A stretch of 64,000 nt of DNA, from positions 1-64,000 of IMG/VR virus record IMGVR_UViG_3300035086_000100; one strand, 5' to 3'. Numbering within the stretch: the first letter of the stretch is position 1; every line of letters begins with the position of its first letter. This document shows positions 1 to 64,000 of the stretch, piece by piece. The notes below the pieces were generated by a model. The model had not been told where the DNA came from. It saw nothing but the letters and a program-made list of their open reading frames with translations, and did not search any database. The DNA is from a virus. The position numbers and the translations under genes are program-made.

Positions 1-2
1 AG

Positions 3-2237
3 CGCGACCGCGCCGTTCGCGCCCTTGCCGCCGGCCAGCGTGCCCGGCAGGGGGTTCGCGGCACCCGCGCCGCCGCCGCCTGCCGTCTTCCCGGCTTTGA
101 CCGGCACGGTGCCGGCCGCGCCCCCCGCCCCGGCCAGCCCCCCGCCCGCGGTTCCGCCCGTTCCCGTCGCGAACCCGCCGCCGTTCCCGCCGATACCCGA
201 TGGCCCGCCCGCGCCGCCGCCGCCGCCCGCGAACGGCCCCCCGGCTGAACCCGCGCCGCCCTGCCCGCCCGCGTTCACCAGGCCGGAAGTCAGGGTCAGC
301 GTGTCGAACCAGTGCACCTCGGACGCCGCCCCGGTGGCCTTGACCCGGACCCGCGCCCGGCACCACACTGACCCGCCGGGGGGCGTCAGGGTGGCGATTG
401 CCAGGGTCCAGCCGGTGGTCACGTCGGTGAAGTCGGAGCCGAAAATGGTGGAAATGCTGGTGCCGGAGGCGTCGAAGAACTCGGCGCCCACCGAGCAGGA
501 CCGCCCCGACACCGCCGTCTTCGCGTACCCGGTGACCGCCACCGGGAACAGCGGGTCGCACGGCTCGCCCTGGGTCAGGATGTTGCTGCCCGAGCAGGAC
601 CCGGCCGACATATCCCCCGACGCGGCGGACGTCAGCTTCAGTGCCCCGGTGCCGGCCTGGTGCTGGGAGGCGTCGGCGGCGACGGTGGCGTTGCCGGACG
701 ATAGCCAGGTCCCGATCCCGCCGTCGAAGTTGCCCTGCTGCCCGGAGAGCTGCTGGAACGCCGACGCCCCGGTGCCGCCCGCCCCGGACGTCGCCGTGTT
801 GTCGGGCCGGTTCGACCCGCCGTGCGCGGTGACGACCAGCCCGCCGTCCCCGGTGAACGACGCCAGGTCCGCGGTCCCCGAGGTCGAGTTCCCCCCGGCC
901 GGGACGTGCACCGGGTAGGTGTTGCCGGGGGTGACGGGGATGCCGGGCTCGCCGTGGTACTCGCCGCCGCCGCCGCCGGCCCGGAACAGGTTCGACGAGT
1001 CGGAGGAACCCTTCCCGCCCGCCCCGTACGTCTCGGCCCGCTGGATGCTCGTGGTCCCCGCCGCGGCGAGGTGCAGGAAGTCGCCGGGCGTGGAGTACAC
1101 CTTGGTGTGCTGGCTGGTGGTGCCGGCGGGCTGCTGGACCTGCAGGGAGAACGGGGACCGCGCCGACCCGGCGATCCCGGCCAGGTCGATCACGGTCCCG
1201 GTGACCGGCTGCTGCGCGGCGGTGGTGGCGAACGCGACGGCCTGGAACGTGTCGAGGTAGATGTCGGAGTACCGCATGTCGCCTTCGGCCCGCGACGACG
1301 CCTTGATCGTGTACCCGGTGATCGCGCCCAGGTTCAGGGATCCCGTGACGGGGAGGGGCACCCGGATCCGCTGCCACACCGGGGCGTAGGAGTTGTTGGA
1401 CATCTTGACCCGGCGGGTCACGTGGGTGCTGGCCGTGTGGACCCCGTCGCTCAGGGTGAACGTGAACTGCACCGGCCCGGCCTTGCGGCGGCCCCAGAAC
1501 TCGAACCAGTTGCTGGACCCGAACCCGGCCCACACCGTCAGCCCGTTCAGGCCGGCCAGGTTGACCGGCCCGATCCCGGTCCGGGTGTAGACGGCGAGCG
1601 CCCCGGCGCCGTCCGTGCCGGTGAACCAGAACGCCGAGTTCGACCCCGGCCCGGTCGCTGACCGTGACCAGTGCGTCCCGGTCACCGTCGAGTAGTCGTC
1701 GATCACCACGGTCGACCCGGGCGCGGCCTTCCCGCTGATCGGCGACGGGAAATCGGCGACCGTGGGCACGTCGGACCGGCCGTACGGCGCGGCGGTGAAT
1801 GACAGGGTCAGCGTCGACACGAGTCCCTGGTCCAGCGGGATCGAGTAGTCGACCACCGTGGCGGAGGCCCGGTAGCAGTCCAGGACCAGCGGCAGGCCGC
1901 CCTCGCGGGTCCACTTCAGGGTGAACGTCTCGGCGTCGACGGCCCGCACTAGCATTTCCCGTGCCGCCGCGAGGGTGGCCCGGTCGTTCTGGGAGTTCCC
2001 GGTGGACGGGACCTGGATGACGACGGGGATCGACGGGGTCCGGTTCCCGGCCCGCCGGCCCGCCGGCCGTTCCCCGTCCAGGATCAGGCTGGCCACGAAC
2101 GACGACTGCGGGTCCGGGGAGCCGAGTGAGTAACCGGGGCCGAGCCGGAACATCGCGCCCGCGCATTCGGGGATCGTCGAGGCGACGCCGCCGCCCAGGA
2201 GCTGGATCTGCTCGCAGAGTATGAGCGAGTCCGTCAT
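3..2237 (-). CDS. Minor tail protein (distal-tail-like N-terminus, Gly-rich segments); runs off the window end
   Basis: Manually translated frame MTDSLILCEQIQLLGGG... directly after the tape measure gene; no stop seen before the window edge; absent from the ORF track because it is partial. Confidence 0.75.
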   Translation of the reverse strand, partial: MTDSLILCEQIQLLGGGVASTIPECAGAMFRLGPGYSLGSPDPQSSFVASLILDGERPAGRRAGNRTPSIPVVIQVPSTGNSQNDRATLAAAREMLVRAVDAETFTLKWTREGGLPLVLDCYRASATVVDYSIPLDQGLVSTLTLSFTAAPYGRSDVPTVADFPSPISGKAAPGSTVVIDDYSTVTGTHWSRSATGPGSNSAFWFTGTDGAGALAVYTRTGIGPVNLAGLNGLTVWAGFGSSNWFEFWGRRKAGPVQFTFTLSDGVHTASTHVTRRVKMSNNSYAPVWQRIRVPLPVTGSLNLGAITGYTIKASSRAEGDMRYSDIYLDTFQAVAFATTAAQQPVTGTVIDLAGIAGSARSPFSLQVQQPAGTTSQHTKVYSTPGDFLHLAAAGTTSIQRAETYGAGGKGSSDSSNLFRAGGGGGEYHGEPGIPVTPGNTYPVHVPAGGNSTSGTADLASFTGDGGLVVTAHGGSNRPDNTATSGAGGTGASAFQQLSGQQGNFDGGIGTWLSSGNATVAADASQHQAGTGALKLTSAASGDMSAGSCSGSNILTQGEPCDPLFPVAVTGYAKTAVSGRSCSVGAEFFDASGTSISTIFGSDFTDVTTGWTLAIATLTPPGGSVWCRARVRVKATGAASEVHWFDTLTLTSGLVNAGGQGGAGSAGGPFAGGGGGAGGPSGIGGNGGGFATGTGGTAGGGLAGAGGAAGTVPVKAGKTAGGGGAGAANPLPGTLAGGKGANGAVA

Positions 2238-2251
2238 TCACCCGCCCCTGG

Positions 2252-5200
2252 TCATCTCGGCGAGTACGCGGACCGGTAAGCAGATTTCGACGCTGCCGCC
2301 CCGAGGGCTTCGGCGACCCCGTCAGCGGTCATCCCGGCGTTGTCGTAGACGGCCCCGATGAGCCGGGAGATCAGCCCGGCCACGTCGCTGAGGGACGCTC
2401 CCTGCGGCTGGCTGCCGCTGTCCCTGGTCAGGTGCTCGGGCCTGCCGGTGCGGTTGTCCATGAGCGTGATCCCGGGCGGGAGCCAGCCGCCGTTGTCGAA
2501 CGACCGGAGACGGGGGTTCGGCCCGGCCAGCCCCCGCCCCCCGGTCGAGGCACTGGGAGGCACCCCGAAGCCGGTGTTGCCGCCCGAACCGGAGATCAGC
2601 GTGCCCAGGGCGGGGTCGGCGGCGTTCATCATCGTCCCGTTGCCGATACTCAGCCCGACGTGGGTCGCGCCGCCGCCGGTTCCGTAGAAGAACACGAGTG
2701 CCGCCGGCTGGTCGCCGCTGGGCTGCGCCCACAACTGCTGTTCCTGCGACGTACGGGGCGCGGGAATCCCGAAATGGTGATAGACGAATGACGTGTAGCC
2801 GCTGTTGTGGACTACCAGGCCGTTGGCCACGAAGTTGTGCGTGCCGTCGACCGTGATGTCGTAGGTATCGGCCTCGCCGAGCGGCGTCACCGACAGCAGC
2901 GGCTCGGTCTCGAACCGGCCCTGCTCCAGCCTCACCAGCAGGTCGCCGGGCCGCAGGGAGTCAACCTGAATCCACGCGTGCCCGTCGCCGGGCGCGTACT
3001 CCCCGCCAGGGCGGATCACCAGGAACGGGTGATTGCCGCTGGCCTTCAGTTCCCGCGATGCCGTCGCCACCAGGTACGTCATCTGGAAGCGCGGCTCGGA
3101 GCGCCTGAGAACGCGCCTGAGGACCGGCTTTCCCTGGTCCCAGGTGATGACCGTGTCCCCCGCTGTCACGCTCACGATCGGCTTGAGGCCGTCAGCGGTG
3201 CGCACGAGGGAGTCCCCGGTCAGGCAGCAGTCCCAGCCTCCGGGTGTCGTGCCCCCCCACACGTACGGGGTGCCGAGGAACTGCTTGGCGTACTCCAGGA
3301 TCGCCAGCGGCCCCCCGGTAGCATTGCCGAGGCCGCCCAGCAGTTGCGCCCGCGCGGCGGCGATGGACTTGCGGAGAGCGGCTGCGGCTGCCGTGGCGTC
3401 AGCCGACTCGATCATCGACTGGGTTGCGCGCCATTCCCGCGCATCGAACGCGCCGAGACCGTCCGGGGTGCCCGAGAAGCGGGCCGCGAGCCCTCCGCCG
3501 GCCATCTTCGGGAACCGCTTCTCGTTGACCGCGTCCATGAACGCGATGCCGTAATGGGCGACTGCCGCCGCGTTCTGCACGTACTCCTTGTTCGACAGCC
3601 GGAACAGGCCCGCCGTGTCGGAGGTGCCGGTGCCGGGACCGGTGATCAGGCCGCCCGTGGCCGCGCCGCCGTGCAGCTTCCCGGTCCCCCCGCCCACGGA
3701 GATGGTGCCGGCGTTGGTGATCGTGAACGAGCCGGAGCCCTTGACGGAGATCGTGACGGCCTTGGAGTGCACGCCGGCGATCTGGCCGATCAGCTTGTCG
3801 ACCTTCGCCGCGGCCTCTTTCGCGGTGTCCCCGGCGGCGATGAAGTCCCTGATGAGCTGCGCGCGTGCCGCAGCCTTCCCCGCTGCGGTGCTGCCGTTCT
3901 TCTCCACGCCGGCGGTGTAGGTGTCGACCAGCTTGTTGGCCTGCTGAGCGCTAAGGCCCTGGTGCACGAAGTCGGCGACCATCTGCGCCCGGAAATGCTG
4001 CGCGGCATCCGACGCGGTGCCGTTGTGCGCGACGGCCAGGGTGTAGGCGTCGGTGAGGGTTTTCGCCTTCTTGCTGTTCAGCGCCGACGTGGTGAGGTCG
4101 GCGGCGAACTGCGCCCGCGGGATGTGCCCGGCCTGGATCACCGCGGTCAGCTGTTTCGTGGCCTTGGCGAACGCGGCCTGGGCCAGCGCGGCGGCCATCG
4201 ACGACGCTTTCTTTTCCGCCGCCGCCAGGGCCGTTATCTGATCCCCCGCGCCGCGCAGGTTCTTCAGGCCTAGCGCCTTGCCGATATCGGCGTTGCTGCT
4301 GAGCGTCTTGTGGAGCTGATCGGCCAGTTTCCGGTACCCTGCGATGTTGGTGCCGGTCGCCTTGTCTGCCTGAGCCTGCTCGGCGACGAACTTGCCGGCC
4401 TTGCCGGTGACGTTGTCGAAGGCGTTGGCCAGCGTGGCGATGGCGAACGCCCCGGCGGCAGCGAAGTTGACCACCGGGATGAGCGCCGAAACCCCGCCGA
4501 GAATCCTCGCGCCGCCACCCTCTGCCGCCCTGGCAGCACCTCCGCCCGCAGCCCCCGCCGCGCCTTCAGCGCCCGCGACGCCCTTGCCGGCGATGCCGCC
4601 CTCGGCCCCGGCACCCACCATCGTCTCGGCGGCCCGCTGCATGTTCACCGATGCCGTGAGCATCGTGTCCCCGGCGGCCTGCATCGCGGCTGCGCCGCTG
4701 ACCTTGGTGGTGAAGTCGAGGCTGCCGCCGGGCGTGAGCAGGTTCCACAGCTTGGCGAGGCCCTGGCCGACGAAGTTCACCCCGACCGAGATGATCTTGC
4801 GGCCGAAACTGAACTTGGAGATCAGCAGCAGCGAGGCCGCCAGGTCGGCTACCGGCTGCACGAAGCCGGGCGGCAACTTGGCGATCAGGCCGAAGAACCC
4901 GGTCAGCAGCCGGATCTCGGCCCCGCCCGCAGGACCCCCGAGAAGCCCCCCGCCGAGCGTTTTCAGCGCCCCGCCGACCGCCAGCAGCAGATGCCCGACC
5001 ACCGGGCCGTTGTCATGCACCCAGGCCAGGAACTTCTGGATGTCCGCCCGCGACGCATCGGACTGGGACCACGTCAGGAACGAGGTTCCCAGGTGGGTGA
5101 TGCCCTGGTCCACGTCGCCGATCAGGGGCCTGAACTGGGGCAGCAAGATGATGAAGCCGTGGAAGAAGTTCAGCAGCGCCCCGCCGCCGGCGTTGATGAC

Positions 5201-6055
5201 GCTGCTTCCCTCGGTGCCGATGAACTTCGCGAACGCAGAGAACGCGGGCGAGGCCACCAGCGACGCGAACGCCGACCCCAGCGACGACACGACCTGCGAC
5301 ACGTCAGAGACGACGGGTTTCGCGAACGACATGGCCTTGGTGATCCCGGCCATCCACGGCGCCACCGACGCGGCGATCACCGGGGTCAGGGACTTCTTGA
5401 CCGCCGTCCACTGATCCGACATGGCGCCGAGCTGCTTCGACAGCGCGATCTGGGCCGGTGACATGTTGGCGTAGGCCAGGTTGATGGCCTTCTGCTCGGC
5501 CAGGTACGCCGACGACTTCGACGCCCCCGCCGCGATGGCCGCGTTGTACCGTTCCTGCGCGAGCTGGACCTTGGACGCCGCCGAGGACGCCTGCCCGATC
5601 ACCGACTTGGCGACCGAGCCGTACGCCGCGAGGGCGATCCCGCCGGTTGCCAGCGCCGACCCGAACGCCACCGCCGTGCCGGTAGCCGCGCCGAGGACCG
5701 TCATCGCGGCGGGAAGCGCCAGGATCGCCGGGCCGAGCCAGGCCGGGGCCTGCGACAGGCCGCCGGCGATCTTGACGCCGATGGTCTGGTCGGAGAACTT
5801 CTTCAGTTCCGCGATCTTGGCTTTGGCCCTGGCGGTGTCCAGGTCGACGTTGCCCTTGACGACGGGCTTCTTGCGCTTCAGTTTCTCGATCTCGGCGTCG
5901 GCCTTGGCCGGGTCCGCGCTGATCGGGACCGTGACACCTTCGCGGGCGAACTTGTCGGCGTCCGCCCTGGCGGCCCTCAGCTCGTCGTTGAACGGCGTCC
6001 TGTCCAGCGTGAGTCTTGCCTCGACGTCACCTGCGTTAAAAGCCGTGGGACTCAC
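2252..6055 (-). CDS. Tape measure protein with C-terminal NlpC/P60 peptidase interrupted by a mini-intein
   Basis: 1267 aa, Ala/Gly-rich, follows the tail chaperones; GTPYVWGG..WDC / SGYTSFVY..HVG NlpC/P60 motifs. Confidence 0.92.
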   Translation of the reverse strand: MSPTAFNAGDVEARLTLDRTPFNDELRAARADADKFAREGVTVPISADPAKADAEIEKLKRKKPVVKGNVDLDTARAKAKIAELKKFSDQTIGVKIAGGLSQAPAWLGPAILALPAAMTVLGAATGTAVAFGSALATGGIALAAYGSVAKSVIGQASSAASKVQLAQERYNAAIAAGASKSSAYLAEQKAINLAYANMSPAQIALSKQLGAMSDQWTAVKKSLTPVIAASVAPWMAGITKAMSFAKPVVSDVSQVVSSLGSAFASLVASPAFSAFAKFIGTEGSSVINAGGGALLNFFHGFIILLPQFRPLIGDVDQGITHLGTSFLTWSQSDASRADIQKFLAWVHDNGPVVGHLLLAVGGALKTLGGGLLGGPAGGAEIRLLTGFFGLIAKLPPGFVQPVADLAASLLLISKFSFGRKIISVGVNFVGQGLAKLWNLLTPGGSLDFTTKVSGAAAMQAAGDTMLTASVNMQRAAETMVGAGAEGGIAGKGVAGAEGAAGAAGGGAARAAEGGGARILGGVSALIPVVNFAAAGAFAIATLANAFDNVTGKAGKFVAEQAQADKATGTNIAGYRKLADQLHKTLSSNADIGKALGLKNLRGAGDQITALAAAEKKASSMAAALAQAAFAKATKQLTAVIQAGHIPRAQFAADLTTSALNSKKAKTLTDAYTLAVAHNGTASDAAQHFRAQMVADFVHQGLSAQQANKLVDTYTAGVEKNGSTAAGKAAARAQLIRDFIAAGDTAKEAAAKVDKLIGQIAGVHSKAVTISVKGSGSFTITNAGTISVGGGTGKLHGGAATGGLITGPGTGTSDTAGLFRLSNKEYVQNAAAVAHYGIAFMDAVNEKRFPKMAGGGLAARFSGTPDGLGAFDAREWRATQSMIESADATAAAAALRKSIAAARAQLLGGLGNATGGPLAILEYAKQFLGTPYVWGGTTPGGWDCCLTGDSLVRTADGLKPIVSVTAGDTVITWDQGKPVLRRVLRRSEPRFQMTYLVATASRELKASGNHPFLVIRPGGEYAPGDGHAWIQVDSLRPGDLLVRLEQGRFETEPLLSVTPLGEADTYDITVDGTHNFVANGLVVHNSGYTSFVYHHFGIPAPRTSQEQQLWAQPSGDQPAALVFFYGTGGGATHVGLSIGNGTMMNAADPALGTLISGSGGNTGFGVPPSASTGGRGLAGPNPRLRSFDNGGWLPPGITLMDNRTGRPEHLTRDSGSQPQGASLSDVAGLISRLIGAVYDNAGMTADGVAEALGAAASKSAYRSAYSPR
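2804..3226 (-). mobile_element. Mini-intein (141 aa, no endonuclease) in the NlpC/P60 active site
   Basis: Starts CLTGDSLV, block B ASGNHPF, block F TYDITVDGTHNF, ends VVHN followed by Ser. Confidence 0.92.
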
Positions 6056-6348
6056 CCCCCGGCGAGTTCCGCCCTCATCGCCAGCAGGTCAATAACGTCC
6101 GCTCCGGTATCCGCTGTCCGCTGCGTGATCCCGGCCTTCTCCGCCAGTTCCTCGCCGGACTCGGGCAACTCGATCAGGCCCTCGGCGGCGAATCCTTCGA
6201 CGTGGTTCCGCTGCTCCCACCATTCGAGGGAGTCCCATTCGGCCGTGCCGTAGTTGAGGTGGCGTCTCGCCAGATGCAGGATCAGCCGGCGGCTGGAGAC
6301 CGCACTATCGCTAGAGGCGGACTGCCAGCGCCGGTCACGGCTTCCGGG
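6052..6348 (-). CDS. Tail assembly chaperone, frameshifted C-terminal part (GT)
   Basis: Open -1 frame overlapping the upstream chaperone, ending at the tape measure start; EWDSLEWWEQ motif. Confidence 0.65.
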   Translation of the reverse strand, partial: PGSRDRRWQSASSDSAVSSRRLILHLARRHLNYGTAEWDSLEWWEQRNHVEGFAAEGLIELPESGEELAEKAGITQRTADTGADVIDLLAMRAELAGG

Positions 6349-6788
6349 TCCATCACCTCTTTCATCAGCCACTCGACGAACGCGGCCATGATGCGGTGCG
6401 GCAGCAGCAGCAGGATCTCCGTCGACGGGTCGCCGGAGCACAGCTTGGAGAACATGGCGGCCTCGCGCCTGCGGGTGGCGTCGCCCTTCTTCGCGTCCGC
6501 GCTGGCCAGTGCGGCGAGCTGGGCGTCTGTCGCGTCCGGGCCGGGTTCGGCTGCCTCGCCGGCCGCATCCGCGGTTTCCGCGTCCGCTACAGCCGCCCTG
6601 GCTTCCCTCCGGAGCCGCTGCATCTCCCTGGCTGATGCCTGGAGGTATGCCTGCACCTGGAGGGAGGTGGGCTCCCGGATCGTGCCCTTCGCCTCGGCTA
6701 GCTCCCTGATGTTGTTCGGAGGGCCGGCCAGCGCCGAAAAATCGTAGTCAAGTCTCTCAAGCACCGTTCCGGCGTTGAAGGTGGCCAC
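6282..6788 (-). CDS. Tail assembly chaperone (G)
   Basis: Position between major tail and tape measure genes; 168 aa, helical. Confidence 0.75.
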   Translation of the reverse strand: MATFNAGTVLERLDYDFSALAGPPNNIRELAEAKGTIREPTSLQVQAYLQASAREMQRLRREARAAVADAETADAAGEAAEPGPDATDAQLAALASADAKKGDATRRREAAMFSKLCSGDPSTEILLLLPHRIMAAFVEWLMKEVMDPEAVTGAGSPPLAIVRSPAAG

Positions 6789-6803
6789 GGCATCCTTTCC
6801 GGA

Positions 6804-6843
6804 TTGACTTGTGGTGCTACCACAGATAGAGTGGTGCTACCAC
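6804..6843 (+). promoter_or_regulatory. Housekeeping-type promoter with two GTGGTGCTACCAC operator boxes
   Basis: TTGACT-17 bp-TAGAGT; identical 13-bp near-palindromes at 6811-6823 and 6831-6843. Confidence 0.8.
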
Positions 6844-6861
6844 CGAATGAGGGAGCACCGG

Positions 6862-7272
6862 ATGACAGCCGCGAGGGCACAGAAGAACATGGACGCCGCA
6901 CTGGTCCTGCTCGCCGCCCGCTATGAGCGCGTCGCGATGCACGCGGTCAAGGCCACACAGGACGTACCGGCTGACGGCGACGACTACGCCGATGCGGATG
7001 GCCACGAGATCGCCGCACAGTTGGGGATCTGGAACATCCGCGCCATCTCAGGCGGCCGGGTCACGATCCGCAAGACCGGGATCACGCTTCCCTGCGGCAA
7101 CGGCTACTCAGTAACGATCGACCTTGCAGGGAACGACACCTACACCGTGCGCCGGATCTTCACCCGCGCCGGCAAGGTCTGGGTCAAGGGCGAGCGCACC
7201 GACGTTTACGCCGATCAGGTCGGCGAGGTTGCCTACCGCGCCGGGATGTTCCGCGACGTGTGGGCAGCCTGA
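6862..7272 (+). CDS. Hypothetical protein (island cargo)
   Basis: RBS GAGGGAG, downstream of the 6804 promoter. Confidence 0.7.
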   Translation: MTAARAQKNMDAALVLLAARYERVAMHAVKATQDVPADGDDYADADGHEIAAQLGIWNIRAISGGRVTIRKTGITLPCGNGYSVTIDLAGNDTYTVRRIFTRAGKVWVKGERTDVYADQVGEVAYRAGMFRDVWAA

Positions 7273-7514
7273 TGGGCGACCGCCACAAGCACGGCCCGAT
7301 CTCCTTCCGGCCAACGGAGGGGGACCGGGCATGGCTTCACGACTACGCCGCCGAGACCGGTCGGCCAGTGCGCGCCGTACTCAAGGAAGCGCTGGCCGAG
7401 TACCGGCTACACCGCAGCGTCAACGGCAAGATCGTCATCCACAAGGACGGCGATCCCCGGAACAACAACCCCGCCAACCTGGAGATCAGGGAAGCACCAG
7501 AGGAGAAGCAGTGA
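7272..7514 (+). CDS. Ribbon-helix-helix-like regulator with a short HNH-like remnant
   Basis: ISFRP..RAWL..YAAETGRPVRAVLKEAL pattern; HKDGDPRNNNPANL tail; TGATG coupling. Confidence 0.6.
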   Translation: MGDRHKHGPISFRPTEGDRAWLHDYAAETGRPVRAVLKEALAEYRLHRSVNGKIVIHKDGDPRNNNPANLEIREAPEEKQ

Positions 7515-7885
7515 GCTACGCCTACGAAGCCGCGACCGGCAGCAAGCTCGGGATAACCCGGTGCGACGAAGGCCACCTGATGATCACGGCTGTCTCCTGG
7601 GCGAGCGACTCCGGCATACCGGTCTGCGTCGCTGCCCAGGACGCGCCCGGGGTGCTGGACGAGATGTGCGAGTGGGCGCAGATCGAGACCCGCGCGAGCC
7701 TGCTGGCCAAGGTGGCGGGACTGGAGGCCGAGAACCTGCGGCTGAACAGGCAACTGACCGCGAAGTGGCTGGACGAATCGCCGGCCACGTTCTCCGGGCT
7801 GGACGGCGCCGACCCGATCAGGTGGGACGACGACGGCGCACGGCATGCCAGCGAGCCGTCTGGCAGCGAAGTGGACACCCCATGA
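7511..7885 (+). CDS. Hypothetical protein
   Basis: GTGA overlap, RBS GAGGAG. Confidence 0.6.
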   Translation: MSYAYEAATGSKLGITRCDEGHLMITAVSWASDSGIPVCVAAQDAPGVLDEMCEWAQIETRASLLAKVAGLEAENLRLNRQLTAKWLDESPATFSGLDGADPIRWDDDGARHASEPSGSEVDTP

Positions 7886-8172
7886 GGATCTACGTCAGGG
7901 GACCGCACCTAGGACCCGTACGGACCACGCTCTGGTCATCGGGCAGCAGCAGCAACGGCGGGTGCCTGGCCCTGTTCCTCGCGTTCGGGCTGTCCCTGGG
8001 CATAGTCGCGCTCGGGGCGTTCCTGGTCAGTCACTGGCAGGTCACGCTGATAGCGGCCGGGGTGGTAGCGCTTCTGCTGGCCGGAAGGTACGGGAGGCGC
8101 AGGGAAAGGGCTCAGGCGGCAGCGAAGCCGGAGACACCGGAATCGCCGGCCGCGCAAAGCGACCGCAGGTAA
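7882..8172 (+). CDS. Small membrane protein (2 TM)
   Basis: ATGA overlap; two hydrophobic stretches. Confidence 0.6.
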   Translation: MRIYVRGPHLGPVRTTLWSSGSSSNGGCLALFLAFGLSLGIVALGAFLVSHWQVTLIAAGVVALLLAGRYGRRRERAQAAAKPETPESPAAQSDRR

Positions 8173-8181
8173 CAGGAGGCA

Positions 8182-8394
8182 GTGATGGACCTCAAGCCGC
8201 TGGCACCCGGGCAGAAGGTAACGGTCTACAAGATGTACTACTCGTTCTGCCCCAACCCCGGATGCGGTGCGATCAACGACTACGCCGACACGATAGGAGA
8301 AGCACGGAAGAACGCGAAGGCCCACGAGCGCGCCCACAACGCTGGCCGCACGGAGCGACCGGCGGTAACGGGGCCTACGAGCCAAGATGAATGA
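8182..8394 (+). CDS. Small putative Zn-finger protein
   Basis: RBS AGGAGG; CPNPGC...HERAH. Confidence 0.55.
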   Translation: MMDLKPLAPGQKVTVYKMYYSFCPNPGCGAINDYADTIGEARKNAKAHERAHNAGRTERPAVTGPTSQDE

Positions 8395-8561
8395 AGGCTC
8401 CCGCCACGCCCGGGCAGCGCTGCTCCCAGGTCATCCGCTCGCACCTGGGGCACCTTCCCCCGGCCGACATGTGAGAGTTCGTGTCGGCCGGGCTCCCGGT
8501 GACGGTCAGGCTTCCCGGCACCGTGTTAGAGGTCCATGCCGTGGTCATCTTGGCCTCCTGG

Positions 8562-9200
8562 TCAGTAGTGGCGCCACGTCTTGCCGGCGACGATCAGGCT
8601 GATGCTCGGGCCGCTCACGTCGTACTCGGTCGCGAGGTCGGCCTGCAACTCGCCAGCAGCGGCGCGGCTGCGGATGTCCGCGACGATTGCCCACGTGAGC
8701 TTGGCGTGCTTGTTCTTCTCGCCGCGATTCGCCGACCGATCCCGCACCTTGTCTTCTGCGTCCTCGGCGGGTGTGCCGTAGCAGAGATTCGCTAGCCGGT
8801 TATCGAGATAGCGACCAGGACCGTGCCGGACTTGCTGACCCGGAGGGCACGGGCCGACGAACGCCTGCGCGACTAGCTGGTGGACATAGGCGGTTACCCC
8901 GCCCCCGTCCCGGCACAGCTTCACGGCGAGGTAGCCGTACTGGCCGGACGTGAACGGCTTGAGCGTGCGGCCGGGATGCCCTAGCCGGGATTCACTGCGG
9001 ACGCGCCCGAGGTCGCTGACGTCATACAGCCCCTCCCAGCCGACCACGGGAAGCCATCGCTCTCCGGGCAGGTCGGGCGTTACCTTTGGTGCCGGCTGCC
9101 CGAGCGGATCGCCGTACTTGTACCAGCGCTTGTAGTGAGCGCCGCACCAGTCGCGCTTGTGCCAGGGATTGTCGCAGAGCGAGCATGTACGATCGGCCAC
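8562..9200 (-). CDS. Free-standing NUMOD4-HNH homing endonuclease with C-terminal HTH
   Basis: ERWLPVVGWEGLYDVSDLGRVRS (NUMOD4); VHQLVAQAFVGP..VRH..DNRLANL (HNH). Confidence 0.9.
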   Translation of the reverse strand: MADRTCSLCDNPWHKRDWCGAHYKRWYKYGDPLGQPAPKVTPDLPGERWLPVVGWEGLYDVSDLGRVRSESRLGHPGRTLKPFTSGQYGYLAVKLCRDGGGVTAYVHQLVAQAFVGPCPPGQQVRHGPGRYLDNRLANLCYGTPAEDAEDKVRDRSANRGEKNKHAKLTWAIVADIRSRAAAGELQADLATEYDVSGPSISLIVAGKTWRHY

Positions 9201-9356
9201 GTCGATGCCTCTTACCAGGTGTCGGTGACGCTCTGGTGCCTGCTACTTGGAGAGGTGCAGGCACTGGAGCCTAATTCGCACATTCTATCGGATCGATGAT
9301 CCTATGGGTCACTGAACACACTGTGCGGCCTATCCCGATGTCGAATCGGACAAACG

Positions 9357-9965
9357 CTATGAAGTCGCGATTGCCGTCAAATCCACCCACACGATGGACG
9401 AGAAGGCACAAGTGGCACCAAAGGTACAGGGGTATAGCCTCTGGTTCGCCGCGCGCCGGTAGGACGTGGCCACCGTGCCGCTGGACATGACTCCCGGGAT
9501 GCTGAGCACCCGCGCGAACCCGAACTGGTTCTTGCCGATGACGGCACAGGCAAGCGTCGGGAAGTTGAGCGACATCGACAAAACGCTCTTGCCAGGCTGG
9601 CCAGCCCCCGGCGCGGTGACCGCTATGCTGCCCGCTGCCCCGTAAGCTACGTTCAGGTTTGTCAGGGTCTCTTCCGAGAAGTTAAAGCTGACCTCGAAGG
9701 TCGCTTTGTCCACTATCTTCGCTACTGGTGTAGGTTGTTCCTCAATACTGATATCGACCACCGAAGGCGTCCATGTCAGGGTAACTCCCGCGTCGGTCGC
9801 GCCGATGTAGGACCACCCGCCGCCAGTCCACGACGACCCGACGCCCAGGTTCTGGTCCGAGGGAAGGGCCGTGTTCAGGGGCGCGGTGAACACCAGGCCG
9901 AGCCCGTAAAGCACGTTGGTGGTGGTGACTGCGGGAGGCGTGTAGAGAAGCGGTGCGCCGGCCAT
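9357..9965 (-). CDS. Major tail (tube) protein
   Basis: WSYIGATDAGVTLTW..F.F.EETLTNL tail-tube pattern; synteny. Confidence 0.85.
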   Translation of the reverse strand: MAGAPLLYTPPAVTTTNVLYGLGLVFTAPLNTALPSDQNLGVGSSWTGGGWSYIGATDAGVTLTWTPSVVDISIEEQPTPVAKIVDKATFEVSFNFSEETLTNLNVAYGAAGSIAVTAPGAGQPGKSVLSMSLNFPTLACAVIGKNQFGFARVLSIPGVMSSGTVATSYRRAANQRLYPCTFGATCAFSSIVWVDLTAIATS

Positions 9966-10045
9966 GGTCGGGTCTCCTTAGCTGAGGCATGCGGAAAGCC
10001 GCCACGGCGGGGCGGGAATGGGTGCTAGCCGTTTAGGCTGCGACG

Positions 10046-10621
10046 ATGAGCGCGATAGGTGATCCGGTGCCGGTGGCTATCCGGGTACTGCTGCGGGTCG
10101 AGTACGCGGACGGGCAGATCCGGGAGTTCGAGGCCGACCGGCCCGATGCGCTGAAGCTGGAGATCAGCCGCCCGAACTGGCCGCAGATCAGCCCCGAGCG
10201 CGCGCTGGAGTTCCCGGCCGGCGACGTGTTCAGCGTGAGCCTCGGCTTCACGCGCAACGGCGATCCCCGCAAGCACCCGATGACGCTGCGGCACTACGCC
10301 AGCGGCGAGCGGGTCATGGTCACGCCGGATGAGCTGTCAGACGAGGCGCGCAAGGCGCGCAAACTGGCTGACGCCATGACCGAGATGGCCGCGCGCCTGC
10401 CGCCCGGTGCCGCCGAACTCATCGCCGGAATGCCTGTCGACGTGGCGCTGCACAAGCTCGGCTGGACGGGCGAACTTCCGGCGCCGGTTACGGCTGAGCG
10501 GCCGAAACTGGAGTGGCTGGCCGCGCACGGCACCTACATGACGGACGAGGAGAAGCGGCGGCTAGGGGAACTGCGGGCCGCGCTGACCGCCGGGCTATCG
10601 CAGCCAGGCGACCCGGCCTAG
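10046..10621 (+). CDS. Hypothetical protein (leaderless island gene)
   Basis: TAGGCT -10 box 6 nt before ATG; CTAG stop overlap with the convergent gene. Confidence 0.65.
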   Translation: MSAIGDPVPVAIRVLLRVEYADGQIREFEADRPDALKLEISRPNWPQISPERALEFPAGDVFSVSLGFTRNGDPRKHPMTLRHYASGERVMVTPDELSDEARKARKLADAMTEMAARLPPGAAELIAGMPVDVALHKLGWTGELPAPVTAERPKLEWLAAHGTYMTDEEKRRLGELRAALTAGLSQPGDPA

Positions 10622-10962
10622 ACCTCCCGCAGCCTGAACCCTGCCAGCCGGGCGGCCTCATGCGCCCGCCCGGCGGTCTCCGGGTCGCAGTCGGTACCCT
10701 CCGCCGTAATCACGACTGACTCGCCGCCCGGCTCGAGCGGAGGGACGGTCAGCGACCCGAAGTTCACCGGGGCGAGGCGCACCGTTCCGTCCGGGGACGG
10801 CTCCCGCGGCTCATCCGGCGCTGCGGGCTCAGGGAACCCGGTCGGGATCGGGTCGGGCTCGGGCTGATCCGCGGGAAGCACCCTTACCGACCCTGAGCCG
10901 CCCAGAGACGTGCCGGAAGGGCTGGTGACGGGCTTCCGCCCGGGTTCGTCAGGCGTCGTCAC
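10618..10962 (-). CDS. Hypothetical Pro-rich protein in the tail cluster
   Basis: RBS GGAGG, same orientation as structural genes. Confidence 0.6.
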   Translation of the reverse strand: MTTPDEPGRKPVTSPSGTSLGGSGSVRVLPADQPEPDPIPTGFPEPAAPDEPREPSPDGTVRLAPVNFGSLTVPPLEPGGESVVITAEGTDCDPETAGRAHEAARLAGFRLREV

Positions 10963-10971
10963 AGGAGCCTC

Positions 10972-11343
10972 CTAGGGCGTCGGCACCAACTGGTAGAGGG
11001 TCACCGAGTTGCCGGTGACAACGGAGAAGTCGATCCACATCAGGCCGGTGCCGTCCGGCTGGGTGAAGTCGGCGGCCGACCACGGGCCGAACAGGTAGTT
11101 CGTGGAGTTCGCGAGCGTCTTGGTGAGCGTCGCCACCGGGTACGCCTGGCCCTGGACCTGCCGGCCTATCCAGGTGCTCATGGTGCACGTCCCGGCCACC
11201 CCGATGTAGACGACGAGGAACACCTGGCCATTGTTGGTGAAGTTCACCCCGGTAAAGGTGGCCAGCGTCTGCGCGCCCGTCGTCGGGAGCGTCAGGCCTG
11301 CCGTGCCTGCCAGGTTGACTGGCGTCAGGGTCACCCGTGCCAT
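10972..11343 (-). CDS. Putative virion structural protein
   Basis: Thr/Gly-rich, 123 aa, in the neck-tail cluster. Confidence 0.65.
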   Translation of the reverse strand: MARVTLTPVNLAGTAGLTLPTTGAQTLATFTGVNFTNNGQVFLVVYIGVAGTCTMSTWIGRQVQGQAYPVATLTKTLANSTNYLFGPWSAADFTQPDGTGLMWIDFSVVTGNSVTLYQLVPTP

Positions 11344-11385
11344 GTCGTACCGCCTTCCTCAGAGCCGCTGACCTGCGAAGACGGG

Positions 11386-12090
11386 CTATGAATTGTCCGG
11401 CACCCACTTCTGGAGGTCGGCCTGCACGGTGAGCGTGAACGCGGCCGACGCCCCGATGGCGAGCACCGCGATCCGGAACGTCGACCCGGGGAAGCCCTCG
11501 AACGGCACCGAGTACCGGTCGGTGGTCGCCGGGACGGAGGGAAGCAGCACCTGGCCGCCCGTGATCAGGCGGTTCAGGACGGTACCCGGCGCGGGGGAGA
11601 CGGCACTGGACCATGCCCACGTCGGCGCGGCCGAGTAGGTCATGGAGATAGCGCCGGCGGCGGGAACGATGTAGGTCCCGGCACCGGCCCCGACCGTGAC
11701 GCTGTTGACGACCACCGCGGTCATGGTGCCGCCCGTGATCACCACGGTCACCGGGTAGGTGTTCGGGTTCTGGACCGCGACCGTGGTGGCGGGGACGGAC
11801 GGGGTGGCGGGTGCCGCCGTGCCCAGCGCCGCCGCGACCGAGGCGAGCTGCTCCGCGGCGGGGTTCGGGTACCACGAGGTGGACAGGCCCTCGGCGGTGT
11901 CCTGGTGCTGGAACAGCAGGTACAGCGCCGTGGGGGCGGTGGTGATGGCGGCGAACTTGACCCGCAGCAGGCCCCGGACGAAGTCGGAGCCGCCCTGGGT
12001 GATCGTTCCGGGGGTGAGCACGCCGGGGGAGACCGCTCCGGTGCAGGCGAGGGCGGTCGCAAGGGTCAGCTGGTCAGTCTCGTAGCCCAA
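11386..12090 (-). CDS. Putative virion structural protein
   Basis: Thr/Ala/Val-rich, in the neck-tail cluster. Confidence 0.6.
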   Translation of the reverse strand: MGYETDQLTLATALACTGAVSPGVLTPGTITQGGSDFVRGLLRVKFAAITTAPTALYLLFQHQDTAEGLSTSWYPNPAAEQLASVAAALGTAAPATPSVPATTVAVQNPNTYPVTVVITGGTMTAVVVNSVTVGAGAGTYIVPAAGAISMTYSAAPTWAWSSAVSPAPGTVLNRLITGGQVLLPSVPATTDRYSVPFEGFPGSTFRIAVLAIGASAAFTLTVQADLQKWVPDNS

Positions 12091-12104
12091 AGTAGGACAT
12101 CTCC

Positions 12105-12518
12105 CTAGTTTCCGGCAATGCAGATGTAATTAGTTACAAACTCGTACCTGTCGCCGTCGTCAGGCCCTGAGGCGAGCGGTGACGGGGTGCCGCCGAGGCG
12201 GTGAACGTGGACGATGACGCGCCCGCTGATGACGGCAGGGAACTGCGCGCCGAGGATGAGGGCGTCGAGCGCGTAGGCGTCGGCCTCGGCGCCGGCCTGG
12301 TCGTTCTGGCCGCCCCGTACCCGCGCCTGGAACCCGCCGGCGTCGGCGGCGCCTTCCAGCAGGTAGCCCGGCCCTGGGGTCACGGTGATGACCACGAGCC
12401 GGTCAGGTGAGTCGGGGATGTAGGGGCCGGCCAGGACGGGGGAGCCGGTTTCCTGGGTGGCGTCCCATCCGAGGGTGCCGGTTATCCAGGCGATGACGGA
12501 CGTGGTCGGCAGCGGCAC
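12105..12518 (-). CDS. Tail terminator / minor capsid-family protein
   Basis: PDSPDRLVVIT..FQARVRG..DDGDRYEFVTNY. Confidence 0.8.
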   Translation of the reverse strand: MPLPTTSVIAWITGTLGWDATQETGSPVLAGPYIPDSPDRLVVITVTPGPGYLLEGAADAGGFQARVRGGQNDQAGAEADAYALDALILGAQFPAVISGRVIVHVHRLGGTPSPLASGPDDGDRYEFVTNYICIAGN

Positions 12519-12553
12519 GGGCTCACCGTCCCGATGCCTAGACTCGTCGTCTG

Positions 12554-12835
12554 ATGCCCCCGATACCTGATGCCCGGATCGAAATCTCGCAGGCCGACCT
12601 GCTACACGTCCTGCTCTGCGCCCTGAGTTACGACGCCAGACTGCCCTACGGCCTCATACCCGAGGGGATATACGGCGCACTGAACGCGGAGGGCAAGCAG
12701 TGGATAGACAGCCAGCCGCCGCCCGGTGAGCCACGGAAATTACGGCCTCGCCCGGAGTGCTCGCAGCCGTTCGCGGACAGCGGGATCAGCAGGGAAACCC
12801 CACCGCCCGTACTTGCCGAGCGCCAGTCCCGCTGA
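12554..12835 (+). CDS. Hypothetical protein (island gene)
   Basis: TAGACT box upstream of ATG; 3' end overlaps the convergent gene. Confidence 0.5.
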   Translation: MPPIPDARIEISQADLLHVLLCALSYDARLPYGLIPEGIYGALNAEGKQWIDSQPPPGEPRKLRPRPECSQPFADSGISRETPPPVLAERQSR

Positions 12836-12952
12836 TGACGGTTCCCTGCACACGACAGCGGGCCTGCGGCGGTAGTCGACGTCGTGATGGCGGTCGAACG
12901 CGCTGAGGGAGGCGAACGAGAGCCCGCACGGCGAGCATGTGCAGGCGGCCAC
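12740..12952 (-). CDS. FDXHR-type Zn-binding small protein
   Basis: CSPCGLSFASLSAFDRHH...C...GL. Confidence 0.65.
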   Translation of the reverse strand: MAACTCSPCGLSFASLSAFDRHHDVDYRRRPAVVCREPSSAGLALGKYGRWGFPADPAVRERLRALRARP

Positions 12953-13140
12953 GTCTCACCTCGTTACGGGCGAGTCGCCATCAGAACAGGGCATTAGCAG
13001 CGTACCGTGACCGGAGGGCAGCCGTCCGTAGCCGGAAGCTAGAACGCGGCGAGAACCGCGCACCACCTCAACCAATCAAAACCGAGATTGCGTTGGCGCA
13101 TTTCAGGTCATTGAATAGCCGGTGCCGGGCGGCTGCCCGC

Positions 13141-13643
13141 CTAGATGCCCCGGCTCCACAGGAACCGGAGTTCTTTCAGGCTGAACTTCGACGGCACCGG
13201 GTGATGGGCGCGGTAGATAGCCTTCAGTTCGTCCTCGGATAGCCGGTGCTGGCGAGGTTCGCGGTCGTAGACGGTCGCTCCGTCGCTGGTGACGCTGGGA
13301 TGCCCTGAGGCGCGGAGGTTGGAGTACAAAACCGGAGCCCTAGTGGCCACTCCGCCGTCTTCCGCCAAGTCCTCAACGGAGCGGACCATCCCCGGTTCCG
13401 GGCCTTCGTCCAGGAGCGTCCTGGCGATGTCCTCGAAGTAGCCGCGATAGTTCGTCATCAGCGGTTCGGTGAGGTACATGGCCTGGCCGCCGCGGGGGTG
13501 CTTGAAATCTAGCCGCTAAAAGCCCCTCGTGCTGATATCTGGCGTAAATGCCCTAAAATCTGGTCAACCACGACAGTACCAATGAGGTCGCCGTGCCCGA
13601 CCAGATCCTCCAGCTCTTGCGTTCGCTCAGCGAAGGTGCTCAT
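13141..13643 (-). CDS. Neck / head-tail joining protein (HK97 gp10-like), 160 aa if two 10-nt inserts are bypassed
   Basis: RBS GGAGGAGG and ATG at 13643; removing 13547-13556 and a second 10 nt near 13510-13519 restores DQIYARYQHEGLDFKHPRGGQAMYL in frame with ORF 13141-13479. Confidence 0.8.
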
Positions 13644-13667
13644 GACCACCTCCTCCGAGCCATGCGT

Positions 13668-14177
13668 CTACCGCCACCCGTCGATGAGCCTTGATCCCGC
13701 AGCACCCGCCGGCATGATCCCGCCCCGCCCGTCCGGCTCGGTGCCGCTATCCTCGTATTTAAAGATAGACGGAATGGTGTTTACGACGTGCCCGCCATTG
13801 CTTACCGGGTCATTAGGCGGAGTGGGTACCACGTCTATCTTTCCGGCCTGAATGTCATTCAGCGTCTTAATCGCATCTTGATAGCCGAGATAGACCGGGT
13901 CAAAGGCACTCAGGTCTTTGCCTTTGCGGTAAGTCAGTGTCGCGTAAAAGGTTGCGAGCTGAATCGCGACTGTCTTGATCAGGTCGGGGATCACGATGAC
14001 CGGGTCATTGGCGTCCACAAACCACGCCGTGCCGGCATAGGCCGAAACCTTGGCCGACGCCTGGGCAATCGCGGCCTGCAACTGGGCGTCCTCAAGCGCA
14101 GCGCACGTCCCCGTGCCCGCATCCGTTCCTGCCACGTTGGACCGGATATCGGCGGGAGTGCAGTACGAAACCGGCAT
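13668..14177 (-). CDS. Head-to-tail adaptor (Mu gp36-like)
   Basis: YCTPADI..AIAQASAKVSAY..IPDLIKTVAIQLATF..YQDAIKTLNDIQAGKI. Confidence 0.8.
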   Translation of the reverse strand: MPVSYCTPADIRSNVAGTDAGTGTCAALEDAQLQAAIAQASAKVSAYAGTAWFVDANDPVIVIPDLIKTVAIQLATFYATLTYRKGKDLSAFDPVYLGYQDAIKTLNDIQAGKIDVVPTPPNDPVSNGGHVVNTIPSIFKYEDSGTEPDGRGGIMPAGAAGSRLIDGWR

Positions 14178-14221
14178 GTTGACCCCTCTTGCGTCGGCAT
14201 GCCCGGTTAAAGTCTCACGTC

Positions 14222-14419
14222 ATGGATCAGATCAAGTGGGTCAAGAGTTCCCTGAGCAACAGTTTCGCCAACTGCGTGGAGGTCGCTGACCTGGGAGGAG
14301 GCACGGTGGGCGTCCGCGACTCGAAAGACCCGGACGGCCCGGTGCTGGTGTTCACTCCCGGCGAGTGGCAGGCGTTCCTCGGCGGGGCACGGGGCGGCGA
14401 GTTCGACCGGTTCGGCTAA
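14222..14419 (+). CDS. DUF397 domain protein
   Basis: WVKSSLS..NCVEVA..VGVRDSKDPDGPVLVFTPGEWQAF. Confidence 0.92.
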   Translation: MDQIKWVKSSLSNSFANCVEVADLGGGTVGVRDSKDPDGPVLVFTPGEWQAFLGGARGGEFDRFG

Positions 14420-14551
14420 CCGCCCGGTCTGGCCGCGACCGCCTCAACGGGGAGGCTCGCGGCCATCACCATCCGGCCAGCCACAGCACGGCGGTGACGA
14501 CCACCGCGACGATGATGACGGCGACGACCGCCCGGATGATCTCCCCGCCGT

Positions 14552-14746
14552 TCACGGATTCCCTTCGCAGCAGCCGCACAGCGGATCTGAGCACCGGCTG
14601 TGCTGCCTGCGGCGGCATCTCCCGCACACGAACTCGGCATCAGGCGGCTGCACGTCTTCAGGCTCGCCGGTCCCGAACTCGTACGGAGCGCCCGTGAAGC
14701 CCTGCGCGTACTCCGCTACCGCCGCGCCGTCGAGCCGCTCGGTCAC
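14552..14746 (-). CDS. Small Cys-rich hypothetical protein
   Basis: CGRC..H..C..CGCC. Confidence 0.5.
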   Translation of the reverse strand: MTERLDGAAVAEYAQGFTGAPYEFGTGEPEDVQPPDAEFVCGRCRRRQHSRCSDPLCGCCEGNP

Positions 14747-14758
14747 TGCCAGGATCCC

Positions 14759-15328
14759 CTACTTGCCCTTGTGCGCGTCCGGGTCTACGGACAGGTCCAG
14801 ACCCGGGTCCTTGCCCTCAGGCGCGTTCCTCGGGTCAGCTGGATCGGGGGCATTCGGGTCGGCGTCCTCGATCACCCTGACCGTCGTCGAGCCTGCCGGG
14901 TCGGGACGTGCGCCGAACTGCTGCGCCTTCGGGCGGCTGCCGAACAGGTCACGGGCCTTGACGTCCGGCGCCGGGTCGTTCTGCTCCTTCGCCGGGCGGA
15001 TAACCGGGACGCGGTGACGGCGCCGGTCATTGAACCGGGCGGCCTGCTCGTCGGTGAGGAACACGGTGTCGCCCCGGTGGACGACGTCTGCGGCCTTGTC
15101 CTCGCCGGGGGCGGTGACGCGCGGAATGCTGAGGTTGGTGAGCGCCTCATAGTTTGAGCCCCTCGGGGTGGCAACCCCGGCCGGCTTCGCCGCTGGCCGC
15201 GTTCCGGGCGATTCCTGAAGCTGGCGCACGGCCTCGCGGAGTTCGGCGATTTCCCGGTCTCGCTCCTCTGCCGTCGCCTCGGGTGCGGGCTGGCTCGTTT
15301 CTGCCGCCTTCTGGCCGGCTGCGGGCAT
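14759..15328 (-). CDS. Hypothetical head-associated protein
   Basis: RBS AAGGAG; immediately after the major capsid gene. Confidence 0.65.
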   Translation of the reverse strand: MPAAGQKAAETSQPAPEATAEERDREIAELREAVRQLQESPGTRPAAKPAGVATPRGSNYEALTNLSIPRVTAPGEDKAADVVHRGDTVFLTDEQAARFNDRRRHRVPVIRPAKEQNDPAPDVKARDLFGSRPKAQQFGARPDPAGSTTVRVIEDADPNAPDPADPRNAPEGKDPGLDLSVDPDAHKGK

Positions 15329-15401
15329 GGATGACTCCTTCGTGACGGGGGGTAAACGGACACGCGTCACGAAGGACGGTGTTCGGAATGTCTGGTCTGG
15401 G

Positions 15402-16313
15402 TTAGATACCCGACAAAAGTACGAAAGCTAGGGGTTCGTCAAGCCCTATGGCGGATTGGCGCTGAATATCCGATCTGCTGGACTTGGTCTTTTCGTCTCG
15501 ATACAGGGGACTTGCCTGAAATTCCAGCTCATCCGCGACAAACCCGCATCTCTGCCGCATAAGCACCAAGGCGTTGCCCGAAGGGATCTGCCTTGACCGC
15601 AAGGTGTCGAGATCGAGGATTTTATTAGGAAGTACCCCCGTGTACTGGAGGTTTTCTGACGCTATGTCCCCGATGTACGGCGCCGCGAAGGAACTGCTCT
15701 GAATGAGGGTATTCTTCGTTCCTGTCCCGATAATCATCGTGTCGGCCTCGAAGCCCAGGTACGACGTGAAGCCGAGGCTGCTGGGCACGCTGGCGTTCTC
15801 GACCAGGAACACCGCATTGGCGATGTCTGCCCGGATCGTCGCGTTGGACGATGCCCACGGCGCGCCCACCGCGAGGGTCTGGATGCCCCCGTTGGCGACC
15901 ACGGCGCTGTAGAAAGCCTGCTCCCACGAGTACGTCATCGTGTTCTTCACCTGGCGGAGCTGCCTGGTCAGCGGGTCCATGATCATGCGGCGGCGCATCT
16001 GGTCGGAGACGCTGACCGCCATCGCGCGCTCGTGGGTGAACACCACGCGCGGAATCCCGACGCTGGTCGGCACGACCGGCACCTCGCCGAACTCGGCCCG
16101 GATCTCGGGCACGTCATCGGCGTACAGCGGCGTCGACTCCGAGTAGCGCACGGCGCCGCTGTTCGTCATCCCGCCCTTCCGCAGGATCACGTCCATGATG
16201 AACTCGTTCTGGGTCATTTCCAGGATGAGTTCGGGGATGATCAGCGGGTCCTTCAGCAGCGCGTCATAGGTGATGCGCGGGCCGTCCATGCTGGTGATCG
16301 AAGAAACTGGCAC
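15402..16313 (-). CDS. Major capsid protein
   Basis: 303 aa; LLKDPLIIP..EFGEVPV..AIGLDEPLAFVLLSGI; follows protease and decoration genes. Confidence 0.88.
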   Translation of the reverse strand: MPVSSITSMDGPRITYDALLKDPLIIPELILEMTQNEFIMDVILRKGGMTNSGAVRYSESTPLYADDVPEIRAEFGEVPVVPTSVGIPRVVFTHERAMAVSVSDQMRRRMIMDPLTRQLRQVKNTMTYSWEQAFYSAVVANGGIQTLAVGAPWASSNATIRADIANAVFLVENASVPSSLGFTSYLGFEADTMIIGTGTKNTLIQSSSFAAPYIGDIASENLQYTGVLPNKILDLDTLRSRQIPSGNALVLMRQRCGFVADELEFQASPLYRDEKTKSSRSDIQRQSAIGLDEPLAFVLLSGI

Positions 16314-16421
16314 GGGGTGTCACTCCTCTGCGGAGGGCAGGCGGGGAGAAACCCCGTCCGGGGTCGGGCGGCAGTAACGCCGCTGATGGCTCTCAGTGGC
16401 CGGAAACGGCCGGGGGAAGGG

Positions 16422-16880
16422 TCAGCCGAACAGGCGCATGCGGGCCACGGTCGCGCCCGCGAGAACGCCGCCGGGCTGGGTGCAGCGGCCGATGATCGTC
16501 GCCGGGAGGGTGTCGGTGCCGGACACCCAGGGGGTGACCTGGCCGGACGCGGCCGACTTGAGGAGCTGGCCGAACGCCGCCGCCGCCGCGTACGTCACCC
16601 GGATGTCGACGGGGCCGTGGTAGACGGCGGCGTAGTCGGGCAGGACAGACAGGTCCACGAGAGGCGCGCTGCCGGCGTACTGGTCGGTGAACGCCGCCTG
16701 GGACACGACCGGCGAGGCGTCGTTGCCGGCCACGCCGAGCACGTTGATGGCGCCGGCTCCCGCGACTGAGACCGTGGTGGCGGGGCCGGCGTCCGGGATG
16801 ACGAGCTGGCCGCCGAGCACGAGCGCGGACACCTGGTAGCTATCGGGGCCAGTCCGGTAATGGGGCAAAACTCCCGGCAT
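16422..16880 (-). CDS. Capsid decoration/cement protein
   Basis: VLGVAGNDA..FGQLLKSAASGQV..IIGRC; synteny. Confidence 0.75.
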   Translation of the reverse strand: MPGVLPHYRTGPDSYQVSALVLGGQLVIPDAGPATTVSVAGAGAINVLGVAGNDASPVVSQAAFTDQYAGSAPLVDLSVLPDYAAVYHGPVDIRVTYAAAAAFGQLLKSAASGQVTPWVSGTDTLPATIIGRCTQPGGVLAGATVARMRLFG

Positions 16881-16970
16881 GATTCACCGTTCCTTTGTCT
16901 GGGCACAGTTCAGGCCCGCGCGGGGCGGGTGAGACGTGCGGGGGGTGCTAGTTGGAGACGCCTACGGGGA

Positions 16971-18251
16971 TCAGAGCCCGGTCATCTGCCGGTAGCCGGA
17001 CTTGATGGCGGCACGGTCGGCAACCTGGGCCTCTTCGGCCGCTGCGGCTTCCTCGGCCCCGAAGTCGAGGGCGGTGCCGGTCTCGGCGGACAGGTCCAGG
17101 GCCTTGACGGTCCGGCCGTACTCAGTCAGTACCTTGCGGACGATCGCCCCGGCGTCGATGCTCGTGCCGTTGGCGAGTTCCACTACCCGGCCGGTGCCTT
17201 CGAGCAGGGGGCGGGCAAGGTCGGTGATGCGGGGCGGGATGCCGTGCAGCCGGGCGAACGCGTCGCGTTCCTTCTCGAACGTCGCCGTGTCCAGCGCCTT
17301 GCGGATCGTCGCCAGCTCGAGCGCGTTCTCGTCGGCGCGGGAGTTGGCCAGGTCGATCGCGGCCTGAGCCTCAGCGGACAGGGCAGCGCCCGCGGCAGTG
17401 AGTTCGCCGTCCGCCTTGGCGTCATCCTTGGCGGGCTCATCCTCGGTGCCGTCGTCCTCGCCGACCTCATCGAGCAGGGCCTGCAGCTCCTCGTCGGACA
17501 GTTCCGGCTCGGGGGTCAGCAGCGCGTCGAACTGGTCGTCGGGCAGGTCCAGCAGCTTCGCCAGCCGGGCCTCCTGTGCCTCTGTGAAAGCCATGGTCTT
17601 GTCCTCCGTAGTGGGAGCGGGCGGGGCTGCCGGATCGGCTGTGCGCGGTTCTGGGGGCTGCAGGGGGGCATCCGCGGGAGAGGCGCCAGCGGGCTTGGCG
17701 TACTCGGCACTCGTCAGGTCGAGGACATCGCCGCCGTCGCCGGAGAGATCCATGCCCTGCCACATCCCGGAAGCCAGTGCGGCCGTGACGGGCTCCCACT
17801 GCCGCATGCCGGTCAGGCGCGGGTCCAGGGTGCCCAGGACGTGCTTGATGGCGGCGGGAAAGAACTTGCCGTCCGCCCGCCCGTAGGCCTCGACGATGGA
17901 CGCGGAGATGCCCAGGTCGGGAAACTCGGTCAGGTAGTCGCCGGCGGCCTTCCCGGCTTCGACGATCACGTCGAGCCCGTCGTCGGTCAGCTCCAGGTCG
18001 CGGACCGTGCCGCGCCGCTGCTCCACCTTGTTGGTGTGCTTGTTGTCGTGGCTGGCGAACTGGAACGGCACCGCGTCGTAGGCCTTGTCGCGGAACGCCT
18101 GCACCAGCCGCGCCAGGTAGTCGCGCGTGAAGCTGATCTTCCGGCCCTCGTAGGTGATGTCACCTATCGGCAGGAGCTGCCTTCGCCACATGGTGGCGCC
18201 GACGCGCTGCGGCTTGCCGCTGGTGACCGGCGTCAGGAGAGTGGTGGTCAC
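16971..18251 (-). CDS. Capsid maturation protease/scaffold fusion (Mu gpI-like)
   Basis: HDNKH..GISASI..HVLGTLDPRLTGM protease part plus acidic helical scaffold part. Confidence 0.8.
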   Translation of the reverse strand: MTTTLLTPVTSGKPQRVGATMWRRQLLPIGDITYEGRKISFTRDYLARLVQAFRDKAYDAVPFQFASHDNKHTNKVEQRRGTVRDLELTDDGLDVIVEAGKAAGDYLTEFPDLGISASIVEAYGRADGKFFPAAIKHVLGTLDPRLTGMRQWEPVTAALASGMWQGMDLSGDGGDVLDLTSAEYAKPAGASPADAPLQPPEPRTADPAAPPAPTTEDKTMAFTEAQEARLAKLLDLPDDQFDALLTPEPELSDEELQALLDEVGEDDGTEDEPAKDDAKADGELTAAGAALSAEAQAAIDLANSRADENALELATIRKALDTATFEKERDAFARLHGIPPRITDLARPLLEGTGRVVELANGTSIDAGAIVRKVLTEYGRTVKALDLSAETGTALDFGAEEAAAAEEAQVADRAAIKSGYRQMTGL

Positions 18252-18499
18252 GGCAGCACCCCCCAGATCTGGACGGGAGCGCATCCGGCCGCGACAGATG
18301 ACTGGTACTGGTAGGGGGGCATGTCCGGGCAGGCGGTCGCGTTGACCACGTACGTGCCGAGGCCCTGATCTGCGGCACCGCCTGTCGGGTAGTGCCAGAC
18401 CCGTGCGGCGGGCAGCACTGCCCGGAGTTGCGCCACTTCGCTGCGGAGCGCCCGGATCTCGTCGCGGAGGCTTGCCAGTTCGGACTGCTCGGCGGTCAC
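18248..18499 (-). CDS. Small coiled-coil hypothetical protein
   Basis: LASLRDEIRALRSEVAQLR; GTGA overlap with the protease gene. Confidence 0.5.
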   Translation of the reverse strand: MTAEQSELASLRDEIRALRSEVAQLRAVLPAARVWHYPTGGAADQGLGTYVVNATACPDMPPYQYQSSVAAGCAPVQIWGVLP

Positions 18500-18535
18500 G
18501 TCACGCTCCCTGCCGCTGGTGAAAGGATGGGGATC

Positions 18536-19247
18536 ATGAAAACTGCCCTGCCGGTCTCGTCGCCTGAGATCGAGGCCCTGCTGAGACGGCTGCCTAAAGG
18601 GCCGGCGGAACTGTTCGAGCGCTACCGGTACCGCGATCCTTCGAGGGTCTGCGATGAGCGGATGGCGGAACTGAGGGTCATCGACCTTGACTTGTGCGCG
18701 GCCTGCAAGGCAGACGGGTGGCCGTGCCCGCAGCACCGTGCCCCCGGATGCCCGAGATGGCCGTGCAGGGAGCACCGGCCGGACGGGGCGGACATGGAAC
18801 TAGCGGGATGAGCGGGCCGCGGACTGGCCGCAGGTGGCTGCTCGGCGCGGCGCTCGGCGCATGCCTTCCCGCCGGCGCGGTTCTCGCTCAGGTGATCGCT
18901 GGCCGGGTTTTCTTCGGATGGGCGCTGCTCGCCGTGGCAGCCGCCGAGTTCGCGGGCTGCGCCTTCGGTACCGGCTGCCTCGCCAGGTACCTCACGATCC
19001 GGTCCTGCCGTCAGGAGATCAGGCTGCTCCGCTCGGGCTCGCTGCCTGAGGATGAGGTCCAGTGAGCGCCGTCGACCTGGAGCCGTCCGAAGCGCGGTAC
19101 CTCTCGGTTCTGCTGGCCAGGGACATCTGCGACGACGAAGAGCGCGAGGTAGCGGAAACTCCCACCGCGAGGCGGCACCGGCTGATCTGGGTGAAACTTC
19201 AGCCTGCCTGCCAGTGGGACGAAGCCGACTCGATTACGCCGCCTTAG
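18536..19247 (+). other. Island of three small overlapping genes (18536-18811 Cys/His-rich, 18808-19065 membrane, 19062-19247)
   Basis: Start/stop overlaps (ATGA, GTGA). Confidence 0.55.
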
Positions 19248-20025
19248 CCGCAGCCTTCGCGTGCATCGCCGCCGCCCGTTTCGCCAGCGCCAGCGCCTGC
19301 CCGTGGCCCATGCCCTTGCCCCGCAGCTTCTTGTACACCTTCGCGCACTCCGGGCTCATTCCCGGGGCTTTCCCGTCGCCCGTCGTGGTCACTTTCGGGC
19401 CGTCCGAGGAGGTCACCGAGGGGACAGAGGCGAGATCCACGCCGGCATGATCGCCCGCATAGCCCTTCACCGCCGCGATGCCCGAACCGCCCGACTGGGC
19501 CGCGTCGCGCATCTTCGCGTTCTTCTGCGCCGCCTGCTGGTTGTGGTAGCGGATCAGCCCCGCCAGCGCTCCCTGCTGCGAGCCTGACGCCGGGGTCTGC
19601 TTGCCGTCGCTGTGGGTCGCCCCGTAGCCGGTGCCCTTCGGCGTAATCGTGCCCACCTTCATGCCGCTGGACTTGTGCATGACGCTGATCACGCCCGGCG
19701 CGGTACGGCCCATCTGCACGTCTGCGGCGCCCCGTATGACCGGCATCCTGGAACTGGCCAAGTCGATCGCCCCTGTTTCGTTTGCGCCCTCGAATGGCCA
19801 CGTGCCCTTGACGCCCGGCTCGTTCACCGCGTTCAGTTCCCTCGCCCGCCTGATGATCAGCGCCTTCAGCGCGGGACGTTTCGACGGGTCCAGCCTGCCT
19901 ACCGACCGGATGGCTTTCTTCAGGTACGCAACGTCCGGTATCGGTGCCTCGCCGCCCGGGAGCGCCTTTCCGGCCGCCGCGAGTTTCCTGCGCCCTTCCG
20001 CCCGTTCGGGTGCCGGCGTTTTCAA
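19234..20025 (-). CDS. Head-region accessory protein (DUF6582-like N-terminus)
   Basis: RRKLAAAGKALPGG..PIPDVAYLKKAIRSVGR..IIRRAREL. Confidence 0.6.
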   Translation of the reverse strand: MKTPAPERAEGRRKLAAAGKALPGGEAPIPDVAYLKKAIRSVGRLDPSKRPALKALIIRRARELNAVNEPGVKGTWPFEGANETGAIDLASSRMPVIRGAADVQMGRTAPGVISVMHKSSGMKVGTITPKGTGYGATHSDGKQTPASGSQQGALAGLIRYHNQQAAQKNAKMRDAAQSGGSGIAAVKGYAGDHAGVDLASVPSVTSSDGPKVTTTGDGKAPGMSPECAKVYKKLRGKGMGHGQALALAKRAAAMHAKAAAKAA

Positions 20026-20061
20026 GTCGCGCCCCCGTCCCCGTTACTACCGTGATCATCC

Positions 20062-20340
20062 ATGTGGTTCGGGAGACGGCTGAGGATGAGGGTGTCGTAC
20101 ACGGCCCGATGGGCGACCGGGACGGGAACCGAGCCGCGAGGGGTGCGGATCCGCCACGGCGACGGCACTATCTCGGAATGCGTGCTGGTCCGCGAGCCGG
20201 GCCGCAGGCGGATCGCCCGGTGGATGGCGGTACCGCCGGACGGAACGGTCTTCGACCCGGCGGCTGACTCGCTTCAGGTTGACCTGCTGCCCGCCCGTAC
20301 CTCGGTCATGGTGCCGCTGGCGGTGTACCGGCGGTACTAG
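20062..20340 (+). CDS. Hypothetical protein (island gene)
   Basis: TACCGT box upstream; start may be 20086. Confidence 0.5.
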   Translation: MWFGRRLRMRVSYTARWATGTGTEPRGVRIRHGDGTISECVLVREPGRRRIARWMAVPPDGTVFDPAADSLQVDLLPARTSVMVPLAVYRRY

Positions 20341-20350
20341 CGCTGGCCGG

Positions 20351-21238
20351 TCACTGGTGCGCCGCCTGGGCGTCCAGCCGGTTCGCTGCCTTAGACAGCA
20401 TCCGGGCGTCATTCTTGAGCAGCTTGATCTGCCCGTTCAGCTTCGCGACCCTCGACTGCTGAGGCTTTCCTGACTTCATGGCCGCCGCGATCCTCGCCGC
20501 AACCCTGGCCTGCTTGGACTTGCCGCCCGCCTTGCGGGTCGCTGCCGCTTTCTTCGCCGCCGCCGACTTGACGCCCGACACGGCCTTGCGCGGCTGGGGG
20601 ATGCCTGCTATCAGCGCGTCCCGCTGCCGTGTCAGTGCCGCTACCCGCAGCATGATCTGGTGCGCGAGATGCCGGTCTTGCGAGGCTTGGTAGCGGAGCT
20701 GCTGTGCCCGCGTCATCGGACCCGCCAGCCCCGGTGCGGCAGGGATAGCGGCGGACTTCGGCGTGTTCCGTGCCCGTGCCGCCGCTGCCGGCTGGCCGCC
20801 CTTGTTGCCGAACTTCCCGCCCGCTGCCCGGGGGTGAAGGGCCTCGGTGTACATGCCGGCCAGGTCGACCGAGGGGCCGTCGTTCGCGTGGCTGTGCGCG
20901 GCAGCCTTCAGGCTCTCCCACTCGGCAATTGCCTCAGCCGCTGCCGCCCGTACTTCCGGATGCACTTTCCCGCCGCCGCGAGCCCACCGCTTCACGACGC
21001 CGATCGCCATCTGGATCGCCGACGACTCGTCCTTGGCCCGGCCGGTTCGCAGCAGCGCGTGCGCGATGTTCTGCACGTACGCCGGAAGTTGCGCGCCTTT
21101 CATCCGGAACAGGCCCGGCCCTGAGGGGGACCCGAACGGGTGATGGACCGTGGACACGACCGGCGTCTCGGCGGACAGGGCGATTTCGCTGCCTGCGAAC
21201 GGGTGCCACGCTGCGGCTACCGGGTCCTCGACCGTCAC
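20351..21238 (-). CDS. Head-region accessory protein with HPR motif and basic C-terminus
   Basis: LPAYVQNIAHAL..AIGVVKRWA; EALHPRAAGGKFG. Confidence 0.65.
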   Translation of the reverse strand: MTVEDPVAAAWHPFAGSEIALSAETPVVSTVHHPFGSPSGPGLFRMKGAQLPAYVQNIAHALLRTGRAKDESSAIQMAIGVVKRWARGGGKVHPEVRAAAAEAIAEWESLKAAAHSHANDGPSVDLAGMYTEALHPRAAGGKFGNKGGQPAAAARARNTPKSAAIPAAPGLAGPMTRAQQLRYQASQDRHLAHQIMLRVAALTRQRDALIAGIPQPRKAVSGVKSAAAKKAAATRKAGGKSKQARVAARIAAAMKSGKPQQSRVAKLNGQIKLLKNDARMLSKAANRLDAQAAHQ

Positions 21239-21256
21239 GGCAGCTCCCCTAAACTG

Positions 21257-21285
21257 TTGACTCTGTCACCTTGACAGGGTAAACT
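21257..21285 (+). promoter_or_regulatory. Promoter with palindromic operator in the spacer
   Basis: TTGACT-17 bp-TAAACT; CTGTCA-N3-TGACAG at 21263-21277. Confidence 0.75.
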
Positions 21286-21327
21286 AAAGATGTAAGGAGA
21301 GAGGCTCCTTGCGGGGGGAGGAAATCC

Positions 21328-21549
21328 ATGAAGGCCGAGACCTACCGGGGCGTGAAGCTCAAGGTCAAGAAAGGCCGCGACTGGGGCTATCTGGCTCACT
21401 TCGTCAACGGCGTGCCGTGGGGCGAATGGATCGGCACCGACGAGGCGAAGGCTCTCGCGGGGATGCACGGCTACGTGGATGACGCAATAGCGCGCCCGGA
21501 TGCATATGCGGACTACTGGCAGCCAGGATTCAAGAAGGAGCAGTCATGA
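21328..21549 (+). CDS. Hypothetical protein
   Basis: RBS GGAGG, first gene of the island. Confidence 0.65.
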   Translation: MKAETYRGVKLKVKKGRDWGYLAHFVNGVPWGEWIGTDEAKALAGMHGYVDDAIARPDAYADYWQPGFKKEQS

Positions 21550-23132
21550 TCACCATCACCCACACTCACCAGGACGGAACGCTGGTCGACGGCACCGACA
21601 AGGGCGACGGTTCGGCCGCCATCCTGAAAGCGTGCCGGTTCCGCTGGTTCCCGTCGATCAAGGTCTGGGGCATCGCCCAGTCACGGGACCATCTGGCCAA
21701 GCGCTGGCAGATCGAGGATGCCGCGAAGCAGTTGCGCGCGGCCGGCTTCGAGGTGACCGTCGAGATCGACGACACCCCGCGCGAGGTTGTGCAGGTCAAG
21801 GCCGACCGCGCCGAGCGACTGGATGACCGGTACGACAGGCTGACCGCGAAAGCTGAGCGCGGCTCGGCTGAGGCCGAGCGCCGGTTCGCGACCGCCGACC
21901 ATTACTCCGAGCGGTTCGCCGGCGGCCAGCCGATCCTGGTAGGCCACCACTCCGAGCGCGGCGCGAGGGTCGCGCAGAAGCGCATCGACCAGAACATGCG
22001 GGCCGGCTGCGAGGCCGTCCGCGACGCCGAGCGCGCCGCGCAGGCCGCCTCGGTGGTCGGTGCCGCCGACGCCTACCGCGAGCGCCCCGCCGTGATCATC
22101 CGGCGGATCGCCAAGACCGAGGCCGACCTGCGGAAAGTCGGGCACGACATCAACGGCACGAGGCCCGCAAACGACTGGCGCGGCGCTTACGCCCCCGAGT
22201 TGGGGCACAAGCCGGCCAGCGGCGCGTGGCTGGAGCAGTGCGAGGCCCGCAAGACGTTCCTTGAGCACCAGCTAGCCGCCGACAAGGCAGCACTGGCCGA
22301 GCACGAGGCAAACGGCTACGTCATCCACTCGCGGGAGACGATCCACAAGGGCGACTTCATCGCCTACTGGGGCAGCAGGCGCAGCGAGGTAGTGCGCGTG
22401 AACGCCAAGACGGTCAGCCTGAAGACTCAGTACACGTGGACTGACAAGGTCTCGTACGAGGAGATCAAGGCGATCGAGTGCCCGCACGAGGGCACCGTCA
22501 CCAAGGCCGCGCCGGCCAAGCCGCTGCCGAAGCGCGGGAAGCCAGCCGTGACCGTGCCTGAGGTGCCCGCCGAGCGCCCGGAGCCGCTGCTCATCGACGC
22601 GCGGCGCGAGTTCTTCCCCACCCCTGACGCCGTTGTCCAGCGCATGATCCGGATGGCGGGCTACCCGGGCGAAGGCATGACGGTACTCGAACCGTCCGCC
22701 GGGCTCGGTGCCATCGCGCGGCCTGTCGCCGCACTGGGCGCATCGGTTGACTGCATCGAGATCGACCGTCAGCTAGCCGACCGGATGCGCACGGCAGGAT
22801 TCGAGGTCCGGTGCGGTGACTTCCTCGAAACCGAGCCCGTGCCCGCATACGACCGGGTGATCATGAACCCGCCGTTCGCGCACGGCGTCGACGCGAAGCA
22901 CGTCCTGCATGCGCTGAAGTTCCTGCGCCCCGGCGGCCTGCTCGTCTCGGTCATGGCCGGCAGCATCCCGAGCCGGTCAGGCAAGGACGCGGACCGCATC
23001 AGGGAACTGGCCGGCACCGAAGGCGGCCTGATCGAGTTGCTGCCCGGCGGGTCGTTCACCGAATCCGGCACCGCCGTGTCCGCCGTGATCGTCGTCATCC
23101 CGGTCCCGGCCGTGCAGGCGAGCGCGGCATGA
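21546..23132 (+). CDS. DUF3560 domain fused to an N6-adenine-type methyltransferase
   Basis: GQPILVGHHSER; FFPTP, VLEPSAGLG, IMNPPF. Confidence 0.85.
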   Translation: MITITHTHQDGTLVDGTDKGDGSAAILKACRFRWFPSIKVWGIAQSRDHLAKRWQIEDAAKQLRAAGFEVTVEIDDTPREVVQVKADRAERLDDRYDRLTAKAERGSAEAERRFATADHYSERFAGGQPILVGHHSERGARVAQKRIDQNMRAGCEAVRDAERAAQAASVVGAADAYRERPAVIIRRIAKTEADLRKVGHDINGTRPANDWRGAYAPELGHKPASGAWLEQCEARKTFLEHQLAADKAALAEHEANGYVIHSRETIHKGDFIAYWGSRRSEVVRVNAKTVSLKTQYTWTDKVSYEEIKAIECPHEGTVTKAAPAKPLPKRGKPAVTVPEVPAERPEPLLIDARREFFPTPDAVVQRMIRMAGYPGEGMTVLEPSAGLGAIARPVAALGASVDCIEIDRQLADRMRTAGFEVRCGDFLETEPVPAYDRVIMNPPFAHGVDAKHVLHALKFLRPGGLLVSVMAGSIPSRSGKDADRIRELAGTEGGLIELLPGGSFTESGTAVSAVIVVIPVPAVQASAA

Positions 23133-23341
23133 CCGGGTGGAAGCGCGCCCTGTGCGGCCTGACCGAGATAGCGCAGATGGCGGGAGTGTCCAAGCAGCGA
23201 GCGGGGGTGATCATGGATCACCCGGACGCGCCCGAGCCGCTCGACGAACTGGCGCAGGGACGCGTCTGGTCCTGTGCTGCCGTGGAGAAGTTCCTCAGCG
23301 AGCCGAGGCGGAGGGTCACGCGGGAGGAACGTCAGGCATGA
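23129..23341 (+). CDS. AlpA-like HTH regulator
   Basis: GLTEIAQMAGVSKQRA..PEP..L..GRVW. Confidence 0.75.
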   Translation: MTGWKRALCGLTEIAQMAGVSKQRAGVIMDHPDAPEPLDELAQGRVWSCAAVEKFLSEPRRRVTREERQA

Positions 23342-23516
23342 GCGCGTGATCGAACGGGACCTCTGTCACCTGGCCGTCCGGGATCGCCCTGATCTCGGCG
23401 GCCATCTTCACGTACAGCCGCACGTTCCTGGCCGTTCTCGGCACGCCGGCGTCACGGAAATCCCTGCCCGCCGCCGCCGCCATCAGCATCTTGTGCGCAG
23501 CCTCGCCGCGTTCCAT
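23316..23516 (-). CDS. 66-aa protein, candidate immunity protein for the zeta domain
   Basis: TGATG coupling to the zeta-domain gene. Confidence 0.5.
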   Translation of the reverse strand: MERGEAAHKMLMAAAAGRDFRDAGVPRTARNVRLYVKMAAEIRAIPDGQVTEVPFDHALMPDVPPA

Positions 23517-24790
23517 CACGTGAACCTCTCGTGTTCCTTCGCCAGGAACCTTGCCCACGCCTTCTTGTCCTGCACCGACCAGTCGCCGCCCGCCGGCTTG
23601 GAGCCGATGAGGTGGATGGACCGGTCGGGCCGGTCGTTGTTGTCCCACAGTTCCGCCGAGTCGAACAGCCCGTTCTTCACTGCCTGCCGGAACGCCCCCG
23701 TCACCGACGCGTGGGTTTCGCGCAGGTAGGTAAGCGGCACGACGCGGCCGGTTTTCGCCGCCCGCTGGTCGGCCCTGCCCGCCGCCGTGGCCGTGTCGGC
23801 CGTCACGTACTGGCCGTGCACCCGGTAGCCGGCCGCCTTCGCCTCCGCTGCCTTCCCCGCGAGCTTCGGGTAACTGGAATCCCCGGTCCCGTCGAGAGTA
23901 AAGTCCCGTTTCCCGGCGACCGCGCGGGACATGATCTTCTTCGCCAGCGCCGACGATTCCTCGTGCACGAAAGCGGCAGCGCCCTTATCGCCTGCCGCGA
24001 CGCCCGTCTGGTATTCGGGAAGCTGCGCCTTGATCGCGTCCGGGTCGATGACCACGCCGCTTACCGGGCTCTGCTTCAGCATCGCCGACTTGCCCGACGC
24101 CGGGCCGCCGCCCATGAACGTCGCCACCGGGTCATGCGACGGCGAGGTCCCCGCCAGCGCCCTGCCGATGATTTTCTCGTGCAGCGCGGCACGCTCCGGG
24201 GTGAGCTGGCCGTCGCGGGTGTGCTGCTCAAGGCTGTCCGCGAACGTCCCGCCGCCCTTGGCGAACTTGCCGTGGAAGCCGCGCGGGTGCAGCGCCTCAT
24301 CCCAGGCCAGTCCGATCGCTGTCCCTTCGCCGGCCAGGTTCTTCGCCGCCGCCTGCCTCTTGTGCACCGCATCCCACGGACCCGACGCCGTTTTCGCTGT
24401 CCCCACCCATGCCGTGACCGGCCGTCCCAGGGCGATGCTCGCGAGTGACCGGCTGTGGCCATCTACGAGGCGCAGGAGGTTCGTGCCCGGACGCCTCACC
24501 GCGACTACCGGCTTCCGTGCCCCCGAGCGGAGCGACGAGACCATGGAGGCGATCTTCCGCTTGTCCGCTGCCGCGAGTTTCCAGTTCGGGTCGGAGCGGT
24601 CAAGCTGGCGGGTGGGCACCTGAACCGGGCCTTTCGTCCATGCCAGGTCATCGACCCAGGCCAGGGCACCGGGCGGGTAATCGCGGGCCAGTTGCAGCTT
24701 GACCTCTTCGGCCGTCGTCAGCTTCCGTGGCGTAGCGAGGGGCGCATGCGGATCCGAAACGGGTGATGCCGACGCTTGCGGAGCGGACAT
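23516..24790 (-). CDS. ParB-like domain, HPR motif and zeta-toxin-family P-loop kinase fusion
   Basis: PVV..LVDGHSR; WDEALHPRGFHGKF; GGGPASGKS, IDPDAIK..LPEY, VHEESS, LDGT. Confidence 0.85.
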   Translation of the reverse strand: MSAPQASASPVSDPHAPLATPRKLTTAEEVKLQLARDYPPGALAWVDDLAWTKGPVQVPTRQLDRSDPNWKLAAADKRKIASMVSSLRSGARKPVVAVRRPGTNLLRLVDGHSRSLASIALGRPVTAWVGTAKTASGPWDAVHKRQAAAKNLAGEGTAIGLAWDEALHPRGFHGKFAKGGGTFADSLEQHTRDGQLTPERAALHEKIIGRALAGTSPSHDPVATFMGGGPASGKSAMLKQSPVSGVVIDPDAIKAQLPEYQTGVAAGDKGAAAFVHEESSALAKKIMSRAVAGKRDFTLDGTGDSSYPKLAGKAAEAKAAGYRVHGQYVTADTATAAGRADQRAAKTGRVVPLTYLRETHASVTGAFRQAVKNGLFDSAELWDNNDRPDRSIHLIGSKPAGGDWSVQDKKAWARFLAKEHERFT

Positions 24791-24858
24791 TGCCTGCTCA
24801 CCGGCCGTTCCCCGTTACCGTGGTTGACCGGCAAGAACGCACCGAGGGGAGAGCGGAG

Positions 24859-25593
24859 TTGGCCGACTACGCCGAGTCCATCTGGGTTGAGTCAACCAGG
24901 GGACCGGACGATGAGCCCGCGTGCCTGATCCGGTGGGGGATGCTGGAATATTACGCGCCGGTAGCCGACGTGCGGGAAACGGCGGTCGACCTGTTCACGT
25001 GCGCGGCGTACTCGGAACTGATGATGACACTGCTCGTGAAACTGGATCTCCCGCCGCACGTGGTGTCCCAGATGACCACGGAACTGCTCGATGACCGGGA
25101 GAAACGGTACTTCGGGGCACTGACCACGATCACGCTGATACCCGCAGGATCATCGAAGCGCAAGGAGCCCCTGGTGCTGCTGAAACGCGGGTCGATGAAA
25201 GGCTCGGTGAGCCCGGATGAGGCACGGGCAATGGCGCTGCGGTGGCTCGAAGCAGCGGAGGCCACCGAATCGGATCAGCTGGTGAGCGAGGCCCTGCGGG
25301 CGACCGGGTTTGATGACGCGGCGCAGGAGAAGGTTTTCGGCTACCTGCGGGAACTGCGGAAAGCGTAGGGCGGCATGGCGGACGACAGCACTCACTACCG
25401 GGTGTCACTGGGCTGCGGCTGCAGCTTCAATGAGCACCGGCCGGCGCGGGTAGTCGCGCCCGTCGACGGCGAGATGCGCGCTTGCGGCCATCCCGAGCAC
25501 TATCCGGCGCAGTTCCCTGCGACATACCGGCGGCTCACCGAGGCGGAGTTCTGGCAGCCTAGGGAAGTACCGGAGCGCCCCGAAACGGCCTGA
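24859..25593 (+). other. Island of two hypothetical genes (24859-25368, 25375-25593)
   Basis: Adjacent ORFs with RBS-like sequence; opposite to the head genes. Confidence 0.55.
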
Positions 25594-26230
25594 CCGGAAT
25601 GCAGCGGCAGGAATTGTGAACTGTCCCCGGATACGACGGGTGGCCTTCGATGACCGGAGGATGGTCGGCCCGGAAGTTCCGCCCGCTGGCTCTTGAGCAC
25701 CCCGGCGAGCATCTCCGGTCCTTGACGGCCAGCCAACCGAGCAGATTCCCGTGTTCCGCTGCCATGCCGTCCACCCGGGACGCTGCCGTGACTCTCTGCT
25801 GGCAGGCCGTGACATGCATGGCGAGGTAACGGCGTTCTGTGCCGATCGCGTCCAGGACAGCGGCTCTCACCGGCTCGCGGCGGGACCGGGCATCAGTCAC
25901 GGCGGCCTGTACCCGCCTGCACGCGGCCAGGAAGAACGCAGCGCGGCGATGCAGGTTGGTCCTGACCGCCCACCGGGTAGCAGGTCCCGTGCCTTCCAGC
26001 ACGTCCTGAGGCCACGACATGACCAATTCCGCGCACGCCGCCAGGGCAAGGTAGCCGACCCCGGCCGCAGAGAGAAGCCTGCGGAGAGCGGACATGACCG
26101 CTACGGCGGTGAGCGCTGTCCCGAGCGCGGCGATGACCGCGGCGATCAGGACGGCATCGGACGGTGCCGCTGGGGGGTTCTGCTGCGGTTGCGCCGAAGG
26201 GTTAGCCGGTGCTAGCGCCGTGGCGGCCAC
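25559..26230 (-). CDS. Minor head protein (MuF-like)
   Basis: LGW..DRRCSPGC..PGTVHNSCRC C-terminal motif; near portal. Confidence 0.75.
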   Translation of the reverse strand: MAATALAPANPSAQPQQNPPAAPSDAVLIAAVIAALGTALTAVAVMSALRRLLSAAGVGYLALAACAELVMSWPQDVLEGTGPATRWAVRTNLHRRAAFFLAACRRVQAAVTDARSRREPVRAAVLDAIGTERRYLAMHVTACQQRVTAASRVDGMAAEHGNLLGWLAVKDRRCSPGCSRASGRNFRADHPPVIEGHPSYPGTVHNSCRCIPVRPFRGAPVLP

Positions 26231-26262
26231 GTCGCACCGCCTGCCTGCCCTACGCTGCCCCG

Positions 26263-26529
26263 ATGGACCACCTGATACGTTCCGAGGGCGCTCCGGTCGA
26301 CCGGCTCACGCGCCTGTGCGACGCCATGATCGAGGCACTGAAAGCCTGCCCGGAGTACCGGGAAGGCGACAAGGTCATCATCATGGCCGACGACGGCGAG
26401 CGGGGCGGCAACATCCTGCACGGCTACGCCAAAGCCGAGGACGCGCTGACTGACGTGCTGCTCCACACGAAAGCGATCTTCGAGGCGCACGGCCGGAAAC
26501 TCACGCTCAGGCCGACCCGGGCCAGCTTA
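26263..26529 (+). CDS. Hypothetical island gene; no stop codon until 27438, in-frame TTA at 26527
   Basis: TACGCT -10 box 6 nt before ATG; protein-like sequence for 88 codons, then antisense shadow. Confidence 0.5.
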
Positions 26530-26883
26530 CGGCTTGGTCCCGTACGCGGCCGGGACATGCCCGTTGCCGCCCGGCACGCCGTCCCGCAGGATCTGGGCGA
26601 ACTGGTCCCGCAGCGCCTTCACCGACTCCCTCACCGCCCGCGACACGTCAGCGTCGCTCACGGTGTTGCCCGCGAACTTCGACGTTGCGCCGAGGTCAGG
26701 CTGTCCCAGCAGCGGGGACCGGCACGCAATCAGCAGTATCCACACGATCACGTCCTGCCCGGTCTGGGCCTGAACCGCTCCCATCGACACCGAGTAGCCG
26801 AACTCCTCAGCGGGGGCGCATTCCCGGATCGCCTCAGACGCTGCTGTCCTGATGCGCTCCGCGATGTCGTACGGCTCTGCCAC
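26527..26883 (-). CDS. Hypothetical protein after portal
   Basis: 118-aa ORF abutting the portal stop. Confidence 0.6.
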   Translation of the reverse strand: MAEPYDIAERIRTAASEAIRECAPAEEFGYSVSMGAVQAQTGQDVIVWILLIACRSPLLGQPDLGATSKFAGNTVSDADVSRAVRESVKALRDQFAQILRDGVPGGNGHVPAAYGTKP

Positions 26884-26886
26884 CCG

Positions 26887-28407
26887 CTACCCCTTGGTTC
26901 CGAAGTTCGGCACGCTGAACGGCTGCGCCATGTCCTCGGGAAGCGGGGCCGCGTTCGACTCCTTCAGCGCCTTCTGCGCGATCTTGTGCGCCGCATCGAC
27001 CCCGCCCGCCAGCGAGCCGAGCTGGGCGGCTGCCTGCGGCGGCATTCCCGGTGCCGCTGCCGGGGCCTGTGCCGCCCGGTCCTTCGCCGCCTGCTGGATG
27101 ATCTGCTCCACCGCGGAAACGTCGAGGTTCAGGAACGTGGCCAATCTAGTGGTGATGATGTCCAGGATCCCTGCGGGCACCTGAAGTGCGGGGGCTACGG
27201 ACATTGCCTGGAACAGGCCCACGAGTGCGGTGTCGCTCTCGTCGGTGAGCGCGCCGAATTTGAACGTGGGATAGGCGGCGTCGGGGCCGAAATTCAATGT
27301 CACCAGAGGAGCGAGTACGTCGTGCGTGATGGCGGCTTCCATCTCGGCGGTGACGGCCTGGCGGGACTTGAGGAAGAACGCGGACTGGTCCTGGGACAGG
27401 GCGAGGGAGCCGCGGCCGAGGCTAGCCAGGGACGCTAGGCCCGTGAAGCCCGCGAGGACTGAGGAGACCTGCCATGTTTCGAGGAAGGACAGGGCCTCGC
27501 TGAACTGCCCGGCACCCTTGCCCGCCGACTCCAAGATCTCGAACTGCTTAGCACCCTGGGGCGGGCGCTCGAATCCGACCACGCCCGATGCGCGCATGGA
27601 CGCGATGTCGTCCGCGTGCGCGTTGGCCTCTCTCGCCGACTGGCCGTAGACCAGGACTTTCGGTAGGCTCTGCTGTTCAATGTACTGATACCAGAGGAAA
27701 ATGAGCTTTAGCTTGGTTTGGTAGCACCAGTAACAAATGTCCAGTTCCGATGTGCCGGTGAGCGGCTGGCGGTGCTTCCCGTTGACGTAGACAAACGAGC
27801 GGATAGCGGGAATATCGACGTAACCGGGCGTAGATCCCTGCGCCCGCGTCCGGGATTCGCCGCCGACGAGCCACTGCCGCTGCCTGAACCCGTCGAACGC
27901 GCCGGTCCGGGCGTCCCGCCTGAGTTCGCAGGTCGACACCGGCCGCCACGCCAGTTTCTCGTAAATGATCTTGCCGTCCGAGTCGCGCTGAGCGAAAACC
28001 TTCTCGTGGAAGCTCTGGCGGTACGTCTGCGCGCTCGTGACCTGGCCGATCACGTCCTGCAGCGGCGTCTTCATCCCGCCGGCGGTGTGCGGCTCCATCA
28101 GCACGGAGCGGCAGAATTCAGCCTCGCCCTTGTCGCCCTTGGTCTTCTCGATCGCGCGGCTTGCCTGGCGGATCGGCAGGGTCAGGACGGCTTCGAGGGC
28201 AGCGGCCTGGCCGTCGCGGGTGAGCATGACCCCGACATCTCGGGCATCCCACGTGCCGTAGTCGAATACCTCGCCTTTGCCGTAAAAGGCATACATACGG
28301 TCAGAGCTATCGAAACTGGTTCCGAGTTCCCCGCGCATGAGCTGGCTGCGGGTAGACGGCTTCAGGTCCGGGAACGCGACGATCTTCGCGTTCTGGGAAC
28401 CGGCCAC
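26887..28407 (-). CDS. Portal protein (Mu gp29/DUF935-like)
   Basis: 506 aa after terminase; LAPLVTLNFG..YPTFKF. Confidence 0.85.
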   Translation of the reverse strand: MAGSQNAKIVAFPDLKPSTRSQLMRGELGTSFDSSDRMYAFYGKGEVFDYGTWDARDVGVMLTRDGQAAALEAVLTLPIRQASRAIEKTKGDKGEAEFCRSVLMEPHTAGGMKTPLQDVIGQVTSAQTYRQSFHEKVFAQRDSDGKIIYEKLAWRPVSTCELRRDARTGAFDGFRQRQWLVGGESRTRAQGSTPGYVDIPAIRSFVYVNGKHRQPLTGTSELDICYWCYQTKLKLIFLWYQYIEQQSLPKVLVYGQSAREANAHADDIASMRASGVVGFERPPQGAKQFEILESAGKGAGQFSEALSFLETWQVSSVLAGFTGLASLASLGRGSLALSQDQSAFFLKSRQAVTAEMEAAITHDVLAPLVTLNFGPDAAYPTFKFGALTDESDTALVGLFQAMSVAPALQVPAGILDIITTRLATFLNLDVSAVEQIIQQAAKDRAAQAPAAAPGMPPQAAAQLGSLAGGVDAAHKIAQKALKESNAAPLPEDMAQPFSVPNFGTKG

Positions 28408-28437
28408 GGGAGGACTCCTCCCGGCTACGCTCTGCCC

Positions 28438-28722
28438 ATGTCCGAGGGAACCTCAGCGGCGCGGCTGCGCGAAATCCTGTCCCGCCACGGCGAGGCACGG
28501 GCGATGCTCGTGTCCGACGCGATGTACCACGCCCAGATCCGCTACACGTGCGACCTGCTCGACGTTGTCGACGAAGTAGCGGACCCGGAGACGGCCAAGC
28601 GGATCACGGATGCGATCGGGGACCGGCTGGCAGGCCCGGAAGCGAGCGACGCCATCAAGCGGGCCGTGGAGGCGGCTGCGGAGATCGGGGCGCTGAGCCG
28701 GTCATGCCGCCCGCCCCGCTAG
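28438..28722 (+). CDS. Hypothetical protein (leaderless island gene)
   Basis: TACGCT -10 box 6 nt before ATG. Confidence 0.55.
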   Translation: MSEGTSAARLREILSRHGEARAMLVSDAMYHAQIRYTCDLLDVVDEVADPETAKRITDAIGDRLAGPEASDAIKRAVEAAAEIGALSRSCRPPR

Positions 28723-28723
28723 C

Positions 28724-28954
28724 TCAGTTGCTCACCGCTCTGTGCAATCCGGGGGTGCCCCGGACAATCGCGGCCGGGCTCGCCGTATCCGCCGATCCGG
28801 GCGCAGCAGGCACGATGCCGCCCGCTGCCAGGAGCTGGACCGTGAACGGGGATGCCGGGTCAAGGGGAAGGCTGGTTCCCGCTTTCGCGATCCACGACGC
28901 GACCGCCGACCAGACCTGCAGGTCACGCTGGGCGGTGTAGAGGACGGTGGCCAC
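28724..28954 (-). CDS. Hypothetical protein
   Basis: GTG start, 76 aa. Confidence 0.45.
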   Translation of the reverse strand: MATVLYTAQRDLQVWSAVASWIAKAGTSLPLDPASPFTVQLLAAGGIVPAAPGSADTASPAAIVRGTPGLHRAVSN

Positions 28955-28973
28955 GGAGGGATCACCGCCCGCG

Positions 28974-29201
28974 TCAGTGAACGTCTGCCGCCTTGCATTC
29001 GCCGAGCAGCCTGAGAGCTTCGTCGCGCCCGCCGACCCGGAGGATGGCGTCATAGAAGTCGGGGTCGATCACAGCGGCGTGTATCCGGCCGCGCTGGGTG
29101 ATGGCCGTCATCTGGTAACGCATGCGGACGCGGGTGATCAGCTCGGCCAGTTCAGCGCGGGCTTCGGTGATGCTGACTGCCGCCGGCGGGTCGTTGCTCA
29201 T
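28974..29201 (-). CDS. Phd/YefM-family antitoxin-like DNA-binding protein
   Basis: VSITEARAELAELITRV..AITQRGR.AAVI; leaderless TTGACG-18 bp-TACAGT promoter. Confidence 0.8.
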   Translation of the reverse strand: MSNDPPAAVSITEARAELAELITRVRMRYQMTAITQRGRIHAAVIDPDFYDAILRVGGRDEALRLLGECKAADVH

Positions 29202-29211
29202 GCCCTGAACT

Positions 29212-29282
29212 GTACCGGCCGTACCGAGATAACGTCAAGTACGGTCTGTACAAGTAGGCGTTCCGCGTGGTACGTTTAGTAC
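29212..29282. promoter_or_regulatory. Divergent promoter region with three GTAC-N5-GTAC boxes
   Basis: Boxes at 29212-29224, 29239-29251, 29270-29282; variant at 29589-29601. Confidence 0.75.
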
Positions 29283-30419
29283 ATGAGATCAAACGAGGGC
29301 ATCGCCAGGATGACGCGCAAGGCAGAGGATCACGACACGCACGCCCTGTGCGACGCGCTGCTGATGCTCGGCCTGAAACTGGGCGAGAGCGGGCTAGATG
29401 AGGCCGAGCGCATGACGCGGGCCGTCCTGATCGACGTGCTGTGCAAGCGTCACCCCGAGGCCGACGCCGCGTTCGATGCCTGGGCAACCGACTTCGAGGC
29501 CTACATGAAGGCCACCGCAGAAGAGGCCATCACCAGCGCCGCGCTTGCGGCGGTCGGTGCCGGTCGGCGCTAACTGGACCAGCCTTCCGCACGGTCTGTA
29601 CGGACGTAGGGCGCGAAGCTAGCGGCAGGCACGCAAGGATTCAGGATCGGCAGCGAGGAGGAGTGATGTACGAACTCAAGCTAGCCAGCGGCGCCGTGGT
29701 CACATGGAACGGCGCAAGCGAGACCGACGCCGCCAAGCGCTATGCCGACTGCCACCGTGACGCCACGGTGATAGCCACCCGCCCGATCAGGCACGGCCTG
29801 TTCATAGGGGCACCGACTGCCGGCTAGGCAGCCAACCCGAGGGAGTAGCCATGAGCAGTCCCTGCCCCGAATGCGGGTGCTCGCCCGAACAGCCGTGGTA
29901 CTGCGGGTGTTCCAACGAGGACTGCCCGTGCAGCGGCAGCGATGACGACGATGACGGAGAGTGAGATGCCGGGACTTCCCGCTAACTACGACACCGACCT
30001 GTCCCGCGAACCAGAGCCGCCCCGGTGCTACTGCGCCGGTACCGGGTGGATCGCATGGCCAGACGGTGACATCGAGCCGCACCCGTTCAACCCGTCCGGC
30101 GATGATCCGGCGCTGCGCGAGTCGTGCCGCGCCCTCTGCGATCCGAAGGGGGTGTAAGACGATGACCGAGGACACGGGCCGGCTAGCGCAGCCGCAGCAG
30201 CGATCGGTGAACGTGCAGGCATTCGGCGACACCATGGCCGAAATCGAGATGGCGGCGCTGGACAAGGCACGGGAGTACTTCGGCGAGGGCTGGCGCATGC
30301 GGATCGAGCCGAGCTACCGGGCGCACACGGTAGGCGAGCATGACCCGAACCGCGTCGCGGCGGCAGGCAAGGCGTATCAGGCCCACGTGATCGTCAGCCT
30401 CGTCGAGCCTGAAGCGTAA
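29283..30419 (+). other. Island of five small genes (29283-29573, 29666-29827, 29851-29964, 29966-30157, 30162-30419)
   Basis: Short ORFs with RBS or leaderless starts between portal and terminase. Confidence 0.55.
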
Positions 30420-30422
30420 TCG

Positions 30423-33257
30423 CTAGCGCCACGAGTGCACGTTCGGCCTTGACGGCCTTCCGTCGTCATCCTGGGGAGCGAACGAGTCCACGCCCCACCC
30501 GTTGTCCCGCTGGCCGTAATCGGTTCCCTGCTGCTGCTGAGTTGCCCGCCTGTGACGCGGGTCGGAGGGGCGGGACAGTTCGTCCAGCTCGGCCTGCAGG
30601 GCGTAGCGGCGGGCACCGGCAGCACGGGGGGTGCCGGAGAGGTCGAAGTCGTGATCGAGGAACGGCGTTATCGCCCAGACCAGGCTATCGAGCCTGTCCG
30701 GCGATCTTTCGCCCGCAGCGCCAGTAAACGTGACGCATTGATCCTCTAGTTCCACGTGCGGGCCGTTGACGTGCCGCACGATGTCCCGCTCGTACAGTGC
30801 CGCTACCGGCTCGGCGCGGGTCCGCTTCGCCTGCGATGCGTGCACCACCTGATACGGAACCGACACGCCCAGGTCGCGCATGACCTGCCGCAACGTCGCT
30901 TCAAGGTAGGCGCCGCCGTGGTTCTTCTCCAGGATGACCCGGCCGTCCCAGCGTTCGGCCACCCGGACGACGCGCTTCAGGAACGGGACCGCGCCGATCC
31001 GGCCGCCCCACGACTCAGGGACGTACAGCCGCCGGTCCCCGCCGATCCCCGCGACGGTGTAGGCGCACTCGTCGGAATCCTCGGTGCCGTCAGAGGGGTC
31101 AGCGCCCACCGTGACCTGATGAAGCCGCCCGTCAGCGCCGCCGGGGACCTCCGGGACCTGGATCGACTCCAGCAGATCCCTTGACCAGAGAGCGTTCTCG
31201 ACGTCGTCGAGTAGTTCGCCCTCAAGCTCCTGGCGTTCCAGCCGCGTGCCCGTGGCTCTCGCCACGACTGATCGGTAGAACGTCTCCGACAGGTTCGCGA
31301 GGTTGTCGGCCGTCCTGAGCCTGCGGACCACCACGCCCGGTTCGTCGCGCAGCAAGCGCCGGATCAGCTTCGCCGCAGGCCGGGAGATCTTCGGGGTTCC
31401 GTCCGCGATGATCCGCGAGATTCCCTTGCGGACCGCGTAGGCGATCGACTCATCCCACGCCGTCGCCCACTTCAGCCACAGGCCGATCTCACTGCACCAG
31501 CACGCTGTCAGGTTCTTGCCCTGCACCCGCAGCGCGCCGTCGTTCGCCGAGTCGACGTAGATGACGTGACCAGACCGCAAGCCGATCTCGCCATAGGACC
31601 GGTGAGCGTAGGCCACGGTCCGGCTCGTGCCGTTCTTGACCTCGCCCGCACTGGTCCCCAGCGCTGCGAGAAACCCGCTCTCACCCTCGACGCAGACTGT
31701 CCATGCGTCCCGGTAGGTCGGGGCCACGATTGCCCAGTCGGCGGGTTCCGGCGTGTCCTGGATGAGCTGGGCGAGGCCCTGAGCGGAACTCCGGGTGTTG
31801 TGAGTCGGAACCATCGACTCGCCAGCGAGGTACATGTGATGCGGAGAGTCGACCGTCAGGCAGCGCATGGCCACGGGGTCGATCCGCTCAGCGCTAACGA
31901 TCATGCGGTGGTAGTGGCGGAACGCCTGCGCAGTGGGCATCTTGCAGCGGGCAAGTTTGCGGGACAGCCTGAATACGGGAATCGTCGGCCGCCAGGTGAC
32001 GCGCCACTTCGGCCCGCAGTCGCGCCCGTACAGCGTTGCCCGCCCCTCGGCGCAGACGGGCTTCTGGCCCAGCGACCGCGCCAGTTCGACCACGGCGTCA
32101 GCAAGGGGCTTGCAGGTGCTGGTGAACTCGACAGCGCAGCGTCGGGCGTCGGCACTGCCGTCTGTGTCCATCAGACCTTGCAGCAGCGCCAGCCGCTGAC
32201 TAGCGGACGCCCGGAGATACTCGGACGGAACGTGTTTGCTGCCGATCACGCCCAACTTGCGCAGCCGTCCGGTAAGGCCGGCGGGGTCGCGGGCATACGC
32301 CTGGCCGCCGATGAGGTAGCCCGGACACCGGTCGCCGTTCGGGCGCAACGGCTTGACGGTCTCGCCGCAAGCGCGGATGTGATCCAGGATCTCGGGGTCG
32401 GCCGAGGTGAGCGTGGCGTTGACCGATGATCCGTCGCCGAGCCAGCAGCCCAGGACGTAGGGATGCACGGGAAGGCCGGCTTCGGGCAGGTCAAGCGCAC
32501 CGCACACCGGAACCGAGTGGTTCGTGTCGCCTCGCGCGCCGAACGTGAGCGTGTCGGCAATCTGCTGCGTGGTGCGGATGCGCGGGCCGGGTGAGTCCGG
32601 GAACACTAGCGGCTCGGTCTTGCGCTCGACATAGGCGCCTGCGGTCAGGTGCCTGATCAGGCCGGTCCGGGATAGCCCGGTCTGCCGTATGACCTGATCG
32701 ACCGTTGCACCGCCTGCGCGGAGCGCCAGTGCGGGCTCTACCTGCTGGCGGGTCAGGTAGTTGTTGCCGCCGGGCAGTGGCCGCCGCCTTCGCCACGCCG
32801 GCCAGTCGTCGGGCAGGCGGGATGAGTCGTCATAGGGGGAGCGGAGAAACTCCTTGCGCTCGGCATGCGTCCACGTCACCCACTGGTGATCCGAGCACGC
32901 GTCAATGAACGTGCCGTCCGAGAACCGCAGCCGGTAGGCCACCTTCGGGATGTCATCGAACGTCGCCGTGACCCGGCAGATCCGCCCTGCTTCGTCGAAG
33001 ACTTCGTCGCCTGCGTTGATCTCGCCTAGTTTCGCCCAGCCGCGAGGCGTGGGAATGGGGGTAGCCACATCAAGTAGCTTACCGGCCCCTCTGCCGCCCT
33101 GATAATAAACGACGCGCCAGTCGCCCTCGGGCAGGAGCTGATCGGGCCGGGCGGTTCTCAGCCACTCCTTCTGAGGGTCCGCATGCACTCGCTTCCAGGC
33201 CCGCAGTTCAGCGAGTAGCCGCAGCTTCTCCGGAGGCGCCTGATGGATCACTGGCAC
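30423..33257 (-). CDS. terL: Terminase large subunit with intein
   Basis: Walker A GRGAGK|T, IVAPT, DGTPK, nuclease GADPS..ILEKNHGG..PDRLDSLVWA. Confidence 0.95.
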   Translation of the reverse strand: MPVIHQAPPEKLRLLAELRAWKRVHADPQKEWLRTARPDQLLPEGDWRVVYYQGGRGAGKLLDVATPIPTPRGWAKLGEINAGDEVFDEAGRICRVTATFDDIPKVAYRLRFSDGTFIDACSDHQWVTWTHAERKEFLRSPYDDSSRLPDDWPAWRRRRPLPGGNNYLTRQQVEPALALRAGGATVDQVIRQTGLSRTGLIRHLTAGAYVERKTEPLVFPDSPGPRIRTTQQIADTLTFGARGDTNHSVPVCGALDLPEAGLPVHPYVLGCWLGDGSSVNATLTSADPEILDHIRACGETVKPLRPNGDRCPGYLIGGQAYARDPAGLTGRLRKLGVIGSKHVPSEYLRASASQRLALLQGLMDTDGSADARRCAVEFTSTCKPLADAVVELARSLGQKPVCAEGRATLYGRDCGPKWRVTWRPTIPVFRLSRKLARCKMPTAQAFRHYHRMIVSAERIDPVAMRCLTVDSPHHMYLAGESMVPTHNTRSSAQGLAQLIQDTPEPADWAIVAPTYRDAWTVCVEGESGFLAALGTSAGEVKNGTSRTVAYAHRSYGEIGLRSGHVIYVDSANDGALRVQGKNLTACWCSEIGLWLKWATAWDESIAYAVRKGISRIIADGTPKISRPAAKLIRRLLRDEPGVVVRRLRTADNLANLSETFYRSVVARATGTRLERQELEGELLDDVENALWSRDLLESIQVPEVPGGADGRLHQVTVGADPSDGTEDSDECAYTVAGIGGDRRLYVPESWGGRIGAVPFLKRVVRVAERWDGRVILEKNHGGAYLEATLRQVMRDLGVSVPYQVVHASQAKRTRAEPVAALYERDIVRHVNGPHVELEDQCVTFTGAAGERSPDRLDSLVWAITPFLDHDFDLSGTPRAAGARRYALQAELDELSRPSDPRHRRATQQQQGTDYGQRDNGWGVDSFAPQDDDGRPSRPNVHSWR
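31797..33077 (-). mobile_element. Class 3 intein with LAGLIDADG endonuclease (427 aa) in the Walker A motif
   Basis: Starts LLDVATPIPTP; HQW, MRCLTVD, PTHN|T; GCWLGDG and GLMDTDG motifs. Confidence 0.9.
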
Positions 33258-33741
33258 GCTCGGCCATCTCCGCTGTCAGTTGCTCGATCTCGGCATCGAC
33301 CGCGCTCTCCGGAACGAATTCGACGCGGGTCTTCGCCGCCGGGTACAGGTCCCGCAGTTTCGCTTCCTCCTGGTCGAACCTCAGCAGCCGGTCCAGCGCC
33401 GACAGGACCGGGGCGTCGTCAAGAAGCGGCTCCCCGGTTTCGGGGTGCAGGACCAGCCGGCCGTCTGACACCTTGTAGTGCCGGGCGGCCAGGACCCGGT
33501 AGGCGGCCCGGCGGTAGTCCTGGAGGCGTTCCAGCAGCATCGCCATCGACTCGGGGCTCGCCAGCGAGCCGCGCATCGAGGCGGTGGCGTGGCGCTGGAT
33601 CGCGAGCCCGACCGTGACGTGGCTGCGGTAGCCGAGCTGGGCGGCGATCTGCCGGTAGGACAGCCCGCGCCGGTACAGGTCGGCGGCCTGGGCGTCGCGT
33701 TCCATCACGTCCTGGGAGGGGCGGCGGGACATGGCGGCCAC
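33208..33741 (-). CDS. Terminase small subunit (HTH)
   Basis: RDAQAADLYRRGLSYRQIAAQLGY; directly upstream of terL. Confidence 0.75.
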   Translation of the reverse strand: MAAMSRRPSQDVMERDAQAADLYRRGLSYRQIAAQLGYRSHVTVGLAIQRHATASMRGSLASPESMAMLLERLQDYRRAAYRVLAARHYKVSDGRLVLHPETGEPLLDDAPVLSALDRLLRFDQEEAKLRDLYPAAKTRVEFVPESAVDAEIEQLTAEMAERASDPSGASGEAAATR

Positions 33742-33768
33742 CTCCGGTGCGTTCAGTGACCCATGCGT

Positions 33769-34557
33769 TCAGTGAACAGGCATCGCGGACGACCGGATGC
33801 CGACCGTCCAGAGGAGATCGCCGGATTGGAGGTACGGCAGGCATTTCGCCTCGTAGAGCGGGTCCAGGGCAAGGCCGCCGAGGACGTTAGGTGCGCGGTC
33901 GGCGTAGGCGTACGGGCTCGCGGCGAGGCGCACCATGTCGCGCCAGCCGGGGGCGTGGCGGTCAAGGCACGGGGCCGGGTCTCCGCCGACGCGGACGCCG
34001 AGCACAGGAACGGCACGGGGCAGGCCGCCGAGAATCCCGGCGAGGGTCATGCCGCTGCCCACGGGCACCACGAGCCGTTCGCAGGCGGGGAGGCTCGCGG
34101 CCTGTTCCGCTACCTGGCGCAGGTAGGCGGGGTGGTCCATGCCGTAGCCAATCGACGCCCAGCCGGGCAGGGCTGCGGTGTCGGCGCGGAACCGGGCCTT
34201 GATGACGCTGAGCCGAGCCGGGTTGTGGCGCAGGACGATCGCGCCGGCCGCCGCCGCGCACGCGGTCTCGCAGGTTTCCCCGCCCGACCCGGTGTGCAGC
34301 CGCGCGGGGATGCCGAGGGCGCGTGCCGCCAGGGCCGCGCGCTCTAGCTGGGGGCTGATCCGCGACCCGGCGGTGATGATCCCGGCGCGGCCTGCGGCGG
34401 CCTCGATTACCGCGCGGGCCTTCGCGCCCGACGCGCCGCCTAGTGACCAGGCGTCCTCGCGCTTGACGAGGATGCCGTCGTGCTCCTCAACCGGCGTAAT
34501 CTCGGGCGTGAAGTCGGGGACGGCTATGGCGCGCACCAGGAGCAGCGCGCCGGTCAC
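33769..34557 (-). CDS. PLP-dependent enzyme (ACC deaminase/D-cysteine desulfhydrase-like)
   Basis: VKRED..GAKAR, VPVGSGMTLAG, LDPLYEAK. Confidence 0.8.
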   Translation of the reverse strand: MTGALLLVRAIAVPDFTPEITPVEEHDGILVKREDAWSLGGASGAKARAVIEAAAGRAGIITAGSRISPQLERAALAARALGIPARLHTGSGGETCETACAAAAGAIVLRHNPARLSVIKARFRADTAALPGWASIGYGMDHPAYLRQVAEQAASLPACERLVVPVGSGMTLAGILGGLPRAVPVLGVRVGGDPAPCLDRHAPGWRDMVRLAASPYAYADRAPNVLGGLALDPLYEAKCLPYLQSGDLLWTVGIRSSAMPVH

Positions 34558-35966
34558 GCCGTCTGGCTGTCGTCGCCCCATGCTTCCGTTACCTCATCCG
34601 GCAAGTACAGGTCCACCTTGCCGCATGCCTTGGCGGCGCGCTGACGGCTTCCCTTGCAGAAGACCGACACGTCCTGATGCGTCCGCCCGAGCGTTCGTGC
34701 GCCCTCGAACATACGGGGGGCGCGTATCGGGAGGCTGCCGACCGACGTCACGAGTACCGCGCCCGATGCGAACATGAGCCCGGCCGATGCTGCGGCGCGC
34801 ACCGTCATGGCCCGGAAGTCGACGAGGCGGCCGGTCTTATCGTCCCGCACGTCGCCAGTCACGATCACGGCGAAGCGGTCCGGGCGGAGGGCGGCAGCAA
34901 CGCCCTTCAGTATGTGCGTGTAGGTGTCCTCAAATGCAGCCTCGCCCATGCCCGACAGGTCGGCCGGATCGTCGCTGTACCGCTCCAGCCAGAGGTAGGG
35001 CGGGCAGGCGAGTATGAAGTCCGCACTATCCGGCATCAGATCGCTAACCCACTCGGCGGAATCGCCTATGGCCCACGTGACCGCCTCGCGGTTGATGAGC
35101 CTGCGGGCGGCGAAGTCGTCGGCCTGCTCCATGTTGGCCTTGACCTGATCGGCTGACAAGTCGTTGCCGATGTACCGACGCCCGGTCATTGCGGCCATGA
35201 GGCCACGCACGGAGCCGCCGGCGAACGGATCAATCACGGTACCCTCGCGCGGGCAGAACCAGCGGTAGGCGAGTTCGCATAGCACTGGATCGAAGATGCT
35301 TACCGTGCCGCCTTCGGTCGCATCTGTCTTCAGGCGGCTCGGCCCTCGATCGGCCGCCGCGCTGAAGTCAATCAGGCTCCCGTCGCGGCCGACCTCAGAC
35401 TTCAGCCCGAGATCAGCCCATGCCCTCTTGCGGTCTCGCCACCAGCCTTGCCGGGAGTCGAGTACGTCGAAGGGCGGGATCAGGAAACGGTCGGCCAGGG
35501 ACGGGCGATCCTCCGGGCCGTCACCATGACCCGAGCCCTCGCCGCCGCCGGATTCGTCCCGGCCCAGCAGATCGGCAATGTCATCCAGATCATGGACCGA
35601 GTAGCCGGTGCCGTCTAGATCGCCGTCTAGCGCGGCAAGCAGTTCCGCGAGGGCCTGGGTGTCATCCTCTGCCAAGTCCGCTAGGCGGTTGTCCGCTAGA
35701 TTCACTCTTCGCGCTTCGTCATCGGTGCAGGTGATGACCTCGCACCGCACCGTCTCGTGACCTTCGGCCTGAAGCGCGTCAGCGGTGTGATTCCCGGCCA
35801 GGATCACCAGGCCCGAGCCGGTGTCGCGGACGACGATGGCGCGGTACTGGCCGAGGCGGCGCACCGAGGAGCGGATCTCGCCGACGTTGCCGCGCCGGGC
35901 GTTGCCGGGGAACCGCGCCAGGTCCGCTACGGCTATGTCGCGTGTCCCCGCTGGAGTGACGGCCAC
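34554..35966 (-). CDS. ParB-like domain fused to a DNA amino-methyltransferase
   Basis: PGNARRG..ILAGNHT..LADNR; IDPFAGGSVRG; ACPPY. Confidence 0.85.
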   Translation of the reverse strand: MAVTPAGTRDIAVADLARFPGNARRGNVGEIRSSVRRLGQYRAIVVRDTGSGLVILAGNHTADALQAEGHETVRCEVITCTDDEARRVNLADNRLADLAEDDTQALAELLAALDGDLDGTGYSVHDLDDIADLLGRDESGGGEGSGHGDGPEDRPSLADRFLIPPFDVLDSRQGWWRDRKRAWADLGLKSEVGRDGSLIDFSAAADRGPSRLKTDATEGGTVSIFDPVLCELAYRWFCPREGTVIDPFAGGSVRGLMAAMTGRRYIGNDLSADQVKANMEQADDFAARRLINREAVTWAIGDSAEWVSDLMPDSADFILACPPYLWLERYSDDPADLSGMGEAAFEDTYTHILKGVAAALRPDRFAVIVTGDVRDDKTGRLVDFRAMTVRAAASAGLMFASGAVLVTSVGSLPIRAPRMFEGARTLGRTHQDVSVFCKGSRQRAAKACGKVDLYLPDEVTEAWGDDSQTA

Positions 35967-36035
35967 GCAGCCTCCCCGCTTGCCGGCCGGTGGGCGATGC
36001 TGACTTGCCGCAGGTCAAAACGTTGAATGGATGAC

Positions 36036-36064
36036 TTGACAACGTTTAGCTAGAAGCGTAGATT
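36036..36064 (+). promoter_or_regulatory. Housekeeping-type promoter of an island
   Basis: TTGACA-17 bp-TAGATT. Confidence 0.75.
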
Positions 36065-36104
36065 CAACCTTGCAGGAACATCCCGACAACGAAAGTGGTC
36101 CCCG

Positions 36105-36410
36105 GTGAACATCACCCGCGAGCAGCTAGACGACATCCTCGACGCGGCCGAACTATACGAGGCCGACGACGACAGCTACGACAGCGACGGCCACGTCACC
36201 GTCACCAGTGACTATTCCGGTCGCGGCATGTACGGCGCGGCCTGCCTCGGTTTCACGGTTTCGCACCTTGCCGACGCATTCAAGATCGCCGTCGCGATGG
36301 GCGGCGTCCTCGGAGCCGACGAGGCCCGCGAGATCGCCGGCAAGGCCCGCAGCGACAGCATGGGCCGCGACGTGATCGTCTACTTCCCCGGAGTCACCCT
36401 CGATGCCTGA
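36105..36410 (+). CDS. Hypothetical acidic protein
   Basis: DYSGRGMYG..C.G..DSMGRDVIVYFP. Confidence 0.7.
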   Translation: MNITREQLDDILDAAELYEADDDSYDSDGHVTVTSDYSGRGMYGAACLGFTVSHLADAFKIAVAMGGVLGADEAREIAGKARSDSMGRDVIVYFPGVTLDA

Positions 36411-36633
36411 GCCGGTCATCTACCACGGCGCCGCAGAACTTGCGGCGCTGTTCGGCGTGAAGCCCGGAACAATCGACACGTGGCGGAAACGCTACCCGGA
36501 CTTCCCCGAGCCGGACGCCTTCACCGGGCGCGTAGCCGGGTGGCTGCCGTCCCGTGAGGCCGAGATGCGGGCGTGGCGCGCATCCCGGCCGGGGCGGGGC
36601 GCGGGCGGGGGCAGACCGCGCAGGGTGAGCTAG
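36403..36633 (+). CDS. AlpA/MerR-like HTH regulator
   Basis: GAAELAALFGVKPGTIDTWRKRYPDFPEP..RPGRG. Confidence 0.75.
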   Translation: MPEPVIYHGAAELAALFGVKPGTIDTWRKRYPDFPEPDAFTGRVAGWLPSREAEMRAWRASRPGRGAGGGRPRRVS

Positions 36634-37178
36634 TTCGAGACGCCCGCGTTGCCTACCTGGGCGGGCGGGGCCGGGGGCACGAGTCCCTGAACCGCAGCCA
36701 CGCCCGCAGTGACCGATGCGGCAGCGGCGACCAGGCCCGGCGTGGTCCCGTCCGGGGAGCCGTTCACCAGCGCGTCCAGGCCGGACAGGTCCAGGGTCGG
36801 GTTCTGCGCCTGAAGCGCCGCGATCTCCGCCGCTACCTGCTCCACCGCCGACGTGTTGGCTACCTCAGCGGCCTGGATGTCAGCGAGTGCCCCGCCGAGT
36901 GCCTGCACGTCAGCGTCAAGGTTTTCCTGCGTCATGATGATCTTCTCCAGTTTGGCGTCTATCGCTACGAGGGCGGCGAGGATTCCGGCCGCCGGGGACG
37001 GTACGGGCGGGGGGTCGGGGGCGCAGCGGGACAGGTGCTCGTCGAACGCCGACGCGGTGCGCAGCACGATCTCGGCGCCGTAGTCGCAGCCCGCGTACAG
37101 CTCGACGGCCAGCCGCAGCCCTTCCCGGGTCGGGGGGACGTGCCTGTCGGAATCGGTCACGGGCGGGGCCGGCGCCAC
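36630..37178 (-). CDS. Hypothetical protein
   Basis: ORF with coiled-coil-like middle; start uncertain. Confidence 0.55.
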   Translation of the reverse strand: MAPAPPVTDSDRHVPPTREGLRLAVELYAGCDYGAEIVLRTASAFDEHLSRCAPDPPPVPSPAAGILAALVAIDAKLEKIIMTQENLDADVQALGGALADIQAAEVANTSAVEQVAAEIAALQAQNPTLDLSGLDALVNGSPDGTTPGLVAAAASVTAGVAAVQGLVPPAPPAQVGNAGVSN

Positions 37179-37333
37179 GGGTACCAGCCGGCGGCCTGGG
37201 ACAAGGCCAGCAGGATCAGGCCCGCGAGCGTGAAGTCTGCGGTGAGGTCCGCGGTTCCGTGCCCGGCGACCTTGAGGATCAGGGCGATGGCGAAGGCCAG
37301 GGCTGCCGCTACGGCGACGGTGATGGCGAGCAC
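37157..37333 (-). CDS. Small 2-TM membrane protein (58 aa)
   Basis: Manual translation MLAITVAVAAALAFAIALILK..LAGLILLALSQAAGWYPWRRPRP; RBS GGAGG. Confidence 0.6.
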   Translation of the reverse strand: MLAITVAVAAALAFAIALILKVAGHGTADLTADFTLAGLILLALSQAAGWYPWRRPRP

Positions 37334-37342
37334 GGGAGCCTC

Positions 37343-37549
37343 CTACGCGGCGCGGGTCCGGCGCATCCGGGCGGCGACCTTCGCTATCTCGTTGTAGTCA
37401 TAGGCCGGCCACCTGCCGAGCTGCCCGAGCGGCTCGATGCCGTTGCGGTCGATCCAGGTCCGCACCGTCGACGGGGGCACGCCCAGGATCCGGGCGGCGC
37501 GGGTGGGCGTGACCAGGTCATCGGGGTGCAGGGTGGCGCGGGGGGGCAT
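37343..37549 (-). CDS. MerR-like HTH protein
   Basis: LVTPTRAARILGVPPSTVRTW. Confidence 0.75.
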   Translation of the reverse strand: MPPRATLHPDDLVTPTRAARILGVPPSTVRTWIDRNGIEPLGQLGRWPAYDYNEIAKVAARMRRTRAA

Positions 37550-37628
37550 AGGCACCCCCAACGCCGCGAAGGCCCGCAGGCAAGCGCGGCGGCGGCATGC
37601 ATGCGGGCACAACTGTGTTACGGGCGCT

Positions 37629-37657
37629 AGCGTCTCACTCTCTGTAGCGCAAGTCAA
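37629..37657 (-). promoter_or_regulatory. Candidate late promoter
   Basis: TTGACT-17 bp-GACGCT facing the packaging genes. Confidence 0.4.
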
Positions 37658-37669
37658 CACGGTCCGTGA

Positions 37670-38527
37670 TCAGGCGGCTTGGCGCTGCCTTCGGTGCTCG
37701 GCCTCCAGTGCCGCCATCTGAGCCTGGTACACACGCGCCATCAGGAGGGTGAACTGCTGGCCGGCGTAAGCCTGCGGGCACGCCGTGCACCTCACTATTT
37801 CCTCCCATCCGCCCTCCCGTGCCTCGTACTGCACCAGCGTCAGCGCATCGCAGCCGTACCCGTCGCACGCCACTTCGGTGATGCGGCGGCGCTGCCGGTT
37901 CAGGCCCAGCATGCCCCGTGCTCTCCCGGCGATGGCCAGGAACTCAAGCCCCGCGTCGGTGCCGCCCATCTCGCGGAACTCCCACGCGTCCCCCGCCGAG
38001 TCGAAGAACAGCACCAGGCCCGGGTTCGTCTCCGCCAGTTCGGCCAGCCGCGACGGGGAGGCGTAGCGGGATTTCGGTTCCGGTTCCAGGGACAGCAGCG
38101 TGTCCAGGTGCCCGTCCGGCCCCAGGGTCCGGCACGCGTCCGATAGCGCTTTCCCGTCCCGGCGCTGGCCGGCAGGGTAGTCCGACAGCCGGGCGACCGC
38201 CCTGCTTTGCTCTTCCCACCCGACCGCGACCAGCACCATCTCCCGCATGAACGCCTCCACGTCCGCCGCCACGGGGATGGGTGCCTCGCGTGACCCGGAT
38301 ACCCGTTCCCCTGCCTGGCCGGTCCTGGGCAGCATCAGGGCCAGGTTCGCGTACGCTTCGGGGAGCCAGCCGATCGTGCGGCCGATCCAGTCGCGGCAGG
38401 TCAGGCAGAACGCCCGGGGGCAGAGCGCGGCGTTGCCCTGGTAGTCGGCTTCCGCGCATCTCCGTCCGTTCGCGCAGGGGGTTCCGGAGTCGTTTTCCCC
38501 GTCGATGTCCGGGCCGTACCGTGCCAT
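37670..38527 (-). CDS. Zn-binding protein, putative late transcription regulator
   Basis: CxxC pairs at both ends; position ahead of the packaging module. Confidence 0.6.
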   Translation of the reverse strand: MARYGPDIDGENDSGTPCANGRRCAEADYQGNAALCPRAFCLTCRDWIGRTIGWLPEAYANLALMLPRTGQAGERVSGSREAPIPVAADVEAFMREMVLVAVGWEEQSRAVARLSDYPAGQRRDGKALSDACRTLGPDGHLDTLLSLEPEPKSRYASPSRLAELAETNPGLVLFFDSAGDAWEFREMGGTDAGLEFLAIAGRARGMLGLNRQRRRITEVACDGYGCDALTLVQYEAREGGWEEIVRCTACPQAYAGQQFTLLMARVYQAQMAALEAEHRRQRQAA

Positions 38528-38707
38528 GGGCGATCACTCCCGGTGCGCATTGGATGCACAGAGAGTAACGCGCCGAGAGGGCGGGGATCAGCGGCGGCGT
38601 AGTTCACGTGCAGCAGCAGACCGAGCTTGCAGCGCTGCTCAGGCGTCAGCGGCGGAGCCTTGTCGACCAGTGCGCGGATGTAGTCGTCCATCGGCCAGCG
38701 GTGACAG

Positions 38708-39193
38708 TCAGACTTCCATGATCCTCGGCGCGTCCGGCGACTCGTCAGCCAGCATCGAGGCGAACTGGTCCAGCATCGCGGTCTCGGACGGCTTCAGCTC
38801 TCCCCGGCCCACCCGGGCTATCGCGTCCTTCCACCGCTCGGACATGTTCACCGGCTCTACCGCCGTCGCCGCCAGCGCGTTCACGATCCGGGGATCGGTA
38901 CCCTCAGGCACGCGGAACCGGAACGTGCAGTAGGTCGGGTCGAAGTCGTCGTCAGCATCGCAGATGCAGTCCGGGTGCGCCGCGAGCGCGTCATTGACGG
39001 CCTTGTAGTCCGCGCGGTTCGGCCCGCCGGTCCTGGTGTACACCGCGATCACCGGGCCGTCCTCGCCTCGCTCGGCCCACGCGTCCCGGAACCGGGCTAC
39101 CTCCGGGTTGCCGAGCAGGCCCAGCAGCAGCGCTCCCCGCTCGGCCTGCTTCCCGTCACCCAGCACCACGTCGTAGAGGCCCATGGGCGCCAT
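38708..39193 (-). CDS. Hypothetical protein
   Basis: RFRDAW..VYTRTGGPNR..DDDFDPTY. Confidence 0.7.
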   Translation of the reverse strand: MAPMGLYDVVLGDGKQAERGALLLGLLGNPEVARFRDAWAERGEDGPVIAVYTRTGGPNRADYKAVNDALAAHPDCICDADDDFDPTYCTFRFRVPEGTDPRIVNALAATAVEPVNMSERWKDAIARVGRGELKPSETAMLDQFASMLADESPDAPRIMEV

Positions 39194-39374
39194 GATGCCG
39201 CAGGCGGGGAGCGGTTTTCAGCCGGCCGGCCTTACGTCCGGCACTCGCACGGAACAGCCCGGAGTAGCCCCTAGCGGTGCGTGGCGTACCTGACGGCGCA
39301 CACAAGGAAGCGGCGGGGGGTGCCCATGACCTCGAGGCTCCCACCGCCGCCGGATTCGCGGAGTACGTCACGCA

Positions 39375-39668
39375 CTATGCGGCCCTTGCCCGCCGTTTCA
39401 GTCCCTTACGCTGATTCGGGCTCAACCCCCCGTAGACACCCCAGCGCTCGTCATGCTCCAGCGCGAACTCAAGGCAGGGTGTTCTCACGGGACAAGCCCG
39501 GCATACCTGCTTGGCTGCCCTGGTCCCGCCGCCCTTTTCCGGATAGAAAATTTCGGGATCAGTCTCGGCGCACAGCGCGAGGTCTTGCCACGCCGGTCCC
39601 TGTGCGTTCACGTCCGGTCCGATGCCGGGATCGCCGGGCATGATCCTGATGATTTCGTCCATCGTCAT
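39375..39668 (-). CDS. whiB: WhiB family transcriptional regulator
   Basis: WQDLALCAETDPEIFYP..AKQVCRACPVRTPCLEFAL..GVYGGLS. Confidence 0.92.
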   Translation of the reverse strand: MTMDEIIRIMPGDPGIGPDVNAQGPAWQDLALCAETDPEIFYPEKGGGTRAAKQVCRACPVRTPCLEFALEHDERWGVYGGLSPNQRKGLKRRARAA

Positions 39669-39680
39669 TCCTTAACTTGC

Positions 39681-40346
39681 CTAGCGGACCGCGCTGTACC
39701 CGAGGAACGCCAGCAGGATCACCAGCGCGGGCGTGACGACCAGCACCTCAGGGCGAGTTGCCGTAGTGAAAGCAAACGGCTCGGGCAGCAGCCTGAACCG
39801 GTACCGGGAGAACGGCAGCAGCAGCGGGCAGCCTGAGTCCGTGCACATGTCCCCGGTGATGTGGGTGGCGCATCCCAGCCCCACCGCGAGCGCTACGAGG
39901 GACAGGCCGGTACCGGTGGCTGTCATCGCGACCGCCCCGCCGATAGCGAGAGCATCGGACCAGTGGCCGCCGAGCCGCAGCGCGATCAGCGCCCCGGCCA
40001 GGATGAGCGTCAGCAGCACGCCGAGCCCGATGCGTCCGGCAGTGTCGTGCCGGTACTGCACCGCCAGCCACGCCAGGACCGTGAACACCGCGACGCCGAT
40101 GAGCGTGTGGGTGCCGTGCCGGTGCCCGCCGGAGACCTTGCCTACCAGCCAGGCGAACGAGTGCGTCGCGAAGCCGAACGAGCGGGCCAGGGTGGAGTTC
40201 GGGTGATCGATGTCCGGGAGTACCGCCGCGCCGGCAGTCAGGCCGGCCATGAGCGCGGCCTGCGGGAGCGGCAGGTGCAGGACGTAGATGCTCGCTGCCG
40301 AGCCCGTCACCGCGCCGGAGAGCGCATGGGTATGCCCGAGGCACAT
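39681..40346 (-). CDS. Membrane-bound metal-dependent hydrolase (YdjM-like)
   Basis: HTHALSG, LPDIDHP, HRHGTHT, HITGD. Confidence 0.85.
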   Translation of the reverse strand: MCLGHTHALSGAVTGSAASIYVLHLPLPQAALMAGLTAGAAVLPDIDHPNSTLARSFGFATHSFAWLVGKVSGGHRHGTHTLIGVAVFTVLAWLAVQYRHDTAGRIGLGVLLTLILAGALIALRLGGHWSDALAIGGAVAMTATGTGLSLVALAVGLGCATHITGDMCTDSGCPLLLPFSRYRFRLLPEPFAFTTATRPEVLVVTPALVILLAFLGYSAVR

Positions 40347-40348
40347 GG

Positions 40349-40639
40349 CTAGCCGGCCGCGATAACGATTATGTCGGTCGGGTGGGCTGGCCAGCAGCCA
40401 TCAGGGTCATCGTCGGCCACGATGTACACGGTCCGCTCGCCGTTCTCGCCGTGCTCCTGGTAGTCCGCTTCCGTGATCACCGGCCAGCGGCCTGACCTGT
40501 CGGGCATGACTCCCATCCGGTGGCCGCCGACCAGGATCATCCCGGGCTTGGCCTCCCCTGCCGTGATCCGCTTCACCGGGAAACCGGGCTTCCCTGTCAT
40601 TCCGGCCGCCGTCCGCAGCCTGTTCGCGAGCCTGCTCAT
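40349..40639 (-). CDS. Hypothetical protein
   Basis: RBS GGGAG, follows the FtsK gene. Confidence 0.5.
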   Translation of the reverse strand: MSRLANRLRTAAGMTGKPGFPVKRITAGEAKPGMILVGGHRMGVMPDRSGRWPVITEADYQEHGENGERTVYIVADDDPDGCWPAHPTDIIVIAAG

Positions 40640-40652
40640 CGGTTTCTCCCCT

Positions 40653-42779
40653 TCAGTTCTCTGCGTTGACGAGCGACCGGTACCGGCCACCGCCGAGGTC
40701 TTCGGCCACGCCGACCGCTACCAGGTTGCGGAGCGCCTGATCAGCGGAGAACGCGTCCGTGTCGGCCATCTGCGACACGTCATACAGATCCATCACGCCC
40801 CTGCTGGCCAGCCATGCGGCCAGCAGAGGGACGGTGACGGGCTTCGACTCCGGCGGCTGCGGCAGGTCACCCGAGTCGTGTCGACGGGGCGCGGGCGCAT
40901 CCTGGGCGGGCGGCGACCAGCGCGGCCCGGCACCCGGTCCGCTGACGACACGGCGAAGCTCGGCGGTCACCGCGAACGGCAACTGGGAGTCCTTGACGCC
41001 ATCCGGCAGCGCGGCTATCGCCTCGATCAACTGCGAGCCGTCCAGCACCGACAGCCGGCCGCCCCACCCGAGCGGCCTGATGACCGCCTCGATCTCGGGG
41101 CCGAGTTCCACCACGTCGAGGGAGATCTTCTCGGCCAGTTCCCGCACGTCCGGGCCGTCCTCGCCCGGCTTGACGTACTCGGGCAGGTGCTTGGTCCGCA
41201 TCGTCGTAGACGGCCGGTTGTCCGTGCCGTGCAGAAAGCCAAGCCCGTGCACGCCGGGGGCCAGCGCCGACGTGTCGCCCTGCACGCCCAGCATGTGCTT
41301 GCTTAGCCCGTCCGTGCGGTGAGACAGGACATTGAACGCCTTCAGCAATTCGCGGATCGCCCGCAGGCCCAGTTCGGTGAGGTCCGGCATCTGGACGACC
41401 ACCTTGACTTTCACGCCGACCTTGCGGCCCTCCATGATGATCGCGGCGACCAGCGGAATCGCGATCTTCGACAGCACCGGGTCGCGGACGATCTTCGGCC
41501 ACTCGTCGATCGTCACGTCGATGATCGGGTTCTCCGGGGTCGGGTCGAACGAGCCCTTGCCGGTGTTGACCCTGCCCAGGTGGTCGGTCCAGGTCTGGTC
41601 GCCGAACCGGGCGGCGCGGTCGCACATGAGAGCGTGCGCCATGATGATCATCTGCACGCACGCCTCAAGGCCCCATGCCATCTGGTCGGCGAAGCCCTTC
41701 CAGACCGCGAGGGGCTGGCGCTGCGGGTCACCCATCCACAGGGCAATGATCCGCTTGCCGTCGACCTTCGCCTGGCCTTCCTCGCAGGCGATGACCAGCA
41801 GGGAGCCCGTCTTGCCGGATCCCTGCTGGCCGGCCAGGATCCCGGCGGCGACTCCCGACCCGGGTATGTGCAGCAGCCAGTGAGCGTCCTCGCCGTCCGC
41901 GTACCGCCCGATCCTGACCTTCCCTGTCGCCGGGTCATACGTCGACTTGCCGTCCCACTTGTCAGCCCGGTTCCACGCGTTCTTGCGGGTCAGAACCGTC
42001 ACGATCGCCCGCCGCTCCGACCGGTCCGCCGTGTACTCCACGGTGACCTGGTCCCTGCTCACGTCGAACTGGGCGGCGACCTTCGGGATCAGCGCGAACA
42101 AGTCGCCTGTCGTGGTTTCCGACCCGGCGGGCAGCTCGATTTCCAGCGCGAACCCGTCTTTCACGTCCCGCAGAGAATGGAACCGGGCGCCCTTGCACGG
42201 GCCTGACTGCCCGAACCTGGCACTGAACGCCGTCAGCCTCGGGTCAGGAGGAGGGGGAGCAGCCGGCGCGGGCGCGGGCGGCTCAGGCGGGGGCTCGGGC
42301 CGCTTGCGCGCCCGGTACAGGCCGGGAGCGGCGACGGCCAGGCCGCCGCCGAGCATCACGAGCTGGCCCCAGCCGTTCAGGACACCCGCAGCGGTCCCTG
42401 CCGCCATGGCGGTGCAGCACGCCGCGCACGACGCCCAGGCGGCCTGCCTGCGCGCCCGTGCCCGGCCCAGCCTGCGCGCCGACGCGCCGTCAGCGGCGAG
42501 CCGGGCGGAGATCCTCGCGTGTCGCACCGCCACCCTGACCGCAGCGACCGTGCACGGGGCAGCGACCAGGGCGTAACCCCACGGCCAGCCGATCGCGTGG
42601 CCGCCGGCAACGAGGCCGTCCGCGCCGGCTACCGCGGACAGCGAGGCCAGCGCCCGGTGCTGGCGCAGGTAGGCGGCCGGGGCGCTGCCCGGCGGGGTGA
42701 ACTCGGGCGGGTCCGGGTCCGGGCACGGCTTCGACACGGCGCTCTTGCCGCCGGCGGGCTTCTTCGCGGTCGGTGCCAT
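40653..42779 (-). CDS. FtsK/SpoIIIE-family conjugal DNA translocase (TraB-like)
   Basis: N-terminal TMs, IGRYADG, Walker A GQQGSGKT, Walker B VTIDEW, EGRKVGV..Q, C-terminal wHTH-like segment. Confidence 0.85.
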   Translation of the reverse strand: MAPTAKKPAGGKSAVSKPCPDPDPPEFTPPGSAPAAYLRQHRALASLSAVAGADGLVAGGHAIGWPWGYALVAAPCTVAAVRVAVRHARISARLAADGASARRLGRARARRQAAWASCAACCTAMAAGTAAGVLNGWGQLVMLGGGLAVAAPGLYRARKRPEPPPEPPAPAPAAPPPPDPRLTAFSARFGQSGPCKGARFHSLRDVKDGFALEIELPAGSETTTGDLFALIPKVAAQFDVSRDQVTVEYTADRSERRAIVTVLTRKNAWNRADKWDGKSTYDPATGKVRIGRYADGEDAHWLLHIPGSGVAAGILAGQQGSGKTGSLLVIACEEGQAKVDGKRIIALWMGDPQRQPLAVWKGFADQMAWGLEACVQMIIMAHALMCDRAARFGDQTWTDHLGRVNTGKGSFDPTPENPIIDVTIDEWPKIVRDPVLSKIAIPLVAAIIMEGRKVGVKVKVVVQMPDLTELGLRAIRELLKAFNVLSHRTDGLSKHMLGVQGDTSALAPGVHGLGFLHGTDNRPSTTMRTKHLPEYVKPGEDGPDVRELAEKISLDVVELGPEIEAVIRPLGWGGRLSVLDGSQLIEAIAALPDGVKDSQLPFAVTAELRRVVSGPGAGPRWSPPAQDAPAPRRHDSGDLPQPPESKPVTVPLLAAWLASRGVMDLYDVSQMADTDAFSADQALRNLVAVGVAEDLGGGRYRSLVNAEN

Positions 42780-42874
42780 GGTTCCGGGTCTCCTGCCGTC
42801 CTCTTGCGGTTCGGGCCTGATGGCTTCCGCGTCCCCCGCCCGGCTTCGATCCTGCCGGGCGGGGGACGCGCACG

Positions 42875-43198
42875 TCACCGGCCAGTGCGGGCCTCGTCGG
42901 CGTACTGCTTGTGCGGGGTGTTCTCCGGCCCTCCGGCCGCGGCGACAGCCTCGCCGACCGGGACCTGGGTGTCGTTGACGGTGTCGGTCATCCGGATCCC
43001 GGACGCGACAAGGTCGGTGATCTCGGCCTGGAACACGCGGATCGCGGCGGCCTGCGACAGGTCGCCGTTGTCGGCCTCCACCTGGGCGGCCATCGTGTCG
43101 AGCAGGTCACGCAACTGCTGAAGCCGGGTAATGCAGGCGCCGGCCCAGGCAAGCCAGGCGGCATGAGTGTTCGTCTCGCCGATCAGCGGGGCAGTCAT
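42875..43198 (-). CDS. 107-aa helical transfer-associated protein
   Basis: RBS GAGGGAG; similar to the C-terminus of the upstream gene. Confidence 0.65.
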   Translation of the reverse strand: MTAPLIGETNTHAAWLAWAGACITRLQQLRDLLDTMAAQVEADNGDLSQAAAIRVFQAEITDLVASGIRMTDTVNDTQVPVGEAVAAAGGPENTPHKQYADEARTGR

Positions 43199-43223
43199 TG
43201 GTTCTCCCTCAGGTAGTGGTCGT

Positions 43224-44654
43224 CTACATCTCGGCGTAGTAATCCGGGTCGGCCACCTCGTCGGAGCCGCCGGCGCCCTGGACCGCGTCCACGTACGGGT
43301 CCTGGTGCTGGTTGACTTCCTCGACCAGGTTCCGGCCGTGGGACATCACGGCGGTGACCTGGTCAAGCCAGGCGGTCACCGCCGCCATGTGCTCCCGGCC
43401 GGCGCTCTTCGCGCTCAGGCACTTCAGCGTGTTCTCCGCCGACTGGGCGATGCCTTCGAGCGCGGCGTCGATCGCGCTGGTCAGCCCTTCCCAGTCGGCC
43501 TGGGTGTGCAGTTCACCGTCAGGCGCGCACGTCATCGGGTCTCCTTGCGGTTGCGGCGGTGCAGCCTGACCGGGCTGCGTCGGCCCTGCCGGGGCATCCG
43601 GCGGGGAATTCTGGGCGGCAGCCTCCTGCGCGATCCGGCCGGCTTCGGCGGCCAGGAACTCGGCGTCGCCAGCGGTCAGCGGCATCTCGTTGCCGTCCGC
43701 GTCCACGGGGGTTCCCGCGGCGGCCAGTTCGGCTGGCTGGCGTTCCCTGACTGCCCCGTCCGGGTAGCGGGCCGGGATGCGGGTGATGACGCCGTCCTTG
43801 CTGCTCGTGCCGCCGTACCCGCAGTACAGGCAGATGTCGGCGTTGGTGGCATTCACCACGTACCAGGTGCTTCTGGGCATGAGCTGGCGGTTGCAGCCCG
43901 GCTCGGAGCAGATCCTGACCGGCAGTTTCCATCGGGCCGGGTCTGCGCCCTCGCGGCTGACTGGCAGGCCCTGGTAGTCCGGGCACAGCAGGCAGCCCGG
44001 ATTCACGCACGCGAAGCCGGCCAGCGGCTTGCCGCAGCGGACGCAGCGCGGCGCCGGGACTGCCCCGGGTTCCGGGTCGCCCACGATCTCCGCGTCGGGA
44101 ATCTCGTCGTCGGGGGGCAAGTCGCCGTCCCGCATGGCGGGCGGGGCTTCCTCCGCATGCTCTGCGACGGCCGGACGGCTGGCACCCGGACGGCATGAGC
44201 CGCACAGCCCGTCTTTCAGGGCCGTGACAGCGGCGATGCCGCCGCACTGGCCGCACACCCCGATCCGCAGCAGCCGGGGGCGCTCGCCGTCCCGCAGGCG
44301 CTTCCTGGCCTCGCCGTAGGCGTACTTCCCGCCCCGCCATGCCGCTCCGGCGATCCGGCGCACGATCCCGGCGCCGTTGCGGAACAGCCTGCGGCGGCGC
44401 ATCGCCGCGCGAACGGCCCTGGCGGTCCTCATCGCCGCCCACGCCCAGAACGCCGGGTAGAAGGCGCCGCGCTTGCGGTCCTCTTCAAGCCGTTTCGCGA
44501 GCGCCGCGCCCGCCTTGGTTCCCTTGTCCTTCAGGGCCTGGAGTACCGCCGCGCGGACCGTGCGGCCCTCGGCCACGGCCTGCCAGATCCCGGCCTTGCC
44601 GGCGGCGTGCACGACCAGCCACGCCACCAGCATCGGCATGAGGACGACCATCAT
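43224..44654 (-). CDS. Transfer-associated protein (N-terminal TM, Zn fingers, C-terminal helical domain)
   Basis: Hydrophobic start, several CxxC pairs; internal RBS and ATG at 43535. Confidence 0.6.
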   Translation of the reverse strand: MMVVLMPMLVAWLVVHAAGKAGIWQAVAEGRTVRAAVLQALKDKGTKAGAALAKRLEEDRKRGAFYPAFWAWAAMRTARAVRAAMRRRRLFRNGAGIVRRIAGAAWRGGKYAYGEARKRLRDGERPRLLRIGVCGQCGGIAAVTALKDGLCGSCRPGASRPAVAEHAEEAPPAMRDGDLPPDDEIPDAEIVGDPEPGAVPAPRCVRCGKPLAGFACVNPGCLLCPDYQGLPVSREGADPARWKLPVRICSEPGCNRQLMPRSTWYVVNATNADICLYCGYGGTSSKDGVITRIPARYPDGAVRERQPAELAAAGTPVDADGNEMPLTAGDAEFLAAEAGRIAQEAAAQNSPPDAPAGPTQPGQAAPPQPQGDPMTCAPDGELHTQADWEGLTSAIDAALEGIAQSAENTLKCLSAKSAGREHMAAVTAWLDQVTAVMSHGRNLVEEVNQHQDPYVDAVQGAGGSDEVADPDYYAEM

Positions 44655-44667
44655 CTGAAAGGCTCCC

Positions 44668-45105
44668 TTACTGGCCGGTGATACGGGACACGACCGCACC
44701 GGCAATGTGGTCGAAGAAGCCGAGCACCCCGGCGGCCTTGTGCCCGAGCGTCAGCAGCAGCAGCGCCGGGAGGAGCAGCCCGAACGTGGGCTGCAGGATC
44801 CGGTTCGGGGTTCCGCCGAACTTCTTCACGCCGTCGTGGATGAACTCGACGGTGATCAGGCCGGTGATGCCGATCTCGATCCAGTGCGCCACGCCGGTCA
44901 GGCCCGCGATGTAGCCGCCGAGCAGGCCGGCCAGGGGGATGCCCACGGCGAAGGCGAGCCAGCCGATGATCCGCGCCGACTTCTTCTTGCGGTGCATTCC
45001 GAGGGCGATGCCGCCGAGCAGGGCGGCCCCTCCGATTGACAGGCCGGCGATCTGGCCGCCGGTCAGGCCGGCCGGGGTGACCCCGGCGGCCAGGATGATG
45101 TTCAT
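44668..45105 (-). CDS. Spd-like membrane protein (about 4 TM)
   Basis: Hydrophobic segments; context upstream of the TraB-like gene. Confidence 0.6.
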   Translation of the reverse strand: MNIILAAGVTPAGLTGGQIAGLSIGGAALLGGIALGMHRKKKSARIIGWLAFAVGIPLAGLLGGYIAGLTGVAHWIEIGITGLITVEFIHDGVKKFGGTPNRILQPTFGLLLPALLLLTLGHKAAGVLGFFDHIAGAVVSRITGQ

Positions 45106-45132
45106 TGCGATGGTTCCTTTCGGGGGGGATCG

Positions 45133-45702
45133 TTACCTGAGGTGGAAGGCCAGCCAGGCAATGCCGATGAAGGCCGCCGCCCCGCCGAGCCGGATCGGGC
45201 GGGCGAACAGCCACGCCAGCAGGTAGCCGGCGGTCACGCCGAGCCGTCCGACCGTCAGGTGGTAGCAGTTGCCGGCCGGGCCGGAGTACTTGCCGTGATG
45301 GGTGCACGCCCGGGCTGCGTTTCGGCACGGCTCGCAGCACGGCACCCAGGCCCGGGATTTGCGGTAGGCGTCATGGACGGCCAGTGACTCGGGCGAGGCG
45401 TGCCACGGGCCGCGCGGGTTGGTGACGGTCTTCCGCGCCGTCTGCCAGCACATGGCCGCCAGGTGCAGGGCGACCGTGCCGCCGCCGATCTTCAGGACCA
45501 CGCCGTCAGGCACGTCAGCGTCAGGCAGCGCCAGTGCGGCGCCAGGGTCACCGTCAGGCGCACCGTCAGGCGGAGTGTCATGCCAGCCGTCAGGCGGAGC
45601 GTCATGCCGGCGGTGGTGCCCTGGCCCGCCGCAGGACCCGTCAGCCTCGCCCGGGTCACGAAGGTCGAACTCGAAGTCAAGGTCGGGCAGCGAACTGGTC
45701 AT
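45133..45702 (-). CDS. Spd-like membrane protein with PPDG repeats
   Basis: C-terminal TMs; ATGA overlap. Confidence 0.55.
   Translation of the reverse strand: MTSSLPDLDFEFDLRDPGEADGSCGGPGHHRRHDAPPDGWHDTPPDGAPDGDPGAALALPDADVPDGVVLKIGGGTVALHLAAMCWQTARKTVTNPRGPWHASPESLAVHDAYRKSRAWVPCCEPCRNAARACTHHGKYSGPAGNCYHLTVGRLGVTAGYLLAWLFARPIRLGGAAAFIGIAWLAFHLR
45504..45646 (+). repeat. Cluster of CGTCAGGC 8-mers
   Basis: Exact copies at 45504, 45519, 45552, 45564, 45588, plus variants. Confidence 0.85.
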
Positions 45703-46005
45703 GACACCCTCGCGAGTTTCTCGGCAAGCTGGGCTAGCTGGTCGGTGAGCTGGCGGACAAGGCCCGGTCCCCGGCGGGGGATCTTCATCGCGTCGGCGGC
45801 CACGGCGCGAGCCAGCGCGGTCGCCTCCGCCAGCGCCTTCATCTCCTCGCCGGCGGACTGCGCGGCGGTCATGCGCTCCCTGTACCGGGCGCGCGCGGCA
45901 GCGGTAGTCACCGGGTACCGCCTCGCGCGCGCGGGCACGCGCAGGTGCATGCCTGCATGTGCATCCCCGCGTTGGGGGTTCCGGCAGGGCTCAGTTCCGG
46001 GCTGG

Positions 46006-46899
46006 TCACCTGTCCGCTCCTTCCGTCTCGCGTGCCGTCTCATCCAGTTCGGGCAGCCACTTGGACCGCATCTGCCGGCCCAGGCTGCTGGACGCCGAGA
46101 GCCCGGCCGCGCGGACCAGGTCGGCACCGGACGGCGCGGGCCTGCCCGCCTGGATCTCGGTGTCCCAGTAGGTGCGCATCACCTGGGCGGCGCCGTTGTT
46201 GCTCCCGGGCGGACCCGGGGGGATGCACTGCCCGGCGGTGATCGCCAGCTCCCGCGCGTGGCCGCCGGCGACCGGCAGGCGGCTGACGGGGCTGACGGAC
46301 TGGCTGGCGGCCCTGACGATTTCCGCCTGACGCTCCGCGATGGCGGCGCGACGCCCGGCCGCCTGACGCTGACGCTCTTCTTCCGCCTGACGGTCTTCTT
46401 CCGCCTGACGGTCGGCGGCCTGACGCTGACGCTCAAGCTCCGCCTGACGCTCGGCCTCCGCCGCTATCGCCTGACGCTCGGCCAGGCCCTTGCGGGCCGC
46501 CTCGGCTGCCCGCCGCTCCATGAGGGAGATCGCCAGCATGAGGAACAAGCCGGGGATCGCGGCCGTGATGTACCCCCACGCCGACGACTGCGCCCCGGCG
46601 AGGTTCCCGGCCAGGGTCAGGCCGATCCCGAAGATCATCACGATGGTGGGCCACGACATCCAGCCGCGGCGCTTGCGCCCGGTCCTGATGTCGCGCTGCC
46701 GCTCGCGGGCAGCCATCAGCACCCCGAGGTCCACGCACACGGCGATCAGCGGCGCCAGGACGCCGGGCTGGCCGTGGCCCGATGCCAGCCGCGTCCAGTG
46801 GTCGAACGAGCCGCCGAACGCGATCAGCGCGAGGGCGAGCGGGATGCCGTTGTCGGCGACCGCCCGCCCGAAGCCGTTCCCGTCCCCGGCGGCGCTCAC
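46006..46899 (-). CDS. DUF2637 (SpdA-like) membrane protein with C-terminal HTH-like segment
   Basis: AFGGSFDHW..LA..G..LIAVCVD..LTLAGN..AIP. Confidence 0.75.
   Translation of the reverse strand: MSAAGDGNGFGRAVADNGIPLALALIAFGGSFDHWTRLASGHGQPGVLAPLIAVCVDLGVLMAARERQRDIRTGRKRRGWMSWPTIVMIFGIGLTLAGNLAGAQSSAWGYITAAIPGLFLMLAISLMERRAAEAARKGLAERQAIAAEAERQAELERQRQAADRQAEEDRQAEEERQRQAAGRRAAIAERQAEIVRAASQSVSPVSRLPVAGGHARELAITAGQCIPPGPPGSNNGAAQVMRTYWDTEIQAGRPAPSGADLVRAAGLSASSSLGRQMRSKWLPELDETARETEGADR
46281..46476 (+). repeat. Cluster of GCCTGACG 8-mers (reverse complement of the 45.5 kb cluster)
   Basis: Exact copies at 46325, 46361, 46385, 46403, 46418, 46442, 46469, plus five CTGACG-core variants. 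Confidence 0.85.
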
Positions 46900-48868
46900 G
46901 ACGGCACCGCCCCGGGTGACCGGTCGCCTATGCGCCAGTTCTCGTCCCATGCCTTATCCATCGCGGACGGGTCGTACGTCGTCCCGGCCGCGATCGAGTG
47001 CATCGCCGCAGAGGGCGCACGGCGCTGGTAGTACTCGTCGTCAAAGTCGTGGAAGTGCGACCCGTGAATGATCCGGCCGTCGTCGGCGACGCCCAGCAGG
47101 TCATATTCGGCCTGCGGACCGCCGCACGCATCGCAGGCGGGCTCAAGTTCGGCGAGGCTGTCAGCCTCGGCAACTGCGGCAGCGAGCGCAGCCCGGCACT
47201 GGCGGCACAACGTCCCGGCACTGGCGGGCTCGCCGCACCAGCAGCAGTAGCGCCAGCGGTTCCGGATACGGGCGATGACGCTGAAGTCGCTGCGCCAGCG
47301 GCACTTCGGGCAGGCCAGCAGATCCAGGGGGTCAGGGTCGCCCGGCTCGGCGATCAGCGAGGCGCCGCACAGCGCGCGGGGGACCTTGATCCGCAGCCGG
47401 TCGAGCAGGCCCTGCCAGAAGCCGGCGACGTGGAGGAACGCGCTGTCCGGCGACTGCGCGAGCGGCTCGGTGGCTTCTACCTGCCAGCCCTGGTCGCAGA
47501 TCCAGAAACGTGCATCATCCGGATCCGGGTAGGCATCGCCGAGCGGGGACAGTGTGGCCATGCGCCAGGACGCCTGCACCCCGGACGGGGGCACGTGACG
47601 GGGGTCGGCGGCGATGATCCGCATCGTGCCGTCGCCCAGGATGCCCCAGATCACCGCGCCGGGCTCCATGTCCCGGGTGAGCATGTAGTAGCTGGTCATG
47701 ACGCCTCCCGGTTTTCGTCGCGCTTGGCGACCGCAGTGCCGGAGCAGGCGGGGCAGGCGGACAGGGTCAGTCCCCGCACGCCGGTCCACTCGCAGTCACC
47801 GCAGTTCCAGCGGGCAAGCGGCCTGCGCTTGGCGTTGCCGTAGGTCCGGGCGATCATGACGCCTCCCGGCTGTCGCGCTGAGCGAGATGCGCGTCCCATG
47901 CGCGGTCCGTCTCGCGCATCCACTCAGCGGCCGAACCGTTCCTCGCGTGCCAGCCCTCCCAGTACTGGGAGCCGCCGTCCGCGTGGTCGGCGTGGCGCTG
48001 CTCCTCGTCGGCCAGGGCCTGCTCTATCTCGGCCTCGGTCGGCTCACGGGCGCTCATCGGGAGCCTCCGTGGTCAGGGCAGTTGCCGTGCCAGTCGCACG
48101 ACTCGTGGTCGGTCTTGACCTCGCCGAACGAGCCGGTCGTGCCTGCCCCTCCGTCGCGTGAGCCAAGCCGGTGGTTACCCTCCGACCAGCGCTCGCCTTC
48201 GCTGCTTTCCAGCCAGGCGATGACCTCGGGGTCGTTCATGACGCCACCCGCCCGTCATAGGCGGTCTCGCAGGCGGCTGCGTAAGCGGCGGCTGCGGCGC
48301 CGATGCCGTTCGGGCACTGGTCGTCGGTCGTGACGACCCTGACTTCGCCTAGGTAGCGCTCCACCAGTGCGAAGCGTGCGGCAGGCCGGTCAAGGCGCAT
48401 CGCCTCGGTAGCCGGCTCGACCGTCAGGACCGGGACGGCGGGGAAGGCCCGGATGTTCACCGGACTAGCGACAGGATGCACTGCGAGCCGCTGGCGACCC
48501 GGTCCCGGTCCGCCAGCATCCTGCGTCCCATGATCCGGATGTCCCGCCGGAACGCCGCGATCATCGCGTCCTGCTCGGAGATCACGGCCAGCAGTTGCGT
48601 CCTTGTCATCTTGGTGACGGGGACGGGGGGTACTATCTCCACTTGAGTCAGTCCTTACTAGGGGATGCGGACTCGGATCAGCAGGGTCACCGTTTGCGGC
48701 GGTGGCCCTGCTTGCGTTCAGGGGGAAGTTCGCGGTCCCGCAGGAGTGGCCGTCAGCGGACCAGTAGACGGTCCCGCAGTTGCCGCAGACCGAAGTCATG
48801 CTCAAGCCGGCCGACCGGGGGGCGCAGGAGCGGCAGAGCGGCGGGATGGCTATCGGGGAGAAGTTCAT
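46896..48868 (-). other. Chain of small translationally coupled hypothetical genes (46896-47699, 47696-47857, 47854-48057, 48054-48239, 48457-48642 and others)
   Basis: Repeated GGAGGCGTCATGA-type RBS/start/stop overlaps. Confidence 0.55.
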
Positions 48869-49094
48869 GACTGGCCGCCCTGAGGCCATGCCGTCATGGA
48901 AGTGACGAAAGCGCCCGGCACCCGCCACTGAACGCCGACCCGCTTGGCGGGCCACGCGTCCTTGTCGGCTAGGTGCAGGCGCTTGTAAGTGGCGACGGAG
49001 ATCTTGAGCCGGTCACAGGCGATCTTGATCGGCAGCAACTCGCCATCGGTGCCCGTCAACTTCCGGACATCCGCAGAGGTGCCGTTGGTGCTCA
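48865..49094 (-). CDS. Excisionase-like HTH protein
   Basis: LLPIKIACDRLKISVATYKR..PAKRVGVQWRVP. Confidence 0.65.
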
Positions 49095-49132
49095 ACGCTG
49101 CTCCCTGTTGGCTGCAAGTACCATTCGGTTTC

Positions 49133-49173
49133 CTACCTAGGCCAATAGTAGGTAGTGCTAGCCAAGTCGTCAA
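49133..49173 (-). promoter_or_regulatory. Promoter of the transfer operon with overlapping inverted repeat
   Basis: TTGACG-17 bp-TACTAT on the minus strand; CTACCTA-N9-TAGGTAG at 49133-49155. Confidence 0.7.
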
Positions 49174-49267
49174 GGCTTGTTCATCAGTGAAAACCGGTGA
49201 ACTCGGGCGTAGCGGGTGGGGTTATGCCGCAGGAACGGAATCGGCCTAGGCAGATACCATGATTCGC

Positions 49268-50155
49268 ATGCAACCGATAGACCCCGACGACAAGCGGCAT
49301 CCGCACGTCCAGATCGCGGCCTCGATCCGCGCGGCGATCCTCACGGGAGAACTTGAGCCAGGCTCGCAACTTGACACCGGACAGGAACTGGCGGCCTTCT
49401 TCGGCGTGTCCCGCATGACCGTGGCTTCGGCGATCCGCACGCTCCGCGACGAGGGCTTCGTCCGCTCCCGCATGGGCAGCGGCGTGTTCGTCCGCGACCT
49501 GGCCAGCCTCCCCGCACCCGAAGGCGAGGAGCATCCGCTGGCCGGGACCGCGATGTTCCTGTTCGAGATAGGCCAGCTCAAGCACCAGCCCCGGTCGGGC
49601 TGGCTGCTGCTGGGCATCCCGCACCCGGAGAGCGTCGCCGAGCACTCATTCCGGGTCGGCGTCATCGGCCTGATCCTCGCGGCGATGGACGGTGCCGACG
49701 TCGGGCGCACTGCCGCCCTGGGCCTGATGCACGACGCGCACGAAACCCGGATCGGCGACGTTCCCTCAGTCGGCCGCGCCTACGTCACCACGGCGGACCC
49801 CGAAGCCATCACGGCCCACCAGGTCGCGAAGATGCCCGACGAGGCATCGAAGGCCGTGCAGGAACTCACCGCCGAGTACGAGGCGAACGTGACCCGCGAG
49901 GCGCGGCTGGCCCACGACGCGGACAAGATCGAGACGCTGCTGCAGGCCACCGAGTACCAGGCGCAGGGACATGACACCGAGACGTGGCGGGAGAACTCGG
50001 TAGCGGCACTGCGCACCGAACCAGGCCAGCGGCTGGCCCAGGCCATAGGCGCAGGCGACTCGCGGTGGTGGGCGCCATTCAATGCGTCCTACCTCGAATT
50101 GCATGCCAGTGCGCGCAACCGCACTCAGGCAAGCCGGCCCGACGAGGAGGGATGA
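49268..50155 (+). CDS. GntR-family HTH fused to an HD-domain hydrolase (YfbR-like)
   Basis: QIAASIRAAI..LAAFFGVSRMTV..GSGVFV; RSGW..ESVAEHS..HD..E..GD..HDADK. Confidence 0.88.
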   Translation: MQPIDPDDKRHPHVQIAASIRAAILTGELEPGSQLDTGQELAAFFGVSRMTVASAIRTLRDEGFVRSRMGSGVFVRDLASLPAPEGEEHPLAGTAMFLFEIGQLKHQPRSGWLLLGIPHPESVAEHSFRVGVIGLILAAMDGADVGRTAALGLMHDAHETRIGDVPSVGRAYVTTADPEAITAHQVAKMPDEASKAVQELTAEYEANVTREARLAHDADKIETLLQATEYQAQGHDTETWRENSVAALRTEPGQRLAQAIGAGDSRWWAPFNASYLELHASARNRTQASRPDEEG

Positions 50156-50925
50156 TGCGCGCCGCGATGGCCACCGAGCCCGGCGACGCGGACGTCCCCA
50201 ACGAGGACTGGTTCGGCATTGCCCCGGAAGCCGTCGTCGTGCTCGACGGCGTGACGGTACGGGCAGGCATCGAGTCAGGCTGCGGCCACGGAACGCCCTG
50301 GTACGTCCGGCGGCTCGGCGGCATGCTCATGGACGGCATCATCGCGGGCGGGCTTCCGCTCGCCGATGCGCTCGCGGGCGGCATCAGCGCCGTAGCCGCG
50401 CAGCATGCCGGGACCTGTGACCTGGGGACAGTCGGCGCACCTTCAGCCGCCGTGGGCATTGTGAGGCTCACGGGCGGCCGGGCCGACTGGCTGGTCCTTG
50501 CCGATATCAGCGTCGTTCTCGGCGAGCCCGGCGGGGTACGGGTGATCTCCGACAAGCGGGTAGACGACTCGGTGGCGGGGATCAGCGTCACCGGCCCGGC
50601 TGTTGGCCAGCGGATCGGCGAGGCCCGCACCGCGCACCGCAACCGGCCCGGCGGCTACTGGGTGGCCGCAGCCGATCCCGAGGCGGCGGCGCACGCGGTA
50701 ACCGGGTCGGCGCCGCTGGGGGACCTGCACCGGCTCGCGGTGATGACGGACGGCGCCTCGCGGCTGGCCGACATGTTCGGGATGCCGTGGCCTGACGTGC
50801 TGGCAATAGACCCCGGCGACCTGATCGCGATGGTCCGCAAGCACGAGGCGGACGACGCCGGACGGGTGCGCTACCCGCGCTTCAAGGTCAGCGACGACGC
50901 GACCGCCGTAGCGGTTTCGCCCTGA
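50152..50925 (+). CDS. PP2C-like phosphatase
   Basis: NED, VLDG, MTDG, DDAT motifs. Confidence 0.8.
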   Translation: MMRAAMATEPGDADVPNEDWFGIAPEAVVVLDGVTVRAGIESGCGHGTPWYVRRLGGMLMDGIIAGGLPLADALAGGISAVAAQHAGTCDLGTVGAPSAAVGIVRLTGGRADWLVLADISVVLGEPGGVRVISDKRVDDSVAGISVTGPAVGQRIGEARTAHRNRPGGYWVAAADPEAAAHAVTGSAPLGDLHRLAVMTDGASRLADMFGMPWPDVLAIDPGDLIAMVRKHEADDAGRVRYPRFKVSDDATAVAVSP

Positions 50926-50942
50926 GGGAATTGGGAGTCCGG

Positions 50943-51362
50943 ATGCCCAGAGCTGACCGTCCCGCCCCGCCGTACGTCCAGATCGCCGGCTACTACCGCG
51001 ACGAGATCGCCAGCGGGCAGCGCCGGGCGGGCGAACGCCTTCCGTCTATCGCCGCGATAGCCGAAGGCTGGGCAGTGGCGGCGGCCACTGCGGCGAAGGC
51101 AATCGGCCTGCTCTGCGACGAGGGGCTGATCTCCACGTCGCCACAGGGAAGCTTCGTCCTGCCGCACGGCACGGAAGGCAAGATCGACGCCGCGATCACG
51201 GCGGCTGACGCGGCGCTGAGCGCTATCCGCCTCCTGGCAGACCCCCGGGAGAAAGCCGAAGCCGCCGGGCGGCTCGTGAGCGGACTGCGCGCCCGTTCAG
51301 ATGAGGCCGACCGTATCCGGCATGCCGGCCGCGATGACGAGACCGGTGAAAACCCGGCCTGA
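50943..51362 (+). CDS. GntR-family HTH regulator
   Basis: PPYVQIAGYYRDEI..GERLPS..GSFV. Confidence 0.82.
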   Translation: MPRADRPAPPYVQIAGYYRDEIASGQRRAGERLPSIAAIAEGWAVAAATAAKAIGLLCDEGLISTSPQGSFVLPHGTEGKIDAAITAADAALSAIRLLADPREKAEAAGRLVSGLRARSDEADRIRHAGRDDETGENPA

Positions 51363-51528
51363 CCGCTAGGCTGCCCTTCAGAACTGAAAATGCCCCGGCT
51401 CTGCCTCTGACAACAGAGCACGGGGCGCGTCAACACCGAACCCCTGAAAGAACACGGTGCGACATGCACACGGTACATCCCGGCACTGACATTCCGCGCA
51501 CCCCGCTCGCGACAAGCCGCGCCGGCCG

Positions 51529-52227
51529 GTGATCGAGTCCTGGCTGAAAGCCATCCGCGACCATCCTGACCGGCCGCCAGCCACAGAGCAGGTCGTGCTC
51601 GAACGCCTCGCGCTGCGGCTGGACTGGGTGACCGGCAAAGGGTTCTGCAGCGTCCAGCAGCTCATGGAGGACACCCCGGCGGGCAAGCGGACGGTACTCC
51701 GTGCCCTCGCGTGGGCGCAGTCCGAGCCCGTGGCGATCCTCGAACAGACCCGCCGCGGCGGGCGGCGGGGCGCCGGCTACACGCTGGCGTCGGAGTGGGC
51801 GCTGGCCGTGCCCGAAAGCCAAGGTGCCGCTGACGGCACCTTGAGGCTCGTTCCCAAGGTGCCAGATGAGGCACCCCAAGGTGCCAGCTCAGCACCACCA
51901 TCAAGACCTGTACTACATCAAGACCTAAAAGAAGGTGATGACTCACTGGTCCCGCGACGCGCCCGACCTTCGGTCAGGCGAATTGACGCGATCAGATTCG
52001 TTCGCCTCGCTGCTGCCGAGGTTTACGGCCAGGACGAAGCCGACTACCTCACGGACAGCCAGTGCGCCGCGCTCTGGTACCACCTGATCGGCCGCAAGCG
52101 GCCGGGCAACCCGGTGAAGTACCTCAGCAAGCCGTTCCGCGACGCGCCGTACCTCGACACCCACGTGGCCAACGCCGGCGACGAAGAAGACTGGGAGGCC
52201 GAGATGACAGGAGTGCTGGCCGCATGA
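51529..52227 (+). CDS. Winged-HTH protein (replication-initiator-like N-terminus)
   Basis: GFCSVQQLMEDT..KRTVLRAL. Confidence 0.5.
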   Translation: MIESWLKAIRDHPDRPPATEQVVLERLALRLDWVTGKGFCSVQQLMEDTPAGKRTVLRALAWAQSEPVAILEQTRRGGRRGAGYTLASEWALAVPESQGAADGTLRLVPKVPDEAPQGASSAPPSRPVLHQDLKEGDDSLVPRRARPSVRRIDAIRFVRLAAAEVYGQDEADYLTDSQCAALWYHLIGRKRPGNPVKYLSKPFRDAPYLDTHVANAGDEEDWEAEMTGVLAA

Positions 52228-52538
52228 CGCCCGCCCATGAAGGTCCCCGGCTTGCGCGGCTGTGCGCGGTCAGGGACAACCGCACATTGTCAACGTCCGC
52301 CAAGCTCGCCTACGCCACGCTGGCGCTTTACGAGCCCGGCGAGCATCCGAGCGTCACGGACATTGCCGCAGCCATGAGCGTGAGCCGCACCACGGCGCTG
52401 AAGGCACTCCGCGATCTGGAGGCAGCCCGCGCCATCAGGGTGACAGGGAGGCGCAAGGGGCGCGGCAGCCGTGAGGTGAACACCTACGAGCTTCTGTCGC
52501 TCGCTCATCTGGCGTCGGCGTCAGGCGAGGATTCGTGA
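52224..52538 (+). CDS. Helix-turn-helix protein
   Basis: LSTSAKLAY..PSVTDIAAAMSVSRTTALKALRDLE..NTY. Confidence 0.7.
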   Translation: MTPAHEGPRLARLCAVRDNRTLSTSAKLAYATLALYEPGEHPSVTDIAAAMSVSRTTALKALRDLEAARAIRVTGRRKGRGSREVNTYELLSLAHLASASGEDS

Positions 52539-52612
52539 GTCCCGCATGTCCGCTCGGCGCGTTTTATCCCGGCACCGTGCCCGCTGGGACGCTGCGGGTT
52601 ACCCTTGCTCCC

Positions 52613-52954
52613 ATGACCGCCGAGCCGCTCCCCGAACCGGATCTCGACACGCTGGCCCGCCATGTCCTGCCCGGCAAGATCGACGCCGTGGCCTACGGGC
52701 TGAGCGTCCTGCATGCCGACGTGCGGGCGATCCGGCTGACGCAGGGAGAGCACGGCCTGATGCTCTCCGATCACGGCGAGATGCTGGCACGGCACGGCCT
52801 GCGGCTGGACTCGATCGATGCCACGCTCAGGCAGCACTCCGAGGCGCTGGGCGCGGCCGGGGAACGACTGGGAGCAATCGAGGCGAAGCTTGACGGGCAC
52901 GGCGAGCTGCTGGCGGAGATCCTGCGGCGGCTCCCGGAGAAGCCTGAGGCGTGA
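52613..52954 (+). CDS. Heptad-repeat coiled-coil protein
   Basis: TACCCT box before ATG; LxxHG heptads. Confidence 0.55.
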   Translation: MTAEPLPEPDLDTLARHVLPGKIDAVAYGLSVLHADVRAIRLTQGEHGLMLSDHGEMLARHGLRLDSIDATLRQHSEALGAAGERLGAIEAKLDGHGELLAEILRRLPEKPEA

Positions 52955-52992
52955 GGTAGAGCGCCGATGACGGTTTGATTCTGTCATTCCCT

Positions 52993-53031
52993 CAGCCCCG
53001 GTCCCCGGACGAGCCGGGAGTAGCCGGGGCT
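52993..53031. terminator. GC-rich hairpin, possible terminator
   Basis: CAGCCCCGG...CCGGGGCTG. Confidence 0.4.
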
Positions 53032-53056
53032 GGCGCATCTCCGATGATCTCCCCTG

Positions 53057-53099
53057 TTGACAGGTGCTAACCACCTATGCCAATATGGTGGTAAGCACC
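53057..53099 (+). promoter_or_regulatory. Promoter with inverted 13-bp operator boxes
   Basis: TTGACA-18 bp-CAATAT; GGTGCTAACCACC and GGTGGTAAGCACC. Confidence 0.75.
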
Positions 53100-53116
53100 C
53101 AGGACAGGAGCAAGAG

Positions 53117-53419
53117 ATGCCAGCCATGTCAACACCAGTTATCGCGGCCAGCGAACTCATCGACGAACTCGCCCGCCGCAGCTACGAGCCGCAGGAGGAC
53201 GCGCCCGAGTTCATCCGCGCCGACCTGACATTCACCGTCCTGGATTCCGTGCTCGGCACTGTCCGCGTGATCGTCGATGACGGGGTCGCGGTGATCGGTT
53301 TCGACCGGAACGGCGTCACGATGTGGTCGGCCCGCTTCGACAATGCCGCGCCGCTCGCTGCCATCGCCGGCGCGATCGACGCAGCCGAGGCCGATGCGAG
53401 AGTCGCGTTCGGTGCCTAA
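53117..53419 (+). CDS. Hypothetical protein
   Basis: RBS AGGAG downstream of the promoter. Confidence 0.6.
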   Translation: MPAMSTPVIAASELIDELARRSYEPQEDAPEFIRADLTFTVLDSVLGTVRVIVDDGVAVIGFDRNGVTMWSARFDNAAPLAAIAGAIDAAEADARVAFGA

Positions 53420-53600
53420 CCAGCACAAGAACCCGATGCTCGCCTTCCACCCCGACGACCCGAGCATCGGTGACTGGGCAAGGGCGGAAGCAGAACGGCG
53501 CGGAGTGGCGCTCAAGGTGGTCCTTGAGGAAGCCGTGACCGAGTACCGGGCATCACATGGCAACTCACCAGAGGGAACCCAGCAAGGAGAGCAGAAATGA
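53412..53600 (+). CDS. Ribbon-helix-helix-like regulator
   Basis: QHKNPMLAFHP..W..AERRG..KVVLEEAVTEYR; similar to 7272-7514. Confidence 0.6.
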   Translation: MPNQHKNPMLAFHPDDPSIGDWARAEAERRGVALKVVLEEAVTEYRASHGNSPEGTQQGEQK

Positions 53601-54614
53601 CCGAGACGACCACCCGGACCGGACGCTTCCAGATCGGCACCGTGGAAATCACCCGGACGCGGATCTACCCGCTAGACCCGTGGCTGCCGGACCACGTCAA
53701 GGAGACCGCCGCTCAGGTGGTCGTCCAGCCCGGCACCTACCCGGTCTACCGGGACGGTCTGAGTTACTACTGGCGGATGACCGGGTTCCTGAACCACCGG
53801 CACTACCGCATGGGCGACGGCATGTTCGCCATCAACGCCGCCGACGTGCCCAGCGACGATGACGTGGTGTTCTACTCGATGCGCTACGGCCCCGACGAGT
53901 GGGCCGAACTCCTCAACGGCTACGACACCGACCCGGACCCGAGGCTCATCTTCACGCTCAACCTGGGCGAGATGTGGCCGGTTCAGGGCGGCACCGAAGG
54001 AGAGCAGGAGCGATGACCGGGACGACTATTCAACTGCCGAGGCCGGCTAGCGGCGAGCACCTGAACCGGATAGCGCGGGCGGCACCCGGCGCAAAAGACT
54101 CGGTCCTCGGCATGGCGATGGATGACGAATGGACTCCGGTCGCCGCCTACCCGGCACTGGAAGACGGCGCGGACGCGGCCGGCGCGGTCGTCTCGGTCAT
54201 CCGCATGCCGGCGATGTTCTACCGGATCGCCAGCGAGGAAGCGGGCATCGACCTGACCACCGGGACGGACATGCATGATCTCGCCCACGACATAGCCGAG
54301 GCGATCTGCGGCGGCATGCTCGGGGTGTCCGGGGATGACACAGGAGGCGAGCGGCCATGAATGCCTACGTGGACCGGGAGAGCTACTACGACCGGGAACT
54401 TGACGAACTGCACGCCCATGAGGCTAAGGAGGCTGCGATGGCAGGCCAGCCGAACACCAACTACGACATTGCCGCAGACGCCCTGGACGGCCGGCTTGAG
54501 TATGACGCGGCACCCTGCGAGCGGGACCGGGAAGTCGCCGAAGCTCAGGCTTACGCGACCCTGGCCCTGTGCGACGAAGTCCGGCGGCTGGCGGACGCGC
54601 TCGCCAGTCAGTAG
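53597..54614 (+). other. Three hypothetical genes (53597-54016, 54013-54360, 54357-54614)
   Basis: ATGA overlaps with RBS. Confidence 0.6.
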
Positions 54615-55169
54615 CGGGCGAAGCTGCCTAGCACGCGAAAAAGCACCCCCGGCCCCTCTGCGCCGTGCCCGCTGTTACCAGGCGCGGAACGAGGGAACCG
54701 GGGGTGCTTCCGGTAGTGGTGCGGCGGTGGCAAATCGTCGCGCCAGCCAGCGTAGCAAGACGGCGGATGACGGGAAGGGTGATCCGGTAGCCGCCCGGGA
54801 CGCGGCTGGCGGGCGGGCGGCGCTCTTGCTACCGTGACCCTGCAGCGCAGCGAGAAAAGGATCAGCCCGCTACCGCGAACTCCCCGATCGCGGCGGCGGG
54901 CTGATCCGCTTCGCCGCCCCGGTGCAGGCCCGGAACCGGGGGATAAGGGGTTCCTGCCCCGCGGAGGGACGGCTTCCGCCCGGAGGACCGGAGCACGGGG
55001 GTGACTCCGCCTGGCCGGGCTGGATCCACTATCGCACGGCGTTGGCGGGCACGCAGCGATTGGCGGGCGAAACGGCGTGGCTGGCGCCAGAATGTCCCGC
55101 GCTCAGGTACCTGTGCAAGGGCATCTGCCGACGTATCGGCAGAGATGCCTGCACAGATACGATGCCGCG

Positions 55170-56558
55170 ATGAGTGAGGCACTGAGCGCCGCCGTGTACT
55201 GCCGCATGTCACTGGCCGTCATGGGCGACACGACGAAGGTCGAGGACCAGGAGCGGATCTGCCGGGAACTGTGCGAGCGGCTTGGCTGGCGGGTGCATGA
55301 CGTGTACGCCGACAACAACAAGTCGGCGTGGCAGAAGAACCGCAAGCGCCCGGCCTGGGACCGGATGCTCGCCGACGTCGACGCGGGCCTGATCGGCGCG
55401 ATCGTGGTCTACCACGGCGACCGGCTGGTGCGGCGGCCTCAGGATCTCGCCAAACTCATCGAGCTGGCCGACAGCAAGGGCCTGCGGCTGGCCTCGCCGA
55501 CCGGCACGCGCAACCTCGACAACGGCGACGACCGGTTCATCGTGTGGATCGAGGCCGCCGCGCAGGAGCGCTCCTCCTATGACACGTCGCGGCGCAAGAT
55601 CACCCAGTACGAGCGGATGCGGCGTGAAGGCAAGGTGCGCCCTGGCGGCAGGGGCGGCCGGTCCTACGGCTTCCGGGGCGACAACCTGACGATGATCGAG
55701 TCGGAGGCCGCGAACCTGCGGGAGGCCGCCGCCCGGATCCTGGGCGGGGAGGGCGCCGGGGCGGTCGCCGCCGACTTCACCGCGCGGGGCATCGTGACCC
55801 AGACCGGGATCCCGTTCACCTACGCCACCTTGCCGCAGCTCCTCAAGCGCCCGCGGTACGCGGGCCTGATGCCGGACGGGGTACAGCAGGCGGCATGGGA
55901 GCCGGTGCTGGAGCGGTCGCAGTGGGAGGCGCTGCGCGCGGTGCTCGGAAACCGGTCGGCCGGGTACGGGTACGCGGTGAACTCGCGCCGCTACCTGCTG
56001 TCCGGGATCGCCGAGTGCGGGTTCGGGGACTGCGGGGCGCCGCTGCAGATCCGGCACACCCGGGTCCGCGGCGACGGGCCGCCGAACGTCGGCTACGCCT
56101 GCATCAGGCCGGGCTGCCGCAAGACCTACCGGTCGCGGGTGATGCTCGACGCCTACGTGAGCCAGCGGGTGGTCTCGCTGCTGAACCAGGAAGGCAACCC
56201 GGAGCCGGCGGCGCCGCGGACGCCGGGGCTGGCCGAGCGGTACGCGGCGGCGGACGCGCAGCGCCGCGAGATCGAGGAGGTTCTCGCCGACCCGTCGCGG
56301 GGGTCGGTCCCGGCGCTGCTGAAGCGGCTGGACCGGGTGAACGCGACGCTGGCGGAACTGAGGGACCTGTCGGCGGGCGACGCCCGGTCCCGGCTCAGGA
56401 CCCGGTACGCGGGCCTGACCCTGGAGGAGTTCAGGGGCCTGCCGCTGGCGGTGCGCCGCTCGCTGGTGGCCGCCTACTTCCGGGTCGTCGTCCTGCCGTC
56501 GTCGAAGAAAGGGCCGGGGTTCCGCACCGAGGACGTCCGGATGATCCCGCGCGGCTGA
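55170..56558 (+). CDS. int: Large serine integrase
   Basis: YCRMS, DRLVR, recombinase domain, LLSGIAEC..CG Zn ribbon, coiled coil. Confidence 0.95.
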   Translation: MSEALSAAVYCRMSLAVMGDTTKVEDQERICRELCERLGWRVHDVYADNNKSAWQKNRKRPAWDRMLADVDAGLIGAIVVYHGDRLVRRPQDLAKLIELADSKGLRLASPTGTRNLDNGDDRFIVWIEAAAQERSSYDTSRRKITQYERMRREGKVRPGGRGGRSYGFRGDNLTMIESEAANLREAAARILGGEGAGAVAADFTARGIVTQTGIPFTYATLPQLLKRPRYAGLMPDGVQQAAWEPVLERSQWEALRAVLGNRSAGYGYAVNSRRYLLSGIAECGFGDCGAPLQIRHTRVRGDGPPNVGYACIRPGCRKTYRSRVMLDAYVSQRVVSLLNQEGNPEPAAPRTPGLAERYAAADAQRREIEEVLADPSRGSVPALLKRLDRVNATLAELRDLSAGDARSRLRTRYAGLTLEEFRGLPLAVRRSLVAAYFRVVVLPSSKKGPGFRTEDVRMIPRG

Positions 56559-56730
56559 CCTGCCGTTTCCGGAATGGGCGGGTAATCGGTCCGGTGCTGC
56601 AAAGTAAGCCTTGCACATTGCGTGACGACCTGATTACATATCGTGAGCTTGCCTGAAGGGCGACTCCGGACCCCGGCCGCCCTGCTTGCAAACGGCGGGC
56701 ACGTGCCGACCGGGGGAGGACACGCGCAAC

Positions 56731-57015
56731 ATGGGTTACAGGCTCGAAACGGGGATGAGAACGGCGCTCGGATGGGCGTCGGCCGCATTGTGGGTTGCCG
56801 CGGCGGGGGAGACCCTGGCCGGCGTGCGGGCGAACCTGGTGATCGCGACCGGGCTGATCGCGCTCGCGGCGAGGGAAAGGCCCGGGAGGCGGCTGCAGGA
56901 CACGGGGCCGACCGAGCAGGACTACCGCAAGGTCATCCGTGCCTACGATGCCGCGACCCGCCCGGATCCGTCGCGTGCGGCCGGTCCTCAGGCTCAGCTT
57001 CGTTCCGTTCGATGA
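56731..57015 (+). CDS. Small membrane protein
   Basis: RBS GGAGG; two hydrophobic segments. Confidence 0.5.
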   Translation: MGYRLETGMRTALGWASAALWVAAAGETLAGVRANLVIATGLIALAARERPGRRLQDTGPTEQDYRKVIRAYDAATRPDPSRAAGPQAQLRSVR

Positions 57016-57304
57016 ACGCGATGGCCTGCGCCCCGCGTTCCGGCCCCAGCTCGTCCAGCAGGATCGCGCGGCCGGCGGGGCTCAGGCCCGCATCCCGCCT
57101 GTCGTCATCCAGGCTGATGCCGAGAACTTCCTCAAGCGCGCCGATGGAGGACTTCGGCTGAGAGCGCCCGTTCTCCCAGTCGTTCACCGTCCGCACCCCG
57201 ACGCTCAGCTCGGCGGCTAGCCGCTGCTGGGTCCACCTTTTCCGCTCGCGGGCACGGCGGATTCGCTTGCCCAGCGTGGGCTCTGGTCGCATGCGCCTAA
57301 TCAT
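56933..57304 (-). CDS. XRE-family immunity repressor
   Basis: LGKRIRRARE..WTQQRLAAELSVGVRTVNDWENGRSQP; divergent from the early operon. Confidence 0.85.
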   Translation of the reverse strand: MIRRMRPEPTLGKRIRRARERKRWTQQRLAAELSVGVRTVNDWENGRSQPKSSIGALEEVLGISLDDDRRDAGLSPAGRAILLDELGPERGAQAIAFIERNEAEPEDRPHATDPGGSRHRRHG

Positions 57305-57431
57305 GGTGGCGCGTGTCTGGGCAGGTCAAGGCACTTGGCCGCACTTCACGGCGACATTTCCCGCTACGCGAACCTGCCGCGACCTGCCGGTTCCCGCTTG
57401 ACTCTGTGCCCCAACATGCCTAGTCTCGCTC

Positions 57432-57662
57432 ATGACAAGGCAGGAACCGGCAGCTACAGGAGCAGCGTTGGACACCTATCTGACCAGAGCGGAAGTCTGC
57501 GAGCGGCTCCAGATCTCCCGCGAGACATTCCGCAAGCTCGTCCTCAGGGGCGCCTTCCCCGTGACCCGGCTCGGTGCCTTCCCGCAAGGCCACCTCCGGG
57601 TCAGCGAGCGCGCACTGACGGACTACATGAGCGGCGGCAAGGCGCAGGTAAAGGCGTCATGA
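57432..57662 (+). CDS. Excisionase/Cro-like HTH protein
   Basis: YLTRAEVCERLQISRETF; leaderless TTGACT/TAGTCT promoter. Confidence 0.75.
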   Translation: MTRQEPAATGAALDTYLTRAEVCERLQISRETFRKLVLRGAFPVTRLGAFPQGHLRVSERALTDYMSGGKAQVKAS

Positions 57663-58186
57663 CTCACCCCCTCACCGAATTCGCCCACTCGCGGCGGCGC
57701 GCACCGTACGTAAGCAGCGGGGTTCTGGTTTCCCCTGTGACGCTCAAGGCCGGGCTGGCCGTGGCGAGAGTTGGGGCGCTCGTCCATCACGTCGGCGCGG
57801 CGGCTTCCGTTCTCAACGGCGACCGCATCCAGTACGGCGCTCAGTGGCTGTGCAACTCGGGCGCGAACGACGTGATCTTGCTCGCGGACGTCAGCGCCCA
57901 CAGCGGCCAAGCGTGCGTCCGGTGTGCCGACAAGGCCGCCGGGAGCTTCATCTACCGCTGCTTCGGCGAGGCTGACCTGCTGCTCTACATCGGCAGCACT
58001 GCCGGATATGCCGCACGGATGAAGCGGCACGCAGCGAAATCGGCTTGGTGGCCCGACGTCGCGCGCATCACGAAGGAGGGGTACGGGTCGATCTCGGAGG
58101 CTCGTGCCGCCGAACGGCGTGCCATCCGAGCCGAGGTACCGCAGCACAACAGCCATCGGTACGCGGCCGAGGCGGTGGCGTCATGA
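57659..58186 (+). CDS. GIY-YIG domain protein
   Basis: IYRCF..LLYIGST..R..H..WW..E..AI..P.HN. Confidence 0.75.
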   Translation: MTHPLTEFAHSRRRAPYVSSGVLVSPVTLKAGLAVARVGALVHHVGAAASVLNGDRIQYGAQWLCNSGANDVILLADVSAHSGQACVRCADKAAGSFIYRCFGEADLLLYIGSTAGYAARMKRHAAKSAWWPDVARITKEGYGSISEARAAERRAIRAEVPQHNSHRYAAEAVAS

Positions 58187-58458
58187 CCACCTGTAGGACC
58201 GTCGCAGAAGTCACCGAGGCCGCCAGGGAAGACGCGGCGAGGGAAGACCAGCCGCTCACTCAGCCCCAGGCCGACTTCTGGGCCGCACTCACCGCCCCGC
58301 ATCGCAAGCCGCCCGAGAGCGCTGACCAGCCGGGCGAAGCCGCCCCCGAGGCCGCCTAGGGCACGAAAAAAACCGGCCCGCCCTGCGGCAAACAGGACGG
58401 GACCGGGAGGGCTTCAGAGGCCCCAGGCAAGACAAACGGTAGCAGAGAGGACCAGGCA

Positions 58459-58980
58459 ATGCACGCACGATCGGCAGCGACGGTAGCTGCGCTAGAGGCC
58501 GAGGTCGGCCGTCAGCTGACCGGGCCCGAGGTCGGGGCCATGTTCCGGGTCGACCCCAAGACCGTGACCCGCTGGGCACGCCAGGGCAAGCTCACGGCGG
58601 GCAGGACCCCGGGCGGGCGGCGGCTGTACAGCGAGCGGGAGGTCGCGGATCTCCTGCGCAGGCAGACCTGCCATCCGGCGCCCGGTCAGCCCGTCCGGCC
58701 CGTCCTGCCCGTGAAGGCAGGCCCGACAGCCGAGACGCTGGCCGAGGTAGCGGCGCTGAACGCCGACTACCCGGGCTGGCACGTGTGGCTGTCCGACGCC
58801 GGGATGGTGTACGCCACGTGCAACCGGCCCTCCGCCGTGGACCCGGGGCAGGCCGGGCTGACCGAGCACGCGGACGCGCCGTGGCGGATGCGGGCGGTCC
58901 TGGCCGGGTTCGAGACCGCTGACCGGGAGAAGGCGCGGCGGTCAAGCGCTGACGCGATGCTCGCCGCGTGGAGTGCCTGA
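58459..58980 (+). CDS. BldC-family DNA-binding protein with C-terminal extension
   Basis: LTGPEVGAMFRVDPKTVTRWARQGKL..RTPGG. Confidence 0.85.
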   Translation: MHARSAATVAALEAEVGRQLTGPEVGAMFRVDPKTVTRWARQGKLTAGRTPGGRRLYSEREVADLLRRQTCHPAPGQPVRPVLPVKAGPTAETLAEVAALNADYPGWHVWLSDAGMVYATCNRPSAVDPGQAGLTEHADAPWRMRAVLAGFETADREKARRSSADAMLAAWSA

Positions 58981-59944
58981 TGCCCGCCATCCACGTCGCC
59001 AGCGCCGCCGAGCCAGCAATCCGTGTTCTGAGCCTCGGTGCCGGAGTGCAGTCGACCACGCTGCTGCTGATGTCGCTTGAGGGCATCCTGCCGAAGCTGG
59101 ACTACGCGATCTTCGCCGACACCGACTGGGAGCCGAAGCGGGTCTACGACCACCTTGACCTTGTAACCGAAGCGGCAGCAAGTGCGGGGCTTCCCGTGCT
59201 GCGCGTCAGTAGCGGCAACCTCCGGGCCGACACGATCGACCCAGTCCACCGATACGCGTCGATCCCGTACTTCATCAAGAACGCCGACGGCAGCCTCGGC
59301 ATGGGGCGCCGGCAGTGCACCAGCGAATACAAGCTGGCCCCGATCCGCCGCAAGGTCCGCGAACTGCTCGGCGCTAACGCACCCGACTTCAGGCGAGTTC
59401 CGAGAGGCCGGGTAGCAGAGCAGTGGGTCGGCTTCAGCGCTGACGAGATCGGGCGCGTTAACGACAGCTACAGCGTCCTGTACCAGCGGGCCGCGTACCC
59501 GCTGCTTGACCTTGGCATGGACCGCAAGGCATGCGAGCGGTGGCTGCGGTCGCGCGGCTGGACCTCGGTAGCCAAGAGCGCATGCATCGGGTGCCCGTTC
59601 CACGGCAACAAGCAATGGCGCGACCTCCGCGACAACAATCCCGCCGAATGGGCGGACGCGGTGGAGTTTGACCGCGCCATCCGGAAAGGCGGCGGCAAGG
59701 GCATCCCGCTGAACGGCGAGGCATTCCTGCATTCGTCGCGCGTGCCGCTCGATATCGCGCCCATCGACCGGGTCACCTCGGCTGAGTGGAAATCCCGCCA
59801 GGGTGACCTCCTCGACATCATCGCCGATGAGGAGATGGCCGAGCAGGGCAACCCTGACGGCTGCTCGCCTTACGGCTGCCGCTCCGGTGCACGGCTGGGT
59901 GGTGCTGCCTGATGCCCGCCATCCACATCGCCAGCGCCGCCGAG
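58974..59944 (+). repeat. 39-bp direct repeat (58974-59012, 59906-59944; one mismatch)
   Basis: TGCCTGATGCCCGCCATCCAC[G/A]TCGCCAGCGCCGCCGAG. Confidence 0.9.
58980..59912 (+). CDS. PAPS reductase-like (PP-loop) protein
   Basis: SLGAGVQST, IFADT..E, RQCT..YK, KSACIGCPFH. Confidence 0.8.
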   Translation: MPAIHVASAAEPAIRVLSLGAGVQSTTLLLMSLEGILPKLDYAIFADTDWEPKRVYDHLDLVTEAAASAGLPVLRVSSGNLRADTIDPVHRYASIPYFIKNADGSLGMGRRQCTSEYKLAPIRRKVRELLGANAPDFRRVPRGRVAEQWVGFSADEIGRVNDSYSVLYQRAAYPLLDLGMDRKACERWLRSRGWTSVAKSACIGCPFHGNKQWRDLRDNNPAEWADAVEFDRAIRKGGGKGIPLNGEAFLHSSRVPLDIAPIDRVTSAEWKSRQGDLLDIIADEEMAEQGNPDGCSPYGCRSGARLGGAA

Positions 59945-60809
59945 AGGCCGGATACCCGCCATGAGTGCCCGTGCTGCCGCAGGAACCTGCCCGCCCCGCT
60001 GTTCATGTGCTCGGGCTGCGAGCGGGCGGTTCCGAAGCGGACCAGGGACGCGATGGCCGCAGCCGTGGAGCGGGACGACCGCGAGGCGTGGACGGTCCTG
60101 CGATCTCAGGCCGTCACCGAAGTCACCGCCAAGCTCGCAGCAAGGAAGGCAGCAGCATGACCACCACGACGCAGGTGTCCGATACCCCGGTCGCCGAGGA
60201 GACCCTGAAAGCGCTGGGCCTGACGGTCCTGTACGGGCCGCTGCCGGGGGAGCCGGGAGGCCCGCCGCTGCCGGAAGGGCGCCGTGTCCGGGGGGTGTGG
60301 GAGGCCATCGCGGTCTACGCGGCACGGCACGGCGGGCCGGTGATGCGCCCGGAAGTCAAGCCGGCGATCGTCGCGGAGCCCGAGACAGGCCCCTTGCCGC
60401 CCTCATGGCAGAGGCAACTGGGGGCGTACCGGCGGATGGCCGGTTCCGTGCCCGTAACGCCAGCCGATCCGGTGCTGCCCGGTGACGACCCGGAGCCAGC
60501 CCAGCCCGTGATGCCCGCCGGGCAAGAGGACGGCTGGGACTGCTCGATGACTGCCGTGCTGCCGCGCGTAACGGAGCAAGGGGGGACGCCGTGAGCGCCG
60601 GGATGTTCCAGGGACCGAAGTTCGCCGGCCTCGGCGGGCTCAGGCACTTCGGGCAGCCCGACCCCGTGCCCGACCCGGTGTCATGGCGGGGATTCTCCCC
60701 GGTCCAGCGGAACGCCGCCTGGGACCGCCTCGCTGACGCGACCGCCAACGGCACTCCCGCCGAGATGGCCAGCGCCCGCGAGTACCTGATCAACGGGCCG
60801 GCGTCATGA
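59912..60809 (+). other. Three small hypothetical genes (59912-60160 Zn-finger, 60157-60594, 60591-60809)
   Basis: Start/stop overlaps. Confidence 0.55.
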
Positions 60810-61120
60810 GCGCGGTCACCGTCCCGGCGATGCTCCGGGGCTTCGCGCGGGCCAACGACGAGCGCTCCCGGTCGGCTGGGGAACGCGACCGGAACACCGC
60901 CCGCATCATCCTCGACGACGAGCGGCTGTGCGACGTGCCGGAGTCCTGGGTGGTCATCGCCCATGCGCGGGCGGAGCATCCCGAGACCGATTCGTGGGCT
61001 GAGATCGGCGAGGCCCTCGGATGGACCAAGGACCGCGCCCTCGCGTGCTGGCGGCGGCTCATCGTCTCGCTGGGCTACGCCGAACCGAAGCCGGCTTACC
61101 ACGTTAAGGACCGCTCATGA
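60806..61120 (+). CDS. WhiA C-terminal HTH-like protein
   Basis: F..AN..RS..A..VPE..R.EH..S..E.G..TKD..RRL. Confidence 0.65.
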   Translation: MSAVTVPAMLRGFARANDERSRSAGERDRNTARIILDDERLCDVPESWVVIAHARAEHPETDSWAEIGEALGWTKDRALACWRRLIVSLGYAEPKPAYHVKDRS

Positions 61121-61368
61121 GCACCGCCACGGCCAGCACCAGCGAAGAGACCCAGGCGGCCTGGGACCACCTCGCGGAATGCCTGCGCACGCTTAACGCT
61201 CTCGGTACCGGGGCCATGCACTGGTCGGAACGGTTCGCCGAGGAAGACCTCCCTCTGGGGTTGCCGCTTCAGGAAGCCGCCATCGAGGTAGCGGCGGGCG
61301 AGGCGGACGAGGCCCGCAGGGCGCTGCTGGCCAGGGGCGTGGACGTGCCGGATGAGGTCGGATCGTGA
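61117..61368 (+). CDS. Hypothetical protein
   Basis: ATGA overlap. Confidence 0.5.
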   Translation: MSTATASTSEETQAAWDHLAECLRTLNALGTGAMHWSERFAEEDLPLGLPLQEAAIEVAAGEADEARRALLARGVDVPDEVGS

Positions 61369-62582
61369 TGGCGATCGCAGAGCCGGCCAGCCTCGCGCCG
61401 GTCACTGACAAGAACTCCGGGGAGCGTTTTTATCCCTACCCCCGCAACGGGAAGCAGCTCGACTCGGTTACCTACCTGATCGGCGCCACGCAATCCAAGG
61501 CGTACCTGCGGGACTGGTACGCCGCGTCGGCCCTGGGCTGGGCAGCGGACAACCTTGAACTGTTCCTGAAGACGCTCCGGGAGAAGGGCCGCAAGGACGC
61601 GATAGCGCTGGGGGCGGACGCCGCCGAGCAGGTCCGGCTGATCAAGGCGGACTGCGGCACCTACGTTCACGACGTGGTCGAGGCGCTGACCTTGTGGGCC
61701 GCGTCGCCGCCCGGAACCGGTGCATCCGTCCCGCTCCCGCTGCTGCCCGATCACCTTGAGAACGCGCTCTACGACGGCGAGCCGCTGGCCGATATCGCGG
61801 CGTTCATGGTCGAGGGGTTCATCAACTTCATCGGCGCGTTCGGCTCCCCGAAGATCCTCGCGGCGGAGATGCAGGTCTACCACGAGCCGCTGGGGCTGGC
61901 CGGAACCCTGGACCTGATCATCGAGCTGGACGGGTACGCGATCAGCTTCGGGACCGGGCCGGACGGTGCCGACGAGATCGTGGCGTGCCCCGGCAACGTC
62001 CTGACGATCTGCATAGACGTCAAGACGGGCCGCGATCCGGACGCCACGTGGAAAGAGCAACTGGCCGCTTACCGGCGGATGCTCGAATGCCTGGTCGGGC
62101 TGGGCGAGCTCCGGCCGATGCCGAAGACGGACTGCGGCGCGGTGCTGCACCTGAGGCCCGAGTACCCGGAGGGCTACCTGCTTCAGCTCGTGTCCGCGCG
62201 CGATGACGAGCCGGCGTGGCAGAGGTTCCTGGCGATGGCGAACGGGTGCAAGGAACGCCAGGCAGCCAAGGGCAAGCCGGGACCGTCGATCAGGGCACTG
62301 CGTCCCGATGGCACGATGCCCGGTCCCCGGATCTGCGACATGGCCGGGGAGGGCTACGGGCGGGCTCTGGCGCCGCTGGCTAGGGCGCTGGGCGCTGACG
62401 CCGAACTGGCCACCGTGGCGGGATTCACGGCTGAGGAACTGCTGGCCGTCAAGGGCATCGGGCTGGTGCTGCTCGGCCAGATCCGGACCATGCTCGCCGC
62501 ACGGCGGATGTACCTCAAGGGCGAGGAACTGCTGCCCGTCCTCCATGCGGTTCGCGAATCCATTCAGCGGGAGGTGGCCTGA
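61365..62582 (+). CDS. RecB-like PD-(D/E)XK exonuclease with C-terminal HhH
   Basis: SVT.LI, GTYVH, AGTLDL, IDVKTG, QLAAY; LLAVKGIG. Confidence 0.8.
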   Translation: MMAIAEPASLAPVTDKNSGERFYPYPRNGKQLDSVTYLIGATQSKAYLRDWYAASALGWAADNLELFLKTLREKGRKDAIALGADAAEQVRLIKADCGTYVHDVVEALTLWAASPPGTGASVPLPLLPDHLENALYDGEPLADIAAFMVEGFINFIGAFGSPKILAAEMQVYHEPLGLAGTLDLIIELDGYAISFGTGPDGADEIVACPGNVLTICIDVKTGRDPDATWKEQLAAYRRMLECLVGLGELRPMPKTDCGAVLHLRPEYPEGYLLQLVSARDDEPAWQRFLAMANGCKERQAAKGKPGPSIRALRPDGTMPGPRICDMAGEGYGRALAPLARALGADAELATVAGFTAEELLAVKGIGLVLLGQIRTMLAARRMYLKGEELLPVLHAVRESIQREVA

Positions 62583-62583
62583 C

Positions 62584-63687
62584 ATGCCCGTACTCGACTT
62601 GCAAAGACGCGCCTACCAGTCCGGCCGGATCAGGCTCGGCCAGGCGGTGAAGACCGGCAAGCAGGACAAGGCCGGCAGGGACATCACCCGGCCGGTGAAG
62701 CTCGACACACTCCGTTTCACCTCGCCGTCCCGCTTCCAGGTGGAAGCGGCGGCACTGGCCTACGAAGGCGAGGTGTGCCCGTGGGACAACCGGGGCCGCA
62801 AGGAGTGGGAAGTGATCACGGCGGTCAGCGAGATCATGGTCGCCATCCCGCCCGCCGCTGACGCGATCTCCCAGTGGTACGAGATGTGGACCGGGGGCGG
62901 GTGCCAGAGACGTTGCGACTCCCAGCACGAGCAGAAGTCCGGCGGATCCTGCCTGTGCCCGCATGCGCAAGACCCGGATGACGAAGACGAAGTAGACCGG
63001 ATGGCGCGGGAGCGCGCCCGGCTGTCCAAGCTGATGCCGCCTCAGGCGTGCGGGCTGAAGACCCGGGTTTCCCTTGTCCTGCCCGACCTGCCCGACGTCG
63101 GGGTGTGGCGGCTGGACACGGGCGGCTTCTACGCGGCCGGGGAGCTGATCGGCAAGGCCGAGCTGATGGCGCTGTGCCGTGACAGAAACTTGTTCCTTCC
63201 GGCCCGGCTGTGGATTGACCACCGGGTAGACGTCGTTAACGGCCAGACCAGGAAATACCCGGTCCCGGCGCTGGAGATCCTGAAGACGTTCCGCCAGGTA
63301 GCCACGGGAGAGCTTGAGGAAGCCGGGTGGGCCGCTCAGCTTCCGCCCGCGCCGGGCCAGCCGCTCGCAATCGCGGCTCCATCGCCAGGCGTGCCCCGGC
63401 CCGGTCCTGCATCGGCCGGCACGACAGGAGCAACCGGGCCGGGGTACCCCGAACCACCGGAACTAGCTGAGGACGAGCGGAAATACCAGCTAGCCCAGGC
63501 CATCGCCGACGAGTGCGCGGGCGAGATCGCGGGAGACCGGTTCAACTTCCTGTGCGCCGAGGCCCGGGGCAAGCACCTTGAAGGCGAGTACGTGTTCATC
63601 ACCGCCGACCACGTGTCCGGCCCGGTCCTGCCGCTGAGCGAGCGCCTGACGGACCTGTGGGCACAGAAGGTCAAGGGGGCGGCATGA
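62584..63687 (+). CDS. Gp3-like recombination directionality factor family protein
   Basis: GRIRLG..P.KLDT.RFTS..YEMW..CQRRCD..C..TR....LP..GVWRL.T..F.AA.EL. Confidence 0.75.
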   Translation: MPVLDLQRRAYQSGRIRLGQAVKTGKQDKAGRDITRPVKLDTLRFTSPSRFQVEAAALAYEGEVCPWDNRGRKEWEVITAVSEIMVAIPPAADAISQWYEMWTGGGCQRRCDSQHEQKSGGSCLCPHAQDPDDEDEVDRMARERARLSKLMPPQACGLKTRVSLVLPDLPDVGVWRLDTGGFYAAGELIGKAELMALCRDRNLFLPARLWIDHRVDVVNGQTRKYPVPALEILKTFRQVATGELEEAGWAAQLPPAPGQPLAIAAPSPGVPRPGPASAGTTGATGPGYPEPPELAEDERKYQLAQAIADECAGEIAGDRFNFLCAEARGKHLEGEYVFITADHVSGPVLPLSERLTDLWAQKVKGAA

Positions 63688-63890
63688 CGCTCGCCGAATG
63701 CGCCGATGCGCTTGCCGCCGGGTTCAGGGTCATCTACAGCCCGTTTAACCCCGACGACCCGGAAGAGGCCGGCGTCATCACCTCGGTAGGGGAGACGTTC
63801 GCCCATGTCCGGTACGGGGCCGATCTCGGCTCCCGGGCCACTAACCCGGAACGGCTGAGCCTGGCCGGCTATCCGGCGGTGACCGGATGA
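63684..63890 (+). CDS. Hypothetical protein
   Basis: E.GVITSV..VRY..AT.P..L; ATGA overlap. Confidence 0.55.
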   Translation: MTLAECADALAAGFRVIYSPFNPDDPEEAGVITSVGETFAHVRYGADLGSRATNPERLSLAGYPAVTG

Positions 63891-64000
63891 ACCGTAACGG
63901 CAGGCTGAATCCCGGCTGCGGCCAGAGGAGATTCAGTAGCCAGCTAGCGGCAGAGAAGGCGCTGGCCAAGGCCCTGCTGCTGCCCGGCAACGCTGACGAC

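Follow-up and report, generated by a model that had tools for sequence, protein, structure and literature searches.

An uncultured temperate phage of about 99 kb, with a high-GC actinomycete as its host, was found to carry four small genes akin to host BldC, WhiA (its DNA-binding end only), WhiB and BldB/DUF397, each family being represented by one copy in the genome. [quoted passage not shown] Phage homologues of developmental regulators have already been considered as a means by which phages steer actinomycete development; they include WhiB, present in about a quarter of actinophages, as well as ParB, FtsK and SsgA. The window analyzed here is a stretch of 64,000 nucleotides, positions 1 to 64,000 of the IMG/VR record IMGVR_UViG_3300035086_000100. 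An initial annotation had assigned the four genes to these families, and both the positions and the family names were confirmed by Pfam HMMs, phmmer searches of the PDB, a family profile and AF2/Foldseek comparison. It had also treated the genes as one set, which was not borne out, as they do not form a single cassette. The BldC-like and WhiA-CTD genes belong to the early operon, the WhiB gene lies at the TraB module and the DUF397 gene in the virion module; they occupy both strands, and their expression times likely differ.

The lysogeny/early region starts with a large serine integrase gene (55077..56558, plus strand; phrog_95, E 1e-63). An XRE/cI-type repressor gene (56933..57304, minus strand) is divergent from the early operon and stands beside operator-like inverted repeats at 57320-57453. 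The first gene of the rightward operon encodes a 76-aa excisionase-family HTH_17 protein (57432..57662, plus strand; TIGR01764, 30.5 bits; cut-off 28.8), which is Cro- or Xis-like. The BldC-like and WhiA-CTD genes are located between this immunity switch and the recombination genes, with an exonuclease gene (61365..62582, plus strand; phrog_298, E 2e-21) downstream of the latter. A gene for a PAPS-reductase-like protein (58968..59912, plus strand; phrog_424, E 8e-45) begins within the BldC-like gene and shares its last 13 nt.

The BldC-like gene (58459..58980, plus strand) encodes a protein of 173 aa, residues 18-66 of which form a BldC-family winged HTH. A ribosome-binding site (GAGAGGA) is found 7 nt ahead of the ATG at 58459; the gene call in the source record opens at Met28, which would cut helix 1. 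In Pfam, the protein matched HTH_17 (37.4 bits) as well as MerR and MerR_1, and phmmer against the PDB aligned residues 18-66 with BldC (6ama/6amk, E 2e-13). The NCBIfam model HTH_BldC (NF033787; cut-off 77) scored 75.1 bits on the protein and 78.2 bits in a six-frame search of the genome. Identity to S. coelicolor BldC was 65%. In the region of the recognition helix, 13 consecutive residues are identical to those of BldC, including K26, T27, T29, R30 and W31; the equivalent of D24 is also identical in the alignment to 6ama, these six being recognition-helix and phosphate-contact residues, and E16, F21, R22, V23, T42 and G44 are kept. Of the interface used by BldC for head-to-tail oligomerisation, one face is retained (R22-E16, F21, V23, W31), while the partner face is altered (L11Q, I40G, L43P). 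In place of the wing residues H46, R47 and R48, with which BldC reads the AT-rich minor groove, the phage protein has R, R and L (H46R, R48L), whereas among other BldC-like loci H46 is kept in 157 of 160 and R48 in 159 of 160. BldC requires H46 for DNA binding, and the H46E change abolishes it.

The C-terminal part of the protein (residues ~70-173) extends about 105-107 aa beyond the HTH. No homologues of this domain were found among 5.8 billion proteins in a word-index search, nor by local BLAST, and structural look-alikes in the Atlas were only weak and sub-threshold, being small actinobacterial hypothetical proteins. Extensions of at least 60 residues occurred in 8 of 80 viral BldC-like genes and in none of 80 genomic ones. 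The position of the gene, in the early operon and adjoining the integrase/repressor switch, is conserved, and the related viral contig L040 shows the same int-xre-BldC-WhiB order. Among uncultured temperate actinophages more generally, early operons repeatedly contain a BldC-family gene.

These observations bear on an alternative in which regulation is purely phage-directed. The BldC-like and WhiA-CTD proteins would then be early-operon DNA-binders of the Cro/Xis/Apl/gp36 kind, acting on phage promoters, attP or replication/recombination sites, and their likeness to host regulators would reflect shared small-HTH ancestry rather than mimicry. We regard this as a distinct possibility, though one held with some doubt. 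It gains from the placement of both genes in the early operon, after the immunity switch and before the recombination genes, from the structural closeness of BldC to Xis (BldC-like proteins are often annotated as excisionases), from the frequency of BldC-family genes on viral contigs and small actinomycete plasmids, and from the strong divergence of all the homologues. Furthermore, D29 gp36, a BldC-like phage protein with cooperative binding to direct repeats, acts as a regulator of phage genes only (PMC12266134). On the other hand, phage-borne target repeats were not found in searches for GACAC and AATT-N4-C or in scans of the switch region. There were no BldC-type AATT-N4-C repeats near the switch, the direct and inverted repeats at 54-58.5 kb being operator-like palindromes. 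AATT sites numbered 32 in 99 kb, with one cluster at 87.70-87.74 kb (outside the window) in which two of three sites fit the pattern. Given the early-operon position by the switch and the divergent wing, a role of the BldC-like protein in regulating phage DNA is no less likely than a host-directed one. It may oligomerise on direct repeats, with phage DNA as its main target and a function in early-operon regulation or DNA architecture, and it might also cross-bind host BldC sites.

The WhiA-CTD gene (60806..61120, plus strand) encodes a protein of 104 aa; its start codon and the stop codon of the preceding ORF overlap as ATGA. [quoted passage not shown] Alone, it scored 21 bits against PF02650, under the Pfam cut-off of 27; in its family, however, 26 of 36 members matched this model. 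A profile built on these 36 members hit the WhiA C-terminal domain of T. maritima (3hyi, E 3.9e-11) and of S. venezuelae (8dy7/8dy9, E 2e-8), and in 301 actinomycete genomes it found host whiA in 285, nearly always as the sole match. The AF2 model (pLDDT 89.7) had WhiA 3hyi as its top Foldseek match (TM 0.68), and identity to WhiA in Foldseek structural alignments was 22-24%.

The phage protein aligns solely to residues 218-307 of S. venezuelae WhiA. Equivalents of WhiA N229, R232, R266, K287, R295 and R296 are kept, and the retained DNA-contact residues of the phage protein include N17, R55, K75 and R83, with R293 replaced by C81. Across the family, N229 is conserved in 36 of 36 members, R266 in 35 of 36 and R295 in 32 of 36, and position 287 holds K in 29 members and R in 5. 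In WhiA itself, residues 221-328 have been assayed as an isolated construct, and it is the HTH domain that accounts for DNA binding (PMC3240954). By sequence and model, the phage protein is the DNA-reading half of WhiA, a long helix with a sigma-region-4-like HTH, in which the backbone contacts and the one lysine that touches a base are conserved. The initial annotation had proposed truncated WhiA as a possible dominant negative, and the anatomy fits this suggestion, as the predicted contacts are kept and the domain that contacts WhiB and the beta' dock is gone. That the stand-alone family keeps the WhiA signature (the N229 long helix and TKD with K287), and that WhiA is its sole close cellular relative, argues against a purely phage-directed function.

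Stand-alone WhiA-CTD proteins are rare and represent a small, apparently undescribed family, to which 37 of 1.84 billion cluster representatives belong. A search of 50,697 GenBank phage records yielded no member, nor did searches of cultured phages and plasmids. Scans of IMG/VR with single family members recovered only G005, a complete 110-kb viral contig that also carries WhiB and DUF397 genes; this renewed co-occurrence of the three families is a further point against a purely phage-directed function. The motif GACAC occurred in the phage genome about as often as chance predicts (150 sites vs 144 expected under a maximal-order Markov model), with no enrichment or avoidance, and showed no clustering near the early region. 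An apparent depletion relative to dinucleotide shuffling (150 vs 231) was dropped in view of the Markov expectation of 144.

The family profile also matched M. tuberculosis RelI (PDB 9sdc; E 1.9e-5, 27.8 bits), which raised the alternative of a toxin-antitoxin pair with the 104-aa protein as its RelI-type HTH antitoxin. This match was weaker than those to WhiA (46 and 37 bits), and the top Foldseek match was WhiA as well. Moreover, the neighboring ORFs at 60591-60809 (judged by eye) and 61117-61368 showed no likeness to RelE, ParE or BrnT, the downstream one (61117-61368) having only a faint match to T7 gp5.9. With a stronger WhiA match and no toxin-like neighbor by these comparisons, we rejected this identity as highly improbable.

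The WhiB-like (Wbl) gene (39375..39668, minus strand), which borders the TraB-type transfer module, encodes a 97-aa protein of the WhiB/WhiB2 type (class II). It scored 81 bits against PF02467, above the cut-off, and its best PDB match was the developmental WhiB of S. venezuelae (8dy7_H, 99.8 bits), followed by WhiB1 (57.6 bits), WhiB4 (46.9 bits) and WhiB7 and WhiB3 (41 bits each). The Fe-S cysteines (Cys33/56/59/65) and the sigma-A-binding aromatic patch (W27, F41, Y42, Y79) are all present, and GVYGG stands at the GxWGG-type turn. Identity to S. venezuelae WhiB, counted from the alignment, was about 62%. These features place the phage Wbl in the developmental WhiB/WhiB2 class; WhiB genes as such are common in actinophages. 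No WhiB-WhiA fusion turned up in a search for longer WhiB relatives or in an HMM scan of the viral loci analyzed. Membership specifically in the class that partners WhiA also weighs against a purely phage-directed function.

The DUF397 (BldB-family) protein (14222..14419, plus strand; 65 aa) scored 80.5 bits against PF04149, above the cut-off, and contains the motifs KSSLS, CVEVA and VGVRDSKDP, which correspond to KSSYS, CVEVA and VAVRDSKxP of the family. Its gene is a lone, moron-like one, flanked by minus-strand virion genes, and no XRE/WhiJ or AbaA partner lies beside it. DUF397 paralogues are very numerous (a median of 19 copies per genome), and membership in the family says little about development. 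In actinophages DUF397 is occasional; a few cultured ones (Picard, Mojorita, Success and PIS 136) have similar copies, either lone or HTH-paired.

How the phage might use these proteins can be outlined as follows. First, during early lytic growth the WhiA-CTD protein would occupy GACAC-type sites but could not build the WhiA-WhiB-RNA polymerase activation complex, and might thus compete at, or repress, the cell-division genes that depend on WhiA/WhiB; alternatively, it could mark phage promoters together with the phage WhiB. Second, the phage WhiB may dock on host sigma-A region 4, which is bound by phage Wbl proteins (PMC13013590), and so divert or block sigma-A. Finally, the lone DUF397 protein might be expressed as a moron and form hetero-oligomers with BldB paralogues of the host. 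A host-directed role for WhiA-CTD and WhiB is plausible, and purely phage-directed regulation is nearly as likely. The host-control view is favored by the early-operon position beside the integrase and repressor, by G005, in which WhiA-CTD is again accompanied by WhiB and DUF397, by the gene order in L040, by the action of TM4 WhiB against WhiB2 and by the limit that Streptomyces development sets on phage spread (PMC10117723). Counting against it, the host may not sporulate like Streptomyces, the homologues are old rather than recent captures (65%, about 62% and 22-24% identity), GACAC is unremarkable, AATT-N4-C repeats are absent near the switch, and H46 and R48 are lost.

The initial annotation had gone further and envisaged a coordinated programme, in which the four genes hold the host in vegetative growth and keep UUA-tRNA low for a neck-gene bypass, with host development choosing between virion and conjugative spread. 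Its gene families were correctly named, and vegetative mycelium is the phage-susceptible state. However, the genes lie in separate modules on both strands with likely different expression times, the wing of the BldC-like protein is divergent, and TTA codons were absent from all four genes. No co-occurrence with bypass genes was evident among contigs related through the portal gene, which were fragments, 42-56% complete. The analysis gave no support for a link of the four genes to the UUA bypass or to the choice between virion and conjugative spread. Such a programme seems improbable.

Returning to the preferred reading, that of phage-owned factors with a WhiA-CTD/WhiB pair reaching host gene control, a stronger version would have these two proteins act together. 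They might form a split, phage-owned co-activator steering sigma-A RNA polymerase to GACAC-type phage promoters, or a two-part decoy silencing the host WhiA/WhiB division regulon. We consider such joint action rather unlikely, but if true, it would be a new viral takeover of the actinomycete septation switch. A phage-borne, N-terminally truncated WhiA would represent a naturally occurring separation-of-function allele of an important regulator of division, one predicted to keep DNA reading while losing the WhiB and RNA polymerase contacts. With a class II WhiB and a member of the BldC family in the same genome, the idea lends itself to direct testing, since only four small genes and standard Streptomyces strains are needed.

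Comparison with known systems shows both likenesses and differences. The phage domain shares its MerR-like winged HTH with Streptomyces BldC (6AMA, 6AMK; NF033787) and matches its recognition helix, but differs in the wing (H46R, R48L) and the partner face; BldC is a single domain of 68 aa with neither effector nor dimerisation domain, whereas the phage protein adds a C-terminal domain of 105 aa and, unlike BldC, is encoded in a phage early operon. D29 gp36 (PMC12266134) and Xis/Apl-type recombination directionality factors are likewise small MerR-like/BldC-like phage HTH proteins, but gp36 resembles BldC in structure only, whereas the present domain is BldC-family by sequence and is fused to a second domain. 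With WhiA (8DY7, 8DY9, 3HYI), the 104-aa protein has in common the long helix and HTH and the TKD motif with K287. In contrast with full-length WhiA, it is phage-encoded and is missing the LAGLIDADG-like N-terminal domain, through which WhiA binds both WhiB and the beta' dock; L274 is replaced by Trp in the stand-alone family, and R293 is not kept. The DUF397 protein shares canonical motifs and single-domain size with BldB and the DUF397 paralogues (PMC10294661), but stands amid virion genes with no adjacent WhiJ/AbaA partner. The closest precedent for the Wbl is WhiBTM4 of mycobacteriophage TM4, likewise a phage-encoded member of the WhiB2/WhiB class, which antagonises WhiB2 and blocks septation (Rybniker et al., 2010, reviewed in PMC6282962). 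WhiBTM4 is a known case of a phage regulator antagonising a host division regulator, whereas the present WhiB is known from its sequence; the host genus also differs from that of TM4, and the present phage adds a WhiA-CTD protein.

All four gene families initially assigned to this phage, namely BldC, the C-terminal domain of WhiA (WhiA-CTD), WhiB and DUF397, were confirmed by Pfam/NCBIfam, PDB, family-profile and Foldseek matches. Each family was represented by one copy in the genome. However, the four genes occupy four functional contexts in three distinct regions, and the view of the initial annotation that they constitute one set did not hold. The source record was a single linear IMG/VR contig of 99,059 bp (CheckV completeness estimate, 89%), the first 64 kb of which make up the window; GC content of the phage DNA was 64-74%, and no tRNA genes were found in it.

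The BldC-like and WhiA-like genes belong to the early region, an ordered stretch that starts with a large serine integrase gene (55077-56558). An XRE/cI-type repressor gene (56933-57304) is divergent from the rightward early operon, whose first gene encodes an excisionase-family HTH protein (57432-57662) and is followed by a GIY-YIG-type endonuclease ORF, the BldC-like gene (58459-58980), a PAPS-reductase-like gene (58968-59912; a 13-nt overlap takes in the BldC-like stop codon), three small ORFs, the WhiA-like gene (60806-61120) and an acidic 83-aa ORF (61117-61368) directly 5' of an exonuclease gene and then a recombinase-like ORF. The PAPS-reductase-like gene shares 73% DNA identity across approximately 310 bp with M. 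abscessus prophage genes, which is unusually high between genera. The acidic 83-aa ORF faintly matched the RecBCD inhibitor gp5.9 of T7 (E = 0.018), and its product may be an anti-RecBCD protein. Between the repressor and the first early gene (57320-57453), inverted repeats built from GGCAGGTC/GACCTGCC and CTGCCGGTTCC/GGAACCGGCAG are likely to represent the operators of the genetic switch, and a promoter-like site was observed on the minus strand (57329-57300). The gap just 5' of the BldC-like gene contains, on the minus strand, a terminator-like hairpin of 10 pairs followed by a T7 run (58377-58401); on the plus strand the A7 run precedes the hairpin. This element may set the BldC-like and downstream genes apart from an immediate-early transcript made up of the HTH, endonuclease and small ORF.

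The 104-aa WhiA-like protein scored 21 bits in a single-sequence Pfam search, under the threshold of 27, and a single-sequence search with it gave no match in the PDB, phage or plasmid sets. When 1.84 billion cluster representatives were searched exhaustively with phmmer, 37 proteins matched, all metagenomic, some of which carried the JGI label 'WhiA C-terminal HTH domain', and 26 of the 36 aligned members of this stand-alone family matched PF02650. The family profile detected WhiA of T. maritima (E = 3.9e-11) and S. venezuelae (E = 2e-8), spanning WhiA residues 218-307. It also matched the M. tuberculosis antitoxin RelI (27.8 bits), as would be expected if the 104-aa protein were a RelI-type antitoxin, but this match was weaker than that to WhiA, and no toxin-like gene was recognised beside the phage gene, the upstream ORF being judged by eye. 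With regard to the WhiA assignment, the profile matched whiA in five actinomycete genomes identified by name and in 285 of the 301 Actinomycetes genomes sampled (including eight unpublished genomes that contribute to the tally only), nearly always as the sole match and in open frames of at least 320 aa. An AlphaFold model built from the family alignment (pLDDT 89.7) comprised a long helix and a three-helix HTH; its best Foldseek match was WhiA 3hyi (TM 0.68 over 93 columns), with sigma region 4 and the WhiA of S. venezuelae next in rank.

[quoted passage not shown] Within the family, N229 (36/36), R266 (35/36), R232, R295 and R296 were retained, and the base-contacting K287 in the TKD motif was lysine in 29 members and arginine in 5; R293 was lost and Trp replaced L274. 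The N-terminal domain of WhiA, which binds WhiB and the beta' dock (PMC10243135), is absent from the 104-aa protein. In WhiA, DNA binding is driven by the HTH domain, although the full-length protein binds best (PMC3240954). Thus, with the DNA-contact residues kept and the docking domain missing, the phage protein is predicted to be a natural 'DNA-reading only' WhiA. The family had no match in 50,697 phage and 72,556 plasmid records, none of the library papers examined that deal with both WhiA and actinobacteriophages was seen to describe a stand-alone WhiA-CTD, and the family appears to be undescribed.

Residues 18-66 of the 173-aa BldC-like product matched the BldC crystal structures 6ama and 6amk (E = 2e-13), with MFRVDPKTVTRWA identical, and NCBIfam HTH_BldC gave 75.1 bits with the protein and 78.2 bits in a six-frame search (cut-off 77). 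The call in the source record (146 aa) begins at Met28 (58540), within HTH helix 1; the upstream ATG at 58459, with a GAGAGGA ribosome-binding site, yields the complete domain. Mapping onto published BldC-DNA contacts (PMC5859096) showed that the major-groove readers K26 and R30, the phosphate contacts T27, T29, D24 and W31, one head-to-tail interface face (F21, V23, W31 and the R22-E16 pair), as well as T42 and G44, were kept, but the wing (H46R, R48L) and the partner face (L11Q, I40G, L43P) were altered. Since H46 and R48 were retained in 157 and 159, respectively, of 160 BldC-like loci (80 viral and 80 genomic), the phage copy is a wing outlier; the finding that the recognition helix is invariant across these loci is subject to ascertainment bias, because they were selected by the pattern DPKTVTRW. 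The remaining 105 residues had no detectable relatives. Judged by its sequence, the phage copy is a diverged version with a gained domain.

No cultured actinophage matched the BldC-like protein at E = 1e-3 or better. Relatives were encoded by at least 117 IMG/VR contigs, an upper bound for viral origin given that some large contigs may carry host flanks. Many of these relatives shared 84-98% identity with the BldC core of S. coelicolor, compared with 65% for the phage copy. In the viral contig L040 (2010-7304), a serine integrase, an XRE repressor, a BldC-like gene and WhiB occur in this order; the integrase and WhiB are 47% and 65% identical to the phage counterparts, and the BldC-like gene, with 87.5% identity to the S. 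coelicolor core, is a predicted closer BldC mimic at the same early-operon position. Integrase and/or repressor homologues also adjoin the BldC-like gene in two further contigs, L011 and L014. These contexts suggest that a BldC-family gene is a repeated feature of the early operon in uncultured temperate actinophages.

The 97-aa WhiB-like protein (39375-39668) reached 99.8 bits with the developmental WhiB of S. venezuelae and no more than 57.6 bits with WhiB1, 3, 4 and 7. The four cysteines of the cluster are present, as is the aromatic patch that serves for binding to sigma-A region 4. Homologues were present in 710 GenBank phage records (E = 1e-10 or better), and WhiB in phages is thus already known. 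The DUF397 gene (14222-14419) has a canonical sequence, is a lone plus-strand gene among minus-strand virion genes, and has similar counterparts in a few cultured phages. The complete viral contig G005 (109,876 bp; also L161), a distant relative of this phage that shares several further genes with it, holds WhiA-CTD, WhiB and DUF397 genes and no BldC-family gene. There, the WhiA-CTD makes up the N-terminal part of a protein of 186 aa (L161 8001-8558), which also has an unrelated C-terminal part of approximately 100 aa. Co-occurrence was therefore seen in two genomes, too few for statistics, and the nearest relatives by portal gene were fragments and uninformative in this respect.

No evidence of binding sites was found in the phage genome. 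GACAC was neither enriched nor depleted (150 observed versus 144 expected), an apparent depletion against dinucleotide shuffles being a composition artefact, and there were no AATT-N4-C arrays near the genetic switch. Outside the window, the intergenic stretch with the highest AT content in the genome (87690-87770) contains CTGAATT twice, three AATT sites in 40 bp and several occurrences of CTGACG/GCCTGACG; its candidate functions are those of an origin, a partition site or a site recognised by TraB.

The initial proposal that the regulators hold the host in vegetative growth was partly supported. The WhiA-CTD anatomy and the Wbl class would be compatible with the phage interfering with the WhiA/WhiB switch of host cell division, for which the WhiB of phage TM4 provides a precedent. 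For the BldC-like protein, a role as an early regulator of the phage itself is the more likely one. No result supported the further connections with UUA bypass and with how the phage spreads. Of the rival readings, the stronger one holds that the two early-operon proteins would act on phage DNA only, which is how D29 gp36 acts.
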